Below, in pieces: positions 1 through 64,000 of a DNA stretch of 64,000 nucleotides. The notes under the pieces were generated by a model, which had not been told where the DNA came from, ran no database searches, and saw only the letters and a list, made by a program, of their open reading frames with translations. The DNA lies in the IMG/VR virus record IMGVR_UViG_3300027759_004177, positions 124,001 to 188,000 of that record; one strand, 5' to 3'. How positions within the stretch are numbered: the stretch's first letter is position 1; every line of letters begins with the position of its first letter. The translations under genes were made by a program, and so were the position numbers.

Positions 1-793
1 ATACTCTTTTTGTTTCTCTTATGACACTAGATCCACTGATGGCAGTTACGTTCAATAGGTATGTGGAACTATCAGCATCATATACTACTGTTCCACCAGT
101 GGCATTGACATTACTAAAATCACTGTGATCGTAGTATCTTGCTTTGCTGTCGAACAATGTGTATGGTTCGCTGACACGCAGTCTACCAAACGCATCAGTT
201 GATCCTGAGCCTAGGGTAAATGTACTGGTTCCTGTTAATGTAGCAGTTACATTGCCATCTACTGTAATACTGCCACCGCCATCAGCAATGTTTACATTAC
301 CGGTAACACCGGGCATTTGTGTAATGCTCACATTGCCAGTGATACCTGGCAGTTGACCAATGTTTACATTACCACTCACTCCTACGGTGCCTGTGATGGC
401 TGGTAGTGTTGTTATAGCAACTATGTTGCCCAAGATTGCAACGTTACCTGTGACGCTAACATTGCCTGTGATTGAGGGCAAGGTTGTTATACCAGTGATG
501 TTGCCCGTAACAGTAACATTAGCGTTGCCGGTTGTTACCCAAGGTGTTGTACCTTGATTGACAACCAACACATTGCCAACAAGATACACCGGTATACGTT
601 GTGCTTCGGTGTTGTTGACTCTAACAGCATCAAGTACATTGACATTACCACTTACTGTGATGTTGTCAGACCCAAGGGTCACACGTAGGTGTGGTTCACC
701 TGATGTATCATAGGTTAATGCTTTGTGAACATTTAATAGGTTAGGTTCATTGGGATGAACGTAGTTGGTGCTGTTAGGATTCTGTACGCCCAT
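1..793 (-). CDS. Virion structural protein, partial (runs off window start); G-N-V/I-T-rich repeats followed by DAFGRLRVSEPYTLFD motif
   Basis: Not in ORF track. ATG at 793 overlaps the TAA of the upstream gene (TAATG). Hand translation MGVQNPNSTNYVHPNEPNLL...TDAFGRLRVSEPYTLFDSK stays open to the window edge. Confidence 0.75.
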   Translation of the reverse strand, partial: MGVQNPNSTNYVHPNEPNLLNVHKALTYDTSGEPHLRVTLGSDNITVSGNVNVLDAVRVNNTEAQRIPVYLVGNVLVVNQGTTPWVTTGNANVTVTGNITGITTLPSITGNVSVTGNVAILGNIVAITTLPAITGTVGVSGNVNIGQLPGITGNVSITQMPGVTGNVNIADGGGSITVDGNVTATLTGTSTFTLGSGSTDAFGRLRVSEPYTLFDSKARYYDHSDFSNVNATGGTVVYDADSSTYLLNVTAISGSSVIRETKRV

Positions 794-1674
794 TACACTT
801 TGATACCAATAAAGATTTGACTTTGTCTACCTGCCGCCCAGGTGTTGCTGTTAGTGGATCCGTATCCAGTGTTGATTGCTGAACGTGTACCAGCATCTAG
901 GGCTGATGCATCGTATGTTACCAATACCACAATGCGGCCACTGGCCACACTGGTCAGTGCCGATGACAATGCTGTTAAATTGGCAGGACTAATGTATGTA
1001 TCATATTGAGTGGCTGCTGTGACAACATCACCATATGAATCTAACACTACCAAGTTGTGGCCACGGCCATATGGGTTTGGTGCATCACCTTGACGTAGTA
1101 CTTCAATGTCGTTGACCACTACTCTAGCAGGTTGAAAACTGGGAACATCATAGGTTGATGATTCTGCATAAATCTTGTTGCCACTCACATACTGTGTGGT
1201 TGATATTGCTGTGGTTGTGCCAAATGCTTCGTAGAATGTAAAAGCACTGACAGTAGAAATCCATGGACGACCCACGGTTAATCCGCTGGTGTTGGGATTG
1301 TTAACTATGGCATTGTTGTTGTATTGTGTTGGCAACGCAGAAAGATCATAAGTTGCTCTTGCTTCACCACTGGCAACTCGGTCCAGGGCGGCCAAATCCA
1401 GTTTGGCTTTTTGTTTGAGTTCTTTGGTGGCAAGACGACCAATTTTATTGTTTGTACGCAGTCTAGTTCCAGAGACGATACCAAGACTGGACAATGTTGC
1501 TGATCCACTGGCCACGGATCCATTTAATACTATATCATACCAGGTGCTGTCAAAACCACGTGCTGAATTAACGGCTGTTTTTAATTGGTTGATAGTTTGA
1601 GCATTGTCGATAGTGTAACTGTCGTACAAAGCTGTGTTTAATAAACTTTGAACTGTGATGGTGATGTTGGCCAT
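793..1674 (-). CDS. Protein with N-terminal ubiquitin-like domain and C-terminal ILEI/PANDER-like domain, probably virion-associated
   Basis: Residues 1-75 follow the ubiquitin pattern (TINQLK..V....GF, IVLNG, TLSSLGI..G..L). C-terminus GRGHNLVVLD...YDTY...GRIVVLVTYDAS matches ILEI. Confidence 0.65.
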   Translation of the reverse strand: MANITITVQSLLNTALYDSYTIDNAQTINQLKTAVNSARGFDSTWYDIVLNGSVASGSATLSSLGIVSGTRLRTNNKIGRLATKELKQKAKLDLAALDRVASGEARATYDLSALPTQYNNNAIVNNPNTSGLTVGRPWISTVSAFTFYEAFGTTTAISTTQYVSGNKIYAESSTYDVPSFQPARVVVNDIEVLRQGDAPNPYGRGHNLVVLDSYGDVVTAATQYDTYISPANLTALSSALTSVASGRIVVLVTYDASALDAGTRSAINTGYGSTNSNTWAAGRQSQIFIGIKV

Positions 1675-2042
1675 TAGCGGGCTCCTGCTTGGAATCCTGG
1701 ATACATGCTGGGAGCATTGGTACGAATGTCTGCGGGATTTTTACGACTGTGCATGTCATCACCACCTGGGAAAGCAGCACCAACGGGAGCGGTTACTTCG
1801 TTAGGCTCATTGGCATACTGTGTTTGTACACCGCAATCAGCTTCTGGCGCCTCTAATCCAGCCAACTGTTGGATCACTGCCAACAAGTCTGGTTCTGGTG
1901 ATTCTGGTTCCACGGCGATCTGCATCACAGGCTCATCTGGTGCAACAGCCAAGGCGGCAATGGCATCAGGAGCAGGTTGTGCAGGTGTATCTGTAGCATC
2001 TACTAGATCTAATACTCCGCGGATAATGTCTGTTATTCTCAT
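1674..2042 (-). CDS. Acidic hypothetical protein, likely head-associated
   Basis: 122-aa ORF coupled to neighbours; N-terminus MRITDII. Confidence 0.7.
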   Translation of the reverse strand: MRITDIIRGVLDLVDATDTPAQPAPDAIAALAVAPDEPVMQIAVEPESPEPDLLAVIQQLAGLEAPEADCGVQTQYANEPNEVTAPVGAAFPGGDDMHSRKNPADIRTNAPSMYPGFQAGAR

Positions 2043-2056
2043 ATTGTACTTATTGG

Positions 2057-4477
2057 TTAAAAGCCAGCGGCTTTGAGTCTTGCTGCCAATTGATCTAAAG
2101 CACCACCAACTGTGCTCACATTTGATGTCCAGTTTTGATAGTTGGCCATGGTGTAACTCACATTGGTCAATACTGTTAAACTACGTGCTGTGATGTTTCC
2201 TACGTTGGCATTGCCTGAAGTGTAGTTGAACTCAATAAACTTGTTGTCAAAGGTATCATCATTTTTGTAGATACCAAAGTGTGAATGTGGGCCTGTGCCG
2301 CGATTGTCTGTTCCGGTGCTGGCAGCGTCCCACCAAGCATAACCTAAAATAGTACTGCCACGCTGTGTGCCAGTGTTGTTTCTAAAGTCGATACTGATGT
2401 TGCCGGTGTTGTCTCCGGTACCAGGGCTACCATCACCAATGTGCAACCAGTATCCAGGATTGGTATTGTTGATACCGGTGTAGTCTTGTATGGCTATTTC
2501 GCCAGAACCGGCCGAGTTTAAGATAATGCCATTGCTTGCTCCACCTGCTGTACCAATTGTGGTGTCTGAGAATGTCAGGTTACCTGCTGTGGTAAATGAT
2601 GAGCTGTAGTTTGTACCATTGGCCCAGAATATTCCGCTGGATGTTATGATATTGCCTAGATTGGCCAGGCCGAACGCATCCACAGTACGGATGTTGCCCA
2701 CAATGGCTTGGTCGTAGATCAGGGCTGTGTTGGAAGCTATATTACCGGTTTCGGTTAGTGGTGTTTGTACGCTGGTTCCTGCCAAAATAAAAGTTGCGGA
2801 TTGTATATTACCACTAGTGAATAATTGTTTCCACTGCTTGCTGGCGCTACCAATACTGTACGTGTTATTAGTTACTGGAATCAAATTGCCCACAATGGCA
2901 CTCAAGTTGGCCACCGGAGCTATCAACACATTCGACGCTGTGATGTTGGCACGTAGGTTACCAATTTCCACGTTGGCGGCTGTGGTATTTGCTGTAGTAA
3001 TTAAGTTGAAGGACGTGATCGTGGCATTGGCAGCTGTGATGTTGGCACGTAGACTATTAATTTGTACGTTGGCCGCTGTGATGTTGGCACGTAGGCTACC
3101 AATCTCTACATTGGCCGAAGCTACATTGGCATTTACAACTGTTATTGCTGTGCTTTGTGTAGCAGCATTGGCAAACAAAGTAGTAATATTAGTAGTTGCT
3201 GTGCCAAGATTGGCATTGATAGTATCAATTTGTACAGCCTGTGTTACAGCGTTGGCTGTCCAGGCTGAGGTCACTGTGTCAACATAACTCTTCATGCCAG
3301 TGTTGGCTGTGATGATGGCCGCATTGGCAGCTGTAATGTTGGCACGTAGGTTATTTGTGTCTGTATATCCGGTGGCAATGTTAGTTGTGGCTGTACCCAG
3401 ATTAGCGTCTAAGGTAACTATTCTGGCATTGGCAGCAGTTACATTGGCATTGATTGCAACAACTGAAGGTAAATTGGCCTGCAAGCTGGCCACATTCGTT
3501 TGTAAACCGACGATGTTGGTAGTAGCTGTGCCAAGATTGGCATCGATGGTGTTGAGCTGACTGCCTTGTGCGACTGCGTTAGCAGACAACGCAATTAATT
3601 CAGCAACCTGAACTTGTGCATTGGCCTGCAAGGCTGCAATGGTCACTTGTTGTGCCACAGTATTGGCTGTCAGTGTACCAAGGGTGTCTGCTTGTGCAGC
3701 AGCATTTACTGTAAGTACCGCCAACGATAGGGATTGTGTAGCAGCGTTGGCAGTTAGAGTGTCTAAGGTTGCGGCTTGCGTGGCCGCATTGGCCAACAGG
3801 GAGGTAATATTTGTTGTGGCTGTGCCCAAGTTGGCATCCAGGGTAACTATTCTGGCATTGGCAGCAGTGACTCTATTGGTATTGGTTGAGATGTCAGTGC
3901 TTTGTGTGGCAGAATTGGCCAACAGAGTGGTAATATTTGTTGTGGCAGTACCTAGGTTAGCATTAATAGCTATGTTGGCCGATATCAAACTGGTCACGCT
4001 GGTATTGACACCGCCCAAGTTTGCTTCAATATTTTGTATGCGTAGATTAGCCGCAGTGACATTGGCATTGATTTGCGCCACATTGGCATTGACCGGTGCA
4101 AGTGTATTGCCAGAAACTATCAATGCATTGGCAATACTGGCAATATTACTGGATAAATTTGCACTGACCTGGGCATACACATTGGCAGTGATGTTACTGG
4201 TGGTTGTTGCGTACAAGGTATTGGCGTAAACATTGGCTGCAGTGGTTTGAGCAATAACGTTGGCCAAGCTGGCAGCGCCTAAAATATCATTTGTATACAG
4301 CGTGATGTTGCCTGTGCGTCCAGCCACAGTTCTTACTGGTGCATCAACGGTGATATTGGCATTACCTGCGGTAATATTAGCAAAATTTAAATTGATTATT
4401 TCAAATGCGTGTCTTAGCGTGTCACCCGTTAAATCGTTTGGAGCGGCACCTAAGTAGACGTTTGCAAAAGTACTCAT
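2057..4477 (-). CDS. Tail fibre/baseplate-attached fibre protein
   Basis: N-terminal LGAAPNDLTGDTLRHAFEIINLNF resembles the T4 gp9/gp10-type anchor; long A/N/T coiled repeats; late promoter upstream. Confidence 0.8.
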   Translation of the reverse strand: MSTFANVYLGAAPNDLTGDTLRHAFEIINLNFANITAGNANITVDAPVRTVAGRTGNITLYTNDILGAASLANVIAQTTAANVYANTLYATTTSNITANVYAQVSANLSSNIASIANALIVSGNTLAPVNANVAQINANVTAANLRIQNIEANLGGVNTSVTSLISANIAINANLGTATTNITTLLANSATQSTDISTNTNRVTAANARIVTLDANLGTATTNITSLLANAATQAATLDTLTANAATQSLSLAVLTVNAAAQADTLGTLTANTVAQQVTIAALQANAQVQVAELIALSANAVAQGSQLNTIDANLGTATTNIVGLQTNVASLQANLPSVVAINANVTAANARIVTLDANLGTATTNIATGYTDTNNLRANITAANAAIITANTGMKSYVDTVTSAWTANAVTQAVQIDTINANLGTATTNITTLFANAATQSTAITVVNANVASANVEIGSLRANITAANVQINSLRANITAANATITSFNLITTANTTAANVEIGNLRANITASNVLIAPVANLSAIVGNLIPVTNNTYSIGSASKQWKQLFTSGNIQSATFILAGTSVQTPLTETGNIASNTALIYDQAIVGNIRTVDAFGLANLGNIITSSGIFWANGTNYSSSFTTAGNLTFSDTTIGTAGGASNGIILNSAGSGEIAIQDYTGINNTNPGYWLHIGDGSPGTGDNTGNISIDFRNNTGTQRGSTILGYAWWDAASTGTDNRGTGPHSHFGIYKNDDTFDNKFIEFNYTSGNANVGNITARSLTVLTNVSYTMANYQNWTSNVSTVGGALDQLAARLKAAGF

Positions 4478-4508
4478 TGTTTTAACCCTATTATAGAGTA
4501 TTTATCGA

Positions 4509-5894
4509 TTAGTACGTTTGTTTCCACCCCGTTATGGTCTTGGTCCAGATAGCTTTGACGTTTGACCAGGTATTTGTGGCAGTTTTTACCTTGACATTGG
4601 CTACATAACCCCAGGTATCGGCGGCTGTTTTAACAGTTGTTCCGCCACTGGATACCATTTGATAAACTACATTACCGTATGGAACACCTACACCAGTTAC
4701 TGGATCCCAATTAGAACTTGCGGCGTATCCTGTAGTTAACAGGCTTGCATTATTTCCTGTTAAAATATCGTAGTACGCATTGAGATTTCCGTATAGTATA
4801 GGATGTATAGCATTAGGTATCGGACGTCGACTAGTTAAAGACGTATATCTAGCAAACATACCAGCCATAATAGGTGCGGCAGCACTTGTCCCAGACACAG
4901 ACTCAACTCTACCTATGTTATTTCCGCTATAAGTCATCCATACTCCGTAGGCGTTCATAGCTGCGGCAATATCTGGTACACCACGACCAATATCAGAACT
5001 TATAGTACCGCTAGTTAATGTAATATTTGGCCCATAAGAAGAATTAGAAGCAAAATATTTTCTATAGGTTAATCCATTTTGCCAAGTTGGTACTGCAATC
5101 ATTGAACTTATACCACCCGAACCACCAAAACCCGGTGTATTACCAATTTGACTATTATTATAAACTGTTTCGTTTGAACGTAACGTATTACCAGAAAATA
5201 CCGATAAATTGGTGCCTCCCACTGCTATCACATTGTGATTAGTTGATGGATAGTCTACTGTTACAATATTTCCAGTTAGTGTGGCAGAACTACCATAATC
5301 TCCAGCAGCTATAAAAACTGTAATTCCCTTAGCAGAAGCATTTGACAACGGTACTGCTAAAAAATCTCCGCAGTAATAATTTGGATATACGTTACTGTAA
5401 ATTTCTCCAAGGCCCCAACTAATGGTAATGATATCACAATCTTCATCCACTGCTCGTTGTATAGCATTACCAAAACTACTAGTTCTATTGGTAATGTTTG
5501 CTAACGTAACATTAGAACTATATGTAATGGAATTGTTATTGCCTTTATACAATACAATATTAGCTTTTGGGACCATACTAGCAACACATACTAAATCTAA
5601 CATATTTTCTACATCGTTGCTAACGCCATTATAACTATTAGTAGCACCATCAACACCAACAAATGTTACAGTGGGTGCCGTTAAACTTATATTTGCTAAT
5701 GATTTACTAAGATCACTTTGACTAAACCCGCCGTCTAGACTAATAATACCAACTTTAACATTGGCTCCGGTGTTAATAGGAATATTGTATGCTGTTGCTA
5801 CCTTAGGTCCAGTAAGTAAGGAACCCTCGCTAATGCTACTAGCGTGTGGTAATGCTTCAACTGAAGTTATATACGAGGATACGTTAGCTATCAT
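4509..5894 (-). CDS. S53 (sedolisin/kumamolisin-like) serine peptidase with virion-type C-terminal tail
   Basis: ENMLD (Glu/Asp), AAGDYG oxyanion Asp, RGVPDIAA, SGTSAAAP catalytic Ser, WDPVTGVG calcium-site motif. Confidence 0.9.
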   Translation of the reverse strand: MIANVSSYITSVEALPHASSISEGSLLTGPKVATAYNIPINTGANVKVGIISLDGGFSQSDLSKSLANISLTAPTVTFVGVDGATNSYNGVSNDVENMLDLVCVASMVPKANIVLYKGNNNSITYSSNVTLANITNRTSSFGNAIQRAVDEDCDIITISWGLGEIYSNVYPNYYCGDFLAVPLSNASAKGITVFIAAGDYGSSATLTGNIVTVDYPSTNHNVIAVGGTNLSVFSGNTLRSNETVYNNSQIGNTPGFGGSGGISSMIAVPTWQNGLTYRKYFASNSSYGPNITLTSGTISSDIGRGVPDIAAAMNAYGVWMTYSGNNIGRVESVSGTSAAAPIMAGMFARYTSLTSRRPIPNAIHPILYGNLNAYYDILTGNNASLLTTGYAASSNWDPVTGVGVPYGNVVYQMVSSGGTTVKTAADTWGYVANVKVKTATNTWSNVKAIWTKTITGWKQTY

Positions 5895-5897
5895 GTC

Positions 5898-8153
5898 TTA
5901 AAATGTCTGATACCAAATATCGCCAATGTTACCTTGTGTGATTGAGGGTGCGTAACTGTTGACGTAAACATTACGAGCCACGTTGGATGTCATAGCAACA
6001 TTACCACGACTGTATACCAATCCAGTTGCGGTCAAACTGCTAGCATACAAGTTTCCGTTGTAACTGTTCAAATAACCAAACACATTAGCATTGCCAAAAC
6101 TGCCTGCGCCAAATGCGAGATTGGCGTAGGTTTGATATGCACCCAAGTTGGCCGTAATTGCATTAATGCTTGTTTGCTGTGTTGCTGAGTTGGCATTGGC
6201 AAAAGTTTGATATGCCGCCAGTCCAGTTGTAATAGTACCAATACTGGTACTCTGACTCACAGCATTGGCATTGGCAAAAGTTTGATATGCACCCAGGTTA
6301 GCATTAATAGATGCTAACGAAGCATTGACCACAGTTTGATGTAAACCCAAGTTGGCATTGATTGTGTTGATACTGGTTGTTTGTGTGGCAGCATTGGCAT
6401 TGGCCGCAGTCAGGTACCCAGTCCAGGTTGGGTTAGTTGGTAGATACGCGGCCACGTTGGCATTGCTGTAAGTGGCACCAGCAAATGCTACATTGGCGTA
6501 ATTGTAGAACGCACCAACATTGGCTGACAGCGTTGCAGAAGCTGTGTTGGCATAGGTCTGATAAGCACCAATGTTGGCGTTAACAGCAACAATTTGTGCA
6601 TATTGAGTTGCGGCATTGCTGAACAATGTGGTTACACTTGTTGCCAGGCCAGACACATTGGCATTGGCAAATGTCTGATACGCACTGATATTGGCGTTGT
6701 TGGTAGATACCAAACTTGCAATTACAAGGTTGGCAGCTGTGATGTTGGCACGTAAGGCATTGGTTTCTGTTAAGCCAGTGGCAATGTTTGTGGTAGCAGT
6801 ACCAAGGTTGGCATCTAGGTATCGTATGTTACCGTGCTGGGTGGCAGCATTGGCAGTCAAGTTGGCCAAGGTTGATGCTTGAACTCCAGCATTGCTCAAC
6901 AACAATCCATTGACTGTAGTAGCAATTGATCCAAGATTGGCATCAATGGTGTTGATACTGGTTGCTTGTGTTGCGGCATTGGCCGTCAAGTTGGCCAAGG
7001 TTGAACCTTGTGTGGCTGCATTACTTAATAGCGTAGAAATATTAGCGGCAAAGCCACCAACGTTGGCATCCAAGCTGGTCACACGAGCATTGGCCGCAAT
7101 CATATTGGCCTGTAAACTAGAAATGTTTATGGTAGCAGTTCCAAGATTGGCCTTGGTAGTTACGTTGTCAGCACTCAATGGATTCAGTATATTAGATACC
7201 AGTGTACCAATGTTGGCGTCGATGAATACAATGCGAGCATTGGCTGCTGTTACATTGGCATTGATTGTGTTGATGCTGGTGTGTTGAGTAGCAGAGTTGG
7301 CATTGGCATAAATTTGATATGCACCCAGGTTGGCTTGTATGCTACCAATAGCAGAGTTAGCATAGGTTTGATACACACCCAAGTTGGCGTTAATTGTGTT
7401 AAGGACATTTGCTTGTGAAGCCGCATTGGCATTGGCTGTGGTCAAATAACCAGTCCAAGTTGGGTTGGTAGGCAAGTACGCAGCCACCGTGGCGTTGCCA
7501 TAAGTTCCGCCGCTGAATGTGGCATTGGCATAGGTCTGGAACGCACCCAAGTTGGCCGTAATGGTATTGGAGTAAGTTTGGAACGCACCCAGGTTAGAAT
7601 TGATAGCATTGACTTGTACCGCTTGTGTTACAGCATTGCTGGACAATGTGGACACGTTTGAAGTCAGCGTTGTGATGTTGGCATTGATTGGAGCCAACAA
7701 GTTTCCAGAGTTAAGAGAAGCTGTGACAGTTTCTACCACGTTGGCAGCCAAATTGGCAGTCACTCTGGCATCAACATAGGTTTTCATGGCCAAGTTGGCA
7801 GTAACAATAGCGGCATTGGTTGCTGTTAATCTAGCATTGAGTACGGAATTGGTTGGGAAATTTGCTTGAAGATAAACGTTGGAAGCGACGCCCGGTATGT
7901 CGCTGAGACTTAGTATAAGGTTCCCGCCAGTTAACGTTTTTGGTTGTCCATTGACCATGGTGATGGTTCTGGGCAACACCGTGGTACCATTGTTGATATC
8001 GTATAAAGCAGCATTAATTTGTGCCACTAGGGTTTTACTACCAGTACCTAGATTGTATGCAGGAGTAACTCCCAATAGTTGCCACAACCTTGCATTGGTC
8101 ATTGCTGTGGATGGTGATGGTACTGTGCCTAGTGATATGTTTGCTATGGTCAT
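5898..8153 (-). CDS. Tail fibre-like repeat protein
   Basis: Repeats NANLGAYQTYAN and ANVAAYLPTNPTWTGYLT; C-terminal APS..GNIGDIWYQ typical of phage fibres. Confidence 0.8.
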   Translation of the reverse strand: MTIANISLGTVPSPSTAMTNARLWQLLGVTPAYNLGTGSKTLVAQINAALYDINNGTTVLPRTITMVNGQPKTLTGGNLILSLSDIPGVASNVYLQANFPTNSVLNARLTATNAAIVTANLAMKTYVDARVTANLAANVVETVTASLNSGNLLAPINANITTLTSNVSTLSSNAVTQAVQVNAINSNLGAFQTYSNTITANLGAFQTYANATFSGGTYGNATVAAYLPTNPTWTGYLTTANANAASQANVLNTINANLGVYQTYANSAIGSIQANLGAYQIYANANSATQHTSINTINANVTAANARIVFIDANIGTLVSNILNPLSADNVTTKANLGTATINISSLQANMIAANARVTSLDANVGGFAANISTLLSNAATQGSTLANLTANAATQATSINTIDANLGSIATTVNGLLLSNAGVQASTLANLTANAATQHGNIRYLDANLGTATTNIATGLTETNALRANITAANLVIASLVSTNNANISAYQTFANANVSGLATSVTTLFSNAATQYAQIVAVNANIGAYQTYANTASATLSANVGAFYNYANVAFAGATYSNANVAAYLPTNPTWTGYLTAANANAATQTTSINTINANLGLHQTVVNASLASINANLGAYQTFANANAVSQSTSIGTITTGLAAYQTFANANSATQQTSINAITANLGAYQTYANLAFGAGSFGNANVFGYLNSYNGNLYASSLTATGLVYSRGNVAMTSNVARNVYVNSYAPSITQGNIGDIWYQTF

Positions 8154-8185
8154 TGCTTTAACCTTGTTATTTGTGTATTTATGGT

Positions 8186-8216
8186 AAAAAGCAGAAAGCC
8201 CGCACTTGGCGGGCTT
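8186..8216 (-). terminator. Rho-independent terminator after the UV endonuclease gene
   Basis: Stem aagcccgc/gcgggctt followed by a T-rich tract on the minus strand. Confidence 0.75.
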
Positions 8217-8235
8217 GGTGTAAGTGGTATAGTAT

Positions 8236-9267
8236 TTACATGCCTAGCTGTTTTGCACGTTCATAAACCTGAGCACTGGCTAGATTTTTGCCTTTTGATT
8301 CGCATTGTATGTCAAAATCTTCCCAAAATGTCAATGCCCAGTCTGTGGTTGCTTGATTCCAGTAAAAGTCTGAGTGAGCTCGCATCTTTTGTTTCTTGTA
8401 GCCCGACTCTAACAGCACAGCATGGTCCGGCGCAGAATCCACAGGATGGTCCACCAGCACATCTTCTCTGCTGACACTATAATGCATGGCTGGACGTACA
8501 CCACGCCACGAATCAATTATGCCCTTAACTCTATCATCGGTGGGTTGTATATATTCACCTGTACGTATCCAGTGGTGGTGTATGTCAAGAACCAATGCAC
8601 AGTCTTGGGCAAGTTCAAGGCTGCTGTCGACTCCCCAGGCATTTTCGTCGTTTTCGATTGTAATACAGTTTCTTGCTTCGGGAGATAACCGTCTGAGGGC
8701 ATCTCGAATACCGGCTGGACCGCGTTTACCCGAGATGTGGACATTGATCTTGAAGTCTTGAAACGTCCGACCGTATCCCATCCATCTGACCATATCTGCA
8801 TGATATTCAAACTCCTGTATTGATCTTTCTACAATGCCGGGATTCTCACTTGCCAGCACACAAAACTGTCCTGGATGAAACGATAAACGCACATCTAGTC
8901 TACGTGCTGTTTCACCAATGGGTGCAAAGATGCGTTCTAAATGGTCCTGTATTGATCTATCTTGCCACCAGTCAATCCAATCTTTTTCAGTGTAGCCTTG
9001 TAGCATTTCACTACCCAGTCGCACCATGCGTCGTTCTGGTGGTAGTGTGGCCACACGCTCGATCAGTTTTACAGCCGCAACAGCGTTGTGATTCATGATG
9101 TCCCACTGACGCTGTTCCGCTTCAAGTGGATGCTCACGCAACCAACGCATGGTGGTGCTACGTCCATTGAGATCGCGATCTACAGCATTGACTTTCATAC
9201 CGCCACATTCGCTGGGGTCATTGAGCCATTTGCAACAGAAACCAATACGCTTGAGTTTAGTGGACAA
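8236..9267 (-). CDS. uvsE: UV-damage endonuclease (UvdE/UvsE)
   Basis: RIGFCC, RLSFHPGQF, HISG, IEND, LDIHHH, HYS and HSD motifs. Start moved to TTG at 9267 after a GAGGAG RBS. Confidence 0.92.
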   Translation of the reverse strand: MSTKLKRIGFCCKWLNDPSECGGMKVNAVDRDLNGRSTTMRWLREHPLEAEQRQWDIMNHNAVAAVKLIERVATLPPERRMVRLGSEMLQGYTEKDWIDWWQDRSIQDHLERIFAPIGETARRLDVRLSFHPGQFCVLASENPGIVERSIQEFEYHADMVRWMGYGRTFQDFKINVHISGKRGPAGIRDALRRLSPEARNCITIENDENAWGVDSSLELAQDCALVLDIHHHWIRTGEYIQPTDDRVKGIIDSWRGVRPAMHYSVSREDVLVDHPVDSAPDHAVLLESGYKKQKMRAHSDFYWNQATTDWALTFWEDFDIQCESKGKNLASAQVYERAKQLGM

Positions 9268-9544
9268 GATACTCCTCAAATTCCCAGTATACACTACCAC
9301 GCTTTTCTGCGTCAATGATTGCCTGCTCAAAACCTGCGTCTGCAGCGTCCAGGCAACGAAGATCAATGGCCGCATCAAGCACTTGTAATATGGCCACGCC
9401 AACTTCGTGATTGTCAGTGCCTATCAAGTTTTCACCGATATCAATCAGGCTGTCTAACACGCTGTCTAATTCGTCCATGGTCAAGTCTTCTAACCGAACA
9501 CGATTTTCTAAAAAATCTTTGATAAGTTTTTCTGGGTTTTTCAT
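9257..9544 (-). CDS. Hypothetical acidic protein
   Basis: ORF in coupled minus-strand operon. Confidence 0.7.
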   Translation of the reverse strand: MKNPEKLIKDFLENRVRLEDLTMDELDSVLDSLIDIGENLIGTDNHEVGVAILQVLDAAIDLRCLDAADAGFEQAIIDAEKRGSVYWEFEEYLVH

Positions 9545-9717
9545 TTCATCTCCATGATGCGTTTGATCACTTCCTGAGCATCTTTGTATTTACTTGTTTC
9601 CACAGCCTGCTCCAGATAGTCAAACTGCTGTTTGTGGAGATGGTTTATAAAATCTTGTATCTGATCACGGCTAATAGTGTAGCGTATCTGGTACAAGGGA
9701 TTGTCAGGTTTTTCCAT
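9541..9717 (-). CDS. Hypothetical protein (start MEKPDN)
   Basis: ATG directly after the upstream stop; ATGA overlap downstream. Confidence 0.6.
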   Translation of the reverse strand: MEKPDNPLYQIRYTISRDQIQDFINHLHKQQFDYLEQAVETSKYKDAQEVIKRIMEMK

Positions 9718-9718
9718 T

Positions 9719-9955
9719 TTATTTGTCCGTGTTGTATGGTCCAATGCCCATTTGTTTTTGATACTCTTCCTTGAGGATTTTTTTGCCGTCAATCATCATC
9801 ATACGTTTACCGGTGTCCTCGTCTGTAAATTCCAATATCCAATCACCTTCGATATCACCCGGGCACATGTATTTTTGGCAGTTGTAGACACCCACAGCAA
9901 AATGTATTACAAAATACGCCATGCCAAGAACAAACCAAAAACGCCAATGGTACAT
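9719..9955 (-). CDS. Small membrane-anchored hypothetical protein
   Basis: N-terminal hydrophobic helix; operon packing. Confidence 0.65.
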   Translation of the reverse strand: MYHWRFWFVLGMAYFVIHFAVGVYNCQKYMCPGDIEGDWILEFTDEDTGKRMMMIDGKKILKEEYQKQMGIGPYNTDK

Positions 9956-9957
9956 GA

Positions 9958-10167
9958 TTAACCTTGAACAAATACTTCTACAGTTTGAACATGACCAACA
10001 AATTGTTCAAACGTCATGGTATCGTACGGGCTGTGACAGTAAAACGCTTCGGGCATTTTAACTCGCTGGCCATTTTTATAGCACTCGTGGAATGTTTTGA
10101 TGTTGTCTGGTTCCACATCATCCCAGGGACGATATTCATAACCCAAATAATTATAGATGCTATTCAT
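9958..10167 (-). CDS. Hypothetical protein
   Basis: Operon packing. Confidence 0.65.
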   Translation of the reverse strand: MNSIYNYLGYEYRPWDDVEPDNIKTFHECYKNGQRVKMPEAFYCHSPYDTMTFEQFVGHVQTVEVFVQG

Positions 10168-10413
10168 TTAATAATCTCCAAAATAAACATTAAAGGCACG
10201 AGCATTGTGTTTGAGGGTACTGCGATTTCTTCGGTGTGGGCCACGATACACTATGCGAAAACGATATCCCAACTGACGTAATCCACGTCGAACTGTTTCT
10301 AACTGACTGATCGGAATCATACGCATTTCAGGATTTGCTTGCACAGTCATATACACATCATTAAAGCCGGCAATGAACGATTGTGTACGAAGTTCTTGTG
10401 GAACGTATGGCAT
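10168..10413 (-). CDS. Basic hypothetical protein
   Basis: Operon packing. Confidence 0.65.
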   Translation of the reverse strand: MPYVPQELRTQSFIAGFNDVYMTVQANPEMRMIPISQLETVRRGLRQLGYRFRIVYRGPHRRNRSTLKHNARAFNVYFGDY

Positions 10414-10414
10414 C

Positions 10415-10843
10415 TTAGTTGGCCTCGTAAGCGGCTTTGAGTTTTTTCATAAACTCAGCACGGATCTTGGCCGCTTGTTTGGGAGTGTACGGAGCATCAT
10501 CTTCACCAACTGATGTAGAGCCAATAACAAGACGTGGCTTGGTAACTTTGACGGTGCGTGGCTTGGCCGGCTTCTTGGGTTTTGCAAACGGATTTTCATC
10601 CTTGATCAAGCCAGTAAGCAGGCCTGTGGCTTCAGGCGTATTGAACTTGGGGTAAGAAATTGCCAAGTTGGTAAGAACATACTTGGCGGCGTCATTTTTA
10701 GTCATTGGGGTTGGCAATATTGCCATACTGATGTCTGTGTCACCTAACTTGGCCAACTGTTGGGCACGACTAATGTCGTTGGCAGTACGGAATTTTAACG
10801 CACCGTCGACACGGCTAAAACCTGCGAATTGAACTGTACTCAT
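10415..10843 (-). CDS. Basic early protein (possible nucleic-acid binder)
   Basis: AAGGAGC RBS; sigma70 promoter at 10873-10901; Lys/Pro-rich linker. Confidence 0.75.
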   Translation of the reverse strand: MSTVQFAGFSRVDGALKFRTANDISRAQQLAKLGDTDISMAILPTPMTKNDAAKYVLTNLAISYPKFNTPEATGLLTGLIKDENPFAKPKKPAKPRTVKVTKPRLVIGSTSVGEDDAPYTPKQAAKIRAEFMKKLKAAYEAN

Positions 10844-10872
10844 ATCTGCTCCTTATTAGTTACTATACAAGT

Positions 10873-10901
10873 ATTATACTATTTTGGGAATTATTGGTCT
10901 A
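10873..10901 (-). promoter_or_regulatory. sigma70-type early promoter
   Basis: TAGACC-N17-TATAAT; spacer nearly identical to the promoter at 43363-43391. Confidence 0.75.
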
Positions 10902-11037
10902 CCATTTTTTGAGGGTGTTTTTGACTGCGTTTATAGCGGGTTTTGAGCTCCACACGCTGGGGGCGAAACGGGGTGTCGCGAAAAAACAACACATTGTGAA
11001 TGCGTGTTCGGCGTGGGATTTGTTGCTGATTCTTCAT
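10891..11037 (-). CDS. 48-aa ArfA-like basic protein (not in ORF track)
   Basis: MKNQQQIPRRTRIHNVLFFRDTPFRPQRVELKTRYKRSQKHPQKMVDQ; own promoter at 11047-11075. Confidence 0.65.
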   Translation of the reverse strand: MKNQQQIPRRTRIHNVLFFRDTPFRPQRVELKTRYKRSQKHPQKMVDQ

Positions 11038-11046
11038 AATATAGTA

Positions 11047-11075
11047 ATTATACAATATTACGAATTTTAGGTCAA
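11047..11075 (-). promoter_or_regulatory. sigma70-type early promoter
   Basis: TTGACC-N17-TATAAT. Confidence 0.85.
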
Positions 11076-11291
11076 CTAGTGCAGGGTATTGGTCAGTTGG
11101 TCCGGATCTGTGTAGCCCAGTATTGCAAATATCTTGGCTAGTTTTTCTGGAACTTCAAACGGCATATTATCAGGTAGAAATACACTTTTTAATTCGCCAT
11201 TGGGTCCAAGTATAATACCATAGTCATCGTCTTCGATTTCTGTGTCATATAAACCATCTTCGATTGCTAATTCTTCTGATAACTTAGTCAT
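11076..11291 (-). CDS. Acidic hypothetical protein
   Basis: ATGA-coupled ORF. Confidence 0.7.
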   Translation of the reverse strand: MTKLSEELAIEDGLYDTEIEDDDYGIILGPNGELKSVFLPDNMPFEVPEKLAKIFAILGYTDPDQLTNTLH

Positions 11292-11899
11292 GATAGCTCC
11301 AGTTTGTATCTACTAATATACTTATTCACTTGTTTTTCTAATTTTAACATAACTTTACGATCTCGCCTAAAGTATCGGTTATACATGCGATACACTTTTG
11401 TCAAGACCATGTGCTGTTTATAAACTACCATTTCACTGGCCACATTAAAAGCATGAGCCTGTATTTCATCTTCACATCCTAGATAGTCCTGCATGGTTTC
11501 GTTGTATCTAGAATTTAGTCGATCTCTATAACCACGACCGTGACGGTATCCACGCCGACGGCAATAATATTGATGCAAGTATTCGTGAGTCAAGATGTCT
11601 GCCAAATGGAAACTCATTGCCGCCCAGTCGTAGTTTTTAAAACCAATTTTACGACAGCGTGGACTAAAGTTTAAGGTGATATAAACACAAGGTTCGTTTT
11701 GTTCATCTTCGTGCGGTCGATATTCGCCAAGAATGGTAAAGTTCTTGCGTGTCAAGTCCGGATCTCGTACACAGGCGAATCGCAACTGTGGGTCACGGAA
11801 CTGCATACGGATCAGGTGTGTGAATTGCTCGGGCGTAAAAGTCCGGCCACTGTGTCTTGTGGCCAGAGACTCCAAACGCTCAAGAGCTAGAAAAAACAT
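11288..11899 (-). CDS. HEXXH zinc-metallopeptidase-like protein
   Basis: ILTHEYLHQY plus downstream DEIQAHA. Confidence 0.65.
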   Translation of the reverse strand: MFFLALERLESLATRHSGRTFTPEQFTHLIRMQFRDPQLRFACVRDPDLTRKNFTILGEYRPHEDEQNEPCVYITLNFSPRCRKIGFKNYDWAAMSFHLADILTHEYLHQYYCRRRGYRHGRGYRDRLNSRYNETMQDYLGCEDEIQAHAFNVASEMVVYKQHMVLTKVYRMYNRYFRRDRKVMLKLEKQVNKYISRYKLELS

Positions 11900-12214
11900 T
11901 TATTTAAATAAGATCAAGGCCATTATGACTGCTTGTAGTATAAATCCAGCACCAATGGTGATGATGTTGAACATGTCTTTGAGAATGATAGCACGTCCAA
12001 ATAACAGTACCAGGCCGGCCCACATGAACAACACTATGTCGATAGGCGGAGTACGATCACTCAACCCAGTCAGTAGTGCTAACAAGGTTGGAATGGTAGC
12101 ACAATGTATTACTATGGGTGCCAACCATCCTAGGGTGTCGGCACTGAGCTGACCAAAATGATTGCTAAAAAATTTACTTATAACAGGTTTGAAATTGTTG
12201 ATATCGAATTTCAT
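11900..12214 (-). CDS. Small three-TM membrane protein (PQ-loop/SemiSWEET-like)
   Basis: Three hydrophobic helices; LGWLA...IPT. Confidence 0.55.
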   Translation of the reverse strand: MKFDINNFKPVISKFFSNHFGQLSADTLGWLAPIVIHCATIPTLLALLTGLSDRTPPIDIVLFMWAGLVLLFGRAIILKDMFNIITIGAGFILQAVIMALILFK

Positions 12215-12792
12215 CGGTTTTCCCTATAAAAAATGTGACGACCAATTTTGGCCACTTGTGGTTTGCCCCAGCGTGGGTTTACATAGTCAGCATGATAATA
12301 CATGGCTTCCTTCATGCTGGGCAAACGGAAGTTTTCCAGTAGAACTTTTTTGGCCACTTCTTCACTTTCTTTGTAGTGTGCCGCATAAATGGGTTTGACT
12401 CGGCTGACACCATCACAGGTCCAACTGAACTGGCAAACGATTTTTTCATAGATTACATTTTTTTGATAAACCACACCGCACACATCACGTCCAAAGCGAC
12501 CGTCTTCCACACGGTTCATAGTAACTTGTGCTACTGCCACTTTGCCTTCAAACGGTTCTGTTGCGGCTTCGTAATAAATGTTTTTGGTCAAGCATTCCAA
12601 TTGTTTGGTCCGCTCTGTGACACTCACAAATCCCTGACGATAAACTTCGTTGTCGACTTTGAGAGTTTGTAATTTGGTATTGGTAACTACAACAACCACA
12701 GCAACCAAAACCATAAAGCAAATTAAACGCATTGATGTTTTTACTAGTTGAACAGCATCAAGGTGTTTAATCTTATCCAAAATTGCGATCAT
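12211..12792 (-). CDS. Cell wall hydrolase SleB/Hydrolase_2 with N-terminal TM anchor
   Basis: CLTKNIYYEA, GKVAVAQVTMNRV, VVYQ, CQFSW, YYHADYVNPRW, IGRHIFY. Confidence 0.9.
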   Translation of the reverse strand: MIAILDKIKHLDAVQLVKTSMRLICFMVLVAVVVVVTNTKLQTLKVDNEVYRQGFVSVTERTKQLECLTKNIYYEAATEPFEGKVAVAQVTMNRVEDGRFGRDVCGVVYQKNVIYEKIVCQFSWTCDGVSRVKPIYAAHYKESEEVAKKVLLENFRLPSMKEAMYYHADYVNPRWGKPQVAKIGRHIFYRENR

Positions 12793-12848
12793 ATAATTCC
12801 TCCTTTTTTGGACTTCGTAGTTCTATTTAAGTATCGAAAACAATAGTA

Positions 12849-12877
12849 ATAATACTATATAAGTGACGCAAAGTCAA
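12849..12877 (-). promoter_or_regulatory. sigma70-type promoter
   Basis: TTGACT-N17-TATTAT. Confidence 0.6.
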
Positions 12878-12916
12878 GGTAAGTATTGCCCAATGGCGAA
12901 AAACGCAGTTAAAACC

Positions 12917-14923
12917 CTACTTATTCTGGGATAAGTATGTAGTTAATGACACGTTTTGAGCCTGACTTTGGTAGATTTTGAGTCTGGGATCAGGATTGTT
13001 GTAGATATTTACACCTACCCCATTTAGGGCACGAGTGTTGAGAGTTTCGGCGACCGCGGCCCGAATTGAGTCTCCGGCCGCATCATTGGTTATAATATTG
13101 GCAAAAAACTGGTATCCTTCAACTTGTGTTTTGTCGCTGGCTGTTTGACCAATATTTTCAGCAAAACCCAAAAGACCCAATGTGGTACCCGATGTGAATA
13201 CTACTCCGGCACGATTCAAGTTGGCCACTTCGACAGCAACACGATCCAACATTGTGTACCACCCGGTGTTACAAACGGATGTGGCATCGGCCAATGTACC
13301 GGTAGTTGGTAATGAACTCAGTGCAGAGTTTACTGTTGTAACATTTGAAGTTATGATAGAAAACGGCAACAACAAAAGTGGATTGGGTGGCGTTCCATCC
13401 CCGGCACCTTCACTGCTTTCAGGAATTTCTGACGCCAAATATGCATTGTAAGCATTGCTGTAATCAATGATGGCCCGGTCGAGACTGGCCAAGGATGTGG
13501 TAATGCCTGCCTGGTTAGCCAATGTGTTATAGTTAGAATTTATAACATAGAATTTATTGGTGTAAGGATCACCGGCACAGGCACCAAGATAATCAACCAT
13601 TACAGGATTGCCCAGGGCTCCTGATCCGGTACCAAATGCATTGGTCAATGTGGTGACAGTACTGCCGTACAATATATTAGATGCAGAATTGGCTGTCAAA
13701 TACGATAAAGTTGGAGTTTCTAAAGTTAGCAAAAATCTGCTCATTTCTGCCCAAGACCTAAATCTGGCCTGTCCAAGTTTTTTTCCAAGGTACTGACCAA
13801 GCTCTGTGAATGTGTATATTCCCAAGGCATTTAGTGCTGAGTATAAGTTGGCTGGCACTACCTTGTTAAGATCGAGATAATCTGCTAGAGTTAACAATTG
13901 ACTGGCGTTGCCAGTACTGGTTGTTATTCCAGTTGCTGTAACTGCAGCGGCCAAATTGCCGCCGGTAACAGTTTTATAAATGTTCAGTACCACAGTAGGA
14001 CTATTGCCAGTGACAGCTTCTGTTATTGTTGTTTCTTTGAGTGTTGGAAATTCTATTTCGCCCACAAACGAAGAAACAGTGGTCATTACTTCTTCTTGTA
14101 TGGTGGTGGTTTTGACCGCTGGAACATCGGGCAGGTTGGTGATATCCAGGCCCACATTGGTCAATTGATCTGCCAGGGCATTCAGATAACCTAGATTTTG
14201 ATTTAATATGTTTTGACCAAACACATAAGGATCACCGATTTGTGTAATGTTGTTGATATCATACATGGTTCCCCAATTGGCCACGACATTGGCTAATAAA
14301 ACAGCATTGGTGCCAATACCATTGGTAACTAAATCTGTTGGACCAGCAAATCCCACTCCTGTTTGGGCATAGGTTGTATTTCTCAACATCGACATAGAAC
14401 TTACTGTATCAAAAACCTGTTGGGCATAACCTTGACTACGCTGATATATGTTGGCAAATCCCGAATAGCCCGAATCAAAAGGCAATTGGGCCTGTTTTTT
14501 AACAATGCCGCTAACACCAGTGAGTGTACAGTTTTTGATCACGTTACCATTAAATGATGCGCCAAATACATTTCCCGTGGTGGTATAAATTTTTCCAAGA
14601 TGTGATATAAAGCTGCCGGTTGCAATCACGGTATTGGCAGTCCAGGCAGTGATCGACGCACTACTGGTAGGAGTTACATTGCCTGGATATAGGTCTAATA
14701 AAAAATGACCAGACGTTATGGTACTGCCGATGGTATTTAATTGAGAGACAATGTTGGCAGTTTGACTGGGTGAAATACCCGAGTTGATGTAACAGTTGGC
14801 AAATGACGCTAAAGCCGAGTTGGTTTGATAGGCGGAGATATTGGCTAGTAGTGCCGGACTAGCACCAAGGCCTTGGCTGTTGATGATACTGCTGGTGGCA
14901 TTTAACGCAATGGCTGTGGCCAT
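12917..14923 (-). CDS. Virion structural protein (baseplate/tail region)
   Basis: 668-aa T/N/A/G-rich ORF directly downstream of PAAR. Confidence 0.65.
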   Translation of the reverse strand: MATAIALNATSSIINSQGLGASPALLANISAYQTNSALASFANCYINSGISPSQTANIVSQLNTIGSTITSGHFLLDLYPGNVTPTSSASITAWTANTVIATGSFISHLGKIYTTTGNVFGASFNGNVIKNCTLTGVSGIVKKQAQLPFDSGYSGFANIYQRSQGYAQQVFDTVSSMSMLRNTTYAQTGVGFAGPTDLVTNGIGTNAVLLANVVANWGTMYDINNITQIGDPYVFGQNILNQNLGYLNALADQLTNVGLDITNLPDVPAVKTTTIQEEVMTTVSSFVGEIEFPTLKETTITEAVTGNSPTVVLNIYKTVTGGNLAAAVTATGITTSTGNASQLLTLADYLDLNKVVPANLYSALNALGIYTFTELGQYLGKKLGQARFRSWAEMSRFLLTLETPTLSYLTANSASNILYGSTVTTLTNAFGTGSGALGNPVMVDYLGACAGDPYTNKFYVINSNYNTLANQAGITTSLASLDRAIIDYSNAYNAYLASEIPESSEGAGDGTPPNPLLLLPFSIITSNVTTVNSALSSLPTTGTLADATSVCNTGWYTMLDRVAVEVANLNRAGVVFTSGTTLGLLGFAENIGQTASDKTQVEGYQFFANIITNDAAGDSIRAAVAETLNTRALNGVGVNIYNNPDPRLKIYQSQAQNVSLTTYLSQNK

Positions 14924-14924
14924 G

Positions 14925-15254
14925 TCATGGACCTACATATACGTTGGGAATACCTTCGGTGACAAAATGTTGTCCACAAGTGCAAGGTGCACCTAACATG
15001 GCAACTGGTCGCCATTCTACTAGAATGTTGGGAATACCCTGTGCTATCACTGCAGCGGCACAGACTGGATTAAATCCAGGTGCTTTGGGATTGTAAGGAT
15101 TGCCGTGTATAGTAATCAAAGATCCCACATAAGCCGTTGGCAAGCCAGCTGTACCAACTCTTACAGTCTGGGCTCCAAGTGCTATAACTCCCGGGGGTGG
15201 TGGAAATCCATTGACACTTGCAGGGATTCCACAGCTGGCTATTGGTACTGGCAT
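14925..15254 (-). CDS. PAAR-like spike-tip protein
   Basis: GAQTVRVG..GLPTAYVGS..HG, GIPNILV..RPVA..G..CTCG.H. Confidence 0.8.
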   Translation of the reverse strand: MPVPIASCGIPASVNGFPPPPGVIALGAQTVRVGTAGLPTAYVGSLITIHGNPYNPKAPGFNPVCAAAVIAQGIPNILVEWRPVAMLGAPCTCGQHFVTEGIPNVYVGP

Positions 15255-15566
15255 TTAAGTTATGATCCCACCTTTGGTAACTGGCTGAATACCTGTGGTA
15301 GTTTGGATATAGTGTGCTTCTAACTTATCTACTACCGGACTATGCATGATTACATGAGTTTTGTTCAGCGTTATATTAGTATTTATATCCGCAGAAAACA
15401 GGCTTTGCATGAGTCCCAGACCCTGTGGGCTAGGCACCACTGTGCAGGGTCGACTTACTACAAATGCTGAGTCAGTTTCTTCTACCAATTTGGCAATGGT
15501 TTCGTCACCATTGACCAGCTTGAAACACACGATACTGCCGGCATTGTAACCTTTTTGAATTAACAT
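15255..15566 (-). CDS. Conserved phage hypothetical protein (Sm-like)
   Basis: FKLVNGDETIAKL pattern; YIQTTTGI C-terminus. Confidence 0.65.
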   Translation of the reverse strand: MLIQKGYNAGSIVCFKLVNGDETIAKLVEETDSAFVVSRPCTVVPSPQGLGLMQSLFSADINTNITLNKTHVIMHSPVVDKLEAHYIQTTTGIQPVTKGGIIT

Positions 15567-15568
15567 TT

Positions 15569-15817
15569 TTATCCTTTGAGTTGTTGAAAAAACTCGTTGT
15601 CTTGTTTGCTTAGTCCTTGATATCCACCTTCTACTAACAGTTCGCCATCTCTATAAATCTGTGGTACTGTTCTGTGCCCTTGTCCAACAATAAAATTTCG
15701 TGCATCTTCATCTTCGTCAATGCGTATTTCTGTATAGTCAATGCCTTTTAGTTTCAACAGGGCCTTGGCCTTGTCGCAGAACGGGCAATGTGTTTTTGAA
15801 TAAACTGTTATCATCAT
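15569..15817 (-). CDS. Glutaredoxin
   Basis: CPFC, RTVPQI and GGY motifs; next to RNR. Confidence 0.93.
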   Translation of the reverse strand: MMITVYSKTHCPFCDKAKALLKLKGIDYTEIRIDEDEDARNFIVGQGHRTVPQIYRDGELLVEGGYQGLSKQDNEFFQQLKG

Positions 15818-15830
15818 TTTTATTATCCTC

Positions 15831-16544
15831 TTATAGTATTTTATCGTTTTTTAGCTGGGCAATAAATTTATCAATCCAATACTTGTAACCTTCACTGTTG
15901 GGGTGGAATCCGTCGTCACTGAGTAAATCAAGTCGAGCACAAGTTTCAAACATGCCCAACTGATCTTCCAATATCCAGTTGGTAAAATCAATTTGATCAA
16001 TTAATGTTTGTAAACTGGAAAATCTTTGAGTACCGTATTCACAGGTGTGTTGAGTCATTGTATTGGGGTCAGCAACAAACTGATTTAACATACAGGTATG
16101 ATATGCAGGTATACCAAGGCTTTTTAGATAACCCTGTGTTTTTACAATTTCTAATATGCTGTTGTAGTATAACTGTTCGTGATCCACAAAGGTATGATAA
16201 TTCTTAAACAACATGTTGGCAAAACTATGATCAAGATGATCCCATCCACCTGCTCCGCCGGTACAAACATAATACTTGTCAAATAGAAATTTTTGTTGAG
16301 CCCAGTTTTTAAATAATTCTTTATTGTCGGTACTTATGCACACATCATATCTTGACAGGCCGGTCCAAGACACGTAAACAACATCAAACTTTTCCCGAGC
16401 AGTGGCCATGACAACAGAGTCGGCAATGTACTTGTTGCCAACCCCAGACTGAGCCAAGTTAACAACCACAGGATCTGGTATGTGTTTTTTAATTAGGGGA
16501 GTTAAATCTTCAGCAAAACTACATCCACTAACCAAAACCTTCAC
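15831..16544 (-). CDS. SGNH-hydrolase-like protein
   Basis: GCSF block I, NLAQSGVGN block II, DGFHP block V. Confidence 0.75.
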   Translation of the reverse strand: MKVLVSGCSFAEDLTPLIKKHIPDPVVVNLAQSGVGNKYIADSVVMATAREKFDVVYVSWTGLSRYDVCISTDNKELFKNWAQQKFLFDKYYVCTGGAGGWDHLDHSFANMLFKNYHTFVDHEQLYYNSILEIVKTQGYLKSLGIPAYHTCMLNQFVADPNTMTQHTCEYGTQRFSSLQTLIDQIDFTNWILEDQLGMFETCARLDLLSDDGFHPNSEGYKYWIDKFIAQLKNDKIL

Positions 16545-17668
16545 AGGCTAAATCCTTTAAAGGTATTTTGGTCTACGTCTTGTTTTGTGCCACCAATCAC
16601 ATAAGTGGTAATTTCTGTTTCTTGTGGAGCAACCTGTACATCTGATCCGGCAATCCATTTCATAGTCCACGGCAGGGGATTACTTGCACCTGGCTTCATA
16701 CCACAATCCAGACCCACTGCGGTCATACGTTTACAGGTCAACCAATCAATGTACTGCGCCAACAACACTTCATTGAGTCCAATCATACTTCCGTCTTTAA
16801 ACAAGTACTTGGCCCAGGCTTTTTCTTGTGCGGCTGCTGCCAAGAACATTTGCTCACACTCGGCCTTGGTTTCCACTTTGAGTAAAGCATAGTCAGGATC
16901 ATCTGTAGGCAATAATTTAAGAAGTGTTTGTGTACTACCCAAATGAATATTTTCATCGCGAGCGATAAGTTTGATAATCTTGGCATTGCCTTCCATTTTC
17001 TTAAGTTCAGCAAAGGCCCATGAGCAAGCAAAACTAACATAAAAACGAATTCCTTCTAGGGCATTTACGCTGTTAAGACACAACCATAATTTCTTTTTAA
17101 GTTGATAAGGATCAACTACAATTTGTTTTCCATTGACTGTATGAGTGCCGTAGCCTAACATACGGAACCAACCGCTGGCTTCAATTAGGTCATCGTAATA
17201 TTTGCTGATGTCTGTGGCACAGGCAACAATTTCATCTAACTCCATCAGCTCATCAAAGATCACGCTGGGATCACTGTACACGTTACGAATGATGTGTGTA
17301 TAGCTACGTGAATGAATAGTTTCGTTAAATGCCCAAGTCTCAATCCAGGTCTCTAGCTCGGGGATGGTGGCGAGAGGAAGGAATGCCAAATTAGGACTGC
17401 GTCCTTGCACAGAATCCAACAGGATCTGACGCTTTAGGTTTGATGTAAAGATATGCTTTTCAAAGTCTGTTAGATCTTTAAAGTCTTTTGCATCGTGCAT
17501 GACATCAATCTCTTCTGGACGCCAAAAGAATCCCAACTGTTTATCTGTGAGTTTGTCAAACTGTCGATACTTGAGTACATCATAACGCTGTACAGCCGGT
17601 GTGCCATTGGTATCAAGAAAAGCCAATGATTTGGTATGATCTGTTTTTTTAATATTGAATACTGACAT
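16541..17668 (-). CDS. nrdB: Ribonucleotide reductase class Ia beta subunit
   Basis: FFWRPEE, LDSVQGR, ETIHSRSY (radical Tyr), LEGIRFYVSF, RDENIH, VAPQETEI..Y. Confidence 0.97.
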   Translation of the reverse strand: MSVFNIKKTDHTKSLAFLDTNGTPAVQRYDVLKYRQFDKLTDKQLGFFWRPEEIDVMHDAKDFKDLTDFEKHIFTSNLKRQILLDSVQGRSPNLAFLPLATIPELETWIETWAFNETIHSRSYTHIIRNVYSDPSVIFDELMELDEIVACATDISKYYDDLIEASGWFRMLGYGTHTVNGKQIVVDPYQLKKKLWLCLNSVNALEGIRFYVSFACSWAFAELKKMEGNAKIIKLIARDENIHLGSTQTLLKLLPTDDPDYALLKVETKAECEQMFLAAAAQEKAWAKYLFKDGSMIGLNEVLLAQYIDWLTCKRMTAVGLDCGMKPGASNPLPWTMKWIAGSDVQVAPQETEITTYVIGGTKQDVDQNTFKGFSL

Positions 17669-18375
17669 TATACTTCCTTTATTTTATCTTTTAATACTGA
17701 AACTATTCTTTGAGCAATTTTTTCTCTGCCCTGTAGATTTGGATGATCGTTACATGGACGAATATATTTTTCGACTGCTGGTCTTCCAGAGTTTAACCAA
17801 TTATACAGGTTAGCTACTAAATTTTTAGATTCCGGAGCATACCACTCCGGGTCAAATTCTGACTGTACCACACACGTTTCTTTAGGGAGTACCCACACAT
17901 GATGCGGAATGCTATTCCACAGTGAATATTGTTTATCGATTCTATTAGAATATGAAGTTTCAAATGTGCTAATAAACCAGGGTTGTATTTTGTGTTGCAT
18001 ACAATAACTGTACAATGTAAAACAGGTTGATGCAGAGATCCAAGAATCTTGATACTCATTGATACTTTTTTTATTAACATCTGATGATAAATGTATCATT
18101 GTATTATTGTCGTCGTAATAAAATCTACGAGCTGAAGACGTCAATGAAAAAATAGCATGGTCTCCTGCACCAGCACCGCTTTCTGTTAGCAACGGTATCA
18201 TGCTCGGTTGGCTAGATCCTGGAATACTGAAGTTTTTGTATGGCACATTTAATAACTCGCTGACCATTGCAGGATAGCTAGCCAAAGGCTCACTGGGCAC
18301 AATATTATTTTTTTGATACCAGGATTCTAGTTCGCCGACCTCGGCTGACCAACTATCTCCAAAAAAATATAACAT
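17668..18375 (-). CDS. SGNH-hydrolase-like protein
   Basis: GDSW, NFSIPGSS, DHPN. Confidence 0.72.
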   Translation of the reverse strand: MLYFFGDSWSAEVGELESWYQKNNIVPSEPLASYPAMVSELLNVPYKNFSIPGSSQPSMIPLLTESGAGAGDHAIFSLTSSARRFYYDDNNTMIHLSSDVNKKSINEYQDSWISASTCFTLYSYCMQHKIQPWFISTFETSYSNRIDKQYSLWNSIPHHVWVLPKETCVVQSEFDPEWYAPESKNLVANLYNWLNSGRPAVEKYIRPCNDHPNLQGREKIAQRIVSVLKDKIKEV

Positions 18376-18387
18376 GTACAGTAACCC

Positions 18388-20682
18388 TTAAATTACGCAA
18401 CTATCACAGTCGGCATCGTCGCTGTTAGTGCCTTCGGGCAATGCAGCTAACTTGTCAACGTCAATTTCGCCTTGTCCATCATTGGTATTAAAATAATACA
18501 ACTGTTTGGTGCCATATTTGTAGCACATGATCAAATGTTGTAGCATTTCACTCATTGGAATCTTTTCATCTGCATAAAAGCGAGGATTGTAACTGGTATT
18601 GACACTGATACCCTGATCAATGTACTTTTGCAGTACAGCACAAAGTTTCAAATATCCTTCTGGGCTACGTTGATCCCATAGCAATTCGTATTTGTTTTTT
18701 AGGCGACGATACTCGGGCACAACTTGTTTGAGTACGCCATCTTTGCTTTGTTTGATACTTACATAACTGCGTGGGGGCTCAATGCCATTGGTAGCATTGC
18801 TGATTTGTGCCGATGTTTCTGCCGGCATCAGTGCCATTAGGGTAGCATTACGCTGACCAGTGGCTTTGATTTGTTCACGTAGTTTTGCCCAAGGCATACG
18901 TTCTTGGTGCGGTACCAATTCATCAATCTCTGCTTTACGTGTGTCAATGGGAAGAATACCTCTAGCAGATTTTAAATCGTGTGTTCGTGTGCAGGCACCT
19001 TGTTCAGCGGCGAGATCAGCTGAGGCTTTTAAAAGATAGTAACTCCAGGCCTCAGCGTACTCGTCTACTAGTGTTAGTGCTTGTGGATCTGAATAACTTA
19101 CATCGTTCTTTGCCAAGAAATAAGCAAAGTTGATAATACCTACTCCAAGCGGACGAAACTCTTCGGTAGCTATCTCTGCAGCTTTGACAGGATAATTCTG
19201 ATAGCTCAATAGTGCATCTAATCCACGTACAGCCAGTTCACAAGGCTTCTGGAAGTCATGTGGGCTTTTTACATTGCCCCAATTGATTGCACTCAAGGTA
19301 CATAGTGCAATCCTACCATCCTCGTCGTTGACATCCTTAAGTGGAACTGTTGGTAAATCAATTTCACAACAAAGGTTTGACATCTTAACGGGTGCTACTC
19401 TCTCATCGAATGGACTGTGCGTGTTGGCATGGTCCACGTTTTGCAAATAGATACGACCGGTATCTTTGCGTTCCTGCATAAAACGGGCAAACAAATCTGC
19501 GGCTTTGAACGTTTTTTTACGTAGTTTGGTATTGCGTTCAGCCCTTTCGTACAGCTCTTTGAAACGGTCCTGATCTGCAAAGAAAGCTTCGTACATTTCA
19601 GGTACGTCGTGGGGGCTAAAACAGGTAATATCGCCACCTTGAATCAGTCTTTCGTACATTAATTTGTTGAATTGAACACCATAATCCATGTGACGTACAC
19701 GATTATCCTCTGTGCCCTTGTTGTTCTTCAATACAATAAGGTCTTCAATTTCATAATGCCACAATGGATAGTACAGAGTGGCTGCACCATTACGCACACC
19801 ACCCTGGCTACAACTGCGTGTGGCACTTTGGAATAGTTTGTAGAATGGAACTACACCTGTGTGGTATGCATCACCCGATCGAATGGGACTACCCAGGGCA
19901 CGGATGCGGCCTGCACCGATGCCGATGCCTGCTTTCTGTGAGACATACTTAACAATACTGCTAGTAGTAGCATTAATACTATCAAGACTGTCATCTGTTT
20001 CAATGAGTACACAGCTCGAAAATTGTTTTTGTGGAGTACGTACCCCAGCCATAACAGGGGTAGGAAGGCTGATATCGCCAAGGCTAATTGCATCATAATA
20101 ATCCTTTACCCAACGTAGCCTTGTTTCTCGAGGATACGACTGGAATAGTGTGGCCGCAATAAGCATATAGGCCATTTGTGGTGTTTCAAAAATTTCTCGG
20201 GTTACACGGTTTTGTACCAGATACTTGCCACGGAACTGTTCCATAGCAACATAGGTAAAATTTTCATCACGTTCATGATGAATGTAGTTGTTTAGGGTCG
20301 TCCACTCATCTTCAGTGTAGGCTTCTAATAGGCCACGATCATAAAATCCTGTCGCCACGTTGCGTGTGACCTGTGTGTACAAGGACCATGGCGTATAGTC
20401 GTTATAAATTTGCTTGCGTAGATGATAGTTGATCAAACGACCAGCTACATATTGATAGTTCGGAGTTTCTTCTGAAATCAAATCAGCAGCACTTTTGATC
20501 AAGGTTTCTTGAATATCTGCTGTTTTAATACCGTTGTAAAACTGTATGTGACTTTTTATTTCTACTTCGCTGGCACTAACACCTGTGATGCCTTCGGTTG
20601 CCCAGAATACTACTTTGTGTAACTTTTCTAAATCGAGGTCTTCCATGTGACCTTCTCTTTTTGTTACTTGAATTGTTGTCAT
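18388..20682 (-). CDS. nrdA: Ribonucleotide reductase class Ia alpha subunit with ATP cone
   Basis: VTKREG, PTPVMAG, QFSSC, SQGGVR.G, SNLCCEI, C-terminal CDSC; no intron or intein seen. Confidence 0.97.
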   Translation of the reverse strand: MTTIQVTKREGHMEDLDLEKLHKVVFWATEGITGVSASEVEIKSHIQFYNGIKTADIQETLIKSAADLISEETPNYQYVAGRLINYHLRKQIYNDYTPWSLYTQVTRNVATGFYDRGLLEAYTEDEWTTLNNYIHHERDENFTYVAMEQFRGKYLVQNRVTREIFETPQMAYMLIAATLFQSYPRETRLRWVKDYYDAISLGDISLPTPVMAGVRTPQKQFSSCVLIETDDSLDSINATTSSIVKYVSQKAGIGIGAGRIRALGSPIRSGDAYHTGVVPFYKLFQSATRSCSQGGVRNGAATLYYPLWHYEIEDLIVLKNNKGTEDNRVRHMDYGVQFNKLMYERLIQGGDITCFSPHDVPEMYEAFFADQDRFKELYERAERNTKLRKKTFKAADLFARFMQERKDTGRIYLQNVDHANTHSPFDERVAPVKMSNLCCEIDLPTVPLKDVNDEDGRIALCTLSAINWGNVKSPHDFQKPCELAVRGLDALLSYQNYPVKAAEIATEEFRPLGVGIINFAYFLAKNDVSYSDPQALTLVDEYAEAWSYYLLKASADLAAEQGACTRTHDLKSARGILPIDTRKAEIDELVPHQERMPWAKLREQIKATGQRNATLMALMPAETSAQISNATNGIEPPRSYVSIKQSKDGVLKQVVPEYRRLKNKYELLWDQRSPEGYLKLCAVLQKYIDQGISVNTSYNPRFYADEKIPMSEMLQHLIMCYKYGTKQLYYFNTNDGQGEIDVDKLAALPEGTNSDDADCDSCVI

Positions 20683-20691
20683 TGATGCCTC

Positions 20692-21141
20692 TTAGTAAGA
20701 TTCTAATTGTAATTCTTTTTCATTGTACTGCCGTTTAATTTTTAACGTTTTATCAACTTGTTTGATATTTACTACCTCTCCGTCAATCATATTAAGGATA
20801 TATTTTCCCTGATCAAAACAAGCTAAATTATACTCATATCCTGTTTTGGGATCATAGTATAATCTAAACTCAATGTCGGTTTGCATTCTATGACCAGTTA
20901 ATGCTATAGTATAGACTATTCCCAAACATTTTGCAACATCGCAATAGACATTTTCCAAAATTAATGTCCACGGATCGGGCCAAGTGGTTGGTTGATCGAA
21001 ATCCAGGTTGTAAGGGACAAAAGGTGCTCCAGCCCAAAACTCTGCAGTTTGGGCAAGTGCTTGATCCAATGGTAAAGACTCTATAGTCGCTCGAAAGTCA
21101 CGCCAAGATCTCATCCGATCTTCAGCTTTAAGTTGAAACAT
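20692..21141 (-). CDS. Hypothetical protein, transglutaminase-like (BTLCP-like) resemblance
   Basis: WPDPWTLI..NVYCDVAK..GIVYTI resembles W.TP.E...GDCEDYA...Y.TL. Confidence 0.45.
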   Translation of the reverse strand: MFQLKAEDRMRSWRDFRATIESLPLDQALAQTAEFWAGAPFVPYNLDFDQPTTWPDPWTLILENVYCDVAKCLGIVYTIALTGHRMQTDIEFRLYYDPKTGYEYNLACFDQGKYILNMIDGEVVNIKQVDKTLKIKRQYNEKELQLESY

Positions 21142-21144
21142 TGT

Positions 21145-22275
21145 TTATATAAATTGTTTAATATTGTATTTTAAAGTGGATGTTGATCCAACGGTACAGG
21201 TCATTACACCGCCAAGATTGGCCCAGATGTTTGCACCAATGCTGACAGCAGGTTCACTGAACTCATCATCAAACGAACATACACCGCCACTGCGATTATA
21301 TTTGATTGTACCAATTCTGTAATTTGTGCCGCTGGTGATTTCGTAATCAATTCGACCAGCACCATTGGCTAGTGTTGTAACGGCATTAGTTCCAGCAGAC
21401 ATTGGCACACGTACGGTGTCAAAATAATTGCTGCGTGTTATTACTCCACTAACTGCATCAGCAACGTTAATAGCACCAGTAGTGGCACCACGAAGAGTAC
21501 TACTTGAAACTTCAATGTTTGAAGAAGAACCTGTGACACTTACATTATATGTGCCACCAACAAAGCCTACGCCGTCAAATGTCACGTTGGTTGCACTTAC
21601 TAACAATGCAGCTGGCACACTAGTGGATGTTGTGACCAATCCCAAATCACGAATTGTAATATTACCCGGTAAGGTAGCTCCTACACCGTATGTTCCCCCG
21701 GTGATTTGAAACAAACTGTCACAAGTTTGTATGACTCCAACGTTGCTGGTAATGATGCTGTTGTTTTTTCCGTCACCAACTAAAGTACAGTTTGGTGGTA
21801 TCACCAGATTGCTGGTAATTCTGTAGTTACCGGCCGGGAATCGAATTGTTCTGCGAATGGAATTGTATGTGGTACTTAACGAACTGATGTAAACTTGTCT
21901 AATGGCTCGATCAATGGCTGCTGTGTCGTTGGTAGTTCCGTCGCCCTTGGCTCCAAAGTCTCTAACACTTATAGTTTCGTCTAGGACATTCTGTAAAGTT
22001 CTAACAACTGGAGTTAATGCCGATGCACCGGTGACACTGGTATAACCAGCTTCTGTTCCTTTGAATGTGTAACTGGAAATTAATCCAATAAAATCAGTGT
22101 ACTCGGTGAGAATTTCTGTTACACCTTCGGTAGGAGCTCCTTCTTCTAAGGTACCATTGCCGATGTATAATCTGCGTTCGTCAAGGCTCCAACCCAGTTC
22201 GGCACTGGCCAAATTGGGTAGGTCTTGTTGTAAGCCTCTGCGATGCTGAATTCTGCTGATTTGAACAATTGCCAT
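21145..22275 (-). CDS. Virion protein with pectate-lyase-like beta-helix
   Basis: N-terminal RIQHRRG...LASAELGW...RLYIG; SVRDFGAKGDG..NDTAAI..AI; FPAGNY. Confidence 0.8.
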   Translation of the reverse strand: MAIVQISRIQHRRGLQQDLPNLASAELGWSLDERRLYIGNGTLEEGAPTEGVTEILTEYTDFIGLISSYTFKGTEAGYTSVTGASALTPVVRTLQNVLDETISVRDFGAKGDGTTNDTAAIDRAIRQVYISSLSTTYNSIRRTIRFPAGNYRITSNLVIPPNCTLVGDGKNNSIITSNVGVIQTCDSLFQITGGTYGVGATLPGNITIRDLGLVTTSTSVPAALLVSATNVTFDGVGFVGGTYNVSVTGSSSNIEVSSSTLRGATTGAINVADAVSGVITRSNYFDTVRVPMSAGTNAVTTLANGAGRIDYEITSGTNYRIGTIKYNRSGGVCSFDDEFSEPAVSIGANIWANLGGVMTCTVGSTSTLKYNIKQFI

Positions 22276-22302
22276 TTACATTAATCCTGAAATATAATGT
22301 AT

Positions 22303-23013
22303 TTAGTTTGCGAGATAATACTGCTCGACTCGTTTGTTCCATTCCACACAGTAGTGATCAAATTCTGCGCCTTCCAGCACAAATTCCTGATAAACAGGGG
22401 TGTCAAACACGCCGGGTTCTAGCTCTTTTGGTTGCTGACACATAAGTATTACACCTTTTTTGATGTCGGTTCCATACATGTTATTGTGGGCTTGTGCGTA
22501 GGCCGCCAATTGTACAAAATAATCGCCAATGTATTCACGCTTTTTGAGTTTGTTGGTTTGTTTGTAATCCATGATGGCAGGTGCATCGTTGTGTACACCC
22601 ACGCTGTCTGTGGTGCCGGCATATAACCCACTATAATACACAGGCACTTCGACTCCCCACACTTCGTTGACTTGAGCGAAGCCTTCAAGAATAACTTGTG
22701 CAGCCATGAACCATGAAGGCTGTGCAAACGGATTACCGGGCAGTTCTTTCATTTCACCAGTTTTAACATAGTGCTCTAAGTAGCTGTGCATACGTGTTCC
22801 GCGATTGGCAGCTTCTGTGGTGATCTGTTGAGCACGTTGTTCGCCTACTGCCCGTTTCCAATTGGCCAAGGCCGCTTTGCTTTCTGCAGATTTGGTCTTG
22901 TCTAGGATTGTAGTGACACTGGGTACTTTGCTACCGTCAGGCAAACAGTAATGTCGCTTGCCGTTGATTGTTTCTCTATCACATGGTGTGTAATTGTATT
23001 TTTCTATCAGCAT
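22303..23013 (-). CDS. PD-(D/E)XK exonuclease
   Basis: PSVTTIL, RGTRMH, E...YAGTTD, DYKQ, QLAAY. Confidence 0.88.
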   Translation of the reverse strand: MLIEKYNYTPCDRETINGKRHYCLPDGSKVPSVTTILDKTKSAESKAALANWKRAVGEQRAQQITTEAANRGTRMHSYLEHYVKTGEMKELPGNPFAQPSWFMAAQVILEGFAQVNEVWGVEVPVYYSGLYAGTTDSVGVHNDAPAIMDYKQTNKLKKREYIGDYFVQLAAYAQAHNNMYGTDIKKGVILMCQQPKELEPGVFDTPVYQEFVLEGAEFDHYCVEWNKRVEQYYLAN

Positions 23014-23339
23014 TATATTCTAAATGATTCGCCGCAACCGCAACGATCCTTTTCTGCGGTATTACGGAATTCAAATCCTTCGTTGAGTCCTTGTCGTACA
23101 TAGTCTACTTCTAAATCTTTAAAATAAGGCAAATCTTTTTCAGATATATAAACACAAAATGTTTCAAATAATTTAGTGTATCCCGGGTCTAAGTCGGTGA
23201 CTTTATCTAAATATTCCAGTGTGTAGGCCAAGCCGCTGCAACCTGTGGTACGCACACCTATGCGTATGCCTCGCCCTTGTCCACGACGCTTTAAATTTTC
23301 TTGTATTTTTTGTTGTGCAGATTCAGTTACTGCTATCAT
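23013..23339 (-). CDS. iscA: Fe-S cluster A-type carrier
   Basis: TTGCSG, GLNEGFEF.N, CGCGESF. Confidence 0.93.
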   Translation of the reverse strand: MIAVTESAQQKIQENLKRRGQGRGIRIGVRTTGCSGLAYTLEYLDKVTDLDPGYTKLFETFCVYISEKDLPYFKDLEVDYVRQGLNEGFEFRNTAEKDRCGCGESFRI

Positions 23340-23715
23340 CTGGATGTTTTTTCTTATAATCTTCTATAGCCGCTTTGATTGCATCTTCGGCCAAGATCGA
23401 ACAGTGGATCTTGACCGGCGGTAACGCGAGTTCTTCTGCAATCTGAGTATTTTTAATTTCCATTGCGGCATCAAGCGTTTTGCCTTTGACCCATTCCGTA
23501 ACAAGACTTGAACTGGCAATCGCAGATCCACATCCGTACGTTTTGAACTTAGCGTCTTGAATAATCCCATTTTCAACCCTTATTTGAAGTTTCATCACAT
23601 CGCCGCAGGCTGGAGCACCCACCATGCCAGTACCCACATTGACGTCACCGGCATCCATCTTGCCTACATTGCGTGGATTTTCATAATGATCAATTACTTT
23701 GTCTGAATATGCCAT
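23323..23715 (-). CDS. iscU: Fe-S cluster scaffold
   Basis: YSDKVIDHYENPRNVG, APACGD, GCGSAIAS, LPPVKIHCS. Confidence 0.96.
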   Translation of the reverse strand: MAYSDKVIDHYENPRNVGKMDAGDVNVGTGMVGAPACGDVMKLQIRVENGIIQDAKFKTYGCGSAIASSSLVTEWVKGKTLDAAMEIKNTQIAEELALPPVKIHCSILAEDAIKAAIEDYKKKHPDDSSN

Positions 23716-23733
23716 AGATACACTCCTTACGCT

Positions 23734-23762
23734 ATTTTAACGTATTTAATTGGGTTTGTCAA
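23734..23762 (-). promoter_or_regulatory. sigma70-type promoter for iscU-iscA-exonuclease
   Basis: TTGACA-N17-TAAAAT. Confidence 0.75.
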
Positions 23763-23765
23763 ATA

Positions 23766-24191
23766 TTATTTCTTAGCGGCTCGTTTGGCCATACTGCTAA
23801 CTACCTTGGCCGGATTGCCGGGTGCGGCTACTTCAGCACCAAGTGGGTCAGAGTTGTCAAGTTCAGATTCCGGTGGAGCCAAGTACACATACTTGACAGC
23901 ACTATGGTCATCATCTTTGATGTCTTTGATTAAGGCCTTGACAGAATCATTATGCTGGTATGCTGCATCTAACGCTGCAAAATTAAATGCTTCGTTGCCA
24001 GGAATGTTTCTTACTTGATTGATGATTGTGTCAACTTTGACACGTGGGGTTACTGCGTTGCTTTGTTCGGCTTCATTGCGTAGCCATTCTAAGGCAGTGA
24101 TCAAAGCAGAGTCACCACGTGTCTCTGCTTCATCTTCAATTACTTCGTCTACTAGTTCTATAGACTCTAGGATGATATCCCGAATACGCAT
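23766..24191 (-). CDS. Hypothetical protein, likely head-associated
   Basis: N-terminus MRIRDIILE; TAATG coupling. Confidence 0.7.
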   Translation of the reverse strand: MRIRDIILESIELVDEVIEDEAETRGDSALITALEWLRNEAEQSNAVTPRVKVDTIINQVRNIPGNEAFNFAALDAAYQHNDSVKALIKDIKDDDHSAVKYVYLAPPESELDNSDPLGAEVAAPGNPAKVVSSMAKRAAKK

Positions 24192-24895
24192 TAACGACGC
24201 TCGCGGCCTAGTTCTTCTTCTCCGCCAACTGCTGCATCTGTGGCATCAAAACCGTCAGCTTCAGGAGCGGCACCTAGGTCAGCATCTAGATCACTGTCCA
24301 TACCACCTTCAGGGGGAACGGCACCAGCAAGACCTTGATCAGCACCCAGGCCCATGTCCATTGGAGCAGCAACTTGCTCACCACTGAGTTGACGAACTGC
24401 TGTGTCTGAACTCTCACGTGCTGTGCTCAATGCTTGATACAGGTCTGCCAACATTGGGCTGATACCTGTTTTGAATGTTTCAGCTTGCTCACTGCCAATT
24501 TGATCACGGATTGTGTCAATCAGGGCAGGTACTTGTTCGTTTTGAATCTTAGAGATTTTCTCTAACATGTCTTGTACAGAGTCAACAATGTCTTTGGCGG
24601 CTAGAACAGCTTCGCTACGACCTAGTTCACTTTCAAACAAGCCTTGTTCAGAATTCATCCACTTGTCCAGTCCTTCTTTGACCAGCATAAGTTCCATATA
24701 CTTAGAATTCTTTTCAGCGGTGTGTGCGCCAAATGATTTTTTAATTTGTGTGATGTTTTCACCAAGAGCTTTTGCTAAACGCTGTGCTTTAGCATAAGTT
24801 AAATTGTCATAATCAACTGAAAAACCAAAGCGGCTTTCCATGACTTTGTTAATCTTTTGTGGTGTTACTTCGGTTCGCATTTCAGAAAGTCTCAT
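24191..24895 (-). CDS. Hypothetical acidic helical protein (prohead-core-like)
   Basis: MRLSEM start, helical core, acidic low-complexity tail. Confidence 0.65.
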   Translation of the reverse strand: MRLSEMRTEVTPQKINKVMESRFGFSVDYDNLTYAKAQRLAKALGENITQIKKSFGAHTAEKNSKYMELMLVKEGLDKWMNSEQGLFESELGRSEAVLAAKDIVDSVQDMLEKISKIQNEQVPALIDTIRDQIGSEQAETFKTGISPMLADLYQALSTARESSDTAVRQLSGEQVAAPMDMGLGADQGLAGAVPPEGGMDSDLDADLGAAPEADGFDATDAAVGGEEELGRERR

Positions 24896-24901
24896 GATGT
24901 A

Positions 24902-25432
24902 TTATTCCCATATCTTGTAGTATTTAGCCGTCTTGTGCATTTTTAATATTTTGTCCCGGGCAAGAGTTAGCCTGTTTTCTGCCACTTCTAACCTGGGCAA
25001 TCTAGTATCAACTGTTACATAATCCCTACGTTGCCTGGCTTTTTCTATAGTATTACGCAAGGCCAACATGTCTGTATAATTTTTATTTATTTCTCTGTCC
25101 CAGAACAACAATTCATCTGCTTGATAATACTTGTTCTTGATAGTGTAAATCGTGTACAAGATTGCTGATATTTTGCTTTCAAATCTGTGTACAAATTCCC
25201 TGTTGTGATCCAGCACATCGCAGGTTCGATTGGGATTTACATTCAGGTGATACAGGCCTATGCGATACCCGTTGTTAACCGGGATACAAACAGGAGTTTT
25301 TTCTTCCGCATGTATTTTGCCCAGCTCACGCTCAGTCCACTGCTTGATATAGTCAGTGGCGGCATTGGTTAATTTGCGTATTTCGTGATTTGGAGGTCTA
25401 ACGGATTTTTTTCGTGTATGTGATTTGGCCAT
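24902..25432 (-). CDS. Hypothetical protein
   Basis: ORF in operon. Confidence 0.7.
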   Translation of the reverse strand: MAKSHTRKKSVRPPNHEIRKLTNAATDYIKQWTERELGKIHAEEKTPVCIPVNNGYRIGLYHLNVNPNRTCDVLDHNREFVHRFESKISAILYTIYTIKNKYYQADELLFWDREINKNYTDMLALRNTIEKARQRRDYVTVDTRLPRLEVAENRLTLARDKILKMHKTAKYYKIWE

Positions 25433-25607
25433 TTTCTTGACGGCGCAACAGGATGTCCTGTGTCGTTAATTGATTAGCAATTTCTTGCTCACGCTCATTC
25501 AGCGTGTTCTTGTTTATTTTAGATTCGTGTTGGAATCTGCCTAGCAAATCGGCTTGTTCGTTAGTAATGCCAATTTGTATGTTATTCAGTAATTCTACAA
25601 TTTTCAT
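25398..25607 (-). CDS. Hypothetical protein
   Basis: ORF in operon; MKIVELL start. Confidence 0.7.
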   Translation of the reverse strand: MKIVELLNNIQIGITNEQADLLGRFQHESKINKNTLNEREQEIANQLTTQDILLRRQENGQITYTKKIR

Positions 25608-25864
25608 TTGAGTATTAGATGTACAATCAATCCAAGCAGGGCTGTGAGTATTATACCAAACACACTGACACCAATGGTAATGATAGTTTTATTGCCTTCG
25701 CCACCTACTCGACCCAAGCTGTCTTTGATGTCCACAATATGGCTTTCTAGTTTGTCCATACGGTGATCTAAATTTTCTAATTTAAATTCCAAGTTAGAGT
25801 ACCTTTCCGCACAAATTTCTACGTGTGCCTCAAGACTCTTCTTTTCAATTTCAGTGGTGGCCAT
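25604..25864 (-). CDS. Coiled-coil protein with C-terminal TM helix
   Basis: HVEICAERY, heptad repeat, hydrophobic C-terminus. Confidence 0.7.
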   Translation of the reverse strand: MATTEIEKKSLEAHVEICAERYSNLEFKLENLDHRMDKLESHIVDIKDSLGRVGGEGNKTIITIGVSVFGIILTALLGLIVHLILK

Positions 25865-25900
25865 CTATACTTCTCGCTTTCAGGTAGCGACGCTTTTTCT

Positions 25901-25941
25901 TGAGCCTGTATGTGCCTTAATCGTGAGCCTTAATGGTGCCG
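25901..25941 (-). repeat. Four GGC(A/T)C motifs in the 5' leader of a late operon
   Basis: Plus strand tgagcct, tgtgcct, tgagcct, ggtgccg at 25901, 25911, 25924, 25935. Confidence 0.6.
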
Positions 25942-25956
25942 TAGCATCTAGTATAT

Positions 25957-26391
25957 TTATTCGATTGTAACTTGTTTAATGTATATATTTTTAATGGTGC
26001 CATAGGGATAAAAGATGGGCAACATAAAACGGGCAGTTTCTTCTAGGCCAGTGACAATGGGCACTTGTTCAATATCTTGCAACAATCCTGCCAGGGGTGT
26101 TCCAGCAAGATCGTATACTCCTTCTCGTTCCACAGTCCAACTCCAGGTCCATATTTTTTGAGTGCCAGTGTAGAAGTCACCAAATTCAGCAACACCGATG
26201 TCTTCAAGGGTTGAAGTTATGGGTTCTTGTATGTTCTGCGGCTGTGTACGCAGGCCAATGCATTGTAGTAGTGTTTCCCAGTTGCGTTGTTGATTGCGTT
26301 CTGCGTTGTCAAGATCCTGGCTACGAATGACACCAGTGGCAGTGATATCTACTAGAGTGAATCCTTGGAAGAAATATAAGTTTGATGACAT
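25957..26391 (-). CDS. Conserved phage hypothetical protein
   Basis: TLVDITATG, RNQQRNWETLLQCIGLR; late promoter at 26400-26406 implies the start at 26391. Confidence 0.7.
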   Translation of the reverse strand: MSSNLYFFQGFTLVDITATGVIRSQDLDNAERNQQRNWETLLQCIGLRTQPQNIQEPITSTLEDIGVAEFGDFYTGTQKIWTWSWTVEREGVYDLAGTPLAGLLQDIEQVPIVTGLEETARFMLPIFYPYGTIKNIYIKQVTIE

Positions 26392-26411
26392 GATAAACAT
26401 ATTTATCGGCC

Positions 26412-26444
26412 ACAAAAAAAGCACTGATTAAAGTGCTTTTTTGT
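26412..26444 (-). terminator. Rho-independent terminator (possibly bidirectional)
   Basis: aaaaaagcact-gatta-aagtgctttttt. Confidence 0.85.
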
Positions 26445-26460
26445 TTGTAGTTGTAAACTA

Positions 26461-26877
26461 TTAGGCTAGTTTGAAACCACCGGAACTAGTTACAGTAACT
26501 TGAGCTGCACCACCGTAAACGTTGCCTGCACCACCAATGTTGCCACTGGCTTGTAGGATTGTTTGTAGTTCAGTTGCACTCATAGCACTACGCTCAGCTA
26601 GGATACTAACTTGTTGTGCGCCACTTGTACCAGCATCAACTTGATACATAACTGGTTGAGCATTACTACTCAATGTACGGATAATTGTTTCTACTGCACC
26701 ACCTGTGCCTAGCTCTGCAGCTAAGTTTGCTGTACCAGCAATGAATGAAACTTTGAAACATGTAACTGGTGCATTCAAACCAGTGTTGATGATAGCTGCG
26801 TTTGCGTTTAGTGTACCATAAGTACCAACGTTACGAACTTGTTGTGCATCACCTGCACGACGTGTAAAAATTGCCAT
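26461..26877 (-). CDS. Small probable structural protein, paralog 1
   Basis: Late promoter, AAGGAG RBS and terminator; paralog of 26981-27403. Confidence 0.8.
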   Translation of the reverse strand: MAIFTRRAGDAQQVRNVGTYGTLNANAAIINTGLNAPVTCFKVSFIAGTANLAAELGTGGAVETIIRTLSSNAQPVMYQVDAGTSGAQQVSILAERSAMSATELQTILQASGNIGGAGNVYGGAAQVTVTSSGGFKLA

Positions 26878-26931
26878 TTTAAATCTCCTTAATATATTTG
26901 CGTGTTACGCATAATAATATTTATGCCGGCC

Positions 26932-26963
26932 ACAAAAAAAGCGTAACTGGTACGCTTTTTTGT
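26932..26963 (-). terminator. Rho-independent terminator (possibly bidirectional)
   Basis: aaaaaagcgta-actgg-tacgctttttt. Confidence 0.85.
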
Positions 26964-26980
26964 TTATAGTTGTCGAACTA

Positions 26981-27403
26981 TTAGGCTAGCTTGATACCGC
27001 CAGTACTTGTAACAACTGCTGTAGAGGCAGTAACTGTACTGAATGCACCGATGTTAGAACCTAGAGCACGGATTGCGTTTTGCAATGATGTGTCATCTAC
27101 CCAGCTTGAACGCTCAACAATAACGCTCAACTGTGATTGAGCAGCTGCGTCAACTTGGTAAGCAACAACTGTTGCATTGGCAGAAATTGTGTTGAGGATT
27201 GCTTCAACAGCACCTGCTGTACCATTTGTACCACGACCTAGTTCAGCGGCCAAGTTACTTGTTACACCTAGTGTACCAATTTTGTAAGCTGCGATTGGAC
27301 TATTTAGACCAACGTTGATGATTGCAGCATTAGCTTGAATGCTTTGTGCGCCAACGTTTTTAACTGCTTCTGTCGTACCTTTGAATCTTGTTTGGATTGC
27401 CAT
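26981..27403 (-). CDS. Small probable structural protein, paralog 2
   Basis: Shares ANAAIIN.GLN.P, NLAAELG, GAVE, YQVDA, ERS and GG.KLA with paralog 1. Confidence 0.8.
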   Translation of the reverse strand: MAIQTRFKGTTEAVKNVGAQSIQANAAIINVGLNSPIAAYKIGTLGVTSNLAAELGRGTNGTAGAVEAILNTISANATVVAYQVDAAAQSQLSVIVERSSWVDDTSLQNAIRALGSNIGAFSTVTASTAVVTSTGGIKLA

Positions 27404-27444
27404 TTTTAAATCTCCTTAATTTATTTGCGAATCACGCATACTTT

Positions 27445-27452
27445 TATTTATA
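27445..27452 (-). promoter_or_regulatory. T4-late-like promoter TATAAATA (representative of a family)
   Basis: ATAAATA also lies upstream of genes at 4499, 8176, 25954, 26400, 26918, 30284, 35716, 61365 (minus) and 53115, 63406 (plus). Confidence 0.8.
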
Positions 27453-27462
27453 CAAGTTGATG

Positions 27463-28539
27463 TTATTTGTTGAAATGACTTTGCCTAAACCCCGTGCTGA
27501 CCAGCTTATAAGGGCCTTGTGTGGGACTATTAAATACAAACCCTTCCCCTCCAGCGCCGCCTGGGGTAGACATAGCTATATTTTTAACCTGCTGTGTAAA
27601 TACTCGATCTAGGTAGTCTTTTAGTTGATAAATGCTGTTATAAATCATTTTAAGAGCGTTCCAGCCCTTGATATTTCTATATAAAATACCGCCTTGATTA
27701 TCGCCTATTAGTTTTTTATAGTTAGCAGGATCGTTTTGTTTTAGCCACTCGTCCACTGATAGATCAGTCTGGCGTGTTATTTTTTGATTGAAATACTGTT
27801 CTAGTTTTGCTCTAGCAGATTTGGTGCCCAGTTGATTTAAAAAAGTATCTACTAGATTTCCGTATTGACTGAGAATTGTTTCTGCATTTTTGTACAGTTG
27901 CGTGAGCTGTCTATTATAGGTGCCTAGTCCAAATTGATTGTCTATATTTGGCCCCAACAAGGCCACGTTGCCAGAGCCTTCCAGTCCTTCGCCGTTCCAG
28001 GGTCGTTCATTCATGCTGTGTACAAATATCACTGCATTTTTACCTGCCAGTGCCTGACCTGCTTTGCTGTTGGCCGGTATCGCATATTGTGCTGTGGGCC
28101 CACTTAAAACATAATTTCCTTTTACGGGATTGGACAAAGTAAAATAGTCGCCTTTAAAAGTCACTGGCTGAGAGCCAACACTTTGTTCTAAGCTAGTCCA
28201 TATGATTTCAAGTTTTTTATATAAATCTGGACGTTGGGTTCCAGACTTTTTATTTGTATCGTATGCAATCCAGTCTTGTACACTATGAGCCAATATGCCT
28301 TTTGGATACATGTACTTGTCTGAACAAAAGAACTGTCCTCGAGCGTCGCGGCCAAAGAATAGTGCTACTTCGCCGTCCCACTTGATTGTTATCTGTTCGG
28401 GATTGGTGATAATTTCTTTGAGAGTGTCAACTGCTCGTTTGGCTTCGGCACTACTGGTAAAGATAGCATTTTCAGGATGGGGTATTCTGGGATTGTCCGC
28501 AGTACCTTCAAATAAGAAATCAACAAAATCCAATCTCAT
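27463..28539 (-). CDS. ATP-dependent ligase-like nucleotidyltransferase (KxDG)
   Basis: TIKWDG motif I, FKGD, GEGFV, YKLVS; start at ATGA overlap 28539. Confidence 0.65.
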   Translation of the reverse strand: MRLDFVDFLFEGTADNPRIPHPENAIFTSSAEAKRAVDTLKEIITNPEQITIKWDGEVALFFGRDARGQFFCSDKYMYPKGILAHSVQDWIAYDTNKKSGTQRPDLYKKLEIIWTSLEQSVGSQPVTFKGDYFTLSNPVKGNYVLSGPTAQYAIPANSKAGQALAGKNAVIFVHSMNERPWNGEGLEGSGNVALLGPNIDNQFGLGTYNRQLTQLYKNAETILSQYGNLVDTFLNQLGTKSARAKLEQYFNQKITRQTDLSVDEWLKQNDPANYKKLIGDNQGGILYRNIKGWNALKMIYNSIYQLKDYLDRVFTQQVKNIAMSTPGGAGGEGFVFNSPTQGPYKLVSTGFRQSHFNK

Positions 28540-29309
28540 AGGTTGTGTCCCATAGTTCTGAACCAAGCAGCACTTCCTGGAGTGATATCTTCTGGTAATG
28601 TCAGCATGCCTTTGGCCACAGCTTGGTGTGCCTGTGCCAATTTACCTTCACGGTCTGGATCACTTTTTAGTGCGGCCATGACTGTGGCTACAGAGTCTAG
28701 ATCTGCGGCTCGAGCACCAGGGTTCAACAATATTTTTGCGATTTCGTTACGGTCACGGCTGACCATGGTGCTGTCAGCATCACGATTATTGAGCGTACCG
28801 GCAAAGGCATCCACCTTCATGTTCTTAAAGTTGGCAATGCTGTTCAACAAAATATACAGGTGTGCGGCTTTGAATTTGGGGTCAGCATACATGCCACGTG
28901 GGCCGTGCTGATGCCAAGCAGCCACACGCTTGGCGTCGGCTATGATCATGAGATCTACCTGTGCATGACGCTGTTTTCCATCTTGAGCCGAGTAAGGAAC
29001 ATCCACATGTACGTTACGACCTTTGACTGCTGTTTTGAATCCTTTGGCCTGCAAGTATTGTGCCAGGGCCTGCTTGGCACCTGTGGCATTGTCTGATCCA
29101 AAGTTTTTTACAGCAGCACGCTCATCGATAAAAAGATCAATGTCACCACTTTCAACCTTGTAACCAGCAGAACCTATGTCGGCTATAATTTTGTTTTGCA
29201 AAGCGGAAGGTAATTCTAATTTGACTGTGTTGATCACTGTGGCAACATCTTCTTTGGCCACAGCTGACGTGTTGTCGAATACTTTTCCGCCTTCATATAG
29301 ATACATCAT
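28536..29309 (-). CDS. Pol-beta superfamily nucleotidyltransferase
   Basis: GSAG...SGDIDL and downstream QVDLM. Confidence 0.7.
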   Translation of the reverse strand: MMYLYEGGKVFDNTSAVAKEDVATVINTVKLELPSALQNKIIADIGSAGYKVESGDIDLFIDERAAVKNFGSDNATGAKQALAQYLQAKGFKTAVKGRNVHVDVPYSAQDGKQRHAQVDLMIIADAKRVAAWHQHGPRGMYADPKFKAAHLYILLNSIANFKNMKVDAFAGTLNNRDADSTMVSRDRNEIAKILLNPGARAADLDSVATVMAALKSDPDREGKLAQAHQAVAKGMLTLPEDITPGSAAWFRTMGHNL

Positions 29310-30025
29310 GCACCCGTCTGTCTTGGTTGTTGTGTAGTTCTGTTGTAATACACCTGTTGAGTACTTGAATGCTGTTCTAATTTTCTAATAGATTCTGGAT
29401 CAGTCACAACTTCCCCGGCGTCATTTACCCAACGATTGTTATCTTCGTCCTTGGTCCATATTTCGCCTTGTTTGTCCTTGACCGTGATTGGTTGCACATT
29501 GCCCTTGAGTGCAGTTACAGGTTTAGCCGGTGTTGGTTTTACCGCGGCTATGTATTGATTCAGTGATTGAGTCAACGGTTCCGGTATGGGTTTTCCGCCG
29601 GGATAACTTGTCCAAGCGCCGGTAGTGGGATTCAACACGTACTCATTTTTTTTATAAAATACTTTCAAAGGAGGACCTTCGTCGCTGATACTAAATTGTT
29701 GCAGGTGTGGAGATAAAGCAGGTTTGTTGTTTTGGTTAATGTCTGCTGCTTGACGTGCATCTTGTGTGGAAAAAACATTAGAAAGAATACTGCTGATATA
29801 TGCTGTTACAGATTTAGGGTCAACTGATTGAGGTAATGCAGGTGTAAATAATTGCTTTCCACTTTTATCTTTGGCCAAGTCCATTCCAAACTGTTGTAAT
29901 CCCTGTGGAGTTTTATTTTGCTGGGGGAGTTGATTCCATTCATCCGTCCAAGTTTTTGTTGCTCGTTGGACTCGTTGATCAACAGTTTCTGCCTCCGTCA
30001 ATTGAATCACATCTTTAATCTTCAC
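29306..30025 (-). CDS. Hypothetical Q/P/T-rich protein, likely head-internal
   Basis: MKIKDVIQLTE start; operon. Confidence 0.65.
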   Translation of the reverse strand: MKIKDVIQLTEAETVDQRVQRATKTWTDEWNQLPQQNKTPQGLQQFGMDLAKDKSGKQLFTPALPQSVDPKSVTAYISSILSNVFSTQDARQAADINQNNKPALSPHLQQFSISDEGPPLKVFYKKNEYVLNPTTGAWTSYPGGKPIPEPLTQSLNQYIAAVKPTPAKPVTALKGNVQPITVKDKQGEIWTKDEDNNRWVNDAGEVVTDPESIRKLEQHSSTQQVYYNRTTQQPRQTGA

Positions 30026-30263
30026 GTTTTATTTTCCTAACACCGCGTTTGAATTTGTCTGGCTCTTGAGTGCGAATACTGTTAATCAGTCTACGTTCCA
30101 ACTCAGCAGCTGCTTCGGGTTCGTAGTTTTCACGTATGTAATTGATCAAGTTTATAGCACCGGCGATCACATTAGAGGCACGACTTTCCACAAGATTCTC
30201 ACGATCTTTGTGTACTAACATGGTGTCTAGTTCGTCAAGTATGCTACGTGCTCGCTTTTGCAA
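30015..30263 (-). CDS. Conserved phage hypothetical protein
   Basis: RSILDEL..., RLINSIRT; late promoter at 30284. Confidence 0.7.
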   Translation of the reverse strand: MQKRARSILDELDTMLVHKDRENLVESRASNVIAGAINLINYIRENYEPEAAAELERRLINSIRTQEPDKFKRGVRKIKRED

Positions 30264-30296
30264 GATATGCTCCAGTAATGTAGTATTTATGCGGGG

Positions 30297-31721
30297 TTAT
30301 TCAGACTTGCTTTTGAGTCCAGCAATCATTTGCTTTAATTTATTGCTTTCTACGCTGGAGCCCGGCGGTGGGGCAGTATCTTTTTCTAGGTTCCATCCTT
30401 CTTTGACCACTGGATTAAGTGTGGTTGTGGGTTTGAGTTGATTTAAGATATTGGCCGCGGGTCTAAATTGACCCCCTGAACTTTCCTGTCCTTCTTCTCC
30501 GGGATCAGTGATACGCATGGTTTCGATGTTGTACTCCAAGTCGATCTTCATACCAACACCTGTACTACTGCGACTCTTCATACACTGGATTTGATAGCGT
30601 CCACGTTCTTTCATGGCTCTGCTTGTAAAGATACCAAACACGTTGTCGGCTGTGTTGATCTTTGAAATACCACCAGCAATATGACTGTGGTCAAACTCAA
30701 TTTCTTCTACCGCACTACGATTCAACTGCGAAGCTGTCACAAACAACACATTGAGTTCTTGCGATAAATTACGCAGTTCTTCTGCCACATATTTGTCTTT
30801 GATAAACTGATCATTGGGATTGACTTTGACACTCACAGGCATTACCAAGTCCAAGTAGTCGACCATCACAAAGTCTACCTTGTTATTAGTTTGTATTTGA
30901 TACTCTTTGATAAAGCTACGGATGTCATTTACGTTGCTCTGTGCCGGCAAGGCCTTAATACGATACTTGCCAGACTTCTTGCCCACCATCTTGACTTTGA
31001 GTTCTGTGGTTTCAATGTCCTTGCGTATGTCTTTAGTGCCTGTGCTGGTCAACATGGCGTCTGTTCTTAGGGCTACAAGTTCTTCACTCAGTTCTAAACT
31101 CACATACACACCACTCAGTCCTTGTTGTAACCAACTCAGTGCTATGTTCATCATGACCAAACTCTTGCCTGAACCTGAACCACCAGCAAAGATATTGAGT
31201 TCTCCACGACTCATGCCGCCGTACAAGATCTTGTCCATGGTGGGCCAACCTGTGCTCACTTGTCCGCCACTATTATAGTATTTGTCAATACGTGCTTTGG
31301 GATCAGCAAAATAATCTGTACCCAAGTCTTTGGTCAGGCCAATTTGTACCGCGTCTTTGATCAGTTTTTCCACAGGATCGTAATCGCCTTCTTCCAACAG
31401 GTCAGCGGCTTTGAGAATAGCACGGCTAAGTTCTTCCTTGCGACTAAATCCTTCAAACTCCTGCATAAACCATTCTTGATGTCCATCAATGGCTGTGGGA
31501 ATGGGTCTAAGTTCTACGCCAGTCACTGCTTGGATCTGTTCGTATGTGGGAAGTGTTTTATATTCAGCCGAGTGCGTGGCAATAAACTTGGCCACATCAC
31601 GCAGACTGCGATCAAAATTTTCTGGATTGTAAATGTTTTGCACCCGCACATAACTCTGTGCGTCCTGCATCATTAGTTCTAAAAATAATTTTTGTATTTC
31701 GGGTGTGTAATCAGTGGCCAT
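30297..31721 (-). CDS. Replicative DnaB/gp41-like helicase
   Basis: GGSGSGKS Walker A, VDYLD Walker B, TASQLNR, KSRS. Confidence 0.93.
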   Translation of the reverse strand: MATDYTPEIQKLFLELMMQDAQSYVRVQNIYNPENFDRSLRDVAKFIATHSAEYKTLPTYEQIQAVTGVELRPIPTAIDGHQEWFMQEFEGFSRKEELSRAILKAADLLEEGDYDPVEKLIKDAVQIGLTKDLGTDYFADPKARIDKYYNSGGQVSTGWPTMDKILYGGMSRGELNIFAGGSGSGKSLVMMNIALSWLQQGLSGVYVSLELSEELVALRTDAMLTSTGTKDIRKDIETTELKVKMVGKKSGKYRIKALPAQSNVNDIRSFIKEYQIQTNNKVDFVMVDYLDLVMPVSVKVNPNDQFIKDKYVAEELRNLSQELNVLFVTASQLNRSAVEEIEFDHSHIAGGISKINTADNVFGIFTSRAMKERGRYQIQCMKSRSSTGVGMKIDLEYNIETMRITDPGEEGQESSGGQFRPAANILNQLKPTTTLNPVVKEGWNLEKDTAPPPGSSVESNKLKQMIAGLKSKSE

Positions 31722-31723
31722 AG

Positions 31724-32758
31724 TTAATTATATATTTTCTTTCGACGTAGTTCAATTTTTAATCGGTTCGATTGTCTAGCTTCTAATATTGTTTTGATCA
31801 CAAACAATTTACCAAATGCCGCTACTGCACTGGCAACGTCTTTGTGCGTTTCTTGCCATACAGGAAAACTCACTGTCCATCCGTATTCTATTGCTGTGTC
31901 TACTAGTCGAGCACCGGCTCGATCAGCATCGGGTACCACAATGACTTCTCTGCCTAGGCTGTCAATAATGTCTGCTTGTGTCTCATGACATTCGTTACCT
32001 AAGATAGCAACTCCATCTATGGCCATGGCATCAAACGGTCCTTCTACCACAACAACAAATTTGGCATCCTTTGGTTGCCGATCCACGTTGAACACATAGT
32101 TGGGTTCGTGGCTGTTGTGATACTTGGGCTTGACACCTTCATCAAATGTTCTAGCTGTGTAGCCAATGATTTGATTGTGCCAAGTAAACGGCACAATCAC
32201 ACGACGATTTAGATTGTATTGTGTTTCTGGAGTCCAATAAAATTCATACCGGCTTAAATCTATCTTGCGTGTGGCCGAGTACAGTACAGCATTGTGAAAT
32301 TCTTTGGGTACATCTCTATCATTATTTAAGGTATAAAAATTACTTAATGCGTGAAATGATTGTGCTTCTTCAGGTAAGGGACGAGCTTTGAACTTGATTT
32401 CTTCTTGCTCTGCTACTTCTATCAATGTTTCCGGAGCTACCAGTTCACGTATGCGGATAGCATCAATGACCAGTCGCTTAATTGTGCCTTCGTCTGCACC
32501 CAACCAGTTCAGTAGTTTGCGAAACTTGTAGGTCAAATGACGACCGGGAACATAACTGGCTTTGAAGTTGCAATTAAAACAGTGATAGCTGACGCCACCA
32601 TCAGCGTTCATTACTAGTCCGCCACGACCACGTGTATCCGCCGTTTCGCCATTGTGTGAGCAACAAACACCGTTGAAACTGATCCAACCCGACGTGGCGT
32701 TGGTTTTACGTTTATGCGGTAATATTTGGACAACTGCGTCGCGAATAGAGTTCAACAT
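31724..32758 (-). CDS. DNA primase (zinc finger + TOPRIM)
   Basis: YHCFNC, VEGPFDA, PDAD, KD; adjacent to helicase. Confidence 0.88.
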   Translation of the reverse strand: MLNSIRDAVVQILPHKRKTNATSGWISFNGVCCSHNGETADTRGRGGLVMNADGGVSYHCFNCNFKASYVPGRHLTYKFRKLLNWLGADEGTIKRLVIDAIRIRELVAPETLIEVAEQEEIKFKARPLPEEAQSFHALSNFYTLNNDRDVPKEFHNAVLYSATRKIDLSRYEFYWTPETQYNLNRRVIVPFTWHNQIIGYTARTFDEGVKPKYHNSHEPNYVFNVDRQPKDAKFVVVVEGPFDAMAIDGVAILGNECHETQADIIDSLGREVIVVPDADRAGARLVDTAIEYGWTVSFPVWQETHKDVASAVAAFGKLFVIKTILEARQSNRLKIELRRKKIYN

Positions 32759-32765
32759 TCCTACT

Positions 32766-32794
32766 AGTATAACAGAATTTTTGGATTAGGTCAA
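32766..32794 (-). promoter_or_regulatory. sigma70-type promoter for primase-helicase
   Basis: TTGACC-N17-TATACT, 7 nt before the ATG. Confidence 0.8.
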
Positions 32795-32847
32795 CGGATC
32801 GATAACCAAATCTTAGAATGGTTTGGTAGCACTCTGTGTCCATAATG

Positions 32848-33594
32848 TTAATATCCAAACCTTGTTTTGTATGCGGCATGCTGTGCCTGTATCTCTGCCA
32901 AGGTCAATGCACCGTCCCAGACCTTGACCAGGCCCACATCGGCTGTTACAACTTCTGTATTTTGGACGGAACTGACATATCTACCAAACAATCTTAGGCC
33001 GTTAAATCCACTGACACCAGCTCTAGTTCCGTGAGTACCGGTAGGCGCAGTACTGCCGGCCGCATAGGCATTTGTGGTAGTAGTGCCGTTGGATGTCATC
33101 CAAGCAAATCTCCAAGCACCTGTTTGAGCTGTGCTACTACTGCCTAAAAATGACCCGTTGTAGAAAATATCTTGTACTCCACCGGCATTACCCCACAGGC
33201 CCATTAACCAGTCTGGACTGGCTGTGTTGGCATTTAACAATCTACCTGCTGTGCCTGACTGTGATCGGTAAACCATCATTACTGTATAGGCCTGTGAAGA
33301 GGATGAATAATTTGGACCAAACCTCAACATATCTGTGTCGTTGTTAGTGGTCTTGCGGAATATGCCACCAGCAGTTGATGCCCACGCCATACTGCCATTG
33401 GTATTGCTTGTGGTTATAGCAAAAGCCCCAGTGCCCGCTATGGTACTGCCGTTCGCAGGCATGGCCGCGTAGTTGGCCGCATCTAGATCTAACACCAAGC
33501 TGGCTGAGGTTGTTGGGCCGGCAGAAACTGCCACTGGTTTTTTATAAACTCTTTGTGATGGTTGATGTATTGAACTAAATCGACCTAATTTCAT
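32848..33594 (-). CDS. Concanavalin A/LamG-like virion protein
   Basis: LVLDLDAAN start, ADVGLVKVWDGALT..EI...KTRFG end. Confidence 0.75.
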   Translation of the reverse strand: MKLGRFSSIHQPSQRVYKKPVAVSAGPTTSASLVLDLDAANYAAMPANGSTIAGTGAFAITTSNTNGSMAWASTAGGIFRKTTNNDTDMLRFGPNYSSSSQAYTVMMVYRSQSGTAGRLLNANTASPDWLMGLWGNAGGVQDIFYNGSFLGSSSTAQTGAWRFAWMTSNGTTTTNAYAAGSTAPTGTHGTRAGVSGFNGLRLFGRYVSSVQNTEVVTADVGLVKVWDGALTLAEIQAQHAAYKTRFGY

Positions 33595-33597
33595 AGG

Positions 33598-35184
33598 TTA
33601 TCCATAGTTACTGATTTGGCCCAACACCCGATAAGCGGCGCCACCTAGGTGTATCAAGCTAAAGCTCATGATGTCTGTATTACTTGCTGTACCTACGCCA
33701 GCAACAGCTCCAACCCATCGAACAGTTTGGTTAACACCATTGACTTGTACGTTGGCCACACGATAAGCAGTGGCACCTTGGTCAACAATGATAGTAGCAC
33801 CAGAGACTGTGCTTGCAATAGCGTTGACATTGGTAAAGTTTGCTGTCACGTTGGCAGTTAAGGCAGCATAGAATGTGGTACCAAGATTAAAGTTGCAAGT
33901 CAAGTTACCACCACTATTACTAATGTTACCATAGGTTTCATAGTAGGCACTTTGTTGTACCACATTGCCAGTGACAGTTAGGTTAGCAGTAGTCACACCT
34001 GTTGTCAGGTATGAGGCCACGTTGGTGTTGCTGTAGGTTCCTACTGTGCTCAAGATGTTTACACCATTGGCAAAGTTAAATTGACTGGCATTGATGTTGC
34101 CTGCTGTGACATTACCTGTTATATAGGCGCCACGGTTGGCAACTAAATTGCCAGATGCACTGATGTTGCCTTCGTTGACCGCATTTCCAGCTGTGGAAAT
34201 TGAGCTAAATCCAGATATACTTGGTGCCGGACTAGCACCGGTTGTGATGATTCCACCAAAAGACATTATTAGATATTCGGCTCGTACATTACCTGAGTAT
34301 ATGGGCAGGTAAGCAGCCACGTTGGCATTGGCATAGGTGCCAGCCACTGTGCTCAAGATGTTTACACCATTGGCAAAGTTGTATTGTGTGGCATTGATGT
34401 TACCCACGCTAATATTACCAGCAAGGTAACCTGCCACGTTGGCGTTGGCATACACTTGTGTTTGTAATGTGGCAATACTTGTTGCCTGAGTGGCCGCATT
34501 GGCCACAGTACTGAAGGTTAGGTTACCATAAGTTTGATAAGCACCCAGGTTAGCATTTACGGTGTTGATACTGGTTGCTTGTGTGGCTGCATTGGACAAC
34601 AATGTTGTAATGTCTGCGGCTTGACTGGTTGCATTAGCTACTGTACTAAAAGTTAAGTTACCATAATTCTGATATGCCCCCAAATTGGCCGTAATTGAGT
34701 TTATACTTGTGGCTTGTGTTGCGGCATTGCTATTAGCAAAAGTTTGATACGCACCAATGTTGGCACTGGAAATATTTTGACTGGCCAAATATCCAATCAC
34801 ATTGGCATTGGCATAACTGCTGGTGCCATAGTTCAAGTTGGCATAGGTATAGAAACTGCCAATGTTGGCCGTGATGGCATTGATGCTGGTGGCCTGTGTA
34901 GCTGCATTGGTATGCAATGTGCCAATATTGGCACCAATGTAGGCCTCAACATTGGCATTGCCGTAACTGCTGGTACCAAATGTGGCATTAGCATAGGTTC
35001 CTAGAGCCTGTAATTGTACATTGGTTGCCAAGGTGCTCATACCACCTGCGGTTACGCCATCCTGTACACGTACAGTACGCAATCCAGTGTCCACAACCAA
35101 TTCACCCAATGGGCCCACATAGGTATTTGCCGCGGTAGTATTACCACGCTTCATTAAAATCTGTGATATATTGATACGTGCCAT
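33598..35184 (-). CDS. Tail fibre protein with Mtd-like N-terminal domain
   Basis: KRGNT....YVGPLGELVVDT....RVQDGVTAGG; shares repeats with the other fibre genes. Confidence 0.8.
   Translation of the reverse strand: MARINISQILMKRGNTTAANTYVGPLGELVVDTGLRTVRVQDGVTAGGMSTLATNVQLQALGTYANATFGTSSYGNANVEAYIGANIGTLHTNAATQATSINAITANIGSFYTYANLNYGTSSYANANVIGYLASQNISSANIGAYQTFANSNAATQATSINSITANLGAYQNYGNLTFSTVANATSQAADITTLLSNAATQATSINTVNANLGAYQTYGNLTFSTVANAATQATSIATLQTQVYANANVAGYLAGNISVGNINATQYNFANGVNILSTVAGTYANANVAAYLPIYSGNVRAEYLIMSFGGIITTGASPAPSISGFSSISTAGNAVNEGNISASGNLVANRGAYITGNVTAGNINASQFNFANGVNILSTVGTYSNTNVASYLTTGVTTANLTVTGNVVQQSAYYETYGNISNSGGNLTCNFNLGTTFYAALTANVTANFTNVNAIASTVSGATIIVDQGATAYRVANVQVNGVNQTVRWVGAVAGVGTASNTDIMSFSLIHLGGAAYRVLGQISNYG
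34043..34380. repeat. Internal direct repeat in fibre gene (35-bp exact core, 34043-34077 and 34346-34380)
   Basis: actgtgctcaagatgtttacaccattggcaaagtt occurs twice. Confidence 0.9.
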
Positions 35185-35185
35185 C

Positions 35186-35695
35186 TTAGATCGAACCGCC
35201 GTCTAGGGTGTAAGTGTCTGATTCTGCAGGCGGCGTTGAGTTGGCATAATAAGCCGGTAACACTTCTAAATCTAGTGGAACTCCGTAATTGTCGTCGATA
35301 TATACCGGACGTGTCACGTCTGTGCTGGTAACTGTGGTACTAAACGCCAGCTTGTAAAAACGCTGTTCTAGGCCGTTAATAGTGTTGGCATCAAATGTAA
35401 ATGTACCTTGTCCTAACTGAATATTTCCGCCCACATTGGCGCCAAACAACACAGGATAGCTTTTGACAGTCAACTGATTGGTTGGATCTTGTATACTTGC
35501 AGTAACACTACTGCCAGTCAAATCAACTTTTTTCTGGTCTTGATTTCGTATGATAACTTGGATAGGATTGTCTACACCTTGGTAGACTTTGATTGGGCGG
35601 CTGTACACTTGGCGGTTCCTTGTTGTAAATATTGCGGGGTCAAAAACCTGCACCTCGGCAAGATTTGGATATAAATATGCTTTGACAGTAATCAT
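35186..35695 (-). CDS. Virion protein (BppU/Ig-like)
   Basis: KVYQGVDNPI...NQDQKKVDLTG; late promoter upstream. Confidence 0.65.
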   Translation of the reverse strand: MITVKAYLYPNLAEVQVFDPAIFTTRNRQVYSRPIKVYQGVDNPIQVIIRNQDQKKVDLTGSSVTASIQDPTNQLTVKSYPVLFGANVGGNIQLGQGTFTFDANTINGLEQRFYKLAFSTTVTSTDVTRPVYIDDNYGVPLDLEVLPAYYANSTPPAESDTYTLDGGSI

Positions 35696-35730
35696 TTATT
35701 TGCTCGTCTTTAACATATTTATCGGACAAC

Positions 35731-36105
35731 GTGGAAGAACACTACAAGCAACTGCTCGCACAATACCCATACCTAAGCCATATCACCTATGGCGGTAATG
35801 ACTACATTGGCATCATACAAAATTCAGACGAAGTTATAACTACACTTTATGACTTTGGCCTGCTCAAGGACACTGAAGTCAAGAAAACCTTCTTGAGTTT
35901 GGGAGAAACATGGTGGTGGGAAAGCAATAGGCTCATGCCCATCAATGTGTTTTTAAAGCAGGATTGGAGTGTATTCCGAGTGTGTCTACGTACCATGAAC
36001 AGCAAGGACGTAGAAATTAAAATGGGCCCTTATGTGAGCCTGAAAGAAATGGCCACTAAACGTAGCAAACGCAAATCAATAACCCTAGTTCGTAAGGTTA
36101 GTTAA
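35731..36105 (+). CDS. Conserved phage hypothetical protein
   Basis: GTG start, YIGIIQN, WWWESNR.MPIN.FL. Confidence 0.75.
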   Translation: MEEHYKQLLAQYPYLSHITYGGNDYIGIIQNSDEVITTLYDFGLLKDTEVKKTFLSLGETWWWESNRLMPINVFLKQDWSVFRVCLRTMNSKDVEIKMGPYVSLKEMATKRSKRKSITLVRKVS

Positions 36106-36666
36106 CAAGTTCATATTGACCACAACTAGATGACTGTATGCACAACTGTGGCTCTTTTTAAATGCATACTGTCCATCATCTGTTTGATCCCAGATAGTTT
36201 CTGCAACTTCTCGCCAAGTTTTTCCAATTAGATGACGCTTGGCTGGACGGATTATGGCCATAAACATCATTAGCCTGGGTATGCTATTAACTGCTTCGGG
36301 CATTTGAATCAGGGTCTTATAGTGATTGCCGATGTGTATTAATTTTCCGCAAAATTCAGGATCATACAATCGATCCCATTCGGGTTCTTGAGCCATCAAT
36401 TCTTGTAAATGTGCTTCGTTCTTTATCTGTGTATATAATGATACATTTAAAAAGTCTAGTTTTGTATAGCCACGTGCTTCAGCTGACTCATAATCAATGC
36501 TGGCACGACCTGTAAACGGATCTGCAGGAATATCTGTTACATACACACCTGTATTGTGTGCTACCCAATCACCGTCTCTGTTGATACTGGCAGGGGTGTG
36601 CTTTAACAAACTTAATGCTTGAGTGCGATCCGCAAAGTCAATGTCAATGTCTGACTTAAACTTCAT
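36085..36666 (-). CDS. Minimal DNA polymerase III alpha (family C) catalytic core
   Basis: SDIDIDF, HNTGVY, GYTKLDFL and FKKSHSCAY correspond to DnaE PDxDxDF, HAGGV, GLVKFDFL and FNKSHxAAY. Confidence 0.85.
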   Translation of the reverse strand: MKFKSDIDIDFADRTQALSLLKHTPASINRDGDWVAHNTGVYVTDIPADPFTGRASIDYESAEARGYTKLDFLNVSLYTQIKNEAHLQELMAQEPEWDRLYDPEFCGKLIHIGNHYKTLIQMPEAVNSIPRLMMFMAIIRPAKRHLIGKTWREVAETIWDQTDDGQYAFKKSHSCAYSHLVVVNMNLLTNLTN

Positions 36667-37343
36667 AGTCCGGCCTTTGCTAATATGTCACTGACCCATT
36701 CAGTATCTGCCAAGTAATCTTTAAATTTGCGTTGCCAGTGGTCGGGGTCTATCCACGGAAGTATGATCGCCACTTGTTCTGGACCCAGTTGATCCAGGAA
36801 GTCGACACCCGATGCACAATTATACACAATCCAAGGGCTAACACGACCGGTAGCAATATGATGTACCACACGATTGCTGTTACCATACCGAAAATAATCG
36901 CTAAAACCGTTTTTAAGGTCAGGATGATCGTCGGCATAATTTTGCATTTCATTTAAAGCCCTTTCAAGTGCATCTTGTGTTGCTTCTCTACGCAAGTAAT
37001 CGTGCAAGTATTCAACATAAAAATCGTCTTTGAGCCAGTGGTCAATCTTCTTGTTGTTCTTCAACAGCCACTCTAAGAAGGCCGGTGGATTGATGCCACG
37101 TATGCCCACCATGTGCCTGCCCCACTTGACAAACGCATTGTAATACGGACTCTTAACAAAGTCATCATAGCTTTTTAACTTGGCAGATCCTTGTGTTATT
37201 TCATAAAAACGCAAGTAAGCCCTGAGTCCCAGTTGCACACCAGTTTCTTTTTCTTGTTGCCAGCGTCGTTTGGGTTCGCAAAGATGCACAGCCAGGGTTG
37301 ATTCCTTGCTAAAATCCTTTTCACAATAACGACACTTATACAT
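36663..37343 (-). CDS. C2H2/C2HC zinc-finger protein
   Basis: YKCRYCEKDF..ESTLAVHLC. Confidence 0.75.
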   Translation of the reverse strand: MYKCRYCEKDFSKESTLAVHLCEPKRRWQQEKETGVQLGLRAYLRFYEITQGSAKLKSYDDFVKSPYYNAFVKWGRHMVGIRGINPPAFLEWLLKNNKKIDHWLKDDFYVEYLHDYLRREATQDALERALNEMQNYADDHPDLKNGFSDYFRYGNSNRVVHHIATGRVSPWIVYNCASGVDFLDQLGPEQVAIILPWIDPDHWQRKFKDYLADTEWVSDILAKAGL

Positions 37344-37989
37344 TTTTTATACAATCCACCAGATACCGAACTAGTATTATAACATCTTCGCTGTAGTGAT
37401 GTCTAGCGTTGGCGGGTAAATCTAGATCTTTTTCAAAAGGTTTGCAACCATTTTGTTCTAGATATTCATTGCCAATAAACGAAAATGGAACAAATCCTGT
37501 TCCCAGATCTATGTTTTGATGGTGGCGCTCGCAAGTGTTAAAAATACAAAAGCCTATACCTTTGTTTTTTAAGTAACCCGAAAACATACGCAGATCCAAA
37601 TACAATTGATTTAAATACTGCATGCCAATGTCGTAACGATAACGATCCAGTATGTAATCACCAATCATTTTGTGTTCCACTGTGCTGTCAAAGTCATTGA
37701 CATCGCAAAAAGTGGCCTGCATGCCCTGGCGATTATAACTGACCCAATGTCCTTCTCTGGGTTTAGGTATGGTCAGAAACGGACTTTCTTGACGATCATA
37801 AAAGGTCAGGCCCAAGACAACAAAATCCACTGGATTTGTTTCTATGTAGTCCACAGTGGTGCGTATGATACGTCTATTACTGCTACCAGCTTTGGCTATG
37901 TTTACAGCTGAGCCGCCAAGTAGTTGACCAAACTGATTTTGATAGTGATAGCTGTCCATAAAACTACAGCCATTGATCAAAATGTTCAT
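37336..37989 (-). CDS. SGNH-hydrolase-like protein
   Basis: GCSF, NIAKAGSSN, C-terminal His. Confidence 0.7.
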   Translation of the reverse strand: MNILINGCSFMDSYHYQNQFGQLLGGSAVNIAKAGSSNRRIIRTTVDYIETNPVDFVVLGLTFYDRQESPFLTIPKPREGHWVSYNRQGMQATFCDVNDFDSTVEHKMIGDYILDRYRYDIGMQYLNQLYLDLRMFSGYLKNKGIGFCIFNTCERHHQNIDLGTGFVPFSFIGNEYLEQNGCKPFEKDLDLPANARHHYSEDVIILVRYLVDCIKNV

Positions 37990-38456
37990 AGCTCTTTCTT
38001 GATATCTTTGTCTGCCCAGCCCATGCCTTTGGCGTAGGCTTTAAGATCATCTTTGTCGTTGAGTTCACTCATTAGCTTGAGATCATCTTCTTTCAAATGC
38101 GGATACAGTTCACGCAAAAACTTGATACTCTTGTTGTCGTTTGTTTTCTTTTTTGGGGCAATCCATTGATGATACTGATTGCCCATGCCTGGACTTACAG
38201 TTGTGGCCAGCAACCATTGTAGTTTTTTGTGTTGTGCGGTGTTTACATCAAAGAAATGTTTGTTAAGACGCTCGTTACAACTCATCAAGTAGTAGGCCTG
38301 CAAGTCTGGGTTACCTGTCACAGTTGCGCCATAACGAATCATCAAGAACGGCGAAAACTTTTTCTTTTCTTCGTCAGTCAAACTGTCGTAGAAGTTCCTG
38401 TCCTTGCGATCAAATGCAGACATTTCACTTCGAATGCTTAACTTATCTTCACTCAT
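37986..38456 (-). CDS. Clamp-loader small subunit-like (T4 gp62-like)
   Basis: FSPFLMIRY, NERLN, KLQWLL, WI.PKKK. Confidence 0.6.
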   Translation of the reverse strand: MSEDKLSIRSEMSAFDRKDRNFYDSLTDEEKKKFSPFLMIRYGATVTGNPDLQAYYLMSCNERLNKHFFDVNTAQHKKLQWLLATTVSPGMGNQYHQWIAPKKKTNDNKSIKFLRELYPHLKEDDLKLMSELNDKDDLKAYAKGMGWADKDIKKEL

Positions 38457-38733
38457 CTTGGGCTTTTTGATTGTTGCGACGTTCTTGGATGGTTAACTTT
38501 TCTTCGCCTTTGGTACGTTTGTTGTGTCTTGGATTACCGCATAGGGTACAATGTGCTTGTCCGCAATCCATTGCATGATGTTTGGCTAACCTATGCGGTT
38601 GTGCTTCGTCAATACGTTTTGAAGCTTCGCCAAAATTCTTGTGTGCTTTGATAATGTTAAGTTGCTTTTTAATTGCAGTCCACGCACGATGCATACGATC
38701 GCCGTGTTTGATTTTATCTTCTTCTTTGCTCAT
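38449..38733 (-). CDS. Basic Cys/His protein
   Basis: HAMDCG..HCTLCGNPR; AAGGAG RBS. Confidence 0.7.
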   Translation of the reverse strand: MSKEEDKIKHGDRMHRAWTAIKKQLNIIKAHKNFGEASKRIDEAQPHRLAKHHAMDCGQAHCTLCGNPRHNKRTKGEEKLTIQERRNNQKAQDE

Positions 38734-38742
38734 ACTGTCTCC

Positions 38743-39018
38743 TTAAACTGGATGCCACCCAGGCGGATCTTCGCCTCTTTGTAATTCATATATAACTATA
38801 ACACGTTCTATAGCTTCTTGTAAAGCAGGATTTGTTTTGGCCGCATGATGTATCTGATCCCATAAAGTAACACGCTGGGCTCTTGCATCTTTCTCTAACC
38901 TATCATAAGTCCAACCAATGGCTATTCTATCACCAGGATGGGCACCCGATTCTCTAGCGTAAGTTACACCATCTGCATGTTCGTAAATGTATGTGGCACC
39001 TGGTTTGAGTCGGCCCAT
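38743..39018 (-). CDS. Hypothetical protein
   Basis: GATYIYE..DGVTYARE; NPALQEA. Confidence 0.7.
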   Translation of the reverse strand: MGRLKPGATYIYEHADGVTYARESGAHPGDRIAIGWTYDRLEKDARAQRVTLWDQIHHAAKTNPALQEAIERVIVIYELQRGEDPPGWHPV

Positions 39019-39019
39019 G

Positions 39020-39520
39020 TTACCATACTTTTCCGTAATCGACTACTTCACTTTGGCGGCTGATATCTTTGATAAAGAAAGCACACATGGGCTTTGGGCC
39101 TTCAGTCAAGGGAATAGCCAATAGTTGTCCAGGTTTGAGTTTGGGAAAATACCATTTGACGTCTTGATAAATGTCCACGATCTCTACAGGATGGAACTCG
39201 GGCATGTAACTGGTCAGGGGATTGAATGTAAACACGTTGAATCCGCGATCATTGATGCTGGTCAATGGTACAACTTCCAGGTCGCCAAAGTCGGGTTCGC
39301 CTATTAGGATTTGCCAATCCACCGGCATGCGAATAGTGTTGTTGCCGATGCGTAGTACTAGTGCAGGACTGTTAAACGATTCCAAAAAAATCAAAGGTAT
39401 ATAAAAGTAATCGGGATCTTTGGGATCACTGTTGTCCAGTACACAAAATCGTACTTCGTCTATCTCGTCTGGAATTGAATCCATTGAGTAACTGGTGTTG
39501 TCTAGGGTTAGTATTCTCAT
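39020..39520 (-). CDS. Conserved hypothetical protein, Hint-fold-like
   Basis: Start MRILTL at ATGA overlap with uvsW; all-beta pattern. Confidence 0.65.
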   Translation of the reverse strand: MRILTLDNTSYSMDSIPDEIDEVRFCVLDNSDPKDPDYFYIPLIFLESFNSPALVLRIGNNTIRMPVDWQILIGEPDFGDLEVVPLTSINDRGFNVFTFNPLTSYMPEFHPVEIVDIYQDVKWYFPKLKPGQLLAIPLTEGPKPMCAFFIKDISRQSEVVDYGKVW

Positions 39521-40974
39521 TGCCAATCGGCCTTCTCTAATGTAAATGGGTAGTTGGCTTCCTTGTAAAAAGCCTTGCGTCGTGTCAGGTGTCGCTTGGC
39601 AAATTTGCAAGTGCTGGTTATGTCCCAGATTTGGACGTGATCTTTGTCTTCCGCCTTGCGGATGCCACGACCGATCGACTGGATGACGCGAACAAAAGAC
39701 TTACCGGGCTCAATAAGCACAAGATTAAATATCCTAGGGATATTAATGCCCACAGCAGCAACACCATAGGTAGCCACAATAATCTTATCACTGCTAATCG
39801 CAACTTCATCATATTCATCTTTCCTGTCTTTGGCTTTGGTGGCCCCCGACACAAATACTGCACGATCGCCTAGTCGTTCCACCAGTAATTTACCAGTGGC
39901 AATGCGATCTACTAGAACTAGCGTATTGCCGGTGCCGTTTACCCGAGTGACTAAATCAGCGATATAATCCAATCTCTCGGATGTTTCTACTAGATATTTT
40001 AATTCTGTTTGATAATTTGTATACTCCACATGATCAACCAACTGTACTATATTTACATGACAGTTTGCAAGATGACCAGCTTCTTGAAGTTCACTTGCAC
40101 TGAGCTTGCCCACCACATTACCTAGGCTACAGAAAATACTGACCGCGGCATAGTCTTCCTTGGGTATAGTGCCGGTCAGTCCCCAGCGGATGGGCACATG
40201 ACTGAACACACCTGTAAGCAAGGTCTTCAATGCATCGGCCTTGGCCATGTGTACTTCGTCAACCATGATACATACCACATCTTCAATGAAGTCGCCGATG
40301 GTACATTCGGCTTCGTGATTCCGTGTGTTCTTTAATAAGATATTTAGACTTTGCCAAGTGCAAATGGTATGTGTCCGGCCAAATTCTTTACGGTCGCCAA
40401 AATACACACCCACATCTAGTCCTAGATTCCGATAATCATCTTCGGTCTGTGTGACCAAGCTCTTGTTAGGAACAATAATGATGCTACGTCCATAGGGCTC
40501 TATGCTCTTACTTAGGGCCGCAGTCATGATAGTTTTACCTGCTCCGGTGGCAATTTCTTGTATGCTTTGTGGATTGGTTAAAAAGTTATTCAAGATTTCT
40601 ACTTGATAGTCACGCAACATAATGGGTTCACCGGCTCTAGGGTGTCCCGCAGGCCATGCTGTGCCGGCAAAGGTATCTTCTGCAATTTGATCAAATGCAA
40701 ATGAAGTTGAATATTCTCTAGTGTCTTCTACTTCAATATCGTAGCCTTGCTCTTCCAAGTAAGGCAAAATTTCTGGCAATAGATTAATATAAGTGCTACC
40801 GCCCAGCTGAAAAAACGCAACCTTGCCATCCCAGCGGCCAAGACGAACACTGGGTTGATACCTTGCCCCGGGAATTTCATATTTGAATTTATTAACGAGA
40901 TTTTTACGTGTGGTCAAATCCAGTCCTTCTATTTTGACATTGACTTCATCACGTATAATTAGTTTAGCTTGCAA
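39517..40974 (-). CDS. uvsW: UvsW-like SF2 helicase
   Basis: LRDYQ, ATGAGKT, DEVH, GLTGT, QSIGRGIR. Confidence 0.92.
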   Translation of the reverse strand: MQAKLIIRDEVNVKIEGLDLTTRKNLVNKFKYEIPGARYQPSVRLGRWDGKVAFFQLGGSTYINLLPEILPYLEEQGYDIEVEDTREYSTSFAFDQIAEDTFAGTAWPAGHPRAGEPIMLRDYQVEILNNFLTNPQSIQEIATGAGKTIMTAALSKSIEPYGRSIIIVPNKSLVTQTEDDYRNLGLDVGVYFGDRKEFGRTHTICTWQSLNILLKNTRNHEAECTIGDFIEDVVCIMVDEVHMAKADALKTLLTGVFSHVPIRWGLTGTIPKEDYAAVSIFCSLGNVVGKLSASELQEAGHLANCHVNIVQLVDHVEYTNYQTELKYLVETSERLDYIADLVTRVNGTGNTLVLVDRIATGKLLVERLGDRAVFVSGATKAKDRKDEYDEVAISSDKIIVATYGVAAVGINIPRIFNLVLIEPGKSFVRVIQSIGRGIRKAEDKDHVQIWDITSTCKFAKRHLTRRKAFYKEANYPFTLEKADWQ

Positions 40975-42149
40975 ACTTCTGGTCCTTTAGTGTTTTTATT
41001 ATACACATCTTTAGTGAAGTACACAACCTTTTCGGCGGCCTGTATCCACATCTGTCTGTCGCCACCATACAGCATACCAGCACCGCTGACCATGAGTGGA
41101 ATACGTTCAACTGGTTGTTTGGGTATTTTACTGGTATAGACGATTTTGGTATTGCTGTCAATGATATTGTTTGCACTCTTGTTGGTAAAATTAACTATTT
41201 GGTCAGGAAAGAACTTTGTGAATTCCGCTAACAGTCTACCACTCAGGTCAGGTTCATACACAAATATAGGAAATCTACAGGTAAGTTCTGCATAATCAAT
41301 CAAGTCTTTGATCAAGTTACCAGAAGTACCGGTATCCACTTTGAGCTGACGGTTAGCACACAGACTCCAAAATCTGGTATTAAAGTTTCTAATTACATCT
41401 GTTTCTATGTCTTTGTGTACCGAATATCCCAGCACAGGAGCATGGTCGCACAAGGTAAGAATGTTGCTTAACGCAAATCCACCCAAGGAATCGGTCACAT
41501 AATCTATCAAACTTGCTTCGGCATTGGCCACAGTTAGTCCTTGATTGGCATACTGCAATTCAATCTTGAAGTCTGTTTGTTCTGTTGCCAATACCAATTT
41601 CATCAGATCTTTGACGCTGACGTCAATGTTAAAATTGTGTTGTTGGGCAAATGCATGAATCCAGTTCAAATTCCATTCAGTCAGTGCGGCTTCGTGTATT
41701 CTAGTGTCTCGATTGTATTTAAACGACCCTTTGCTTTCTTTGGTGGCTGTTCTTACTGTGTCTATCAATTCTGGATCGTAAGGAAATTTAAGTTTGATTG
41801 TGTCGGTTTCAACCCAGACTCGAGTACTGCGGTCAATTTCTCTGATGGGCAATCGGTATTGAGGTGTGCGGACCGGCTCTACATCAATGCCAAGTTTAAA
41901 TAATTGTCGTTCGTATTTTAGCACCAAATCCGCGGCCAACCGGGCCTGCTTGTCAGTGTAGCCCTTGTTTTGTCCCAGTGTCTGTTCAGCCAAGCTGGGT
42001 ACAATTTTCATATCGTATCTGGCCAGGCTAATCGGACTTTCGCTCACTGTGAAAATACTGTAGTTGCTTTTACCGTCGGGCTTGCGATAACCGGCAATGA
42101 TTTCAATGTAGTCTTCCACGTGAGGATGTTTAAATAATGTCAGTGCCAT
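40959..42149 (-). CDS. Hypothetical protein (start MALTLF)
   Basis: TTGATT-N17-TACAAT promoter (42156-42184) 6 nt upstream; HARP-like LKFPYD..LID segment. Confidence 0.7.
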   Translation of the reverse strand: MALTLFKHPHVEDYIEIIAGYRKPDGKSNYSIFTVSESPISLARYDMKIVPSLAEQTLGQNKGYTDKQARLAADLVLKYERQLFKLGIDVEPVRTPQYRLPIREIDRSTRVWVETDTIKLKFPYDPELIDTVRTATKESKGSFKYNRDTRIHEAALTEWNLNWIHAFAQQHNFNIDVSVKDLMKLVLATEQTDFKIELQYANQGLTVANAEASLIDYVTDSLGGFALSNILTLCDHAPVLGYSVHKDIETDVIRNFNTRFWSLCANRQLKVDTGTSGNLIKDLIDYAELTCRFPIFVYEPDLSGRLLAEFTKFFPDQIVNFTNKSANNIIDSNTKIVYTSKIPKQPVERIPLMVSGAGMLYGGDRQMWIQAAEKVVYFTKDVYNKNTKGPEVCKLN

Positions 42150-42185
42150 GTTGCTATTGTAACATATATTTACAGCAAAATCAAA

Positions 42186-42219
42186 TAAAAAAATCCCCGA
42201 GCGATTAAACCCGGGGATT
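42186..42219 (-). terminator. Rho-independent terminator of the AAA+ ATPase transcript
   Basis: aatccccggg...ctcggggatt plus T-run. Confidence 0.85.
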
Positions 42220-42225
42220 GTCAAA

Positions 42226-42277
42226 CCATAACTCAGGAGCTAAAAAGAGTCATGGGCCACAGTCTAGGTGACTGTGG
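42226..42277 (-). ncRNA. Structured 3'-UTR element with anti-Shine-Dalgarno loop
   Basis: Hairpins ccacagtc/gactgtgg and ccatgactc/gagttatgg, the latter with loop UUUUUAGCUCCU. Confidence 0.55.
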
Positions 42278-42284
42278 AAACCGT

Positions 42285-43331
42285 TTATGCTGCGGCCTTC
42301 ATACAAGTTACTTCGGCCATGGCCTTCCATTTGAGTGGGAAACTCTTACGCAAGTCTGCAATCTTGATAGCCATACGCAGGCTCATTTCGCGGAACTTGT
42401 TCTTGTTGGACTCAAGGAACTCAATGATTTCATCTTGTTCACATTGAGCAAAATCGTACTCTGCAAACAACTCACCATCTTTGGCAATCTGCTTGATACG
42501 GAGTACCTTGTCACGCATGGTGTCAAGAGTCAAGTCAAGATAGTGACAACGACTTTGTAATGCATCCAAGTGATCACGCAACTTCTGGCTTTTCATTTGA
42601 TCAAACTTGAGGTTGGTGATAAACACCACAGAGCCATTGAAGTTGAAGCTGTCTGGAATGCCTTCGCGACGCAACAAACTGCTATCACTCAACCACGAAA
42701 TCTTACGCTTCTTACCCGAGTCCAAGGCGCCTTTGAGCAGGTTCAAGGCCACGTCATCCAGCAAGATACTGTCACAGTCATCAAACACCAACATACAGTT
42801 GGCATCTGAATACTTGTAGAGTGTACTGTACAAACCTAGGGCAGTGGCTGAACCTTTGACAACTTCGGCACGGAGACGCTTGCCTGAGATCTGATCAAAC
42901 AAACAGGCCTTTTCAACGATGCGTTCTACACCAAACGATTTACCAACGCCCGGAGGACCTGATACGATCATGGCACGGATCTCGCCATTGGTGGCGGCCG
43001 TGGTCATTTCATCCAATATTTCAAAACGCTGACGGATACGCTCAATCACTTGTTCGTCACTTTCGGCTGCTGTTTCAAGTGCAATGGCTTCAGCCACAGG
43101 AGTGTTACCAGCTTCAACAAAATCTGCTTCTGTTACAAAATCGTAGTCACTCATGCCATCAACCTTGACACGGATTTCTTCTGGAAAGCCAGGAAACCGG
43201 CCACCATTTTTGACAGTGACATAGCCACCTTTGGCTGTATTTTTATATTGTTCTACCAATTGGAATACCTGACCGCTCACATCTGTTGTGCGATATGCGC
43301 CAGATTTAATGCGAATAAATGATACTGACAT
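42285..43331 (-). CDS. AAA+/P-loop ATPase (early)
   Basis: GPPGVGKS, VFDDCD, FITN, ALQSRC; AAGGAGCTAA RBS; start MSVSF. Confidence 0.85.
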   Translation of the reverse strand: MSVSFIRIKSGAYRTTDVSGQVFQLVEQYKNTAKGGYVTVKNGGRFPGFPEEIRVKVDGMSDYDFVTEADFVEAGNTPVAEAIALETAAESDEQVIERIRQRFEILDEMTTAATNGEIRAMIVSGPPGVGKSFGVERIVEKACLFDQISGKRLRAEVVKGSATALGLYSTLYKYSDANCMLVFDDCDSILLDDVALNLLKGALDSGKKRKISWLSDSSLLRREGIPDSFNFNGSVVFITNLKFDQMKSQKLRDHLDALQSRCHYLDLTLDTMRDKVLRIKQIAKDGELFAEYDFAQCEQDEIIEFLESNKNKFREMSLRMAIKIADLRKSFPLKWKAMAEVTCMKAAA

Positions 43332-43362
43332 ACTTAGCTCCTTCTTTATTAACAATACAACT

Positions 43363-43391
43363 ATTATACATTAATGGGAATTATTGGTCAA
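43363..43391 (-). promoter_or_regulatory. sigma70-type early promoter
   Basis: TTGACC-N17-TATAAT. Confidence 0.88.
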
Positions 43392-43579
43392 CTGTTTACA
43401 GTAGCATAAGGGCTGTATTGTTCCGTGTTGTCTTTATGCAACACTATATTTGTACGGTTAGTGACCACTAACTTAGCCTCAGAATATTCCGTTTCCATAC
43501 AGTTGATCCAATCAATGTATTCTGATTCAAAAGGAAATGCCTGTTCGTATTCGTTGATAATCATGTCTTTGAGTTTCAT
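43388..43579 (-). CDS. Hypothetical protein
   Basis: ATGA-coupled ORF. Confidence 0.6.
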   Translation of the reverse strand: MKLKDMIINEYEQAFPFESEYIDWINCMETEYSEAKLVVTNRTNIVLHKDNTEQYSPYATVNS

Positions 43580-43797
43580 AATAGTTTTATTGTTAATCCA
43601 ATTGAGTAAATCATTAATAATCCAAGATTAACTGTGATCATTGCACGGTCACGAATCAATATGGCCCATATTAAAAATATGAAACTGCCTGCATTTAATA
43701 CAATGGCCGAATATGGATATATTCCCAAACTGGCCAATACTGCACCCGATAATGTCACTGCGGTGGCAGTCCATTTTATTATATTAACGGTGTTCAT
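43576..43797 (-). CDS. Small three-TM membrane protein
   Basis: IKW.AT, IYPY, hydrophobic helices. Confidence 0.7.
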   Translation of the reverse strand: MNTVNIIKWTATAVTLSGAVLASLGIYPYSAIVLNAGSFIFLIWAILIRDRAMITVNLGLLMIYSIGLTIKLL

Positions 43798-44261
43798 TAA
43801 TTAAAATATTGAAAGTACGTTTTTTCTGCTTCGATACGTCTTTTTTCAATTTGTTGAATTAATAATAGACTTGAATACAACTGAGTATTATCCACTCCAT
43901 GCTCTTTGTATCCTTCCATTAACATTTCTAAATATCCATCGCTGGGATATTCGTCGGGTAAATCTCCGGTCATATAATATGTCATACATTCCACTGATTT
44001 ACCATTATGTAATACACGAACCGTCTTCTTTAGATAATATGCAGGATAACCCTCTAGGGCATCTAATGCCAGTTCGCAATCAGCAGTAATTTCCCATAAT
44101 ACTCCCTGAGTAACAAACTCAGGATCAGTAATTATGTCCGCATGACGTGCAAAACGGAATTCATGTCCCATTAATGTGGCTCGGCCCAAACTCTGAGCTT
44201 TGGGGCAACGACTAGCCATTTGGGAGGTGTTGGTATTCATACCATATGCGAAATATTTCAT
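43797..44261 (-). CDS. Gamma-glutamylcyclotransferase (AIG2-like)
   Basis: YFAYGMN, M..RCP, GVLWEI, LDALEGYP..Y, PS..YL. Confidence 0.88.
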   Translation of the reverse strand: MKYFAYGMNTNTSQMASRCPKAQSLGRATLMGHEFRFARHADIITDPEFVTQGVLWEITADCELALDALEGYPAYYLKKTVRVLHNGKSVECMTYYMTGDLPDEYPSDGYLEMLMEGYKEHGVDNTQLYSSLLLIQQIEKRRIEAEKTYFQYFN

Positions 44262-44267
44262 AATACA

Positions 44268-44296
44268 ATTATATATTAAAAGGATTTATTGGTCAA
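44268..44296 (-). promoter_or_regulatory. sigma70-type promoter giving a near-leaderless mRNA
   Basis: TTGACC-N17-TATAAT, 6 nt before the ATG. Confidence 0.85.
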
Positions 44297-44297
44297 C

Positions 44298-44320
44298 AAA
44301 AAACCCGCTGTAGCGGGTTT
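44298..44320 (-). terminator. Terminator after groEL
   Basis: aaacccgc-taca-gcgggtttttt. Confidence 0.85.
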
Positions 44321-44339
44321 GATGTTAGTACACACTAAC

Positions 44340-45962
<1,623 letters not shown>

Positions 45963-46262
45963 TTATTCTCCTTGAATAACAGCGAGGATATCTTCCTCTT
46001 TTAAAATTAATAGTTCTTCTCCGTCGACTTTGACAGTCTGTCCAGAAAATTTACCAAATAAGACTCGATCTTCGACAGCGACACCAAGTGCAGAAATCTC
46101 ACCTGTGGTTGCATTGCGTTTACCTGGTCCAACAGCAAGTACTCGTCCTTGATCGGCTTTCTCTGTGGCTGCATCAGGAATAAAGATGCCGCCCTTGGTT
46201 ACAGTTTCACTGTCAACACGGCGAACTACGACCCTATCAGATAGCGGTTTTAGATTCATCAT
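45963..46262 (-). CDS. groES: Co-chaperonin GroES
   Basis: [23 protein letters not shown]; AAGGAG RBS; promoter TTGACA-N17-TACAAT at 46300-46328. Confidence 0.96.
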
Positions 46263-46353
46263 AATCTCCTTTAAATGAAATGATATAAAATAGTTTTTTA
46301 TTGTACTACAAGATTGTGGCATTGTCAACAACTACCACAAATTTATTTATACT

Positions 46354-47115
46354 TCAAAAATACTGGGCATTGGCTCTTGGGAAGAAACATTCGTTATTTT
46401 GTAGTGGTTTAATTTTGATAGTTTCTAGTACAGTTTGCTTGCCCAGGCCCATGGCCAGGCTGTAAACAAAGTTTTGGTTGGCCATAATTAGGTTAGCACC
46501 AGCCACAATGTTGGCCAGTTCTAAAAAGTTATTGACTGGATGATATGGGATGGCAACTCCGGTTACCTGTACAAAATCCGCATGCTCTTCTTTGGTTCCT
46601 ACAAAAATACCCAGCCGATCTAACACACCATCTTCGGCCATTTTTTTCCATGTAGCATCAGCGGCAGGGTCACGATAACGGAATGTACGGCTTACTACCA
46701 TGGGTTTGGTTGTGACTGGATCTGCTTCTAGCCAAGGAGTATCATAATCTGCCAGGGTAAATGGCAAACCAAATGCTATGTGATATGCTTGTACATAGTT
46801 ACCTTCAAACCCACGGAACAAGGTACCACGGAACCGATCTAGGTCCACCGCAGGTTCAGCATCGCCTTGGCGCCAGGTACCCACTGATTCGATATAACTC
46901 TGACGCTTGAGCAGGGGCTTTAACCATTCAAAGTCTTGTTCGGTAAAGCGACCCTTGTGTGCAGGATCTACTTCGTCGGGTCTATATCCATATTGGCTTA
47001 CGCAATTTTCAATGTTGTTTAAGGCAACTAAAAATTGCCCCGATTCCATTTTTTTTACCACGCTTAGGCTGTAGATAAGGTCGCCTAGTGTACCTGAATG
47101 TCTGTATGTTTTCAT
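46354..47115 (-). CDS. GT9-like glycosyltransferase
   Basis: SGTLGDLIY, FVG..EE, LELA..VAGA..I.ANQ. Confidence 0.65.
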   Translation of the reverse strand: MKTYRHSGTLGDLIYSLSVVKKMESGQFLVALNNIENCVSQYGYRPDEVDPAHKGRFTEQDFEWLKPLLKRQSYIESVGTWRQGDAEPAVDLDRFRGTLFRGFEGNYVQAYHIAFGLPFTLADYDTPWLEADPVTTKPMVVSRTFRYRDPAADATWKKMAEDGVLDRLGIFVGTKEEHADFVQVTGVAIPYHPVNNFLELANIVAGANLIMANQNFVYSLAMGLGKQTVLETIKIKPLQNNECFFPRANAQYF

Positions 47116-48002
47116 AATTGTCCTAAAATAGCTGTAGCAATTTTTTCTGTGTCAAAGTTGTTGTTACAAGGTGTCTCACCTTTTTTACATACTAATTGGC
47201 GTACAGGACGGGCCTGGTCCCGATTACACCCGCGACAATCTTCCATGGTTGTAATGGCTGTAGAATTATAGGCAGGTTCAAAACGTCGGTATGGCATAAT
47301 ACATTCAGGATCCAAGTGTGTCAGCAAAGCGACAATATGAGTGCTACTTGCGGCAGCACATTGAAATGGCCCTGAATCTATGCCAACAAAACATTGTGCA
47401 TGATCGCACAGATATTTCATTTGTTGACTATTGTATTTTGCACGGAGATCAACAAACAGCGGATGATCAATGTAGTGATCTGTCGCCCCACCTACGCATA
47501 CCACTTTGAAATCTGTGCGGGATTCAAACAATTGAGCATATACATCAAGCCATATATCCAAGGTAATGTTTTTGGCAGTCCAATGCCAGTTACGCATGTG
47601 AACCACAATGAACCGGTCTCCTATGTCTGTCAAGTCTGCGTCTACCGCTTGTTTATCTTCATCAGTGGGAAATAACTCTACCGCCATGTTTTTAGTTGTG
47701 TCCGCAAACACACGATAAAAGTAATTTTTTACATAGTGTTCTGTGGGATTGAGCTCGTAGGCATCATCAAGGTTGTAGTACAAGTCCCATCGACCTTTGA
47801 CATCAGGAACTTGATCAACTGGGAACACATTGCGAACGTGCGGATTGTTGCGGTAAGGTTCTGCAAAGTCTGTGGCTATGTCAATGTTGGCATCGGCGCC
47901 ATATCGACGTTTGAGTTCACGTACAACGCCTGTGGTCATGATGACATCGCCAATGGCGGCACGTCTCTGTACTAGGATGTTTATTGGTTTTTCAATCTTC
48001 AC
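47112..48002 (-). CDS. GT9 (heptosyltransferase-like) glycosyltransferase
   Basis: AIGDVIM, NNPHV, FVGIDSGP, C..C...C C-terminus. Confidence 0.85.
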   Translation of the reverse strand: MKIEKPINILVQRRAAIGDVIMTTGVVRELKRRYGADANIDIATDFAEPYRNNPHVRNVFPVDQVPDVKGRWDLYYNLDDAYELNPTEHYVKNYFYRVFADTTKNMAVELFPTDEDKQAVDADLTDIGDRFIVVHMRNWHWTAKNITLDIWLDVYAQLFESRTDFKVVCVGGATDHYIDHPLFVDLRAKYNSQQMKYLCDHAQCFVGIDSGPFQCAAASSTHIVALLTHLDPECIMPYRRFEPAYNSTAITTMEDCRGCNRDQARPVRQLVCKKGETPCNNNFDTEKIATAILGQL

Positions 48003-48363
48003 TGGTATGGTCTTGTTTGATTTCTCGAACAGGGTCGTTGAGCTTGTCTGCTATTGAATTTTTGTATTGCACTCTATAATTGTTTAGGTCTCTTATGTCT
48101 AATGCACGTTTCCCAATTTCTGCTAGATCAGCACCGTCAATACGACATTTTTTAAAATCATCTTCCATGGCCCAAATACGTCGATGTATATCTTCTAATG
48201 CCGATAGCTCTGCTTGTATCAACTGTACATCCAATTTGGCTATTTGTGCAGAGTAGAAATCCAATTCAGCTGTGTTGGAGCCACGGGTTTTGTCGTATTT
48301 TACACGAGCTATGGTATATCTGTCAACCAGCTCGATCACAGGAAAACTAAACTCAGTCGTCAT
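47992..48363 (-). CDS. Helical hypothetical protein of glycan loci
   Basis: ELVDRYTI, IW.MED, LNNYR..K..I. Confidence 0.65.
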   Translation of the reverse strand: MTTEFSFPVIELVDRYTIARVKYDKTRGSNTAELDFYSAQIAKLDVQLIQAELSALEDIHRRIWAMEDDFKKCRIDGADLAEIGKRALDIRDLNNYRVQYKNSIADKLNDPVREIKQDHTSED

Positions 48364-49576
48364 TGAAATCGGTTTTTAATTTGGGAAAGTAACGCATAAA
48401 TCCGTCGCCGGGCTGATTTCGTATTGCCTTGATCTTGTTTGTAATCTCTGTGTAAAAATTCCAGGCCAACGGAACAAATATGACTTTTTTATCTGCAGGC
48501 ATCTGTTGAATGTAGTCACTGCTGACCACAGGTATTTCTGTGCCCGGGCAGTACAATCCTTGTTTGAGAGGATTATCATCTATCACAACATCAAGATCAA
48601 TGCCCGACGCATTGATCAAAGTCATGCCCTTGGCCGCAGCCCCATAGCCTATTACTGTATAACCAAATCCGCGATACTCATCAATTTGATCTTTTAATCG
48701 TGTTAATAAATCTTTTACATTGGTAGACCAGGTGTGATATGTGTCTGGTTGATGTAGTCGTGTTTCTGTAGCCAATATGTTTTTTACTCTGTGCTCGTTG
48801 CGTGGTTGCTTGGCCAGCACAAAAATATAACTTGTACCGTGTATAGGAGTCTTGACCACATCTATTAGATACATGCCGGCACGTTCAGCCAACTGCTTCA
48901 TTGATTCAGCATTGTAATAACTGATATGTTCGTGATAGATTGTGTCAAATTCTCCGTTTACAACCATGTCGGCTTGACTTGTACTGATAAAAAGTCTGCC
49001 ATCGGGTCGCAAATATTCTGCAGCCAACTTTAAATAACTCAAGGGATCAGGAATATGACTAAAAGCATTTTGACTGGTAATTGCATCAAAACTGTCCTGC
49101 CCCAACTGTTTAGCTGTTTCTGCGTTCCAGAATCCACACACCACTGAGTGGTTGGCACTGGATATAGGATACAAGTTTTCTGCAGGATCTATGCCCCAGG
49201 TTTGAAACTGTGCCTGACGGAATGCGTCAAGTTGACTGCCATCGTTACAGCCAATGTCTAGGACTGTGGTAGGCCAATAGCTAAATTGCTCACGCACAAA
49301 CCAAGCATACCAAGCACTATACTTTCTCAGTGTGGCACTAGTACCTGACACATACAGATAGTGTTTGTAGATCAACTCAGGGTTTACTGCATGAGTCAAT
49401 TGTAGGTGATCGCAAGACTCACAGCGATTGATACTTAATGGATAGCGTGATTCATGTATGGTGGTACGGATTTCTCTAAAAGCGTTGGCCAGTGGTTGCG
49501 GCTCAAAATTCAAAGTGGGTGTCAGCACATGGTGACCACATGCTAGACATTCTGTTATAGGCTTAAATTTTTCCAT
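48353..49576 (-). CDS. NDP-hexose C-methyltransferase
   Basis: CLAC..PLAN..C..C zinc domain, DIGCNDG, FDTIYHEH, HG, GYGAAAKG, LAWNF. Confidence 0.9.
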   Translation of the reverse strand: MEKFKPITECLACGHHVLTPTLNFEPQPLANAFREIRTTIHESRYPLSINRCESCDHLQLTHAVNPELIYKHYLYVSGTSATLRKYSAWYAWFVREQFSYWPTTVLDIGCNDGSQLDAFRQAQFQTWGIDPAENLYPISSANHSVVCGFWNAETAKQLGQDSFDAITSQNAFSHIPDPLSYLKLAAEYLRPDGRLFISTSQADMVVNGEFDTIYHEHISYYNAESMKQLAERAGMYLIDVVKTPIHGTSYIFVLAKQPRNEHRVKNILATETRLHQPDTYHTWSTNVKDLLTRLKDQIDEYRGFGYTVIGYGAAAKGMTLINASGIDLDVVIDDNPLKQGLYCPGTEIPVVSSDYIQQMPADKKVIFVPLAWNFYTEITNKIKAIRNQPGDGFMRYFPKLKTDFNDD

Positions 49577-50301
49577 TAGTTTTTAATTGCTGTACCGTTG
49601 GGTGCAATACAACCTTCTACGCCCAGGTTTTGTATTTCGTGTACATGCGGTTGTGGCAAAAATTTATACAACACATGCTCAATATCTACATATCCGCCTG
49701 CGGCTACACGTTGAGCAAAGAACACAAAACTGTCTTGATAAATCTGTATAGTTTCATCAAGCCTGGCAACGGGCCACGACCATAAACGTGCCATGTACTG
49801 TAGCGGAACTGTGGTTACTTCTATGGGAAATTGACTTTTATACTTAGGACCAATGATAAACTTGTCTGCTATGTCAGTTTGCTCATAGGTCTCTGGATCA
49901 AACATGTCATTCAATACGTAACGTCCAGACATTTTGTGTATACGATCAACACCTGCAAATTGACCAGAATCTTTTAGCATGGTCAATGCACGACTAAAAC
50001 ACATGATTTCTGTGCCATTTTTGACCACGTCCCAGTTGTCGCTGTCGTACATGTCTTGTACGTCTGGGTCTGTACTAAAATTAATCACTGTGTCACAGGA
50101 TTTTGCCAACGCTATTAGTTGTTCTTCGGTTACTGGAGTGCCACAGCATTCCATGATAAAGATCTTGGCTGTGGGTATTTTGTTCTTGATACTGGTGATT
50201 GTATCGATAGTTTGTTGCAATCGTTCTGCAGGAGAGAACACACCAAACTTACTATTAACAGCACTTGTTACTACAAATGCATGTTTTATTTGCTGAGCCA
50301 T
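49576..50301 (-). CDS. Putative glycosyltransferase-like protein
   Basis: VTSAV, ERLQQT..TI.SI, KMSGRY, DIEH. Confidence 0.55.
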   Translation of the reverse strand: MAQQIKHAFVVTSAVNSKFGVFSPAERLQQTIDTITSIKNKIPTAKIFIMECCGTPVTEEQLIALAKSCDTVINFSTDPDVQDMYDSDNWDVVKNGTEIMCFSRALTMLKDSGQFAGVDRIHKMSGRYVLNDMFDPETYEQTDIADKFIIGPKYKSQFPIEVTTVPLQYMARLWSWPVARLDETIQIYQDSFVFFAQRVAAGGYVDIEHVLYKFLPQPHVHEIQNLGVEGCIAPNGTAIKN

Positions 50302-51326
50302 CTGTTATTCTCCAAAGTCCATTTAGTCATTTCTGCGATGCGTTCACTTAGTTTAATCTTTGGCTCCCATCCTAGCTCTTTTAACAGGCCGCCATCTAAC
50401 GCATAGCGTAGGTCATGTCCAGGTCTGCTTCCGTGGAAGTCGACCATTTCATAGTTTAATTCTCGGCCTTGTGCAGCCGCCACCATCCGGGCCAAGGTCA
50501 AGTTATCAATTTCTTCTGTGCCTACCAGGTTAAACTTGGGGCAATGAGCCCAACCATAGTCGCCTGTGTGTTTATAGTCTGCTGGCAACGTTTCAAGAAT
50601 AAACATCAGGCCTTCGGCCACATCCTTGGCATGGATATACATGCGTGTGCCAGCTTCTGTACAATCTTCGTTGGCATGGATATACACTTTTTCGCCATCC
50701 CTGGCACGTTGGATGCACATGGGAATGAACTTCTCTGGATGTTGGCGTTCACCAAACACGTTCATGGTGTGGGTTACCACGATAGGCATCTTGTAGGTGT
50801 TTTCATAAGCCACACAAAACTCTTCTGCGGCCGCTTTGCTAGCAGAGTAAGGGTTTGTTGAGTTATAACGATCATATTCTCGATAGCTGACTCCCGGAGG
50901 AGCAACACCAAAGATTTCGTCTGTGGAGAAATAAACAAAACGTTCCAGATTAGGCAGGTGCTTGCGAGCATAGTCCAACAAATGTACTGTACCAACCACG
51001 TTGTCTTGCACAAACTCCATGGGATACTGGATACTGCGATCCACGTGCGATCCTGCGGCCAGGTGTAGCACAATATCAATCGGCCCAATATCCTTGACAA
51101 TCATTTCGTTAAGTTCGGCTTTGAGATCGTGGAATACAATGCGTAGTCGCTTGCTTACTTTCGCAGGATCATGATCCTGTAACATATCGTGTAGTCTGTT
51201 TAAATTGCCTGAAATATCCAGGCGATCCAGACATACGATCCGCCAGTCGGTGTCGTTTAAAATTTTATCAATTACATGATGTGCGATGAATCCAGCACCG
51301 CCGGTGATTAATACTGTCTTTGACAT
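50286..51326 (-). CDS. NDP-sugar 4,6-dehydratase (RmlB-like)
   Basis: TGGAGFI, AAGSHVDRS, STDE, PYSASKA, RPGHDLRY; promoter TTGACA-N17-TATAAT at 51349-51377. Confidence 0.92.
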   Translation of the reverse strand: MSKTVLITGGAGFIAHHVIDKILNDTDWRIVCLDRLDISGNLNRLHDMLQDHDPAKVSKRLRIVFHDLKAELNEMIVKDIGPIDIVLHLAAGSHVDRSIQYPMEFVQDNVVGTVHLLDYARKHLPNLERFVYFSTDEIFGVAPPGVSYREYDRYNSTNPYSASKAAAEEFCVAYENTYKMPIVVTHTMNVFGERQHPEKFIPMCIQRARDGEKVYIHANEDCTEAGTRMYIHAKDVAEGLMFILETLPADYKHTGDYGWAHCPKFNLVGTEEIDNLTLARMVAAAQGRELNYEMVDFHGSRPGHDLRYALDGGLLKELGWEPKIKLSERIAEMTKWTLENNRWLSK

Positions 51327-51373
51327 GTTGTTCCTAATTGAATTTTATATTATATACTAGTTGAAATGCAATG

Positions 51374-52231
51374 TCAAGCACGACAAGCATCTGTACAGCT
51401 CTTACACAGGCTTTCATCTGTGTAATAGGGTAAAGCATTTAATTCCAATAACCGTGTCATGGCCGGATTGGTTGGTAAATCCGCATAATCCTGTTCGAGC
51501 AAATTGCCCATAACATGTTTTTTATCATAGTCCATACAGCACAGCAGTACTTCGCCGTTTGGTAGCAACACTCCCTGATTGTACAGATCGGTTTTGCTAC
51601 ATTTGACGGGATAGTTGTGTTTGGGACTGAACGCAATTGGTTGCTCTTTGACCGACTCTGTATCCAAGGTACCAGCACGATCGTGTGCAGCAATTGACCA
51701 TGAGTGACTAACACCGACCCCGGGAAGATTTTGGATTGCGGGATGAACTCCGTGATCGCTCATGGTCATGGCTTCGTAGTGTATGCCAGCGGCCTGTACC
51801 ACAGCAGTTACACCAGCAAATGCATAGTTCCATTCTTCACTGGGTTTCCAACCTTTCATGTTGCCTTGATCGTCGGGGAAATGTATTTTGACAATGTCAA
51901 TTTGCTTGGCATAGTTAAACAACAGTTCGCCCATGCGGTGCACAGTTGCTTCGTCCCAGTTGTACAATGTGGTAAAAATTGCTGCTCTAAATCCCCGTTG
52001 CATGGCATATTCAAACATGTCAGTGCAATCGGGATTGACCCAAGGTTCTGCCTGTCCCGAAAAGTCCAGTCGCACATGAGTGGGTATTTTGTCTACTATG
52101 GTTTTAAAGTCTGCCAGCGTCATGTATTTTACATCATCGCCGTAGGCATCTCGTAAACTGTCCTGCGGACAGTAGTTGCACATCAATGGGCAACCAATCA
52201 TTGTGGTAATTTCTAAGGTGTATGCGTTCAT
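51374..52231 (-). CDS. Radical SAM protein with C-terminal SPASM/twitch domain
   Basis: CPLMCNYC; C...CCMD...CKSC. Confidence 0.88.
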   Translation of the reverse strand: MNAYTLEITTMIGCPLMCNYCPQDSLRDAYGDDVKYMTLADFKTIVDKIPTHVRLDFSGQAEPWVNPDCTDMFEYAMQRGFRAAIFTTLYNWDEATVHRMGELLFNYAKQIDIVKIHFPDDQGNMKGWKPSEEWNYAFAGVTAVVQAAGIHYEAMTMSDHGVHPAIQNLPGVGVSHSWSIAAHDRAGTLDTESVKEQPIAFSPKHNYPVKCSKTDLYNQGVLLPNGEVLLCCMDYDKKHVMGNLLEQDYADLPTNPAMTRLLELNALPYYTDESLCKSCTDACRA

Positions 52232-53097
52232 CTGATTGTGTATGGAAACTCTGGTAATAGGGCTCTGGCCTGTGCAACTGGATTATTCAAAATGTACTGT
52301 TGATATTTATTCTGATTGTCGCACAGGTATTTTGGAAAGTAGTTGTCCAACTCTACAATTTCATAACTGTCGTCGCTGTCTTGTTTCCAACTGGTGCGTT
52401 TGGCGATGCTGGCTTCGGGGTCTATTTGTGCCAAAAATTCTGGTGTGTTTACTTCCTGATGGCTAAAACTCTGGGCTTTGTCTATCAAATAGTCTCTATC
52501 GCCCAGATAACCAAAATGCCATCCTGCGTGTTCTACCACTTCACATCCGTTGTTGGCAAACTGATATTCACTGCCAAAAAAACTAAAACGCATGTCTCTT
52601 AGGCTGTTGGCTGTGATATCTTTGAGCACACGGCATCTAGCAGCCATGCCCCAAATGTTATATCTATCGGGACTCAGCTTCATATAATTAAATTTAAAAT
52701 TAAATATGGGCATACGCATAGCAAATATGGTCTGATCACTACGACGCATATAATCAACAGCCTGTGTTCGCGGTATTTCATCAACATCCGAAATGATAAT
52801 GATATCGTTGTCATCGGCCTTGGTTAACCCGCGAACAATGGCATTACGCTGATGATGTTCGTTGTCCCAGGGATTGGCACTGGCCGGCATATCGGTCACT
52901 TGTACATAGATCACTTTGTCCAAATAGGGCTTAAAGCGGTCTGTATGATCGTACAAGTTGAATGGTTTGGCTCGATTTGTAAAGGTTTGGTTAGATTCAA
53001 CAATGACAAAGTGGTCTACTTTGTCGTATAATTCACTTAAACGCAGTTCCAGTAGGTCAAGCTCATTGTAAAATGTAAAGCAATCATATATTTTCAT
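52228..53097 (-). CDS. GT17 (MGAT3-like beta-1,4-GlcNAc transferase) glycosyltransferase
   Basis: IYDCFTFYNELDLL..R, VES..TF, E..QR, SDVDEIP, GWHF.Y. Confidence 0.88.
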   Translation of the reverse strand: MKIYDCFTFYNELDLLELRLSELYDKVDHFVIVESNQTFTNRAKPFNLYDHTDRFKPYLDKVIYVQVTDMPASANPWDNEHHQRNAIVRGLTKADDNDIIIISDVDEIPRTQAVDYMRRSDQTIFAMRMPIFNFKFNYMKLSPDRYNIWGMAARCRVLKDITANSLRDMRFSFFGSEYQFANNGCEVVEHAGWHFGYLGDRDYLIDKAQSFSHQEVNTPEFLAQIDPEASIAKRTSWKQDSDDSYEIVELDNYFPKYLCDNQNKYQQYILNNPVAQARALLPEFPYTIR

Positions 53098-53148
53098 AGC
53101 TGTATTTAAGCATAATAAATACCTTACTGTCAAATTTTCAAGGATCAT

Positions 53149-53790
53149 ATGTACGCTGTCGCAAGTATCAACACACTAGACTATCAAGATTTAGCCGATT
53201 TAACTGATGCACCCAAACAGGAATACTGTGATCTACACGGATACGAATTCCATGTACTCAAGGAAACACGGTACAGTCCTATTATGGGCTTTAACAAAAT
53301 CCACTATGTATTAGACATTTTTAAACAACGCCCTGATATCGAGTGGTTGTTGTTTAGTGAATGCGATGCCATGATTACCAACATGACTATCCGAATGGAA
53401 GATCGGATTGATAACGATTATCATTTTATTGTACCCGTAGATAGATTAAACATCAACTCAGGCAACTTCTTGGCTCGTAACAGTGAAGAAGGTCGTGCTT
53501 ACTTACAAATGATTGTGGACTTGGAAGAAAGCTACCAGGATGTAGAGTGGGCCGAACAACAGGTTATCATTGACACAGTATCAGACCTGTCTGCTATTGT
53601 TAAAATTGTTCCACAGCGTTACATGAACAGCTATGAACCGCAGATTTATGATTACTGCGATGCACGTTTTGATATCATGGGTAACTCAGGCGCTTGGGAA
53701 CCCGGAGATTGGATTGTACACTGGCCTGGAACATATAAGCCAGCTCGCATTGCTCGTGCCACAGAACTGACCAAACAAATTGTTAGATGA
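53149..53790 (+). CDS. GT34-like (GMA12/MNN10) glycosyltransferase
   Basis: K..YC..HGY, W....CDAMITN, INSGNFL.RN, EQ, MNSY, GDWIVHWPG. Confidence 0.8.
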   Translation: MYAVASINTLDYQDLADLTDAPKQEYCDLHGYEFHVLKETRYSPIMGFNKIHYVLDIFKQRPDIEWLLFSECDAMITNMTIRMEDRIDNDYHFIVPVDRLNINSGNFLARNSEEGRAYLQMIVDLEESYQDVEWAEQQVIIDTVSDLSAIVKIVPQRYMNSYEPQIYDYCDARFDIMGNSGAWEPGDWIVHWPGTYKPARIARATELTKQIVR

Positions 53791-54602
53791 TGGAACACAT
53801 TTTTAAACTGCCGCCTATCAGGCAAGCCTACAGCAACGATTATACACAGTATGGTCGTCCGGGTGTGATTGGTTATTGGTTTGAAATGGATCATCCCTAT
53901 GAAGGGCATAGAGATTTTAGTCAAACCCTAGATATCTACCTAAATGACTACAACTGGAGTAAAATACTCAAATCTGGCACCACCATAGTAGACATTGGTG
54001 CACACAGTGGAGATACTGCTGTACCCATGATGGCCATGAGTGGCTATTGTGTACTGACTGTAGAATGTAATCCTACCATATATCCTTGGTTGGAGTTTGC
54101 CTGCAACATGAATCGCCATCTGGGCAAGTTTGTGGTTGCCAGTGAAGCTGTGACCACAGAAGATGACGTCACAGTAACATTCAGTGATCACAACAACGGT
54201 ATGTGTAACGGAGGCCTAGTAAATCATAACTGGGGCATCGGCGCTGGATCAGGTTCTATTGATGTGCCGGGTATCCGGTTAGAAACCCTGTGTCGTAGAT
54301 ATTTAAATGCGGAAGAAATTGCCCGCATTGATCTTATCAAGGTTGACACCGAGGGTCATGATTTTGTAATATTAGACAGTAGCCGTGAGTTTATTGACAG
54401 CTTACGTCCAAAGTTGTTTGTAGAGTGGTTTAGTGGCTTTGGCACAGAAGAAGTCCGGCGTATGTTTGATATTGTTGCCAGCATGGACTATGTTCCGTTA
54501 TATCCAAAAACATTCGAGACAGCTGATCCAGCTCGACCCAGCGAAGATTTGTTGTTGATACACAGTACAAAATTACAAGAGTTTTTACAAGAAGTACGAT
54601 AA
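53787..54602 (+). CDS. FkbM-family methyltransferase
   Basis: VDIGAHSG, IKVDTEGHD, P.LFVE. Confidence 0.88.
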   Translation: MMEHIFKLPPIRQAYSNDYTQYGRPGVIGYWFEMDHPYEGHRDFSQTLDIYLNDYNWSKILKSGTTIVDIGAHSGDTAVPMMAMSGYCVLTVECNPTIYPWLEFACNMNRHLGKFVVASEAVTTEDDVTVTFSDHNNGMCNGGLVNHNWGIGAGSGSIDVPGIRLETLCRRYLNAEEIARIDLIKVDTEGHDFVILDSSREFIDSLRPKLFVEWFSGFGTEEVRRMFDIVASMDYVPLYPKTFETADPARPSEDLLLIHSTKLQEFLQEVR

Positions 54603-55438
54603 TGAAAATTTTAATCACCGGCACCACAGGATTTTTAGGACGCAGCCTGGCCGACTATTTTGGTACCACTCACGAGGTCATTGAACACACCAGAACCAGT
54701 GTTAGACTCAGTGGAGCCATTTACATACACAAACCCGACCTAATCATTCATTGTGCTGGCGAAATATACAAGGCCGACGTCATGTACAATACCAATGTTG
54801 GCATGGTCAACGAAATACTGGAAAGTGTGCGTGAATACTGTCCTGGTTGCCGAGTTATACAGATAGGTAGCAGCGCCGAATATGGCCCAATGAATCGTGC
54901 TACATCAGAAACAGATCCAATCAATCCAGTGGACGTGTACCAAGCCACCAAAGGTGCAGCCACCCTGTTGTGTCAGGCCTATGCCCGACAGTACGGGCTT
55001 AAAACCATGGTGGCCCGCATATACTCAGGTTATGGCATACACGAAAGACCACACAGGTTATTTCCCACACTATATCGTGCGTTTTTCAATGATGAGCCAA
55101 TGACCTTGTATCAAGGCTATCACGACTTTATCTACATTGAAGACTTTGTACGTGCCATAGATCAAGTCAAAGATTTTGTTTGGGAACCAGGTGAAATCAT
55201 AAACTTTGGCTCCGGTCGACAGCACAGCAATTTTGAAGTACTAGAAGCCTGGGAACGAGTTACTGGACGTACAGCACCAGTAGAAAAACGTGATCAACTC
55301 AGTAAGGCTTACGAAAGTACAGTATGGGTATGTGACAACACCAAATTACGCCTGCGATGTGGAGTCCAACTACAATATGACTTGGACGCAGGCATACAAG
55401 ATTTTATAAAGAAAATGCAAAATGTTAAAACAAATTAA
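54602..55438 (+). CDS. NAD-dependent epimerase/reductase
   Basis: TGTTGFLG, GSSAEYG, YQATK, DFIYIED. Confidence 0.9.
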   Translation: MKILITGTTGFLGRSLADYFGTTHEVIEHTRTSVRLSGAIYIHKPDLIIHCAGEIYKADVMYNTNVGMVNEILESVREYCPGCRVIQIGSSAEYGPMNRATSETDPINPVDVYQATKGAATLLCQAYARQYGLKTMVARIYSGYGIHERPHRLFPTLYRAFFNDEPMTLYQGYHDFIYIEDFVRAIDQVKDFVWEPGEIINFGSGRQHSNFEVLEAWERVTGRTAPVEKRDQLSKAYESTVWVCDNTKLRLRCGVQLQYDLDAGIQDFIKKMQNVKTN

Positions 55439-56132
55439 AACAACAAAAGATAGAATTCACAATATTGAAACCGACGATGCAGAAATTGTTGATTGGTTTG
55501 ATCGTCCAGACGTGACCATGACTGACTGCATTCTAGATCAGCTCAACAATGAACGTCTATACGATCCGGTACTGGCCAACAAAGAAAATTTAATCATGCT
55601 CGATGTTGGGGCAAACATAGGACTGTTTAGTTTGTATGCTCAGGACAGCGCCAAACAGATCATTTGCCTAGAGCCAACTCCTAACACACTTGGCATTTTA
55701 GAAAAACTCACTGCCGGCATTGACTGTATTAAAATAGCACCTGTTGCTCTCAGTGACAGCGACGGGGAAATTACATTTTACATCAATGAAAACCCCACAA
55801 TCAATTCCGTGGTCAACCAAGCGGGTACAGAAGTTCGAGTACAAGCTCGCACCATTGAAACTGTGTTACGAGAGCAGGCTCTTGACTGGGTGGACTTTGT
55901 CAAATGCGACATCGAAGGCTCAGAAATGTTGGCCATTACCGAAGCTACCTTAGACCCAGTCAAGGACAAGATTGGTAGTTGGTACATTGAAGTGCATCAA
56001 ACCAATGGCAACACTGGTGCTCCGTGGCCCGGCAACTTGGAAGATAACAGACAGCAACTACTTGCTGTTTTACGCAACGCTGGCTATTCAGCAGAACCAA
56101 TTATCCACGATCAAATATTTGCATGGAAATGA
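55422..56132 (+). CDS. FkbM-family methyltransferase
   Basis: LDVGANIG, EP, VKCDIEGSE, EVH. Confidence 0.88.
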   Translation: MLKQIKTTKDRIHNIETDDAEIVDWFDRPDVTMTDCILDQLNNERLYDPVLANKENLIMLDVGANIGLFSLYAQDSAKQIICLEPTPNTLGILEKLTAGIDCIKIAPVALSDSDGEITFYINENPTINSVVNQAGTEVRVQARTIETVLREQALDWVDFVKCDIEGSEMLAITEATLDPVKDKIGSWYIEVHQTNGNTGAPWPGNLEDNRQQLLAVLRNAGYSAEPIIHDQIFAWK

Positions 56133-56743
56133 CACCTTTACAACGCAGAGTAGTTGATATCACATATCAGGAACGACTAAGTCATCTTAGTTCAACATTG
56201 AGTGCTTTGCCTATCATTGAAGAAATTTATGCTGAACGCCAAGCGGATGAAGTATTCATCTTGAGCAACGGTCATGCAGGCTTGGCTCTGTATGTCGTGC
56301 TAGAAAAGTATTACGGTGTGGATCCTGTTGAGATGTTACATAAACATGGTATACACCCAGGCAAGGACTTGGCAAATCATTTGTATTGCTCTACTGGTAG
56401 TTTGGGCTCAGGATTGCCTATTGCTGTGGGGCATGCATTGGCCACTCCCAACAAAAGAGTTTATTGCATGATTTCAGACGGTGAATGTGCTGAAGGTAGC
56501 ATATGGGAAAGTCTGCGTTTTATCAATGAACATCCGGTTGATAATTTAGAAGTGTATGTGAATGTCAACGGACTAGGTGCTTACGATGCAATCAACTCTG
56601 CATACTTGATCAAACGGTTGCAATGTTTTTTACCACGTATTCGCATTAAACAAAGTGATCCATTAAGCTGGTCATTTGCCCAAGATTTGCTGACACACTA
56701 CTATGTATTAAATGAAGAAAATTATCAGGAGATTGTTCGATGA
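56129..56743 (+). CDS. Transketolase-like N-terminal (TPP-binding) subunit
   Basis: SH...LS, LSNGHA, STGSLG.GL, SDGECAEGSIWE...N. Confidence 0.9.
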   Translation: MTPLQRRVVDITYQERLSHLSSTLSALPIIEEIYAERQADEVFILSNGHAGLALYVVLEKYYGVDPVEMLHKHGIHPGKDLANHLYCSTGSLGSGLPIAVGHALATPNKRVYCMISDGECAEGSIWESLRFINEHPVDNLEVYVNVNGLGAYDAINSAYLIKRLQCFLPRIRIKQSDPLSWSFAQDLLTHYYVLNEENYQEIVR

Positions 56744-57222
56744 GAAAAGAATGTGCTCAACTACTCCTGGAAGAAATGAGTGTGAACGATCGTATTCGTG
56801 TGGTCACTGCTGACCTAGGGTTTGGCATCTTAGATCATATTCGCAATGCCTATCCAGATCGATTTTACAATGTGGGTGCTGCCGAGCAACTAATGATTGG
56901 TGTGGCTGTGGGCATGGCCGAAAATGGATTAATTCCTGTGTGTTATTCAATGAGCAGTTTCTTATTGTATCGCCCATTTGAATTCCTGCGTAATTATGTT
57001 GACTACGAAGGCGTTAATGTCAAACTGTTGGGATCAGGTCGCAACAAAGATTACAGTCATGATGGCATTAGCCATTGGGCACACGATGATGAAAAAGTGT
57101 TACAGGCATTGCCAAACATTGAAATATACAAGCCGGGTAGCCTGGAAGAACTTGATGTGAATTTTGATCAATGGATCAACAGCACCAAACCTGGCTACTT
57201 AAATTTAACGAGAAAAATATGA
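56740..57222 (+). CDS. Transketolase-like pyrimidine-binding subunit (short)
   Basis: TADLG, FYNVGAAEQ, R.FE, GISH. Confidence 0.88.
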   Translation: MRKECAQLLLEEMSVNDRIRVVTADLGFGILDHIRNAYPDRFYNVGAAEQLMIGVAVGMAENGLIPVCYSMSSFLLYRPFEFLRNYVDYEGVNVKLLGSGRNKDYSHDGISHWAHDDEKVLQALPNIEIYKPGSLEELDVNFDQWINSTKPGYLNLTRKI

Positions 57223-57815
57223 GTCAAGAACTTATAGATGCACAAAAACTCACTGATGTACTGAGCAGTCACGTGTACTCCCCTATCATTGCATATCTTG
57301 AAAAAAGCAAGGGTAACTATTTAGAAATTGGTGTGTTTAACGGAGTGGGCCTACATACTGTAGCGACCGCGTATCCTAAAAAATTATGCGAAGCAGTTGA
57401 TCCTTTTATTGAGGATGGATACACTACCCGATCATCGGGGTGTAATACTGGTGCTGTTATGGATGCACAAAGAAATTCGACCATGGCATTTGTAAAAGAA
57501 TGTAAAAATGTTAATCTTAACATCATGACCAGTCACGAATATTTTAAACAATTAACACCAGTAAAGATTGCCAAATTAAACATTGGTGCTGTGCTGATTG
57601 ACGGAAATCATCACTACGAGTTTGTGGTTAATGATTATCAGTTGGCCATGACTGTGATTGATCGTAAAGAAGGATTGGTTGTGTTTGATGACATCCAAGT
57701 CGATGGTGTCAGGCAGGCACTCAATGAATTTACAATTGAATACGCAGATAGAATTGAAAAAACTGAATCCATAGCAGATGTAGCTACTGCTGTTTTTATT
57801 AAAGAGGCCTTATGA
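57219..57815 (+). CDS. Class I SAM methyltransferase (Methyltransf_24-like)
   Basis: LEIGVFNG, VDPF, IDGNHHY, VFDD. Confidence 0.85.
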   Translation: MSQELIDAQKLTDVLSSHVYSPIIAYLEKSKGNYLEIGVFNGVGLHTVATAYPKKLCEAVDPFIEDGYTTRSSGCNTGAVMDAQRNSTMAFVKECKNVNLNIMTSHEYFKQLTPVKIAKLNIGAVLIDGNHHYEFVVNDYQLAMTVIDRKEGLVVFDDIQVDGVRQALNEFTIEYADRIEKTESIADVATAVFIKEAL

Positions 57816-58756
57816 AACGTGTAGTATATGTAACCGGGTGTTTGGGCTTGATTGGTAGTCATGTGACTCGTGCTTGTCTTGACAAAGGATGGCATGTGCG
57901 TGGGGTGGATAGTGTGACCTATGCGGCCACTGCCAACATAGATGAGTTCTTTGCTTACGAAAACTTCATGTTTGAAGAATCAGACATCAATGATATCGAA
58001 CGTCTTTATAACTGCGACTATATCATTAATACAGCCGCAGAAACACACGTGGACAACTCAATCCTTTCCAGTGATGTTTTCCTAAAAAGCAACATCAATG
58101 GTGTACACCATTTGCTAGAACTCATCAAAGAAGCCAAACACAAGCCAACTCTGCTACACTTTAGCACAGACGAAGTTTACGGCGATTTAGTTGACGGTTT
58201 CCATGCAGAAACAGACCTGTTGAAGCCAAGTAACCCTTATAGTGCCACCAAGGCAGCCGCAGATCAATTGATACTAGCTTGGGCACGTACATTCAATGTG
58301 CCTTATGTGATTGTGCGTCCAACCAACAACTATGGTATTGGACAATACATTGAGAAGTTTATTCCCACCAGTATCAAAGCACTGAGCCTGGGTCGTCCTA
58401 TTCCCTTACACGATGCTGGTTTACCCAAGCGTACCTGGCTACACGCAAGTGACACAGCCGAAGCCATTATTACTCTAATAGAAGCTGGTGTGCAAAACGA
58501 TATCTTTAATATTTCGGGCAACTACGAAGAACAAAACATTGTGGTTGCTAAAAAGATCATTGACATGTACTACTTGGGTGGATGTAAAGGATTGTATGAT
58601 GAGCATCTCGATACAGGTATCAAGCGTCAAGGACAGGATGTGCGTTATGCAATTGATGACGCCAAAATAAAAGCCCTGGGTTGGATGCCCCGGGCCAATT
58701 TTGATACAGAACTACGAGCAATAGTGGATCACTACGCTAAAAACTTCGTCTGGTAA
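57812..58756 (+). CDS. NDP-sugar 4,6-dehydratase (second RmlB-like)
   Basis: TGCLGLIG, AAETHVDNS, STDEVYG, PYSATKA, R.GQDVRY. Confidence 0.9.
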   Translation: MKRVVYVTGCLGLIGSHVTRACLDKGWHVRGVDSVTYAATANIDEFFAYENFMFEESDINDIERLYNCDYIINTAAETHVDNSILSSDVFLKSNINGVHHLLELIKEAKHKPTLLHFSTDEVYGDLVDGFHAETDLLKPSNPYSATKAAADQLILAWARTFNVPYVIVRPTNNYGIGQYIEKFIPTSIKALSLGRPIPLHDAGLPKRTWLHASDTAEAIITLIEAGVQNDIFNISGNYEEQNIVVAKKIIDMYYLGGCKGLYDEHLDTGIKRQGQDVRYAIDDAKIKALGWMPRANFDTELRAIVDHYAKNFVW

Positions 58757-58918
58757 TTACTCTGCTTCATTGGAACTAACACGTTCACCAAGATACTGTT
58801 TGACAACACGAACCAATTTGCGTTCAGTATCATAAACAAACTCTTTGGCTTCTTCTTCGGTATTGACTACCAAAATAAAACCATTTGCCGCACGGCGAAT
58901 TTCAAGTGATTCAAACAT
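58757..58918 (-). CDS. 53-aa hypothetical protein (not in ORF track)
   Basis: MFESLEIRRAANGFILVVNTEEEAKEFVY...; GGAG RBS; promoter TTGACC-N17-TATACT at 58950-58978. Confidence 0.7.
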   Translation of the reverse strand: MFESLEIRRAANGFILVVNTEEEAKEFVYDTERKLVRVVKQYLGERVSSNEAE

Positions 58919-58987
58919 ATACTACTCCAATAAGGGTTGACTAGTAGCTAGTATAGCACGGTTGCCATTAAAGGTCAATGCCTTTGG

Positions 58988-59164
58988 TTATCTGCCGCGA
59001 CCGGCGGATTTTTTGGCTGGTTTGTTTGTGCTGACTTGACCGCCGTGTTTGGCGGCTTGTACATGTGCTGTTTTGGTTCCGGGCACTCGTGGATTGGCTG
59101 CTACAGCCTTGGCGGCGTTGGCCATGTTGATAAAAGGATTTTTGGATTTTTTAGTGTCTGTCAT
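58988..59164 (-). CDS. 58-aa basic low-complexity protein (not in ORF track)
   Basis: MTDTKKSKNPFINMANAAK...KPAKKSAGRGR; starts 2 nt after the upstream stop. Confidence 0.6.
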   Translation of the reverse strand: MTDTKKSKNPFINMANAAKAVAANPRVPGTKTAHVQAAKHGGQVSTNKPAKKSAGRGR

Positions 59165-59166
59165 AA

Positions 59167-59655
59167 TTAGAAAGTGTATTTAAAATTCATTCCGGTATAA
59201 GTTGCTTTGTCGTAAGTTCCTTGTTGCCATAAAAATGTGCTTATACAAGCACTAAATTTGGTTTCATCAAATCTTCTGCATACTTGTCCGAATACCATTG
59301 CTTTGGTTTCGTGGTTCCATCTAGATGTTTGATACCCGGTTGAAATCTGTGGTGTCAAGTGTATACTCCAGTTGTTTTTTGACCATACATCAAATGTGGA
59401 CACAAGACTTTTAGCAGTTCTTCCCATACTGTTATTGTTTACTTTGACTCCGATGGCAATGACATCTGTAAAATAATATCCAACACCAACACCAAAATTC
59501 ATGTTGTCTCCACCAAAGGAAGCACGAGTGGTCTCTTTTTCCCAGTGGTACCCAGGACCAATTGCTTGAATATACATATCGCCCTTGTTGCCGGCTGATG
59601 CCAAATTGGAAATTGTTAGAGCACTCAAAAACAGCAAAAAATAAATTTTTTTCAT
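59167..59655 (-). CDS. Secreted beta-barrel outer-membrane-protein-like (PagP-like)
   Basis: Signal peptide MKKIYFLLF..ASA, amphipathic strands, terminal F (FKYTF); promoter at 59686-59714. Confidence 0.65.
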   Translation of the reverse strand: MKKIYFLLFLSALTISNLASAGNKGDMYIQAIGPGYHWEKETTRASFGGDNMNFGVGVGYYFTDVIAIGVKVNNNSMGRTAKSLVSTFDVWSKNNWSIHLTPQISTGYQTSRWNHETKAMVFGQVCRRFDETKFSACISTFLWQQGTYDKATYTGMNFKYTF

Positions 59656-59718
59656 TTTATATCTCAATTAGTTTATCGAGTTTAAATTATATATTAAAAT
59701 TTATTATAGGTCAACCTA

Positions 59719-59792
59719 TGGTGCCCCTTGACAGAATCGAACTGCCAATTGATGATTACAAATCAACTGTTATACCATTTAACTAAAGGGGC
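59719..59792 (-). tRNA. tRNA-Thr(UGU)
   Basis: GCCCCTT acceptor stem, loop TTTGTAA, GTTCGATTC T-loop, encoded CCA. Confidence 0.93.
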
Positions 59793-59817
59793 CGTATAAA
59801 ACTGTATTTTACTTGTT

Positions 59818-60345
59818 TTAGTTGGCTTTGTCAATGAGATCGGTTAAAACAGCGTTACCCGATACTTTTCTGTATCTGTGCGATTGACTTTTAAGTATCT
59901 CCAATGGAGCACTTTCTTTAAAAGGGTTGTGCCAAATACGTTCTGGTTCACCGTTGTTAATAATAATCACATATTGCCAGTATCTGGCCAAATCAAATGT
60001 TTCTTTTTTGTACTTATAATGTTCTGCCAATGCTTGCACAAATGCCATGTCTCTGTCAGGTAGCCCTATTAAGGTTGGTGCTCTCTTTTCAATGTGCGGC
60101 CCTATTAACCAATCCGTTGAGTCAACTACATAAATTTTGTCAATGCCTAATTCTTTAAACTGAGCGTAGTTACTTGTAAAACTGTCTAGTTGTAACCCTG
60201 AACACATTGTACGAAAATTTGTTAAAGAAAAAACAATCACACGGAGATTGGCAAACAGATCATCATAATCAAATGTTGCTATCTGATTATGATGAAATGT
60301 TTTAAATGTTAGTTGTTTAAGTGTTTGTTGAAACAGTGAGTTCAC
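59818..60345 (-). CDS. Degenerate peroxiredoxin (Prx5/redoxin-like)
   Basis: DDLF...RVIVFSL...CS..QL, GIDKIYVV, LPD....F, Y..IINNG. Confidence 0.7.
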   Translation of the reverse strand: MNSLFQQTLKQLTFKTFHHNQIATFDYDDLFANLRVIVFSLTNFRTMCSGLQLDSFTSNYAQFKELGIDKIYVVDSTDWLIGPHIEKRAPTLIGLPDRDMAFVQALAEHYKYKKETFDLARYWQYVIIINNGEPERIWHNPFKESAPLEILKSQSHRYRKVSGNAVLTDLIDKAN

Positions 60346-60348
60346 AAA

Positions 60349-61335
60349 TTATGCTTTGATAATTCCGTCGATTAGGCCTGGATAGAAGAAGTCGCGATAC
60401 TTGTCGTATAGCGGAGCAACAGCTTGTTTGAATTTATCTGTATCTTCTTTGTTTAGTTCTGTGTAAGTTACGCCAATGTCGCTGTGATCTTTTTTAGCAG
60501 CAAACGCTTCAGCTTCCTCAACTGACCACTTGCGTTCTAGGCGACTAGCGTATTTGCATGCTTCGCTAAACTTGGCTTGTTCATCTTCGCTTAATGTAGC
60601 TAAGAATTTGTTGCCAATAATAATACTAGTCAAGAACAAATTGTGTTTGGTGTTGACCATGTACCTCTTGCTTGTATTCTTGAACTGTGCTAGGTACCGT
60701 GGAATAGTTGTTTCGAGAGCATCGGCACCAATGCCTTCTTGTTTGAAAAAGTCTGGGTCAAGATATAGATCTCGCATTGAAAAAACTTGCGGAATAGCAC
60801 CAATGGCTTCGCAAGTGTCAACAGTTACAGGATTATTTGTTGTGGCGAACCCAATACCGCTTAGACTATCTAAATCGCTGATTGGTTTTTCGCTAACGAT
60901 ACAGCGGAATCCACCTGAATATGTAAACTCCATACCTATAGCTGGACTTTTGTCTTTTAGGCCGTCTAACATCTTACGACCAATTGGGCCTTCTAGTACA
61001 CGTTTTGCATGATCGTGATCTTGGAAAATAAACGGCATTTCCAATGCCAAAAACTCCGGGCTATGCCAACGAGCTAAATCAACAACATGCATTTGACTCA
61101 TTTGAATATCGCCGGAGTCAATTAACATCATTGGGTCAGCTTTAAAAGATAATGATGAATCTCTCATTTTTTTGTCAGGATATTTGTTGCTGTATTCTTT
61201 TAAAGTAAAAATTTCTACTTCAAATTTGCCGTCGGTTAATTCGGCAATTTTTTCTTTAAATGCTTCGGCTGTGCGTAGGAACAAATTTATAGGTTCGTGT
61301 GCGATTAACCAGGTGATTTTTTTCTTTTGATTCAT
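60349..61335 (-). CDS. TRAP transporter DctP-like solute-binding protein lacking a signal peptide
   Basis: F...I.ELTDGKFEVEIF, GDIQM, LEMPFIF.D.DHA..VLEGPIG, GFR. Confidence 0.82.
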   Translation of the reverse strand: MNQKKKITWLIAHEPINLFLRTAEAFKEKIAELTDGKFEVEIFTLKEYSNKYPDKKMRDSSLSFKADPMMLIDSGDIQMSQMHVVDLARWHSPEFLALEMPFIFQDHDHAKRVLEGPIGRKMLDGLKDKSPAIGMEFTYSGGFRCIVSEKPISDLDSLSGIGFATTNNPVTVDTCEAIGAIPQVFSMRDLYLDPDFFKQEGIGADALETTIPRYLAQFKNTSKRYMVNTKHNLFLTSIIIGNKFLATLSEDEQAKFSEACKYASRLERKWSVEEAEAFAAKKDHSDIGVTYTELNKEDTDKFKQAVAPLYDKYRDFFYPGLIDGIIKA

Positions 61336-61388
61336 GGGATTCTCCAATAGGATTTTGTATTATATATTTATACTTGCGCCTAGGATTC

Positions 61389-61639
61389 AATAAGTTTGGG
61401 CACATTAAAATCTGCTTTTCGACTGTGGACCACAATGCCAACGGGTCGCTATCCCGCATTAAATGGCTTGCTCTCCCGAGCATTTTTCATGGAATCTCGA
61501 TCGCTGTTGCTGTTTTAAAATTGCTTGTACCCTCGGGAGTACCCGATTTAACATGTCATGCCACGGGGCCAATACTACATACTGCAACAGGACTACCACA
61601 AGTATCAGATGGTCGCCACACCATGTGCCCAAACTTATT
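61389..61639 (-). ncRNA. Candidate ~250-nt structured ncRNA closed by a 17-bp terminal stem
   Basis: Perfect inverted repeat aataagtttgggcacat (61389-61405) / atgtgcccaaacttatt (61623-61639); own promoter; internal helices. Confidence 0.65.
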
Positions 61640-61651
61640 AACTCGTATACT

Positions 61652-61680
61652 AGTATACACTATATGTCTATGTTATGCAA
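61652..61680 (-). promoter_or_regulatory. sigma70-type promoter for the candidate ncRNA
   Basis: TTGCAT-N17-TATACT. Confidence 0.7.
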
Positions 61681-62056
61681 CCCAGCCCTGTCCGGAAATT
61701 GCATGGAACCAGGGATAAAATGAGCTGGGGATATCAAACTGCCATGTACCTTCCTGATCAATCCATGCTGTTGGTGGCTGTGCCAAATGTTGATATCGTG
61801 GTAATACTTCTGTACCGTTTACTGTTAGCGATTTGATTTCAACTGCACCGCCACGAGGTTCAATTACACGACACTTTAAATGCACAGAAGATAGCAAATC
61901 AAATGTGTGTATTGTATCTGTTTCGGCAATTAAATGTCCATTGAGACGCATACGATAATGTATGTTGCCGTGGGCAACTATGACCAATCGTACTTGCAAT
62001 TGATCCGGGGTTTTAATATCCAATACGTCGGAGAAAGTGTTTATATCTTGGTGCAT
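61673..62056 (-). CDS. Hypothetical protein associated with the radical SAM gene
   Basis: Overlaps the rSAM end; W.F.I..SFYPW.H..SGQGW. Confidence 0.65.
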   Translation of the reverse strand: MHQDINTFSDVLDIKTPDQLQVRLVIVAHGNIHYRMRLNGHLIAETDTIHTFDLLSSVHLKCRVIEPRGGAVEIKSLTVNGTEVLPRYQHLAQPPTAWIDQEGTWQFDIPSSFYPWFHAISGQGWVA

Positions 62057-63308
62057 AATCTAGTATCGTGTTGTTCCTGATTGTTTCAAAACTTTTTAAG
62101 AAACTGACTAATTCTTTCAGTGATTCCTCTGCATCTGCAGGCGGGGTGTATGTTTTAACAAACTCCAGGTACTCAGTGGCCAACTGTGCAATAATCTCGT
62201 GACTTAAATCACTTCTGCGAGTATTCACTTGCGGAGTATACGATCCTAATCGATCAACCACAGCCTGTAACTTTGCAACGGTTTCTTGTCTGATATCGTC
62301 TGGCATCAGTTCCATACGCAAACAACGTGGTTGGTGCAATATGTTACAGCTCTCGGCGATAATGTTGTGTTCGATCATGAACTCAAAAACTTGGTCCAGT
62401 TCGCTGATAGTAAACAAGTTAGGAGTGATACGTAGTTCTAGTTTTAATCCGGGATTACGATCACGCAAGGCCACAAACTTGAGAATGTTTGCCAAGATCT
62501 GATCAGTAGGTCCTGGATAACGCACATAATCGTTTAATGACGTAACTGACTCTATACTGATACCTAGATGAAACTCTTGGAATCTAGGTATCAATTGTTC
62601 TATACGTTCATCGTATATTGTGCCGTTGGTAGTTGTGCCAACTATTAGATCTTGTCCATCCAAGTGCTCGCAAATGTCGTAGAAGGCTTGATTATATAAT
62701 GTTTCTCCACCCAGGAAGTGTATGTAACGTATGTATGGAAACGATTTTAACTCTGCAACAAAGCGATTGACTGTTGCTGAATCTTCAGTCCAAGACTGAT
62801 ACGGCTTGGGTTCAGCAAATAATCGACTATCCAGCTTGTTTAATTTTTTATAGTCTGCAACAAGACGTGAGCTTGCTGTGGGGTCGCACATGATACAGGC
62901 ACTATTACAAGTATTACCTAGGTCTATTTGTAAATCTGTTGGAAAATGTGGGCTGGCACCCGCATGACTGTTGCTGTATTCAAATACAGGCAAGTGTGGG
63001 CTAGAACGAAAGGTTAATGGAAACTCTGCAAGACCAATAGCACTTTTGTTTAGTTGTCTAACACGACCCGAAAGTTTTCCAAACTGATCTTGGTAGTAAC
63101 AAGGCTCACACTCTTTGGGTTTGTTGCCGGCTAATAGTTGTTGACGCAGGTCTCTCATGGGCCCACTGTTGTAAAAATCCATCAGCGAAGTTGTGCGTAT
63201 GTTGAAGGCGGTAGCACCGTTTTTGCTCCAGCGACACACATCATAACTACCATCGTAAGTTAATCTAATGTGGAACCAGGGACTTGAACAGAATGAGTCT
63301 TTTAACAT
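62013..63308 (-). CDS. Radical SAM protein with N-terminal twitch/SPASM domain
   Basis: FCSSPW..C...CEPC, then CNSACIMC, GGET, TTNGT, YVRYP. Confidence 0.88.
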   Translation of the reverse strand: MLKDSFCSSPWFHIRLTYDGSYDVCRWSKNGATAFNIRTTSLMDFYNSGPMRDLRQQLLAGNKPKECEPCYYQDQFGKLSGRVRQLNKSAIGLAEFPLTFRSSPHLPVFEYSNSHAGASPHFPTDLQIDLGNTCNSACIMCDPTASSRLVADYKKLNKLDSRLFAEPKPYQSWTEDSATVNRFVAELKSFPYIRYIHFLGGETLYNQAFYDICEHLDGQDLIVGTTTNGTIYDERIEQLIPRFQEFHLGISIESVTSLNDYVRYPGPTDQILANILKFVALRDRNPGLKLELRITPNLFTISELDQVFEFMIEHNIIAESCNILHQPRCLRMELMPDDIRQETVAKLQAVVDRLGSYTPQVNTRRSDLSHEIIAQLATEYLEFVKTYTPPADAEESLKELVSFLKSFETIRNNTILDYAPRYKHFLRRIGY

Positions 63309-63315
63309 AATTATA

Positions 63316-63405
63316 TGGCGGAGAGTGTGAGATTCGAACTCACGATAGTGTTGCCACTATGCCGGTTTAGTAGACCGGTGCCTTCAGCCGCTCGGCCAAC
63401 TCTCC
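63316..63405 (-). tRNA. tRNA-Ser with ACU anticodon
   Basis: GGAGAG acceptor stem, long variable arm, G73, encoded CCA; stem CCGGT/ACCGG with loop CTACTAA. Confidence 0.9.
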
Positions 63406-63432
63406 ATAAATACTTTTTTATAAAGGCAAAAC

Positions 63433-63708
63433 ATGAAAAAATTAATATTTCTATTGGCAACATTCTTTTGTGTTTCTGCCATGGCTTTTACTACTCAAAA
63501 ACCTGTTGACTGTTTTGGAACACCTGAAGTTACCAAAATGCTACGAGAAGAATTCAACGAAGTCATCATATTTGACAGTATCAACAACCTGACCGGCAAA
63601 AGCAGAATTTCTTTGTTTGTAAATTCTAAAACTGGAACATGGACCTTGGTTGAATACGACAACGACAATGCCTGCATTTTAGGTGCTGGTCAAAGTCGTT
63701 CCACCTGA
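63433..63708 (+). CDS. Small secreted protein
   Basis: Signal peptide; KPVDC...N..TGTWT.VE.....CILGAG; ATAAATA and AAGG upstream. Confidence 0.75.
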   Translation: MKKLIFLLATFFCVSAMAFTTQKPVDCFGTPEVTKMLREEFNEVIIFDSINNLTGKSRISLFVNSKTGTWTLVEYDNDNACILGAGQSRST

Positions 63709-64000
63709 CTGACTTCCACGCCCGACTTAGTTAAAAAATCAACGCCGGTGGTATCTCTGTAGGCTGTGCCAAACCACACCCGAGCTATACCACTTTGATA
63801 TATCAGTTTGGCACAGTCTAAGCAAGGGCTGTGAGTAACAAATAGATCAGCACCATGCCCAGACTCATTGCTACGTGCCAGTTTTGCAATAGCATTTGTT
63901 TCAGCATGGAGAACTTCTGGTTTGGTTTTAAGTTCATGATGTCCATCCTCTCTAAGTTCTATTATTTCTTCGCAGTCATTGTCCCAACCGGCGGGCATGC
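63690..64000 (-). CDS. dCMP deaminase (5' part outside window)
   Basis: HAETNAI and SPCLDCAK zinc motifs. Confidence 0.92.
   Translation of the reverse strand, partial: MPAGWDNDCEEIIELREDGHHELKTKPEVLHAETNAIAKLARSNESGHGADLFVTHSPCLDCAKLIYQSGIARVWFGTAYRDTTGVDFLTKSGVEVSQVERL

What the first reader, a model, noticed from the sequence alone, without database searches (positions are those of the whole stretch)
793..1674. Ubiquitin-like domain fused to an ILEI-like domain in the fibre module
Seen: the first ~75 aa align by eye with ubiquitin (ITVQSL/IFVKTL, TINQLKTAV..RGF/TIENVKAKI..EGI, IVLNG/LIFAG, TLSSLGI/TLSDYNI). There is no exposed C-terminal GG. A linker ending GRPW leads to an ILEI/PANDER-like domain. 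Known: ILEI occurs in FAM3 proteins and in the carbohydrate-binding POMGnT1 stem, and bacterial Ubl-conjugation defence systems modify phage virion proteins. Inference: either a glycan-binding virion appendage with a eukaryote-like Ubl, or a decoy against host E1/E2-type defence.
Basis: partly seen in the sequence, partly recalled or inferred. Interest (0 to 1): 0.62.

Follow-up and report, generated by a model that had tools for sequence, protein, structure and literature searches.

The report
Ubiquitin-like head on phage lectin protein
A freshwater jumbo phage encodes a protein with a genuine ubiquitin-fold domain, a conserved anchor segment and a sugar-binding ILEI/GG domain; the ubiquitin-fold and sugar-binding parts are both optional modules that related phages drop or exchange, as expected of a modular host-adhesion protein and not of a ubiquitin-signalling one.

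Summary
Window 793..1674 (minus strand) encodes a 293-aa protein with three parts.

- **Residues 1-75:** a ubiquitin-family beta-grasp (Z 14-15, rmsd 1.2-1.9 A to ubiquitin). The family profile finds ubiquitin and ISG15 by sequence. This copy alone is below Pfam's cut-off.
- **Residues 76-140:** a highly conserved segment ending GRPW. It models poorly on its own.
- **Residues 141-293:** an ILEI/FAM3/POMGnT1-stem ("GG") domain, above Pfam's cut-off. The residues matching POMGnT1's sugar-binding Arg129/Asp179/Arg207 are invariant.

The surroundings change the reading.
- The Ubl is facultative: about half of 46 related loci, and 90 of the 120 closest linker matches, lack it.
- The lectin is exchangeable. 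At the same genomic slot the Ubl+linker head is fused to ConA-like LamG or PA14/GLEYA domains, or stands alone.
- Only the linker is constant.
- The gene sits between a conserved small acidic ORF and a virion structural protein, in a PAAR / cell-wall-hydrolase / fibre region.
- The Ubl has no Gly-Gly tail, and the phage has no ThiF-type E1 or Prok-JAB.

Best reading: a modular glycan-binding accessory of the adsorption apparatus carrying a non-conjugatable Ubl. ILEI domains in phage fibres are already known. A ubiquitin-family head on such proteins appears undescribed. The Ubl's role is unresolved.

The parts
793..1674 (-). Whole gene, 293 aa (P0001): Ubl, then conserved linker, then ILEI/GG domain. 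Stop codon at 793..795.
1450..1674 (-). Residues 1-75: ubiquitin-family beta-grasp core. It is facultative in the family.
   Evidence: AF2 pLDDT 89. Z 14-15 to ubiquitin. Profile finds ISG15 at 4.8e-6. PF00240 matches 18 of 42 relatives. The domain is absent from about half of related loci.
1255..1449 (-). Residues 76-140: conserved linker/anchor (N-K-I-x-R-L-A-T-K-E-L-[KR]-Q-K-A-K-L-D-L-A ... L-P-T-Q-Y ... G-R-P-W). It is the only part present in every architecture.
   Evidence: Most invariant columns fall here. A helix is predicted at 84-101, and pLDDT is below 50 for 106-144. Ubl-less forms start M-A/S-x-N-G-I at this point.
1261..1272 (-). GRPW motif (G135-W138), the module boundary.
   Evidence: It is read directly from the sequence. 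All alternative C-terminal domains begin after it, and head-only ORFs stop just after it.
796..1254 (-). Residues 141-293: ILEI / FAM3 / POMGnT1-stem ('GG') lectin-type domain. The Pfam match covers 204-292 (nt 799..1065). Putative sugar-contact residues are R204 (1063..1065), D255 (910..912) and R283 (826..828).
   Evidence: All three residues are invariant. The roles of POMGnT1 Arg129/Asp179/Arg207 are taken from PMC9802357 and PMC9437275.
1674..2042 (-). Small acidic ORF, 122 aa. Its TAA stop overlaps the ATG of the Ubl-ILEI gene (TAATG). It is a conserved companion gene with an N-terminal MRxTDIIRGxLDxID helix and a C-terminal K-N/H-P-A/S-D-I-R-...-S-M-Y-P motif.
1..793 (-). First 264 codons of a 575-aa phrog_1645 'virion structural protein'. 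The gene runs off the window start. Its ATG overlaps the stop of the Ubl-ILEI gene (TAATG).
   Evidence: phrog_1645 E 4.2e-108. 43-45% identity to virion structural proteins of T4-like cyanophages.
2057..4477 (-). 806-aa N/A/T-rich, repeat-rich fibre-like protein. It is a lineage-specific neighbour.
   Evidence: It is absent from the same slot in L006 and L007.
4509..5894 (-). 461-aa S8 subtilase lying between the fibre-like genes.
   Evidence: PF00082 E 7e-16. An S8 gene occupies the same slot in L057.
5898..8153 (-). 751-aa fibre-like repeat protein.
12211..15254 (-). Upstream tail-tip context: PAAR-motif protein (14925..15254), a 668-aa protein (12917..14923) and a cell-wall hydrolase (12211..12792).
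   Evidence: The same order is seen in L006 and L007.

Best explanation
The gene encodes a modular accessory protein of the phage's host-adsorption apparatus. The constant element is a conserved segment of about 65 residues (76-140, ending GRPW). I infer that it folds only on binding a partner and anchors the protein to a virion component. On its C-terminal side it carries an exchangeable carbohydrate-binding domain. Here that is an ILEI/GG domain with the POMGnT1-type Arg/Asp/Arg sugar site. In sister phages it is a ConA-like LamG domain, a PA14/GLEYA domain, or nothing. On its N-terminal side it carries an optional ubiquitin-family beta-grasp. That domain cannot be conjugated, because it has no Gly-Gly and its tail positions continue into the anchor. 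It is therefore an integral Ubl of the kind that serves as a protein-protein adaptor or folding aid.

Shown: the three domains, their folds, their modularity, the synteny, and the absence of a ThiF-type E1 and a Prok-JAB peptidase.
Inferred: virion incorporation, glycan binding, the anchor role of the linker, and the adaptor role of the Ubl.
For: Domains and folds.

Sugar site: POMGnT1 Arg129 aligns with R204 and Asp179 with D255. Arg207 corresponds to R283 by identical +28 spacing. All three are invariant. Their sugar-binding role comes from PMC9802357 and PMC9437275.

Same fold in phage adhesion proteins: Bacillus phage JL tail fibre, pW4 receptor-binding protein, and gp35 hinge connectors of RB16, PS2 and Makalu. 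It is also reported for the T4 kneecap (bioRxiv 10.64898/2026.03.06.709160) and for streptococcal phage Tal CBM_1 (PMC9437275).

Modularity:
- The Ubl profile finds the Ubl+linker head on proteins of 131-536 aa.
- Their C-terminal domains are Laminin_G_3, GLEYA/PA14 or ILEI.
- The PA14 and LamG forms lie in the same slot, after the small ORF.
- Head-only ORFs are followed directly by the phrog_1645 gene.
- Ubl-less forms make up 21 of 42 tree rows and 90 of the 120 best linker matches.

Context:
- TAATG overlaps link the small ORF, this gene and the phrog_1645 virion protein.
- PAAR, a cell-wall hydrolase and fibre-like genes lie upstream.
- In L001 the gene after next downstream (731 aa) matches minor tail protein families.

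No ThiF, no Prok-JAB and no second Ubl were found in the 357-kb genome.
Against: - There is no direct evidence that the protein is in the virion. No cultured relative was found and there is no proteomics.
- No glycan-binding assay exists. The third sugar-site residue is placed by spacing only.
- The anchor role of the linker rests on its conservation and low stand-alone confidence.
- The one complex prediction tried gave no verdict.
- If the Ubl and the lectin are both dispensable, the core function could be something other than adhesion.
- The PHROG label 'virion structural protein' is an annotation and was not tested here.
Confidence: 0.6

Rival explanations
1. It is a T4 gp35-like hinge ('kneecap') connector. 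The ILEI domain would be a purely structural joint linking the two long fibre-like proteins encoded upstream, with no role in sugar recognition.
For: - The ILEI/PANDER-like domain is one of three domains of the T4 kneecap gp35 (bioRxiv 10.64898/2026.03.06.709160). The GG domain was first noted in gp35 (cited in PMC10276149).
- phrog_1154 'long tail fiber proximal connector' matches at E 0.001.
- Foldseek finds gp35 proteins of RB16, PS2 and Makalu.
- The gene follows two fibre-like genes.
Against: - The gp35 match covers only the shared ILEI fold; nothing of gp35's other two domains (tower-like, CBM-like) was matched.
- The fibre-like neighbours are absent from the same slot in L006 and L007, while this gene is kept.
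- The ILEI domain is replaced by unrelated lectin folds, or by nothing, at the same position. That fits poorly with a fixed structural joint.
- The sugar-site residues are invariant.
Confidence: 0.13
2. The Ubl is a counter-defence module. It would mimic the host's Ubl and so block or divert a Bil-type (or similar) E1/E2 system that conjugates Ubls to phage tail-fibre proteins.
For: - Bacterial Bil systems conjugate a Ubl to the phage central tail fibre (bioRxiv 10.1101/2023.09.04.556158).
- The Ubl here sits on a protein of the adsorption region.
- It is present or absent among near-identical phages, needing at least 5 state changes on the core tree with 0 of 500 label shuffles as low. Such patchiness is typical of arms-race modules.
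Against: - There is no Gly at the position equivalent to the ubiquitin C-terminus. The tail positions are conserved as N-K-I-x-R-L and continue into a helix, so it cannot be adenylated or conjugated.
- It is always joined to the anchor segment and is not clearly free-standing.
- The phage has no ThiF-type E1 and no Prok-JAB peptidase.
- Strongly supported branches alone force only one change of state.
- Patchiness is equally expected of host-range modules.
- The host and its defence systems are unknown.
Confidence: 0.08
3. It is not a virion protein. It would be an intracellular or released phage factor that binds host glycans or cell-envelope precursors during infection. It might be linked to the curli-type secretion genes (CsgG, CsgF) that these phages carry.
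For: - Virion incorporation is untested.
- The phage carries CsgG, curlin-repeat, FecR-domain and autotransporter-domain genes 9-20 kb downstream. A relative carries CsgF.
- Eukaryotic FAM3 proteins are secreted.
Against: - The N-terminus MANITITVQSLL does not look like a signal peptide (by eye; no predictor was run).
- The gene is joined by TAATG overlaps to a protein whose cyanophage homologues are annotated virion structural proteins.
- PAAR, a hydrolase and fibre-like genes lie upstream.
- A conserved N-terminal part with a swapped C-terminal lectin is the usual layout of receptor-binding proteins.
Confidence: 0.12
4. The Ubl is a removable pro-domain. It would be cleaved off during assembly, by analogy with lambda tail assembly protein I and its JAB peptidase, possibly by the S8 subtilase encoded nearby.
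For: - Lambda and T1 tail assembly protein I carries an N-terminal Ubl and is predicted to be processed by the neighbouring JAB peptidase (PMC1779556).
- An S8 peptidase lies 2.8 kb upstream here and in the same slot in L057.
- Ubl-less forms begin exactly at the Ubl/linker junction.
Against: - That Ubl is of the ThiS/MoaD type, has a conserved C-terminal Gly and pairs with JAB. None of these apply here.
- The S8 gene is missing from the slot in L006 and L007, which still have the Ubl.
- No cleavage motif is evident.
Confidence: 0.05

Closest known systems
POMGnT1 stem domain / FAM3 (ILEI, PANDER) 'GG' domain, Pfam PF15711
   Same: The fold matches (Foldseek 5ggi_B at 26% identity over 136 columns; 5lc4). 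Pfam scores above its cut-off. The Arg/Asp/Arg residues that contact GlcNAc in POMGnT1 are invariant here.
   Different: The protein is phage-encoded and shows no obvious signal peptide. It has no glycosyltransferase partner domain. It is preceded by a phage-specific anchor segment and a Ubl. Sugar binding is untested.
Phage T4 gp35, the long-tail-fibre hinge connector or 'kneecap'
   Same: Both contain an ILEI/PANDER-like domain. Both genes lie among fibre genes (bioRxiv 10.64898/2026.03.06.709160).
   Different: The match to gp35 is confined to the shared ILEI fold. gp35 has no Ubl and no GRPW-ending anchor. Here the ILEI domain is exchangeable for other lectins.
Carbohydrate-binding modules on siphophage adhesion devices, such as Streptococcus phage TP-778L Tal CBM_1
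   Same: Both are POMGnT1-stem-like modules with the Arg and Asp kept. Both sit on phage host-adhesion proteins built from interchangeable lectin modules (PMC9437275).
   Different: Those modules are embedded in long trimeric Tal extensions. This is a small stand-alone protein with its own anchor and a Ubl head, from a jumbo phage of about 357 kb.
Ubiquitin-family integral UBL domains, such as DSK2, Rad23 or parkin N-termini (Pfam PF00240)
   Same: Both are N-terminal, non-cleaved, ubiquitin-fold domains without a conjugatable Gly-Gly. The profile finds ubiquitin, ISG15, FAT10 and DSK2.
   Different: Identity to ubiquitin is only 17-20%. There is a 2-residue insertion between strands 1 and 2 (the register against ubiquitin shifts from +3 to +5). 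The context is a phage, with no proteasome or UBA partners. The domain is facultative within the family.
Lambda/T1 tail assembly protein I (TAPI) Ubl
   Same: Both are ubiquitin-like beta-grasp domains at the N-terminus of a protein encoded in a phage tail/host-specificity gene cluster (PMC1779556).
   Different: TAPI's Ubl is ThiS/MoaD-related, ends in a conserved Gly, is followed by a Gly-rich linker and sits next to a JAB/NlpC peptidase. Here the best family is PF00240, there is no Gly, and no Prok-JAB is found in the genome.
Bil-type bacterial Ubl conjugation defence
   Same: A ubiquitin-like fold is associated with phage tail-fibre proteins (bioRxiv 10.1101/2023.09.04.556158).
   Different: There the Ubl is host-encoded and is attached after translation through its C-terminal Gly by an E1/E2 pair. 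Here it is phage-encoded, genetically fused and not conjugatable.

Membership tests
Ubiquitin family / beta-grasp (PF00240) | Beta-grasp fold (beta-beta-alpha-beta-beta with a mixed sheet gripping one helix) | tested here: met
   AF2 on the domain alone gives pLDDT 89.2 and pTM 0.75. Target-normalised TM to ubiquitin is 0.86-0.91. Z is 14-15 with rmsd 1.2-1.9 A over 74-78 residues.
Ubiquitin family / beta-grasp (PF00240) | Sequence match to the Pfam model above its gathering score | tested here: inconclusive
   The window's copy scores 11.6 bits against a cut-off of 25.4 (E 0.25). Homologous Ubls in relatives pass: P0146 34.0, P0159 30.8 and P0234 26.2 bits. 18 of 42 relatives match at E<0.01. 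The family profile finds ISG15 at 4.8e-6.
Conjugatable Ubl (ubiquitin, ISG15, Bil Ubl, TAPI) | Exposed C-terminal Gly or Gly-Gly, or a site that releases one | tested here: not met
   The positions equivalent to ubiquitin 71-76 read N-K-I-G-R-L. They are conserved and lead into helix 84-101.
Conjugatable Ubl (ubiquitin, ISG15, Bil Ubl, TAPI) | Associated E1, E2 or deubiquitinase/JAB genes | tested here: not met
   ThiF (PF00899) and Prok-JAB (PF14464) have no match at E<=1 in the 356,865-bp genome. E2 (UQ_con) and other deubiquitinase families were not searched.
ILEI / FAM3 / GG-type lectin domain (PF15711) | Pfam match above the gathering score | tested here: met
   44.6 bits against a cut-off of 27, E 2.1e-11, residues 204-292. 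41 of 42 relatives match.
ILEI / FAM3 / GG-type lectin domain (PF15711) | FAM3 / POMGnT1-stem fold over the whole domain | tested here: met
   Foldseek finds 5lc4 (152 columns) and 5ggi_B (136 columns, rmsd 3.2, 26% identity).
ILEI / FAM3 / GG-type lectin domain (PF15711) | Sugar-contact residues Arg129, Asp179 and Arg207 of POMGnT1 | tested here: met
   Arg129 aligns with R204 and Asp179 with D255 in the HMM alignment. Arg207 corresponds to R283 by +28 spacing only. All three are invariant in the family.
ILEI / FAM3 / GG-type lectin domain (PF15711) | Actual carbohydrate binding | not testable with these tools
   This needs a glycan array or pull-down with the recombinant domain.
T4 gp35 hinge connector (kneecap) | Three-domain architecture: tower-like, ILEI-like and CBM-like | tested here: not met
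   Only the ILEI part matches: phrog_1154 E 0.001, residues 179-257. The rest of the protein is Ubl and linker.
T4 gp35 hinge connector (kneecap) | Adjacent gp34/gp36/gp37-type fibre genes | tested here: not met
   The neighbouring 806-aa and 751-aa proteins match only phrog_19577 'minor head protein' and no long-tail-fibre families. They are missing from the slot in L006 and L007.
Modular phage receptor-binding / adhesion proteins | Conserved N-terminal part with exchangeable C-terminal binding domains at an orthologous locus | tested here: met
   The Ubl+linker head is fused to ILEI, Laminin_G_3 or GLEYA/PA14, or stands alone. The slot is the same, after the small ORF.
Modular phage receptor-binding / adhesion proteins | Presence in the virion | not testable with these tools
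   No cultured relative was found in the phage collection. Only the neighbouring genes support it.

The most novel reading that the evidence does not exclude
Freshwater jumbo phages display a genuine ubiquitin-family domain on their adsorption apparatus as a functional surface in its own right. It might shield against, or inhibit, host Ubl-conjugation immunity that targets tail fibres. Alternatively it might be a new kind of virion-displayed adaptor. Gain and loss of the domain would then track the defence repertoire of the hosts.
Probability: 0.1. Interest if true: 0.85.

Novelty: new variant of a known kind. Interest (0 to 1): 0.55.

Why it matters
ILEI/GG domains on phage fibres and swappable lectin modules are established. 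That part is a new member of a known kind.

What appears undescribed is a ubiquitin-family (PF00240-type) domain as a recurrent, optional N-terminal head on such proteins. My literature searches found no description of it. It occurs across a large group of uncultured freshwater jumbo phages. There are hundreds of relatives, some in contigs of 326-365 kb.

It gives a natural set of forms around a single conserved anchor: with and without the Ubl, with different lectins, and with no lectin. This is useful for three things:
- dissecting how accessory binding domains are attached to large phage virions;
- asking what a non-conjugatable Ubl does outside eukaryotes;
- testing whether phage-borne Ubls interact with the recently discovered bacterial Ubl-conjugation defences.

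Tried and rejected
- **Phage collection searches.** Megablast of window 1-8200 and tblastn of the protein against 50,697 phage records found nothing. There is therefore no cultured relative with proteomics.
- **Cyanophage neighbourhood.** The genes next to the phrog_1645 homologue in cyanophage S-RIM12 are unrelated to the small ORF and to this protein.
- **Hidden Ubl in the Ubl-less phage.** Searching that phage's record for a separate Ubl was not possible because the record is not held.
- **Small ORF and Ubl lost together?** In L001 a single block of about 590 bp holding both is missing. The wider survey then found the small ORF next to several Ubl-less forms, so I dropped the idea of a Ubl-specific partner.
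- **Complex prediction.** The head module (1-145) with the small ORF gave no verdict (score 0.00, controls not run). It is evidence neither for nor against binding.
- **L019 'LELVGGG'.** It looked like a ubiquitin tail. On alignment it is a short insertion inside the linker, after the N-I-I-S-T-L motif, so I did not treat it as a conjugation site.
- **Recent transfer from a eukaryote.** Not supported. Identity is 17-20%, and all ubiquitin-like folds tie at Z of about 14.
- **Kuwabara 2016 (PNAS).** The paper is not held. The residue roles are taken from two papers that cite it.
Full report
**1. What is there**

The window lies at G000:C1:124001-188000 of a 356,865-bp virus record that CheckV rates complete. 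The record is gene-dense and carries phage replication and nucleotide-metabolism genes: ribonucleotide reductase, a DnaB-like helicase, other helicases and GroEL. It is therefore a jumbo phage. Near-identical DNA is held mostly by freshwater, lake and aquatic metagenomes from 13 studies, although only two runs hold half or more of the sampled words.

The finding's coordinates are exactly one ORF on the minus strand, 793..1674, encoding 293 aa (P0001).

**2. Checking the observation**

*C-terminal domain.* Pfam ILEI (PF15711) matches residues 204-292 at E 2.1e-11, 44.6 bits against a cut-off of 27. An AlphaFold2 model built on 42 family members has a confident domain spanning about 145-293, with pLDDT mostly 80-96. 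Foldseek matches that domain to FAM3C/ILEI (5lc4) and to the POMGnT1 stem (5ggi_B: 136 columns, rmsd 3.2 A, 26% identity).

*N-terminal domain.* The window's copy alone is not significant against Pfam ubiquitin (E 0.25). The call is nevertheless sound at the family level:
- 18 of 42 relatives match PF00240 at E<0.01, and some pass Pfam's own cut-off.
- A profile of residues 1-80 finds ISG15 (4.8e-6), FAT10, DSK2 and mono-ubiquitin (3e-4) among PDB sequences.
- The domain folded alone has pLDDT 89 and pTM 0.75, with beta-grasp strand order.
- It superposes on ubiquitin, NEDD8 and ISG15 at Z 14-15, rmsd 1.2-1.9 A over 74-78 residues.

The positions equivalent to ubiquitin's LRLRGG tail read N-K-I-G-R-L and run into a helix at 84-101, so there is no Gly-Gly. 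The linker ends G135-R136-P137-W138.

**3. The middle segment is the real core**

Residues 76-140 hold most of the invariant columns of the family. Yet they model at pLDDT 39-59. That combination is typical of a segment that folds only on a partner or in an oligomer.

**4. The family and its variants**

The word search found 1,458 relatives, several in contigs of 289-365 kb. One is annotated 'Interleukin-like EMT inducer [uncultured Caudovirales phage]'.

*The Ubl is optional.*
- I fetched 46 related loci from IMG/VR and scored them by HMM. About half encode a short form that starts M-A/S-x-N-G-I-S/A-x-L-x-T-K-E-L-R-Q. That is exactly the junction where the Ubl ends in the long form (...N-K-I-x-R-L-A-T-K-E-L).
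- When the word search is scored on the linker alone, 90 of the best 120 relatives are this Ubl-less form (213-260 aa). They include copies in 326-356-kb contigs.
- On a tree of the shared linker + ILEI core, the Ubl state needs at least 5 changes, and 0 of 500 label shuffles need as few. The window's protein nests among Ubl-less sequences. Strongly supported branches alone force only one change, however.

*The lectin is exchangeable.* A profile of the Ubl searched against 1.84 billion representatives found eukaryotic polyubiquitins and, separately, many proteins of 131-536 aa that match end to end at their N-terminus. Those proteins keep the Ubl and the linker up to GRPW and then diverge:
- ConA-like Laminin_G_3: P0127, P0131, P0143, P0146, P0159, P0234;
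- GLEYA/PA14: P0139, P0149;
- an extra domain followed by ILEI: P0137;
- unassigned domains: P0122, P0125.

*The lectin is also optional.* 'Head-only' ORFs of 141-142 aa stop just after GRPW. In L058 such an ORF is followed, with overlapping stop and start, by the phrog_1645 gene.

The only constant part is therefore the linker. The Ubl on one side and a carbohydrate-binding fold on the other are both optional and interchangeable.

**5. Genomic context**

Both junctions of the gene are TAATG overlaps.

*Upstream* is a 122-aa acidic ORF. It belongs to a conserved family with an N-terminal MRxTDIIRGxLDxID helix and a C-terminal K-N/H-P-A/S-D-I-R...S-M-Y-P motif. This family accompanies the ILEI, LamG and PA14 forms and the Ubl-less forms alike.

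*Downstream* is a 575-aa protein that matches phrog_1645 'virion structural protein' at E 4e-108. It is 43-45% identical to proteins annotated as virion structural in T4-like cyanophages.

*Further upstream* lie glutaredoxin, a PAAR-motif protein (exactly at the cut-off), a 668-aa protein and a cell-wall hydrolase. The order is the same in distant relatives.

The two long N/A/T-rich fibre-like genes and the S8 subtilase that flank the gene in this window are present in some lineages (L057). They are absent from the slot in L006 and L007. 'Fibre module' therefore holds for this phage, but it is not the conserved context. In the Ubl-less L001 lineage, the gene after next downstream (731 aa, following a 120-aa ORF) matches minor tail protein families.

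**6. Sugar site**

PMC9802357 and PMC9437275, both citing Kuwabara 2016, state that Arg129, Asp179 and Arg207 of the POMGnT1 stem contact beta-linked GlcNAc. They also state that a streptococcal phage Tal module keeps the Arg and the Asp.

In the HMM alignment to 5ggj_A, Arg129 aligns with R204 and Asp179 with D255. I checked the chain numbering against the 92-250 construct. Arg207 lies 28 residues after Asp179, and R283 lies 28 residues after D255. All three are invariant in the family. This supports retained carbohydrate binding, but the third residue is placed by spacing only.

**7. Ubiquitin machinery**

The phage genome has no ThiF-type E1 and no Prok-JAB at E<=1. It has no second ubiquitin-like match or second head module. 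E2 and other deubiquitinase families were not searched.

**8. Interpretation**

The layout is a conserved attachment segment with exchangeable lectin folds at one locus, inside a tail-tip and virion gene region. That is the layout of modular phage adhesion proteins. Foldseek against viral models supports this. The C-terminal domain matches the Bacillus phage JL tail fibre, the pW4 receptor-binding protein and gp35 hinge connectors. Outside its own family, the Ubl matches only ubiquitins of viruses of eukaryotes.

I therefore favour a glycan-binding accessory of the adsorption apparatus, anchored by the linker (confidence 0.6). The Ubl is an integral, non-conjugatable domain. Its role as adaptor, folding aid or displayed surface is unresolved.

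The rivals are:
- a gp35-like structural hinge (0.13);
- a non-virion glycan-binding factor (0.12);
- a counter-defence mimic aimed at Ubl-conjugation immunity (0.08);
- a removable pro-domain (0.05).

**9. Relation to what is known**

- GG/ILEI domains in phage gp35 have been known since 2006 (cited in PMC10276149). They are now seen in the T4 kneecap structure (bioRxiv 10.64898/2026.03.06.709160).
- POMGnT1-stem-like modules on siphophage adhesion devices are described (PMC9437275).
- A Ubl in tail-assembly clusters is known for lambda and T1 protein I. That Ubl is ThiS/MoaD-like, ends in Gly and pairs with a JAB peptidase (PMC1779556).
- Host Bil systems attach Ubls to tail fibres (bioRxiv 10.1101/2023.09.04.556158).

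I found no description of a PF00240-type Ubl genetically fused as an optional head to modular lectin proteins of jumbo phages. The library searched is limited to open-access papers and preprints.

**10. Verdict**

There is one important correction: Ubl and ILEI are independent optional modules around a conserved anchor. The ILEI part is ordinary for phage adhesion proteins, and the Ubl head is the new element. I rate it a new variant of a known kind, with interest 0.55.

The one complex prediction I ran (head module with the small ORF) gave no verdict and is not used as evidence.

Noticed in passing
L005 (G000:C1:106001-124800): 8476-9807, 6534-7649, 5092-6531, 2607-4637, all minus strand; just outside the window: The phage encodes a CsgG-like curli secretion protein (PF03783, E 9e-42, with an SH3_4 domain). 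It also encodes a FecR-domain protein, a weak curlin-repeat protein and a protein with an autotransporter beta-domain (E 2e-14). A relative carries CsgF (L006). This is a cluster of outer-membrane secretion or amyloid-type genes in a jumbo phage.
   Followed up: no
L005:14834-15082 (-); also L001, L006 and L007: A ribosomal protein S21 gene (PF01165, E 3e-16) is conserved downstream of the module. In relatives it lies next to ClpX, HSP20 and ClpS genes.
   Followed up: no
window 4509..5894 (-): An S8 subtilase (PF00082, E 7e-16) lies between the two fibre-like genes. An S8 gene occupies the same slot before the small ORF in L057. A role in fibre or head-module processing is possible but untested.
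   Followed up: partly
window 1..793 (-), continuing into L005:17069-18793: The phrog_1645 virion protein of this phage has an N-terminal insert of about 150 aa made of GNVxVTGN-type repeats (tandem repeat of period 36 at 286-374). The insert is absent from the L006 and cyanophage homologues.
   Followed up: partly
window 1674..2042 (-): The small acidic ORF family (80-122 aa) has conserved termini and a variable acidic, Pro-rich middle. It is nearly universal in this slot. In L001 and L010 a partial homologue lies downstream of the ILEI gene instead of upstream. Its function is unknown, and the complex prediction with the head module gave no verdict.
   Followed up: partly
L019:2997-3941 (+): This family member has a more divergent, longer Ubl and a 'VGGGAN' insertion in the linker (…NIISTLELVGGGANKEARQ…). 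It resembles a ubiquitin tail on the surface but lies after the junction motif.
   Followed up: partly
protein P0135 (452 aa, from the representative search): A 315-aa Ser/Thr/Asn/Gly-rich region of unassigned fold precedes the Ubl+linker, and the protein ends at GRPWII. The head module can therefore also be internal, or fused to an upstream fibre-like gene. The gene may be cut off by the end of its contig.
   Followed up: no
window 8236..9402 (-): A UvdE-type UV endonuclease (PF03851, E 4e-30; phrog_8420, E 3e-68) marks the upstream edge of the variable fibre/lectin slot in this phage, in L001 and in L057.
   Followed up: no
L005:15375-17003 (-): A 543-aa protein has a hydrophobic N-terminal region that looks membrane-spanning, followed by a region that looks coiled-coil (both judged by eye). 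Its conserved C-terminal domain matches phrog_11591 'virion structural protein'. The N-terminal 257 aa are 61% identical to the L006 homologue. It is conserved two to three genes downstream of the lectin gene.
   Followed up: partly

What the first reader, a model, noticed from the sequence alone, without database searches (positions are those of the whole stretch)
36085..36666. 193-aa minimal family-C (DnaE) polymerase core with all three catalytic aspartates
Seen: DIDID, KLDFL and FKKSH..AY in a protein about one-sixth the size of DnaE, with no PHP, clamp-binding or OB domains. It is intact, ATGA-coupled to a zinc-finger gene, and near the clamp-loader-like and UvsW genes. Inference: not a pseudogene but a stand-alone primer-extending or primase-like nucleotidyltransferase, perhaps partnered with the zinc-finger protein. 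Similar small genes occur in some jumbo phages; I know of no established function.
Basis: partly seen in the sequence, partly recalled or inferred. Interest (0 to 1): 0.6.

Follow-up and report, generated by a model that had tools for sequence, protein, structure and literature searches.

The report
Half of a split mini-DnaE polymerase
This 193-residue phage gene is the catalytic-aspartate half of a tiny DnaE-like (bacterial replicase-type) polymerase whose nucleotide-binding half is encoded 116 kb away in the same jumbo-phage genome. This arrangement was described by computation in 2021 but has never been tested at the bench.

Summary
Window 36085-36666 (minus strand) is an intact 193-aa ORF with DIDIDF, KLDFL and FKKSH motifs. 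These map onto E. coli Pol III alpha D401/D403/D405, K553/D555 and K758-S759-H760.

An AlphaFold model (pLDDT 95) aligns over 189 of 193 residues only with C-family polymerases (Z 9.7-6.3; next fold Z 3.9).

It is not a stand-alone core. The same 356,865-bp freshwater jumbo-phage genome encodes, 116 kb away, a 174-aa protein. That protein covers Pol III alpha residues 276-393, including the GRGS nucleotide-binding motif, and stops where the 193-aa protein begins.

- Both halves co-occur in Rak2-, PA5oct- and Atu_ph07-like phages and in thousands of metagenomic proteins.
- Rare natural fusions of 375-376 aa exist.
- A complex prediction scores 0.90 against 0.01 for the best control.
- Both genes are under purifying selection.
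- PHP, (HhH)2 and a full thumb are absent; a family-B polymerase is present.

Iyer et al. 2021 (PMC7824862) already described this split minimal Pol III alpha in group 2.2 jumbo phages. This is a new member of a known but biochemically untested kind. The most likely function is a low-processivity accessory DNA polymerase, which is inferred, not shown.

The parts
36085..36666 (-). C-terminal subunit (193 aa) of a split minimal Pol III alpha-like enzyme. It carries the metal-binding aspartates D6/D8/(D10) and D71, K69, a short beta-hairpin where DnaE has the thumb, and a reduced fingers region with R140-P141 and K171-S172-H173 (steric-gate His). Its partner, the 174-aa N-terminal subunit, lies OUTSIDE the window at genome G000:C1:44183-44707, minus strand (= L002:1504-2028:-).
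   Evidence: partner:
36663..37343 (-). Upstream gene (226 aa, PHROG 11058, function unknown), ATGA-overlapped with the target. It has an N-terminal C4-x2-C7...H20-x-C22 zinc finger that is invariant in five divergent phages. It is a conserved neighbour, not a shown partner.
35731..36105 (+). Convergent 124-aa gene (PHROG 11637, function unknown) whose 3' end overlaps the target's 3' end by 21 bp. It holds the same position in Atu_ph07, 121Q, Phosso, a Vibrio jumbo phage and 79 of 80 close relatives. A weakly similar gene (E 1e-4) also follows the natural fused form.
39517..40974 (-). UvsW-like helicase heading the same minus-strand gene string. This is syntenic context shared with Rak2-like phages.
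31724..32758 (-). DnaG/gp61-like primase. It is replication-module context and the phage's real primase candidate.
   Evidence: synteny
30297..31721 (-). DnaB/gp41-like replicative helicase (replication-module context).

Best explanation
The ORF is the C-terminal subunit of a two-gene, split, minimal C-family (Pol III alpha-like) nucleotidyltransferase typical of 'group 2.2' jumbo phages.

The 174-aa N subunit is encoded 116 kb away. Its residues 75-174 match E. coli alpha 276-393. It supplies the first palm elements and the G142-R143-G144-S145 triphosphate-binding loop.

The 193-aa C subunit matches E. coli alpha about 398-780, minus roughly 190 residues of thumb and fingers. It supplies the strand with D6/D8, the strand with K69/D71 and an O-helix-like finger helix with K171-S172-H173.

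The two chains are predicted to pair edge-to-edge (C residues 9-11 against N residues 139-140). This would rebuild one Pol-beta-like sheet with a composite active site, so neither half should be active alone.

- Shown here: homology, fold, exact complementarity of the break point, co-occurrence, natural fusions and purifying selection.
- Inferred (about 0.55): the heterodimer is a template-directed, dNTP-using DNA polymerase of low processivity. It would serve beside the phage's T4 gp43-like family-B replicase in gap filling, primer extension or repair.

The confidence given is for the identity and the split-heterodimer architecture.
For: - Second DnaE piece in the same genome: PF07733 at 38.7 and 37.6 bits, over the cut-off, ending ...DLPIEEFLK-stop.
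- HMM and structure maps are contiguous. N 106-176 aligns to DnaE 322-392, and N model 75-174 to 4jom 276-393 (Z 10.6) and 5lew 306-413 (Z 11.4). C model 1-193 aligns to 5fkw 398-780.
- The break point is conserved. Of 81 N-half genes, 78 stop right after [ED]F[LIM][KR] and 3 run one residue further (...FLKD).
- Co-occurrence: the same cultured phages carry both halves. All 5 large N-bearing IMG/VR genomes carry the C half 37-227 kb away.
- Natural fused proteins of 375-376 aa, in three 90%-identity clusters from separate samples, join N and C through a 10-residue linker.
- Complex prediction: ipSAE 0.90 in 3 of 3 runs against a best control of 0.01. The mark was reached by 58 of 80 solved complexes and 2 of 110 mismatched pairs. 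The runs agree in at least 98% of contacts and partner pLDDT is at least 87.
- Catalytic residues are invariant across 84 sequences.
- dN/dS is 0.03-0.05 against the closest relatives, with a median of 0.11 for C and 0.18 for N.
- The steric-gate His is retained.
- The gene lies in the replication block and a family-B polymerase is present.
- Prior description: PMC7824862.
Against: - There is no biochemical evidence for the family anywhere in the searched literature.
- The enzyme lacks most DNA-gripping parts of C-family polymerases: thumb, about 100 residues of fingers, (HhH)2, PHP, and OB/clamp motifs. Templated synthesis on its own is therefore uncertain.
- The complex score may partly reflect the model's memory of intramolecular contacts in solved Pol III alpha structures.
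- N residues 1-74 have no assigned fold.
- Transcription evidence is a single 208-nt contig in one metatranscriptome, which could be DNA carry-over.
Confidence: 0.8

Rival explanations
1. The heterodimer is a Pol-beta-fold nucleotidyltransferase that is not a templated DNA polymerase. It could be an untemplated terminal transferase, a de novo primer-making 'primase-polymerase', or a maker of a nucleotide-based product used in phage-host conflict.
For: Extreme reduction: no thumb, no (HhH)2, no PHP, and about 190 residues of the Pol III core missing. Minimal Pol-beta-fold enzymes are commonly untemplated (general knowledge of the superfamily). The phage already has a full family-B replicase and a DnaG-type primase.
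Against: DnaE-specific finger elements are kept and conserved: R140-P141, and K171-S172-H173 including the sugar-discriminating steric-gate His. The gene sits in a replication-gene string conserved across the clade. The closest structures are exclusively templated C-family polymerases.
Confidence: 0.15
2. One reading: the 193-aa protein is a self-sufficient minimal polymerase or primase-like core, possibly working with the adjacent zinc-finger protein.
For: It carries all three catalytic aspartates. It is ATGA-coupled to a conserved CCHC zinc-finger gene. That neighbour is retained near it across distant phages.
Against: It lacks the hG[GS] nucleotide-binding motif and the first palm elements. 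These are supplied by a separate, co-inherited gene that ends where this one begins. Natural N+C fusions exist. The predicted N-C interface uses the catalytic strand itself. Zinc-finger adjacency is exact in only 45 of 79 close relatives and is interrupted in the four cultured-phage genomes examined.
Confidence: 0.03
3. A catalytically dead remnant or pseudoenzyme (decayed DnaE fragment) kept as a scaffold or decaying.
For: Small size, split state, and no Pfam hit for the C half.
Against: Catalytic residues are invariant across a family with 28% mean column identity. dN/dS is 0.03-0.11. Length is constant at about 190-200 aa among the hits listed from 7,986 related 90%-identity clusters. The fold is predicted with high confidence.
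Confidence: 0.02

Closest known systems
Split minimal DNA Pol III alpha of group 2.2 jumbo phages (Iyer, Anantharaman, Krishnan, Burroughs, Aravind 2021, Viruses 13:63; PMC7824862). Examples: 121Q gp16 + gp56, Atu_ph07 gp074 + gp316, and the PA5oct gp196 N half.
   Same: Same two families (PHROG 11778 for C, PHROG 11127 for N). The split is the same: an N-terminal NTP-binding protein and a C-terminal Mg2+/template-binding protein encoded by distant genes. It has the same company (a family-B polymerase, no other Pol III domains) and the same synteny around both halves.
   Different: At most 48% identical to any cultured-phage member. It comes from an uncultured freshwater jumbo phage. The zinc-finger gene is directly ATGA-coupled here. 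No DnaQ-like exonuclease was found in this genome, whereas CBB and Atu_ph07 are reported to have one.
Bacterial DnaE / PolC (C-family replicative polymerase alpha subunit)
   Same: Pol-beta-like palm with D401/D403/D555 equivalents. GRGS motif (in the partner). K553, R639-P640 and K758-S759-H760 equivalents. The structural match covers E. coli residues 276-393 plus 398-780.
   Different: 367 aa in two chains against about 1,160 aa in one. It has no PHP, no full thumb, about 100 finger residues missing, and no (HhH)2, beta-clamp motif, OB or tau-binding parts. The PHP-Pol3-(HhH)2 core is near-universal in bacteria (PMC3919608) but is not kept here.
Cyanobacterial split DnaE (DnaE-n/DnaE-c joined by a split intein)
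   Same: A C-family polymerase encoded by two distant genes (established knowledge).
   Different: There the pieces carry intein halves and are spliced into one full-length chain. Here both ORFs are too small to hold an intein. The N gene ends and the C gene starts directly at polymerase sequence, so association must be non-covalent. The break point also differs: it lies inside the palm, between E. coli residues 393 and 398.
Natural unsplit form (P0295, P0391, P0392; 375-376 aa, metagenomic)
   Same: N and C modules are colinear in one chain, joined by about 10 residues. Identity to the window's halves is 38% and 38-39%.
   Different: It is a single polypeptide, rare (3 clusters against thousands of split ones), and known only from short contigs. 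In a quick tree it nests among split forms with moderate support, suggesting secondary fusion.

Membership tests
C-family DNA polymerase (Pol III alpha: DnaE/PolC) | Pol-beta-like palm with the three catalytic carboxylates (E. coli D401, D403, D555) | tested here: met
   D6, D8 and D71 are invariant in 84 sequences. HMM and structural alignment to DnaE/PolC. Residue map.
C-family DNA polymerase (Pol III alpha: DnaE/PolC) | hG[GS] nucleotide-binding motif (E. coli G363-S364) in the same polypeptide as the aspartates | tested here: not met
   Absent from the 193-aa ORF. It is present as G142-R143-G144-S145 in a separate 174-aa protein encoded 116 kb away.
C-family DNA polymerase (Pol III alpha: DnaE/PolC) | Finger helix with K758-S759-H760 (steric-gate His, invariant in Pol III alpha per PMC8485763) | tested here: met
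   K171-S172-H173; H173 is at least 90% conserved.
C-family DNA polymerase (Pol III alpha: DnaE/PolC) | PHP domain N-terminal to the polymerase core (near-universal, PMC3919608) | tested here: not met
   PF02811 has no match in the whole 356,865-bp genome, while the control rings in 14 of 14 genomes. N half residues 1-74 match no DnaE part.
C-family DNA polymerase (Pol III alpha: DnaE/PolC) | Complete fingers plus the (HhH)2 duplex-binding domain | tested here: not met
   PF17657 and PF14579 are absent from the genome. tblastn with E. coli DnaE finds only the two halves. 189 model residues span E. coli 398-780.
C-family DNA polymerase (Pol III alpha: DnaE/PolC) | Thumb domain between the DxD strand and the third aspartate | tested here: inconclusive
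   Only 60 residues lie between D10 and D71, against 149 between D405 and D555 in E. coli. The model shows a beta-hairpin there. In the complex prediction it contacts the N half. The domain boundaries of DnaE are from memory.
C-family DNA polymerase (Pol III alpha: DnaE/PolC) | Template-directed DNA synthesis | not testable with these tools
   Needs a primer-extension assay with the purified pair.
Split minimal Pol III alpha of group 2.2 jumbo phages (Iyer et al. 2021) | C-terminal Mg2+/template-binding subunit as a stand-alone protein of about 190 aa | tested here: met
   PHROG 11778, E 1e-59, full length. 42-48% identity to 121Q, Atu_ph07 and Phosso members.
Split minimal Pol III alpha of group 2.2 jumbo phages (Iyer et al. 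2021) | N-terminal NTP-binding subunit encoded by a distant gene in the same genome | tested here: met
   Genome 44183-44707 against 160085-160666. PHROG 11127, E 7e-40.
Split minimal Pol III alpha of group 2.2 jumbo phages (Iyer et al. 2021) | Accompanied by a family-B polymerase and T4-like replication genes, with no other Pol III domains | tested here: met
   PF00136 in a 904-aa frame. Primase, helicase and UvsW. Absences.
Split minimal Pol III alpha of group 2.2 jumbo phages (Iyer et al. 2021) | The two proteins reconstitute one enzyme | tested here: inconclusive
   Prediction only: ipSAE 0.90 against a best control of 0.01. Natural fusions exist. There is no physical measurement.
   The fold is the Pol III alpha palm and fingers. 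The steric-gate His is retained. A DnaG-type primase is encoded separately at 31724-32758. rNTP use itself was not testable.

The most novel reading that the evidence does not exclude
The 367-residue, two-chain enzyme may be the smallest natural C-family polymerase, with an active site built across a subunit interface. Its activity might differ from ordinary templated DNA synthesis. It could be de novo or untemplated dNTP polymerisation, or synthesis restricted to a special phage substrate. Alternatively, it could be switched on by separate expression of the two halves from distant genome regions.
Probability: 0.15. Interest if true: 0.8.

Novelty: new member of a known kind. Interest (0 to 1): 0.45.

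Why it matters
C-family polymerases are the bacterial replicases. In bacteria they keep a PHP-Pol3-(HhH)2 core of about 900 residues. A naturally split version of about 370 residues with invariant catalytic residues defines the irreducible catalytic module of this family. Iyer et al. proposed it as a model of the family's ancestral state.

The family is very abundant in the environment. About 8,000 C-half and 4,600 N-half clusters at 90% identity were hit here. It is conserved in therapeutic-candidate jumbo phages (Rak2-, PA5oct- and 121Q-like), yet its activity is untested.

- rare natural fusions;
- an exactly conserved break point;
- a high-scoring heterodimer prediction with controls;
- measured purifying selection on both halves.

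For the scan, the main result is a correction: the gene is half an enzyme, not a stand-alone minimal polymerase.

Tried and rejected
- Pfam scan of the C half: no family.
- PDB sequence search with the single C sequence: 0 hits at E up to 10. Only structure comparison and family HMMs showed the link.
- Alignment A3 was built with a mis-set minus-strand range. It was discarded and replaced by A4.
- Alignment A5 was meant as a block alignment to fold the natural fusion P0295. MAFFT laid the N halves onto the C half, so A5 was not used and the fusion was not folded. The second fold job went to the N half alone.
- Genes flanking the fused form showed no tblastn similarity to this genome. Pairwise BLASTP gave only a weak match (E 1e-4) for the convergent downstream gene and none for the upstream 78-aa gene.
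- DnaQ/RNase_T exonuclease was sought as a possible proofreading partner: none in this genome.
- Expression: one metatranscriptome run holds a single 208-nt contig inside the ORF (36182-36389). Because these are contigs and DNA carry-over is possible, this is not evidence of transcription.
- The tree of C halves finished only in its quick form. P0391 and P0392 dropped out through my motif cut, and supports are SH-aLRT 80-94, unstarred. 'Fusion is secondary' is therefore only a lean.
- Literature searches found no experimental study of the family.

Full report
**1. The observation**

The ORF listing shows an ATG-started 193-aa ORF at 36085-36666 on the minus strand. The plus-strand frame is full of stops.

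The protein begins MKFKSDIDIDF, contains GYTKLDFLN and ends ...YAFKKSHSCAYSHLVVV.... Its start codon overlaps the stop of the upstream 226-aa gene as ATGA. Its 3' end overlaps by 21 bp a convergent 124-aa gene.

The window is positions 124001-188000 of a 356,865-bp IMG/VR virus record that CheckV rates 100% complete. Near-identical DNA occurs in freshwater metagenomes from about ten studies.

**2. Is it really DnaE-like?**

Pfam does not recognise the ORF, and a sequence search of the PDB finds nothing. Other evidence is clear.

- PHROG 11778 ('DNA polymerase', profile length 197) matches end to end at E 1e-59. The C-terminal 37 residues hit full-length DnaE-type PHROGs.
- A five-sequence family HMM aligns colinearly with E. 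coli DnaE at 400-421 (PDFDVDF), 596-641 (...LFRPG) and 739-767 (GYGFNKSHSAAYAL).
- With 84 diverse relatives (mean column identity 28%), D6, D8, D10, K69, D71, R140 and P141 are invariant. K170 and H173 are at least 90% conserved.
- By position these residues correspond to E. coli D401/D403/D405, K553/D555, R639-P640 and K758-S759-H760.
- D401, D403 and D555 are the active-site residues of Pol III alpha. H760 is its proposed steric gate against ribonucleotides (PMC8485763).
- AlphaFold2 gives pLDDT 95.2 and pTM 0.87.
- Foldseek's top nine PDB hits are all Pol III alpha structures (probability 0.66-1.00, best E 2e-3).
- VIA-align gives Z 9.7 (PolC 3f2b, rmsd 3.4, 189 of 193 aligned), 9.5 (Taq 3e0d 458-837), 9.4 (M. 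tuberculosis DnaE1 5lew 416-807) and 8.1 (E. coli 5fkw 398-780). It then drops to Z 3.9 for unrelated folds.

**3. It is half an enzyme**

Searching the phage's own genome with Pfam PF07733 (DNA_pol3_alpha) gave one hit over the curated cut-off at genome 44180-44413. This lies inside a 174-aa ORF at 44183-44707 on the minus strand (L002:1504-2028:-). It belongs to PHROG 11127.

This protein ends ...VVWGLGRGSSTASYILYLLGVHKINSLYYDLPIEEFLK-stop. That stretch aligns to E. coli DnaE 322-392 (...GPGRGSGAGS...FERFL).

Its AlphaFold model (pLDDT 85.9) matches Pol III alpha only. Residues 75-174 align to E. coli 276-393 (4jom, Z 10.6, rmsd 2.5, 98 aligned) and to DnaE1 306-413 (Z 11.4). The next fold scores Z 2.8.

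So one gene covers alpha 276-393 and the target covers about 398-780. The break falls inside the palm, between the GS-motif helix and the DxD strand. The 193-aa protein therefore lacks the hG[GS] nucleotide-binding element of the Pol-beta-like fold.

**4. Evidence that the two halves belong together**

(a) Of 81 N-half genes examined, 78 stop immediately after [ED]F[LIM][KR], and 3 run one residue further (...FLKD).

(b) The same cultured jumbo phages carry both halves at distant sites. Examples are 121Q (13.3 kb and 44.4 kb), Atu_ph07 (58 kb and 241 kb) and PBECO4. The counts per host genus are nearly the same in the two searches.

(c) All five large IMG/VR genomes picked for having the N half also have the C half, 37-227 kb away. 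Fragmentary contigs picked for the C half have the N half in 2 of 5 cases, as expected for records that are 29-74% complete.

(d) An exhaustive representative search found 400 relatives. The full-length ones are 183-219 aa, plus one of 375 aa, P0295. P0295 is N half plus a 10-residue linker plus C half. A follow-up search found two more fused clusters (P0391 and P0392, 376 aa, 78-81% identical) from other samples.

(e) The complex prediction for the window's own pair gave ipSAE 0.90 in each of three runs, with a best control of 0.01.
- That mark was reached by 58 of 80 solved complexes and 2 of 110 mismatched pairs.
- The runs agree in at least 98% of contacts, and partner pLDDT is at least 87.
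- There were 149-159 contacts. C residues 9-11 lie against N residues 139-140, and the C hairpin/loop 43-51 lies against N 74-80.
- Caveat from the tool: a high score can reflect memory of solved Pol III alpha chains, and it is not a measurement.

(f) Both genes are under purifying selection.
- C half: dN/dS is 0.03-0.05 against its four closest non-identical relatives, with a median of 0.11 over 98 unsaturated pairs.
- N half: 0.125 against its closest relative, with a median of 0.18 over 63 pairs.

**5. What is missing**

- PHP (PF02811), DNA_pol3_finger (PF17657) and HHH_6 (PF14579) have no match anywhere in the genome. The controls ring in 11-14 of 14 reference genomes.
- tblastn with full E. 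coli DnaE finds only the two halves.
- Between the DxD strand and the third aspartate the phage protein has about 60 residues where E. coli has about 150. Between the RP and KSH motifs it has about 30 where E. coli has about 118. Most of the thumb and roughly 100 finger residues are therefore gone.
- In bacteria the PHP-Pol3-(HhH)2 core is near-universal (PMC3919608).
- The phage has a family-B polymerase in a 904-aa frame and no RNase_T/DnaQ exonuclease.

**6. Surroundings**

The target lies in a minus-strand string: UvsW-like helicase (39517-40974), several small conserved genes, the CCHC zinc-finger gene (36663-37343), then the target. Downstream lie three unassigned ORFs, a DnaG-type primase (31724-32758) and a DnaB/gp41-like helicase (30297-31721).

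The order UvsW ... zinc-finger ... C half, convergent gene... primase is shared with Atu_ph07, 121Q, Phosso and a Vibrio jumbo phage (helicase follows the primase where the fetched stretch reached that far). In those phages one or more small genes separate the zinc-finger gene from the C half. Among 79 close relatives the two genes abut exactly in 45.

The N half has its own conserved neighbourhood: N half, a hypothetical gene, a GroES-like gene, then (in the four cultured-phage genomes examined) the gp44-type clamp loader.

**7. Mechanism**

- Shown: fold, residue conservation, complementarity of the halves, co-inheritance and selection.
- Inferred: the halves assemble non-covalently into one Pol-beta-like palm with a composite active site. 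The triphosphate loop would come from N. The metal ligands and steric-gate helix would come from C.
- Further inferred (about 0.55): a dNTP-using, template-directed, poorly processive DNA polymerase that assists the family-B replicase. The grounds are the kept steric-gate His, the kept DnaE-specific finger motifs and the replication-gene context.
- Main rival (about 0.15): a non-templated or de novo activity, favoured by the loss of nearly all DNA-gripping parts.

**8. What is known**

Iyer et al. [quoted passage not shown] It accompanies a family-B polymerase.

Earlier genome papers had noted a 'truncated' Pol III alpha (the N half) in CBB and Atu_ph07. I found no experimental study, and a 2026 jumbo-phage review does not mention it. 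The searched passages of the 2021 paper do not mention unsplit forms.

**9. Verdict**

This is a real, functional-looking gene. It is a new member (at most 48% identical to cultured-phage members) of a kind already described in silico.

A quick tree places the fused form inside a clade of split forms (SH-aLRT 80-94), hinting at secondary fusion, but that analysis is not finished.

Interest is moderate. The biology is striking and untested, but the core finding is published.

Noticed in passing
window 36663-37343 (-): A 226-aa protein of unknown function (PHROG 11058). Its N-terminal CxxC...HxC zinc finger is invariant in five divergent jumbo phages. It is always kept a few genes from the C half. 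The Pfam zf-C2H2 match is below threshold (E 0.004).
   Followed up: partly
window 35731-36105 (+): A convergent 124-aa gene (PHROG 11637, unknown function) overlaps the 3' end of the C half by 21 bp. The arrangement is kept in Atu_ph07, 121Q, Phosso, a Vibrio phage and 79 of 80 close relatives. A weakly similar gene also follows the natural fused polymerase (L015:1641-2000, E 1e-4).
   Followed up: partly
L014:1066-2193 and L015:519-1649 (proteins P0295, P0392; also P0391): Natural single-chain versions (375-376 aa) of the otherwise split minimal Pol III alpha, on short metagenomic contigs from separate samples. They are not mentioned in the searched passages of the 2021 description.
   Followed up: partly
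window 44340-45959 (-); genome G000:C1:43311-43685 (= L002:632-1006, -): The phage encodes a GroEL-like chaperonin (PHROG 5725, E 2e-182) in the window. It also encodes a GroES/gp31-like protein two genes downstream of the N half of the polymerase.
   Followed up: no
window 32848-35695 (-): Three ORFs (248, 528 and 169 aa) with no PHROG match sit between the C half and the primase. The 528-aa one is rich in repeated ATQATSI / NAN-type segments, like a fibre or other repetitive structural protein. Related phages have a 'virion structural protein' at this place.
   Followed up: no
L002:1507-2028 (-), residues 1-74 of the N half: The first 74 residues of the N-terminal subunit match no part of Pol III alpha or any other PDB fold in the second-look search. 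In the complex prediction they touch the C half. They may act as a clasp replacing the PHP domain's contacts.
   Followed up: no
P0325 (233 aa): A metagenomic protein whose first 105 residues are a C-half N-terminus, followed by unrelated sequence that resembles (from memory, not tested) the end of a pseudouridine synthase. It is probably an assembly or gene-call chimera.
   Followed up: no
window 36182-36389: A single 208-nt contig (2 mismatches) from one freshwater metatranscriptome lies inside the ORF. This is too little to claim transcription.
   Followed up: partly

What the first reader, a model, noticed from the sequence alone, without database searches (positions are those of the whole stretch)
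42186..43391. 3'-UTR hairpin loop exactly complementary to the same mRNA's ribosome-binding site
Seen: the AAA+ ATPase transcript is bounded by a consensus promoter (43363-43391) and a terminator (42186-42219). Its 3' UTR folds into hairpin 1 (42257-42277) and hairpin 2 (42226-42255). Hairpin 2 is a 9-bp stem with a G-U pair that forms only on the minus strand, and its 12-nt loop is UUUUUAGCUCCU. The loop's UUAGCUCCU is the perfect complement of AGGAGCUAA at 43334-43342, the gene's own SD plus spacer. AGGAGC also forms the SD of the early gene at 10843. Inference: a self-silencing mRNA, translated only until its 3' end is made, or a 3'-UTR-derived anti-SD sRNA that shuts off SD-led early or host mRNAs while leaderless phage mRNAs escape. 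I am not aware of this having been described.
Basis: partly seen in the sequence, partly recalled or inferred. Interest (0 to 1): 0.8.

Follow-up and report, generated by a model that had tools for sequence, protein, structure and literature searches.

The report
Operon-end RNA loop pairing its own ribosome site
In a large family of uncultured freshwater jumbo phages, the tail of one early messenger RNA carries a short sequence that matches the ribosome-binding site of its first gene and has changed in step with it, so it most likely limits that gene's translation, as already shown for the bacterial icaR mRNA.

Summary

The complementarity is not chance. In about 90 distinct relatives (IMG/VR and MAG contigs, 66-100% protein identity), the operon that begins with this P-loop ATPase gene (a T4 NrdC.10 homologue) ends in an element complementary to that gene's RBS. 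The element sits just 5' of the terminator, even when up to 4.7 kb of extra genes are inserted.

The two sites co-vary:
- AGGAGCUA(A/G) pairs with (U/C)UAGCUCCU.
- GGAGCCAAC pairs with GUUGGCUCC.
- AAGGAGCC pairs with GGCUCCUU.
- GAGUUAGU pairs with ACUAACUC.
- ACACGGA pairs with UCCGUGU.
- UUAAUCCACA pairs with UGUGGAUUAA.

Own pairings beat permuted pairings in 0 of 20,000 shuffles. The hairpin stem shows compensatory changes in 8 of 9 pairs. Full-length mRNA folds predict RBS to 3'-UTR pairing in about 29 of 33 relatives.

The best reading is a selected RNA-RNA interaction that occludes the RBS. I could not resolve whether it acts on the same mRNA or through a 3'-derived fragment.

The mechanism type is already known (S. 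aureus icaR, B. subtilis long-range anti-SD sequences), so this is a new, unusually well-supported phage member of a known kind. The idea of a global shut-off of SD-led mRNAs is not supported.

The parts
44268..44296 (-). Upstream sigma-70-like promoter (TTGACC-17-TATAAT), preceded by a terminator at 44320-44301. There is no terminator between it and the ATPase gene, so a longer transcript isoform probably also carries the RBS and the 3' element.
   Evidence: 11/12 match
43363..43391 (-). Proximal promoter TTGACC-17-TATAAT of the ATPase transcript. It is part of a conserved promoter and leader cassette.
   Evidence: conserved in relatives; a near-identical cassette lies at 10897-10844
43332..43356 (-). 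Predicted A/U-rich 5' UTR. The transcription start is inferred, not mapped.
   Evidence: weak local structure, -3.2 kcal/mol
43334..43342 (-). AGGAGCUAA: the Shine-Dalgarno sequence plus spacer. This is the target of the 3' loop.
   Evidence: AGGAGCUA(A/G) is conserved in 47 of 90 distinct leaders, and the other clades carry co-varying variants
42285..43331 (-). Gene for a 348-aa P-loop/AAA-like ATPase of unknown function (phrog_1250). It is the homologue of T4 NrdC.10 and PA5oct EST35_0359.
42257..42277 (-). Hairpin 1 of the 3' UTR. It is not conserved in relatives and is probably not part of the functional core.
42226..42255 (-). Hairpin 2: a 9-bp stem (one G-U pair) with a 12-nt loop. The stem is conserved through compensatory changes.
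   Evidence: alignment A1 and pair counts: 100% of cells paired, 8 of 9 pairs with changes on both sides, G-U pairs present, no A-C cells
42235..42243 (-). Anti-RBS UUAGCUCCU on the 3' side of the loop (loop = 42235-42246). It is a perfect complement of 43334-43342.
   Evidence: duplex -14.0 kcal/mol; loop about 100% unpaired; UAGCUCC is invariant in A1
42186..42219 (-). Intrinsic terminator that ends the operon. In all relatives that have the anti-RBS element, it lies directly 5' of this terminator.
42147..42184 (-). Context only: the next promoter (TTGATT-17-TACAAT, with TG) and an ATG 6 nt after the -10 box, which is an apparently leaderless 396-aa gene. It is not needed for the element, because clades that lack this neighbour keep the element.

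Best explanation
The operon that starts with the NrdC.10-like ATPase gene ends with an 'anti-RBS' element. In the window this is the loop of hairpin 2, placed just before the terminator.

Once transcribed, the element base-pairs with the Shine-Dalgarno and spacer region of the first cistron, about 10 bp spanning -1 to +8 relative to GGAG. In some relatives the start-codon region pairs as well. The duplex competes with 30S binding, so translation of the ATPase is limited to a burst. A ribosome-free mRNA is then probably degraded faster.

Pairing probably nucleates at the pre-stacked 3' side of the loop (a YUAG-CUCC seed) and can extend by opening hairpin 2.

Shown here: the sequences, the RNA hairpin, the complementarity, its conservation and covariation, and favourable thermodynamics.

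Inferred: that the duplex forms in vivo, that it represses rather than protects, and that it acts within the same molecule.
For: 1. The anatomy is confirmed.

2. In 80 + 80 IMG/VR loci and 3 MAG contigs, the RBS motif and a complementary 3' element recur. The element always lies directly 5' of the operon's terminator, at +24 to +4746 nt from the ATPase stop codon.

3. Compensatory switches occur between clades:
- GGAGCCAAC(C) with (G)GUUGGCUCC
- AAGGAGCC with GGCUCCUU
- GAGUUAGU with ACUAACUC
- (G/U)ACACGGA with UCCGUGU(U/A)
- UUAAUCCACA with UGUGGAUUAA
- AGGGGCUA with UAGCUCCC

4. Statistics on 48 protein clusters, with the 3' region defined only by the first terminator:
- The longest Watson-Crick run averages 8.29 for own pairings against 7.07 +/- 0.17 for permuted pairings (0 of 20,000). 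The composition control averages 5.25.
- Duplex energy averages -16.35 for own pairings against -14.22 +/- 0.35 for permuted (0 of 20,000). The reversed-sequence control gives -11.1.
- The per-position table shows pairing confined to -1..+8 around GGAG, with several pair types at +5, +7 and +8.

5. RBS position +8 (A or G) against the loop base 5' of UAGCUCC (U or C) gives 17/4/5/13, Fisher p = 0.0013. In phylogenetically independent pairs the loop base changes the same way about 3.8 times and the opposite way 0 times.

6. GGAGCU in the RBS against AGCUCC near a terminator gives a 28/1/6/19 table.

7. The hairpin stem is 100% paired, 8 of 9 pairs show double changes, and mismatches are G-U but never A-C. 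This places the structure in RNA of the sense strand.

8. The full-length mRNA MFE and centroid fold of the window pair the RBS with the loop region. The same holds in about 29 of 33 monocistronic relatives. Swapping 3' UTRs between clades drops the paired 5'-UTR nucleotides from 12.8 to 3.9.

9. The loop-RBS duplex is -14.0 kcal/mol, against -8.0 for the RBS with a generic 16S 3' end.

10. Specificity: the element and the matching RBS are unique within 10 kb on either side (apart from one 7-nt AGGAGCT RBS in L156). A second operon with the same leader cassette shows no conserved 5'/3' match.

11. Precedent for the mechanism exists: PMC3868564 and PMC12697547.
Against: There is no expression, structure-probing or transcript-end data.

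- Repression, as opposed to protection of the mRNA, is inferred only by analogy.
- Cis and trans action make the same comparative predictions.
- Some relatives keep the AGGAGCUA RBS without a detectable element (L089). Others show weak or no complementarity (L092, L057, L143, L132).
- Extending the inter-site duplex by G-U pairs is no better than extending it by A-C pairs (9.25 vs 9.08). The strand of the inter-site pairing is therefore supported only by the hairpin stem.
- A 9-10-bp helix inside a 12-nt loop is sterically strained unless the stem opens.
- The phylogenetically corrected test on the single A/G position is underpowered (median p = 0.125).
- T4 nrdC.10 shows no such element. The PA5oct homologue shows only an unverified 8-nt match between its RBS spacer and the hairpin after its stop codon.
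Confidence: 0.7

Rival explanations
1. The base pairing is the same, but it acts in trans. The hairpin-2 plus terminator module is released or accumulates as a stable 3'-UTR-derived small RNA. Its loop seed represses newly made ATPase mRNAs (negative feedback) and perhaps a few other mRNAs with an AGGAGCUA-type RBS.
For: - The element always stays attached to the terminator, whatever is inserted after the ATPase gene. More than 15 different gene arrangements show this.
- The architecture is seed hairpin, then a U-rich linker, then a terminator with a U tail. This is the usual build of 3'-derived sRNAs.
- The best, though sub-threshold, Rfam matches are sRNAs with CU-rich loops plus a terminator: RF02278 and RF02837 (PMC5688073).
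- In some relatives the homologue of the gene at 10843 also has AGGAGCUAG or AGGAGCUAA.
Against: - No promoter-like site lies upstream of the hairpin within the gene's 3' end.
- No fragment data exist.
- No second matching RBS lies within 10 kb on either side in 48 loci.
- Folds of the single molecule already predict the pairing.
- This is not exclusive of cis action.
Confidence: 0.3
2. The 5'/3' pairing protects rather than represses. By covering the SD region or closing the mRNA ends, it shields the transcript from an endonuclease, as in B. subtilis hbs or against a T4 RegB-like GGAG-specific nuclease. This would stabilise the early mRNA.
For: - A 14-bp 5'/3'-UTR interaction modulates RNase Y cleavage in hbs (PMC5737220).
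- The predicted closing helix in the window spans about 23 bp across both mRNA ends.
- T4-type phages do cleave GGAG in early SDs with RegB (own knowledge).
Against: - The duplex always overlaps the 30S footprint, so it must at least compete with initiation.
- Experimentally placed anti-SD-like sequences promote decay (PMC12697547).
- No RegB-like gene was looked for or found here.
Confidence: 0.12
3. One reading: a global anti-SD RNA that silences SD-led early or host mRNAs, while leaderless phage mRNAs escape.
For: - The loop contains CUCCU, which is complementary to any AGGAG SD.
- Only 23 AGGAG sites lie on the coding strand of the window, and several genes look leaderless.
Against: - Selection acts on gene-specific positions beyond the SD core: the spacer CUA(A/G), CCAAC, or even a stretch upstream of the SD in L138.
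- Some clades have elements that hardly touch the SD core (L103, L098, L138).
- Five base pairs with other SDs would be far weaker than the 9-11 bp formed with the element's own RBS.
- The 10843-family RBS spacers vary freely.
Confidence: 0.05
4. A DNA-level feature: AGGAGCTA and TAGCTCCT are an inverted repeat bound by one DNA-binding protein (looping or recombination sites that flank the operon). Alternatively, the loop is the RBS of an antisense ORF.
For: - In double-stranded DNA the two sites are the same sequence in inverted orientation.
- On the plus strand, AGGAGCTAA precedes an ATG at 42252 that opens a 102-aa ORF.
Against: - The repeat changes to unrelated sequences in different clades while staying complementary. 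That would need repeated protein co-evolution.
- The motif is displayed in the loop of a hairpin whose stem co-varies with G-U but no A-C pairs. This indicates RNA of the sense strand.
- The antisense ATG is absent in most relatives, for example those with CTGTGATTC or CTGTAGTTC stems.
- Nine base pairs are too few for homogenisation by recombination.
Confidence: 0.03
5. A chance complementarity with no function.
For: A single 9-nt match found by eye in 64 kb is post hoc.
Against: Conservation, clade-specific compensatory switches and the permutation tests all argue against it.
Confidence: 0.02

Closest known systems
icaR mRNA of Staphylococcus aureus: 3'-UTR UCCCCUG motif pairing with its own Shine-Dalgarno region (Ruiz de los Mozos et al. 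2013, PMC3868564)
   Same: An anti-SD sequence in the 3' UTR is complementary to the SD region of the same transcript. The proposed outcome is a block of the initiation complex and faster decay.
   Different: - The present case is in a phage, not a bacterium.
- The target is the first cistron of an operon that can be up to about 5 kb long.
- The motif sits in a hairpin loop directly before the terminator.
- The pairing covers the SD plus the gene-specific spacer.
- It is supported here by wide covariation but by no experiment.
- Involvement of RNase III is unknown.
Long-range anti-SD-like sequences in Bacillus subtilis mRNAs (Gill et al. 2025 preprint, PMC12697547)
   Same: Pyrimidine-rich anti-SD-like octamers hundreds of nucleotides downstream pair with the RBS, inhibit initiation and promote decay.
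   Different: In that study such sequences are artificial inserts and are depleted from natural genes. Here a natural one is positively conserved and co-evolves with its RBS.
B. subtilis hbs mRNA 14-bp 5'/3'-UTR interaction (Braun et al. 2017, PMC5737220)
   Same: A long-range helix between the two UTRs of one bacterial-type mRNA affects access to the 5' region.
   Different: In hbs the helix modulates an RNase Y site and helps couple stability to translation. It is not an anti-SD repressor.
Rfam RF02278 (Betaproteobacteria 'toxic' small RNA) and RF02837 (anti-hemB)
   Same: Both have a hairpin with a CU-rich (anti-SD-like) loop followed by a rho-independent terminator (PMC5688073). They are the best Rfam matches to 42185-42279.
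   Different: The scores are 22.7 and 22.1 bits against gathering scores of 50 and 49.5. The match reflects shared architecture, not homology. Those RNAs are free-standing sRNA genes.
Antisense-RNA loops with a YUNR U-turn (hok/sok, CopA/CopT) and C-rich loops of S. aureus RNAIII/RsaE that bind SDs (own knowledge, not checked in the library)
   Same: The seed is displayed on the 3' side of a hairpin loop. The conserved start YUAG fits the YUNR pattern. Loop-to-linear pairing onto an SD can then extend.
   Different: Those are separate antisense or trans-acting genes. Here the seed is part of the 3' end of the target's own transcript.
RBS sequestration in phage mRNAs: T4 gene e / I-TevI early transcripts, and the long-distance interactions of MS2/Qbeta (own knowledge)
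   Same: Phage translation is controlled by base-pairing of an RBS with another part of the same RNA.
   Different: In T4 the masking hairpin is local. In RNA phages the partner lies in an upstream coding region. None of them uses an operon-terminal loop.

Membership tests
icaR-type 5'/3'-UTR anti-SD interaction (works-like class, not a homologous family) | The 3' UTR contains a sequence complementary to the SD region of the same transcript | tested here: met
   There is a 9-nt perfect complement in the window. The runs are 7-11 nt in 41 of 48 clusters of relatives. No intrinsic terminator was detected between the gene and the element.
icaR-type 5'/3'-UTR anti-SD interaction (works-like class, not a homologous family) | The complementarity is maintained by selection (conservation or covariation) | tested here: met
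icaR-type 5'/3'-UTR anti-SD interaction (works-like class, not a homologous family) | The pairing blocks formation of the 30S initiation complex and lowers protein output | not testable with these tools
   Only thermodynamics is available: -14.0 kcal/mol against -8.0 for a generic anti-SD, and the RBS is paired in the full-length folds.
icaR-type 5'/3'-UTR anti-SD interaction (works-like class, not a homologous family) | The duplex is a substrate for RNase III | not testable with these tools
   The core duplex of about 10 bp is short for RNase III. The extended helix in the window is about 23 bp with internal loops.
Rfam RF02278 Betaproteobacteria toxic sRNA | Covariance-model score at or above the gathering score (50 bits) | tested here: not met
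   22.7 bits
Rfam RF02837 anti-hemB | Covariance-model score at or above the gathering score (49.5 bits) | tested here: not met
   22.1 bits
3'-UTR-derived small RNA | A conserved seed upstream of a rho-independent terminator with a U tail | tested here: met
3'-UTR-derived small RNA | A discrete stable 3' fragment, made from an internal promoter or by processing | tested here: inconclusive
   No consensus promoter lies upstream of the hairpin inside the gene's 3' end. Processing cannot be assessed, and no transcript data exist.
Intrinsic (rho-independent) terminator | A G+C-rich stem-loop followed by a T run | tested here: met
   42219-42192 plus TTTTTTT: 11 pairs, 6 of them G-C
Structured RNA hairpin (as opposed to a DNA palindrome) | Compensatory changes in the stem, with G-U tolerated and A-C not | tested here: met
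   A1: 198 of 198 cells are paired, 8 of 9 pairs have double changes, G-U/U-G cells are present and A-C cells number 0. The slid-partner controls give 24-38% paired.

The most novel reading that the evidence does not exclude
The hairpin-plus-terminator module is a phage-encoded, 3'-end-derived riboregulator. It would be cut or left over from the early operon transcript and would accumulate during infection. Through a U-turn-type loop seed it would titrate the RBS of new ATPase mRNAs, and in some genomes the RBS of other early-cassette genes with AGGAGCUA. This would be a timer or feedback device that has co-evolved with its target across a whole clade of uncultured freshwater jumbo phages. It would be the first phage 3'-UTR sRNA class defined by covariation with its target site.
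Probability: 0.3. Interest if true: 0.75.

Novelty: new member of a known kind. Interest (0 to 1): 0.6.

Why it matters
Regulation of bacterial-type mRNAs by their own 3' UTRs rests on very few cases. icaR is called a 'singular example' by its authors. Those cases have almost no comparative support.

Here a natural anti-RBS element has been kept, and has co-evolved with its target, across dozens of diverged phage genomes and through many gene insertions. That is the kind of evidence usually available only for riboswitches and rRNA.

The case offers:
- a clean, small, testable system (about 30 nt of 5' UTR and about 30 nt of hairpin) for asking whether long-range RBS occlusion works in cis or in trans;
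- natural 'compensatory mutant' series for reporter assays;
- a first indication that large phages use 3'-end elements to restrict an early gene;
- evidence that the T4 NrdC.10-like ATPase needs tight dosage or timing control.

Tried and rejected
- **GenBank phage DNA search:** no match. The family is uncultured.
- **Rfam:** only sub-threshold matches that reflect architecture. The alternative 3' element of some relatives has no match.
- **Second 5'/3' pair in the window:** the operon from 10843 to the terminator at 8220 has GTATAGTA/TACTATAC, 8 nt. This match is not conserved in 44 relatives. I rejected it and used it as a negative control.
- **G-U versus A-C extension of the inter-site duplex,** used to assign the strand: not discriminating.
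- **Crude count of any complement of 7 nt or more in any hairpin:** not informative, because A/T-rich leaders match often (392 real hits against 323 control hits). I replaced it with terminator-anchored tests.
- **Cultured relatives:** PA5oct shows only an 8-nt match between its RBS spacer and the stem of the hairpin after its stop codon. T4 nrdC.10 shows none. The element therefore seems restricted to this lineage.
- **Antisense ORF at 42252(+):** its start codon is not conserved, so it is rejected.
- **Link to the downstream leaderless 396-aa gene:** rejected, because clades that lack that neighbour keep the element.
- **Function of the ATPase:** only P-loop/AAA-level hits.
- **Host:** MAG bins disagree (Polynucleobacter, Haliscomenobacter, Nitrospinaceae). 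No conclusion.
Full report
**1. The observation**

- A promoter TTGACC-17-TATAAT lies at 43391-43363, scoring 11/12 in the consensus scan.
- A short A/U-rich leader follows, with AGGAGCUAA at 43342-43334 and the AUG at 43331.
- A 348-codon ORF ends at 42285.
- Hairpin 1 is at 42277-42257.
- Hairpin 2 is at 42255-42226. It has 9 bp, including G42251-U42230, and the loop UUUUUAGCUCCU.
- A terminator follows at 42219-42192 plus a T run.

The 3' UTR folds into exactly these three hairpins, with z = -5.7. The loop is about 100% unpaired in the ensemble. AGGAGCTAA occurs only at the RBS and, as its reverse complement, in the loop. No other gene in the window uses AGGAGCT as an RBS.

No terminator lies between an upstream promoter at 44296-44268 and this gene, so a longer isoform probably exists.

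**2. What the gene and genome are**

The protein is a P-loop/AAA-like ATPase of unknown function.
- Pfam AAA matches only weakly, and the PHROGs family is phrog_1250.
- It is about 42% identical to EST35_0359 of Pseudomonas jumbo phage PA5oct.
- It is about 34% identical to proteins of many T4-like phages.
- It is 30% identical to T4 NrdC.10.

There is no DNA match in GenBank phages. The window is part of a 357-kb IMG/VR contig. IMG/VR holds hundreds of relatives. Three MAG contigs also carry the gene, in bins that disagree on taxonomy.

**3. The comparative result**

In relatives with 66-100% protein identity, the promoter and the RBS are conserved. A hairpin whose loop carries YUAGCUCCU recurs.

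When one to several genes are inserted after the ATPase gene, the hairpin is not left behind. It is found at the end of the operon, directly 5' of the terminator, at +24 to +4746 nt from the ATPase stop codon.

The element follows the ATPase operon, not the downstream leaderless 396-aa gene. Clades without that neighbour still have the element.

Within 48 loci of about 18 kb each, UAGCUCC in a hairpin loop occurs only there. Only one other AGGAGCU-type RBS turns up within 10 kb on either side, a 7-nt match in L156.

**4. Covariation**

*Hairpin stem.* In 23 aligned sequences all 198 cells are paired. Eight of nine pairs show changes on both sides. G-U pairs occur but A-C never does. Controls with slid partners give 24-38% paired. 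This is an RNA structure of the transcribed strand.

*RBS against the 3' element.* Flanking bases co-vary within the main type:
- ...CUAA with UUAG... and ...CUAG with CUAG...
- ACAGGAGCU with AGCUCCUGU
- AAAGGAGCU with AGCUCCUUU
- UAGGAGCUAAA with UUUAGCUCCUA

Whole clades have switched both partners:
- GGAGCCAAC(C) with (G)GUUGGCUCC
- AAGGAGCC with GGCUCCUU
- GAGUUAGU with ACUAACUC
- AGGGGCUA with UAGCUCCC
- (G/U)ACACGGA with UCCGUGU(U/A), in clades with a short unstructured 3' UTR
- UUAAUCCACA with UGUGGAUUAA, in the same kind of clade

*Statistics.* The 3' region was defined only by the first intrinsic terminator, with one representative for each of 48 protein clusters.
- The longest Watson-Crick run averages 8.29 for own pairings against 7.07 +/- 0.17 for permuted pairings (0 of 20,000). 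A composition control gives 5.25.
- Duplex energy averages -16.35 for own pairings against -14.22 +/- 0.35 for permuted (0 of 20,000). A reversed-sequence control gives -11.1.
- Anchored on GGAG/CUCC, pairing is confined to positions -1 to +8, with several pair types at +5, +7 and +8, and falls to background outside that span.
- For the A/G position, Fisher p = 0.0013. On the tree, independent contrasts never go the wrong way, but there are too few of them for significance.
- GGAGCU in the RBS and AGCUCC near a terminator co-occur in a 28/1/6/19 table.

**5. Thermodynamics**

The loop-RBS duplex is -14.0 kcal/mol, against -8.0 for the RBS with a generic 16S 3' end.

The MFE and centroid folds of the full 1.17-kb mRNA pair the RBS (10 bp) and neighbouring leader segments with the hairpin-2 region, at the expense of hairpin 2.

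The same long-range pairing appears in about 29 of 33 distinct monocistronic relatives. Exchanging 3' UTRs between clades lowers the number of paired leader nucleotides from 12.8 to 3.9.

**6. Controls and exceptions**

A second operon in the window has a near-identical promoter and leader cassette and an 8-nt 5'/3' match. That match is not conserved in 44 relatives. The spacer after AGGAG in that gene family varies freely. This shows that the constraint on the ATPase RBS spacer is specific.

Exceptions exist. L089 keeps the RBS but has no element. L092, L057, L143 and L132 show weak or no complementarity. Several loci were too short to reach the operon end. T4 has no such element, and PA5oct shows only an unverified 8-nt match.

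**7. Mechanism**

Every version of the duplex overlaps the 30S footprint. The simplest reading is competition with initiation once the 3' end has been made. That would give a burst of translation followed by silencing and probably faster decay. This has been shown for icaR (PMC3868564) and for anti-SD-like sequences placed far downstream in B. subtilis (PMC12697547).

The conserved YUAG at the 5' edge of the seed fits the YUNR U-turn motif of antisense loops (own knowledge). This suggests nucleation in the loop, followed by extension as the stem opens.

Cis and trans action cannot be separated with sequence alone.
- The invariable attachment of the element to the terminator and the sRNA-like build favour a 3'-derived fragment.
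- The absence of a promoter, the uniqueness of the target and the single-molecule folds favour cis action.
- A protective role, as in hbs (PMC5737220), is possible but less likely.

A global anti-SD role, a DNA-level repeat, an antisense ORF and chance are each disfavoured, for the reasons given under the rival explanations.

**8. Comparison and novelty**

No Rfam family matches. The best hits are RF02278 at 22.7 bits and RF02837 at 22.1 bits, below gathering scores of 50 and 49.5. My limited literature search found no phage example.

I file it as a new member of a known kind. It is notable for the depth of its covariation, for its loop display next to the terminator, and for acting at operon scale.

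**9. Verdict**

- Probability that the RNA pairing is real and selected: about 0.9.
- Probability that it represses translation: about 0.7.
- Cis versus trans: open.
- Interest: 0.6.

Noticed in passing
window 43391-43332, 10897-10844 and 44296-44262 (minus strand): A conserved promoter and leader cassette: T(T/A)GACCAATAA(T/A)TCC..TATAAT, then A(G/C)TTGTAT(T/A)GT.A.TAATAAGGAGC. It drives the ATPase gene and the 142-aa gene at 10843. A shortened form drives a leaderless GGACT-family gene at 44261. The cassette is conserved in relatives of both genes and is probably the early-promoter class of this phage group.
   Followed up: partly
window 42149, 44261, 32758 (minus-strand start codons): Apparently leaderless genes: the ATG lies 6-7 nt after a -10 hexamer (TACAAT, TATAAT, TATACT) with no SD. 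Only 23 AGGAG sites lie on the main coding strand of the 64 kb.
   Followed up: no
L048, L059, L060, L061, L063, L068, L069: the 60-95 nt directly after the ATPase stop codon: A different conserved element: CCCCUGCCGUGUGCGUAAC(N)GGC, then a variable insert, then AAGUCC(N)GUUUCGAUAA. It has a co-varying ACNGG/CCNGU helix and gives no Rfam match. Its function is unknown. L068 and L069 also carry the anti-RBS hairpin at the operon end.
   Followed up: partly
window 8236-8190 and 10866-10859 (minus strand): An 8-nt complementarity lies between the start of the leader of the gene at 10843 (GUAUAGUA) and the 3' UTR before the terminator at 8220 (UACUAUAC). It is not conserved in 44 relatives. The 3' part overlaps a semi-conserved UAAAUAC motif.
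   Followed up: yes
L081/L162 (Pseudomonas phage PA5oct, MK797984, 248.7-249.95 kb): The homologous gene EST35_0359 has its own TTGACT..TATACT promoter. Its RBS spacer AGUAGCAU is complementary to the 3' arm of the hairpin that lies 21 nt after its stop codon. This could be a remote analogue or chance. PA5oct has published RNA-seq data that could be checked.
   Followed up: partly
L207 (phage T4, nrdC.10, 54343-55320): The T4 homologue is NrdC.10, a hypothetical protein. It also sits behind a terminator with its own promoter and is followed by a 94-nt spacer with a hairpin, but no complementarity to its RBS was evident.
   Followed up: partly
window 44340-45959 and 43797-44261 (minus strand): A phage-encoded GroEL-type chaperonin (Pfam Cpn60_TCP1, E = 5.6e-75) and a gamma-glutamyl cyclotransferase-like (GGACT/AIG2) protein lie just upstream.
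   Followed up: no
window 59719-59792 and 63316-63405 (minus strand): Two tRNA genes: tRNA-Thr(UGU) and a tRNA-Ser with anticodon ACU, which is unusual.
   Followed up: no
window upstream of 4477, 8153, 35695 and others (minus strand): ATAAATA(C) motifs 15-30 nt before start codons. They resemble the T4 late promoter TATAAATA.
   Followed up: no
L208, L209, L210 (MAG contigs): Contigs carrying this phage gene are binned into MAGs named Haliscomenobacter, Nitrospinaceae and Polynucleobacter. They are probably phage contigs mis-binned or bound to hosts, and they give no consistent host call.
   Followed up: no
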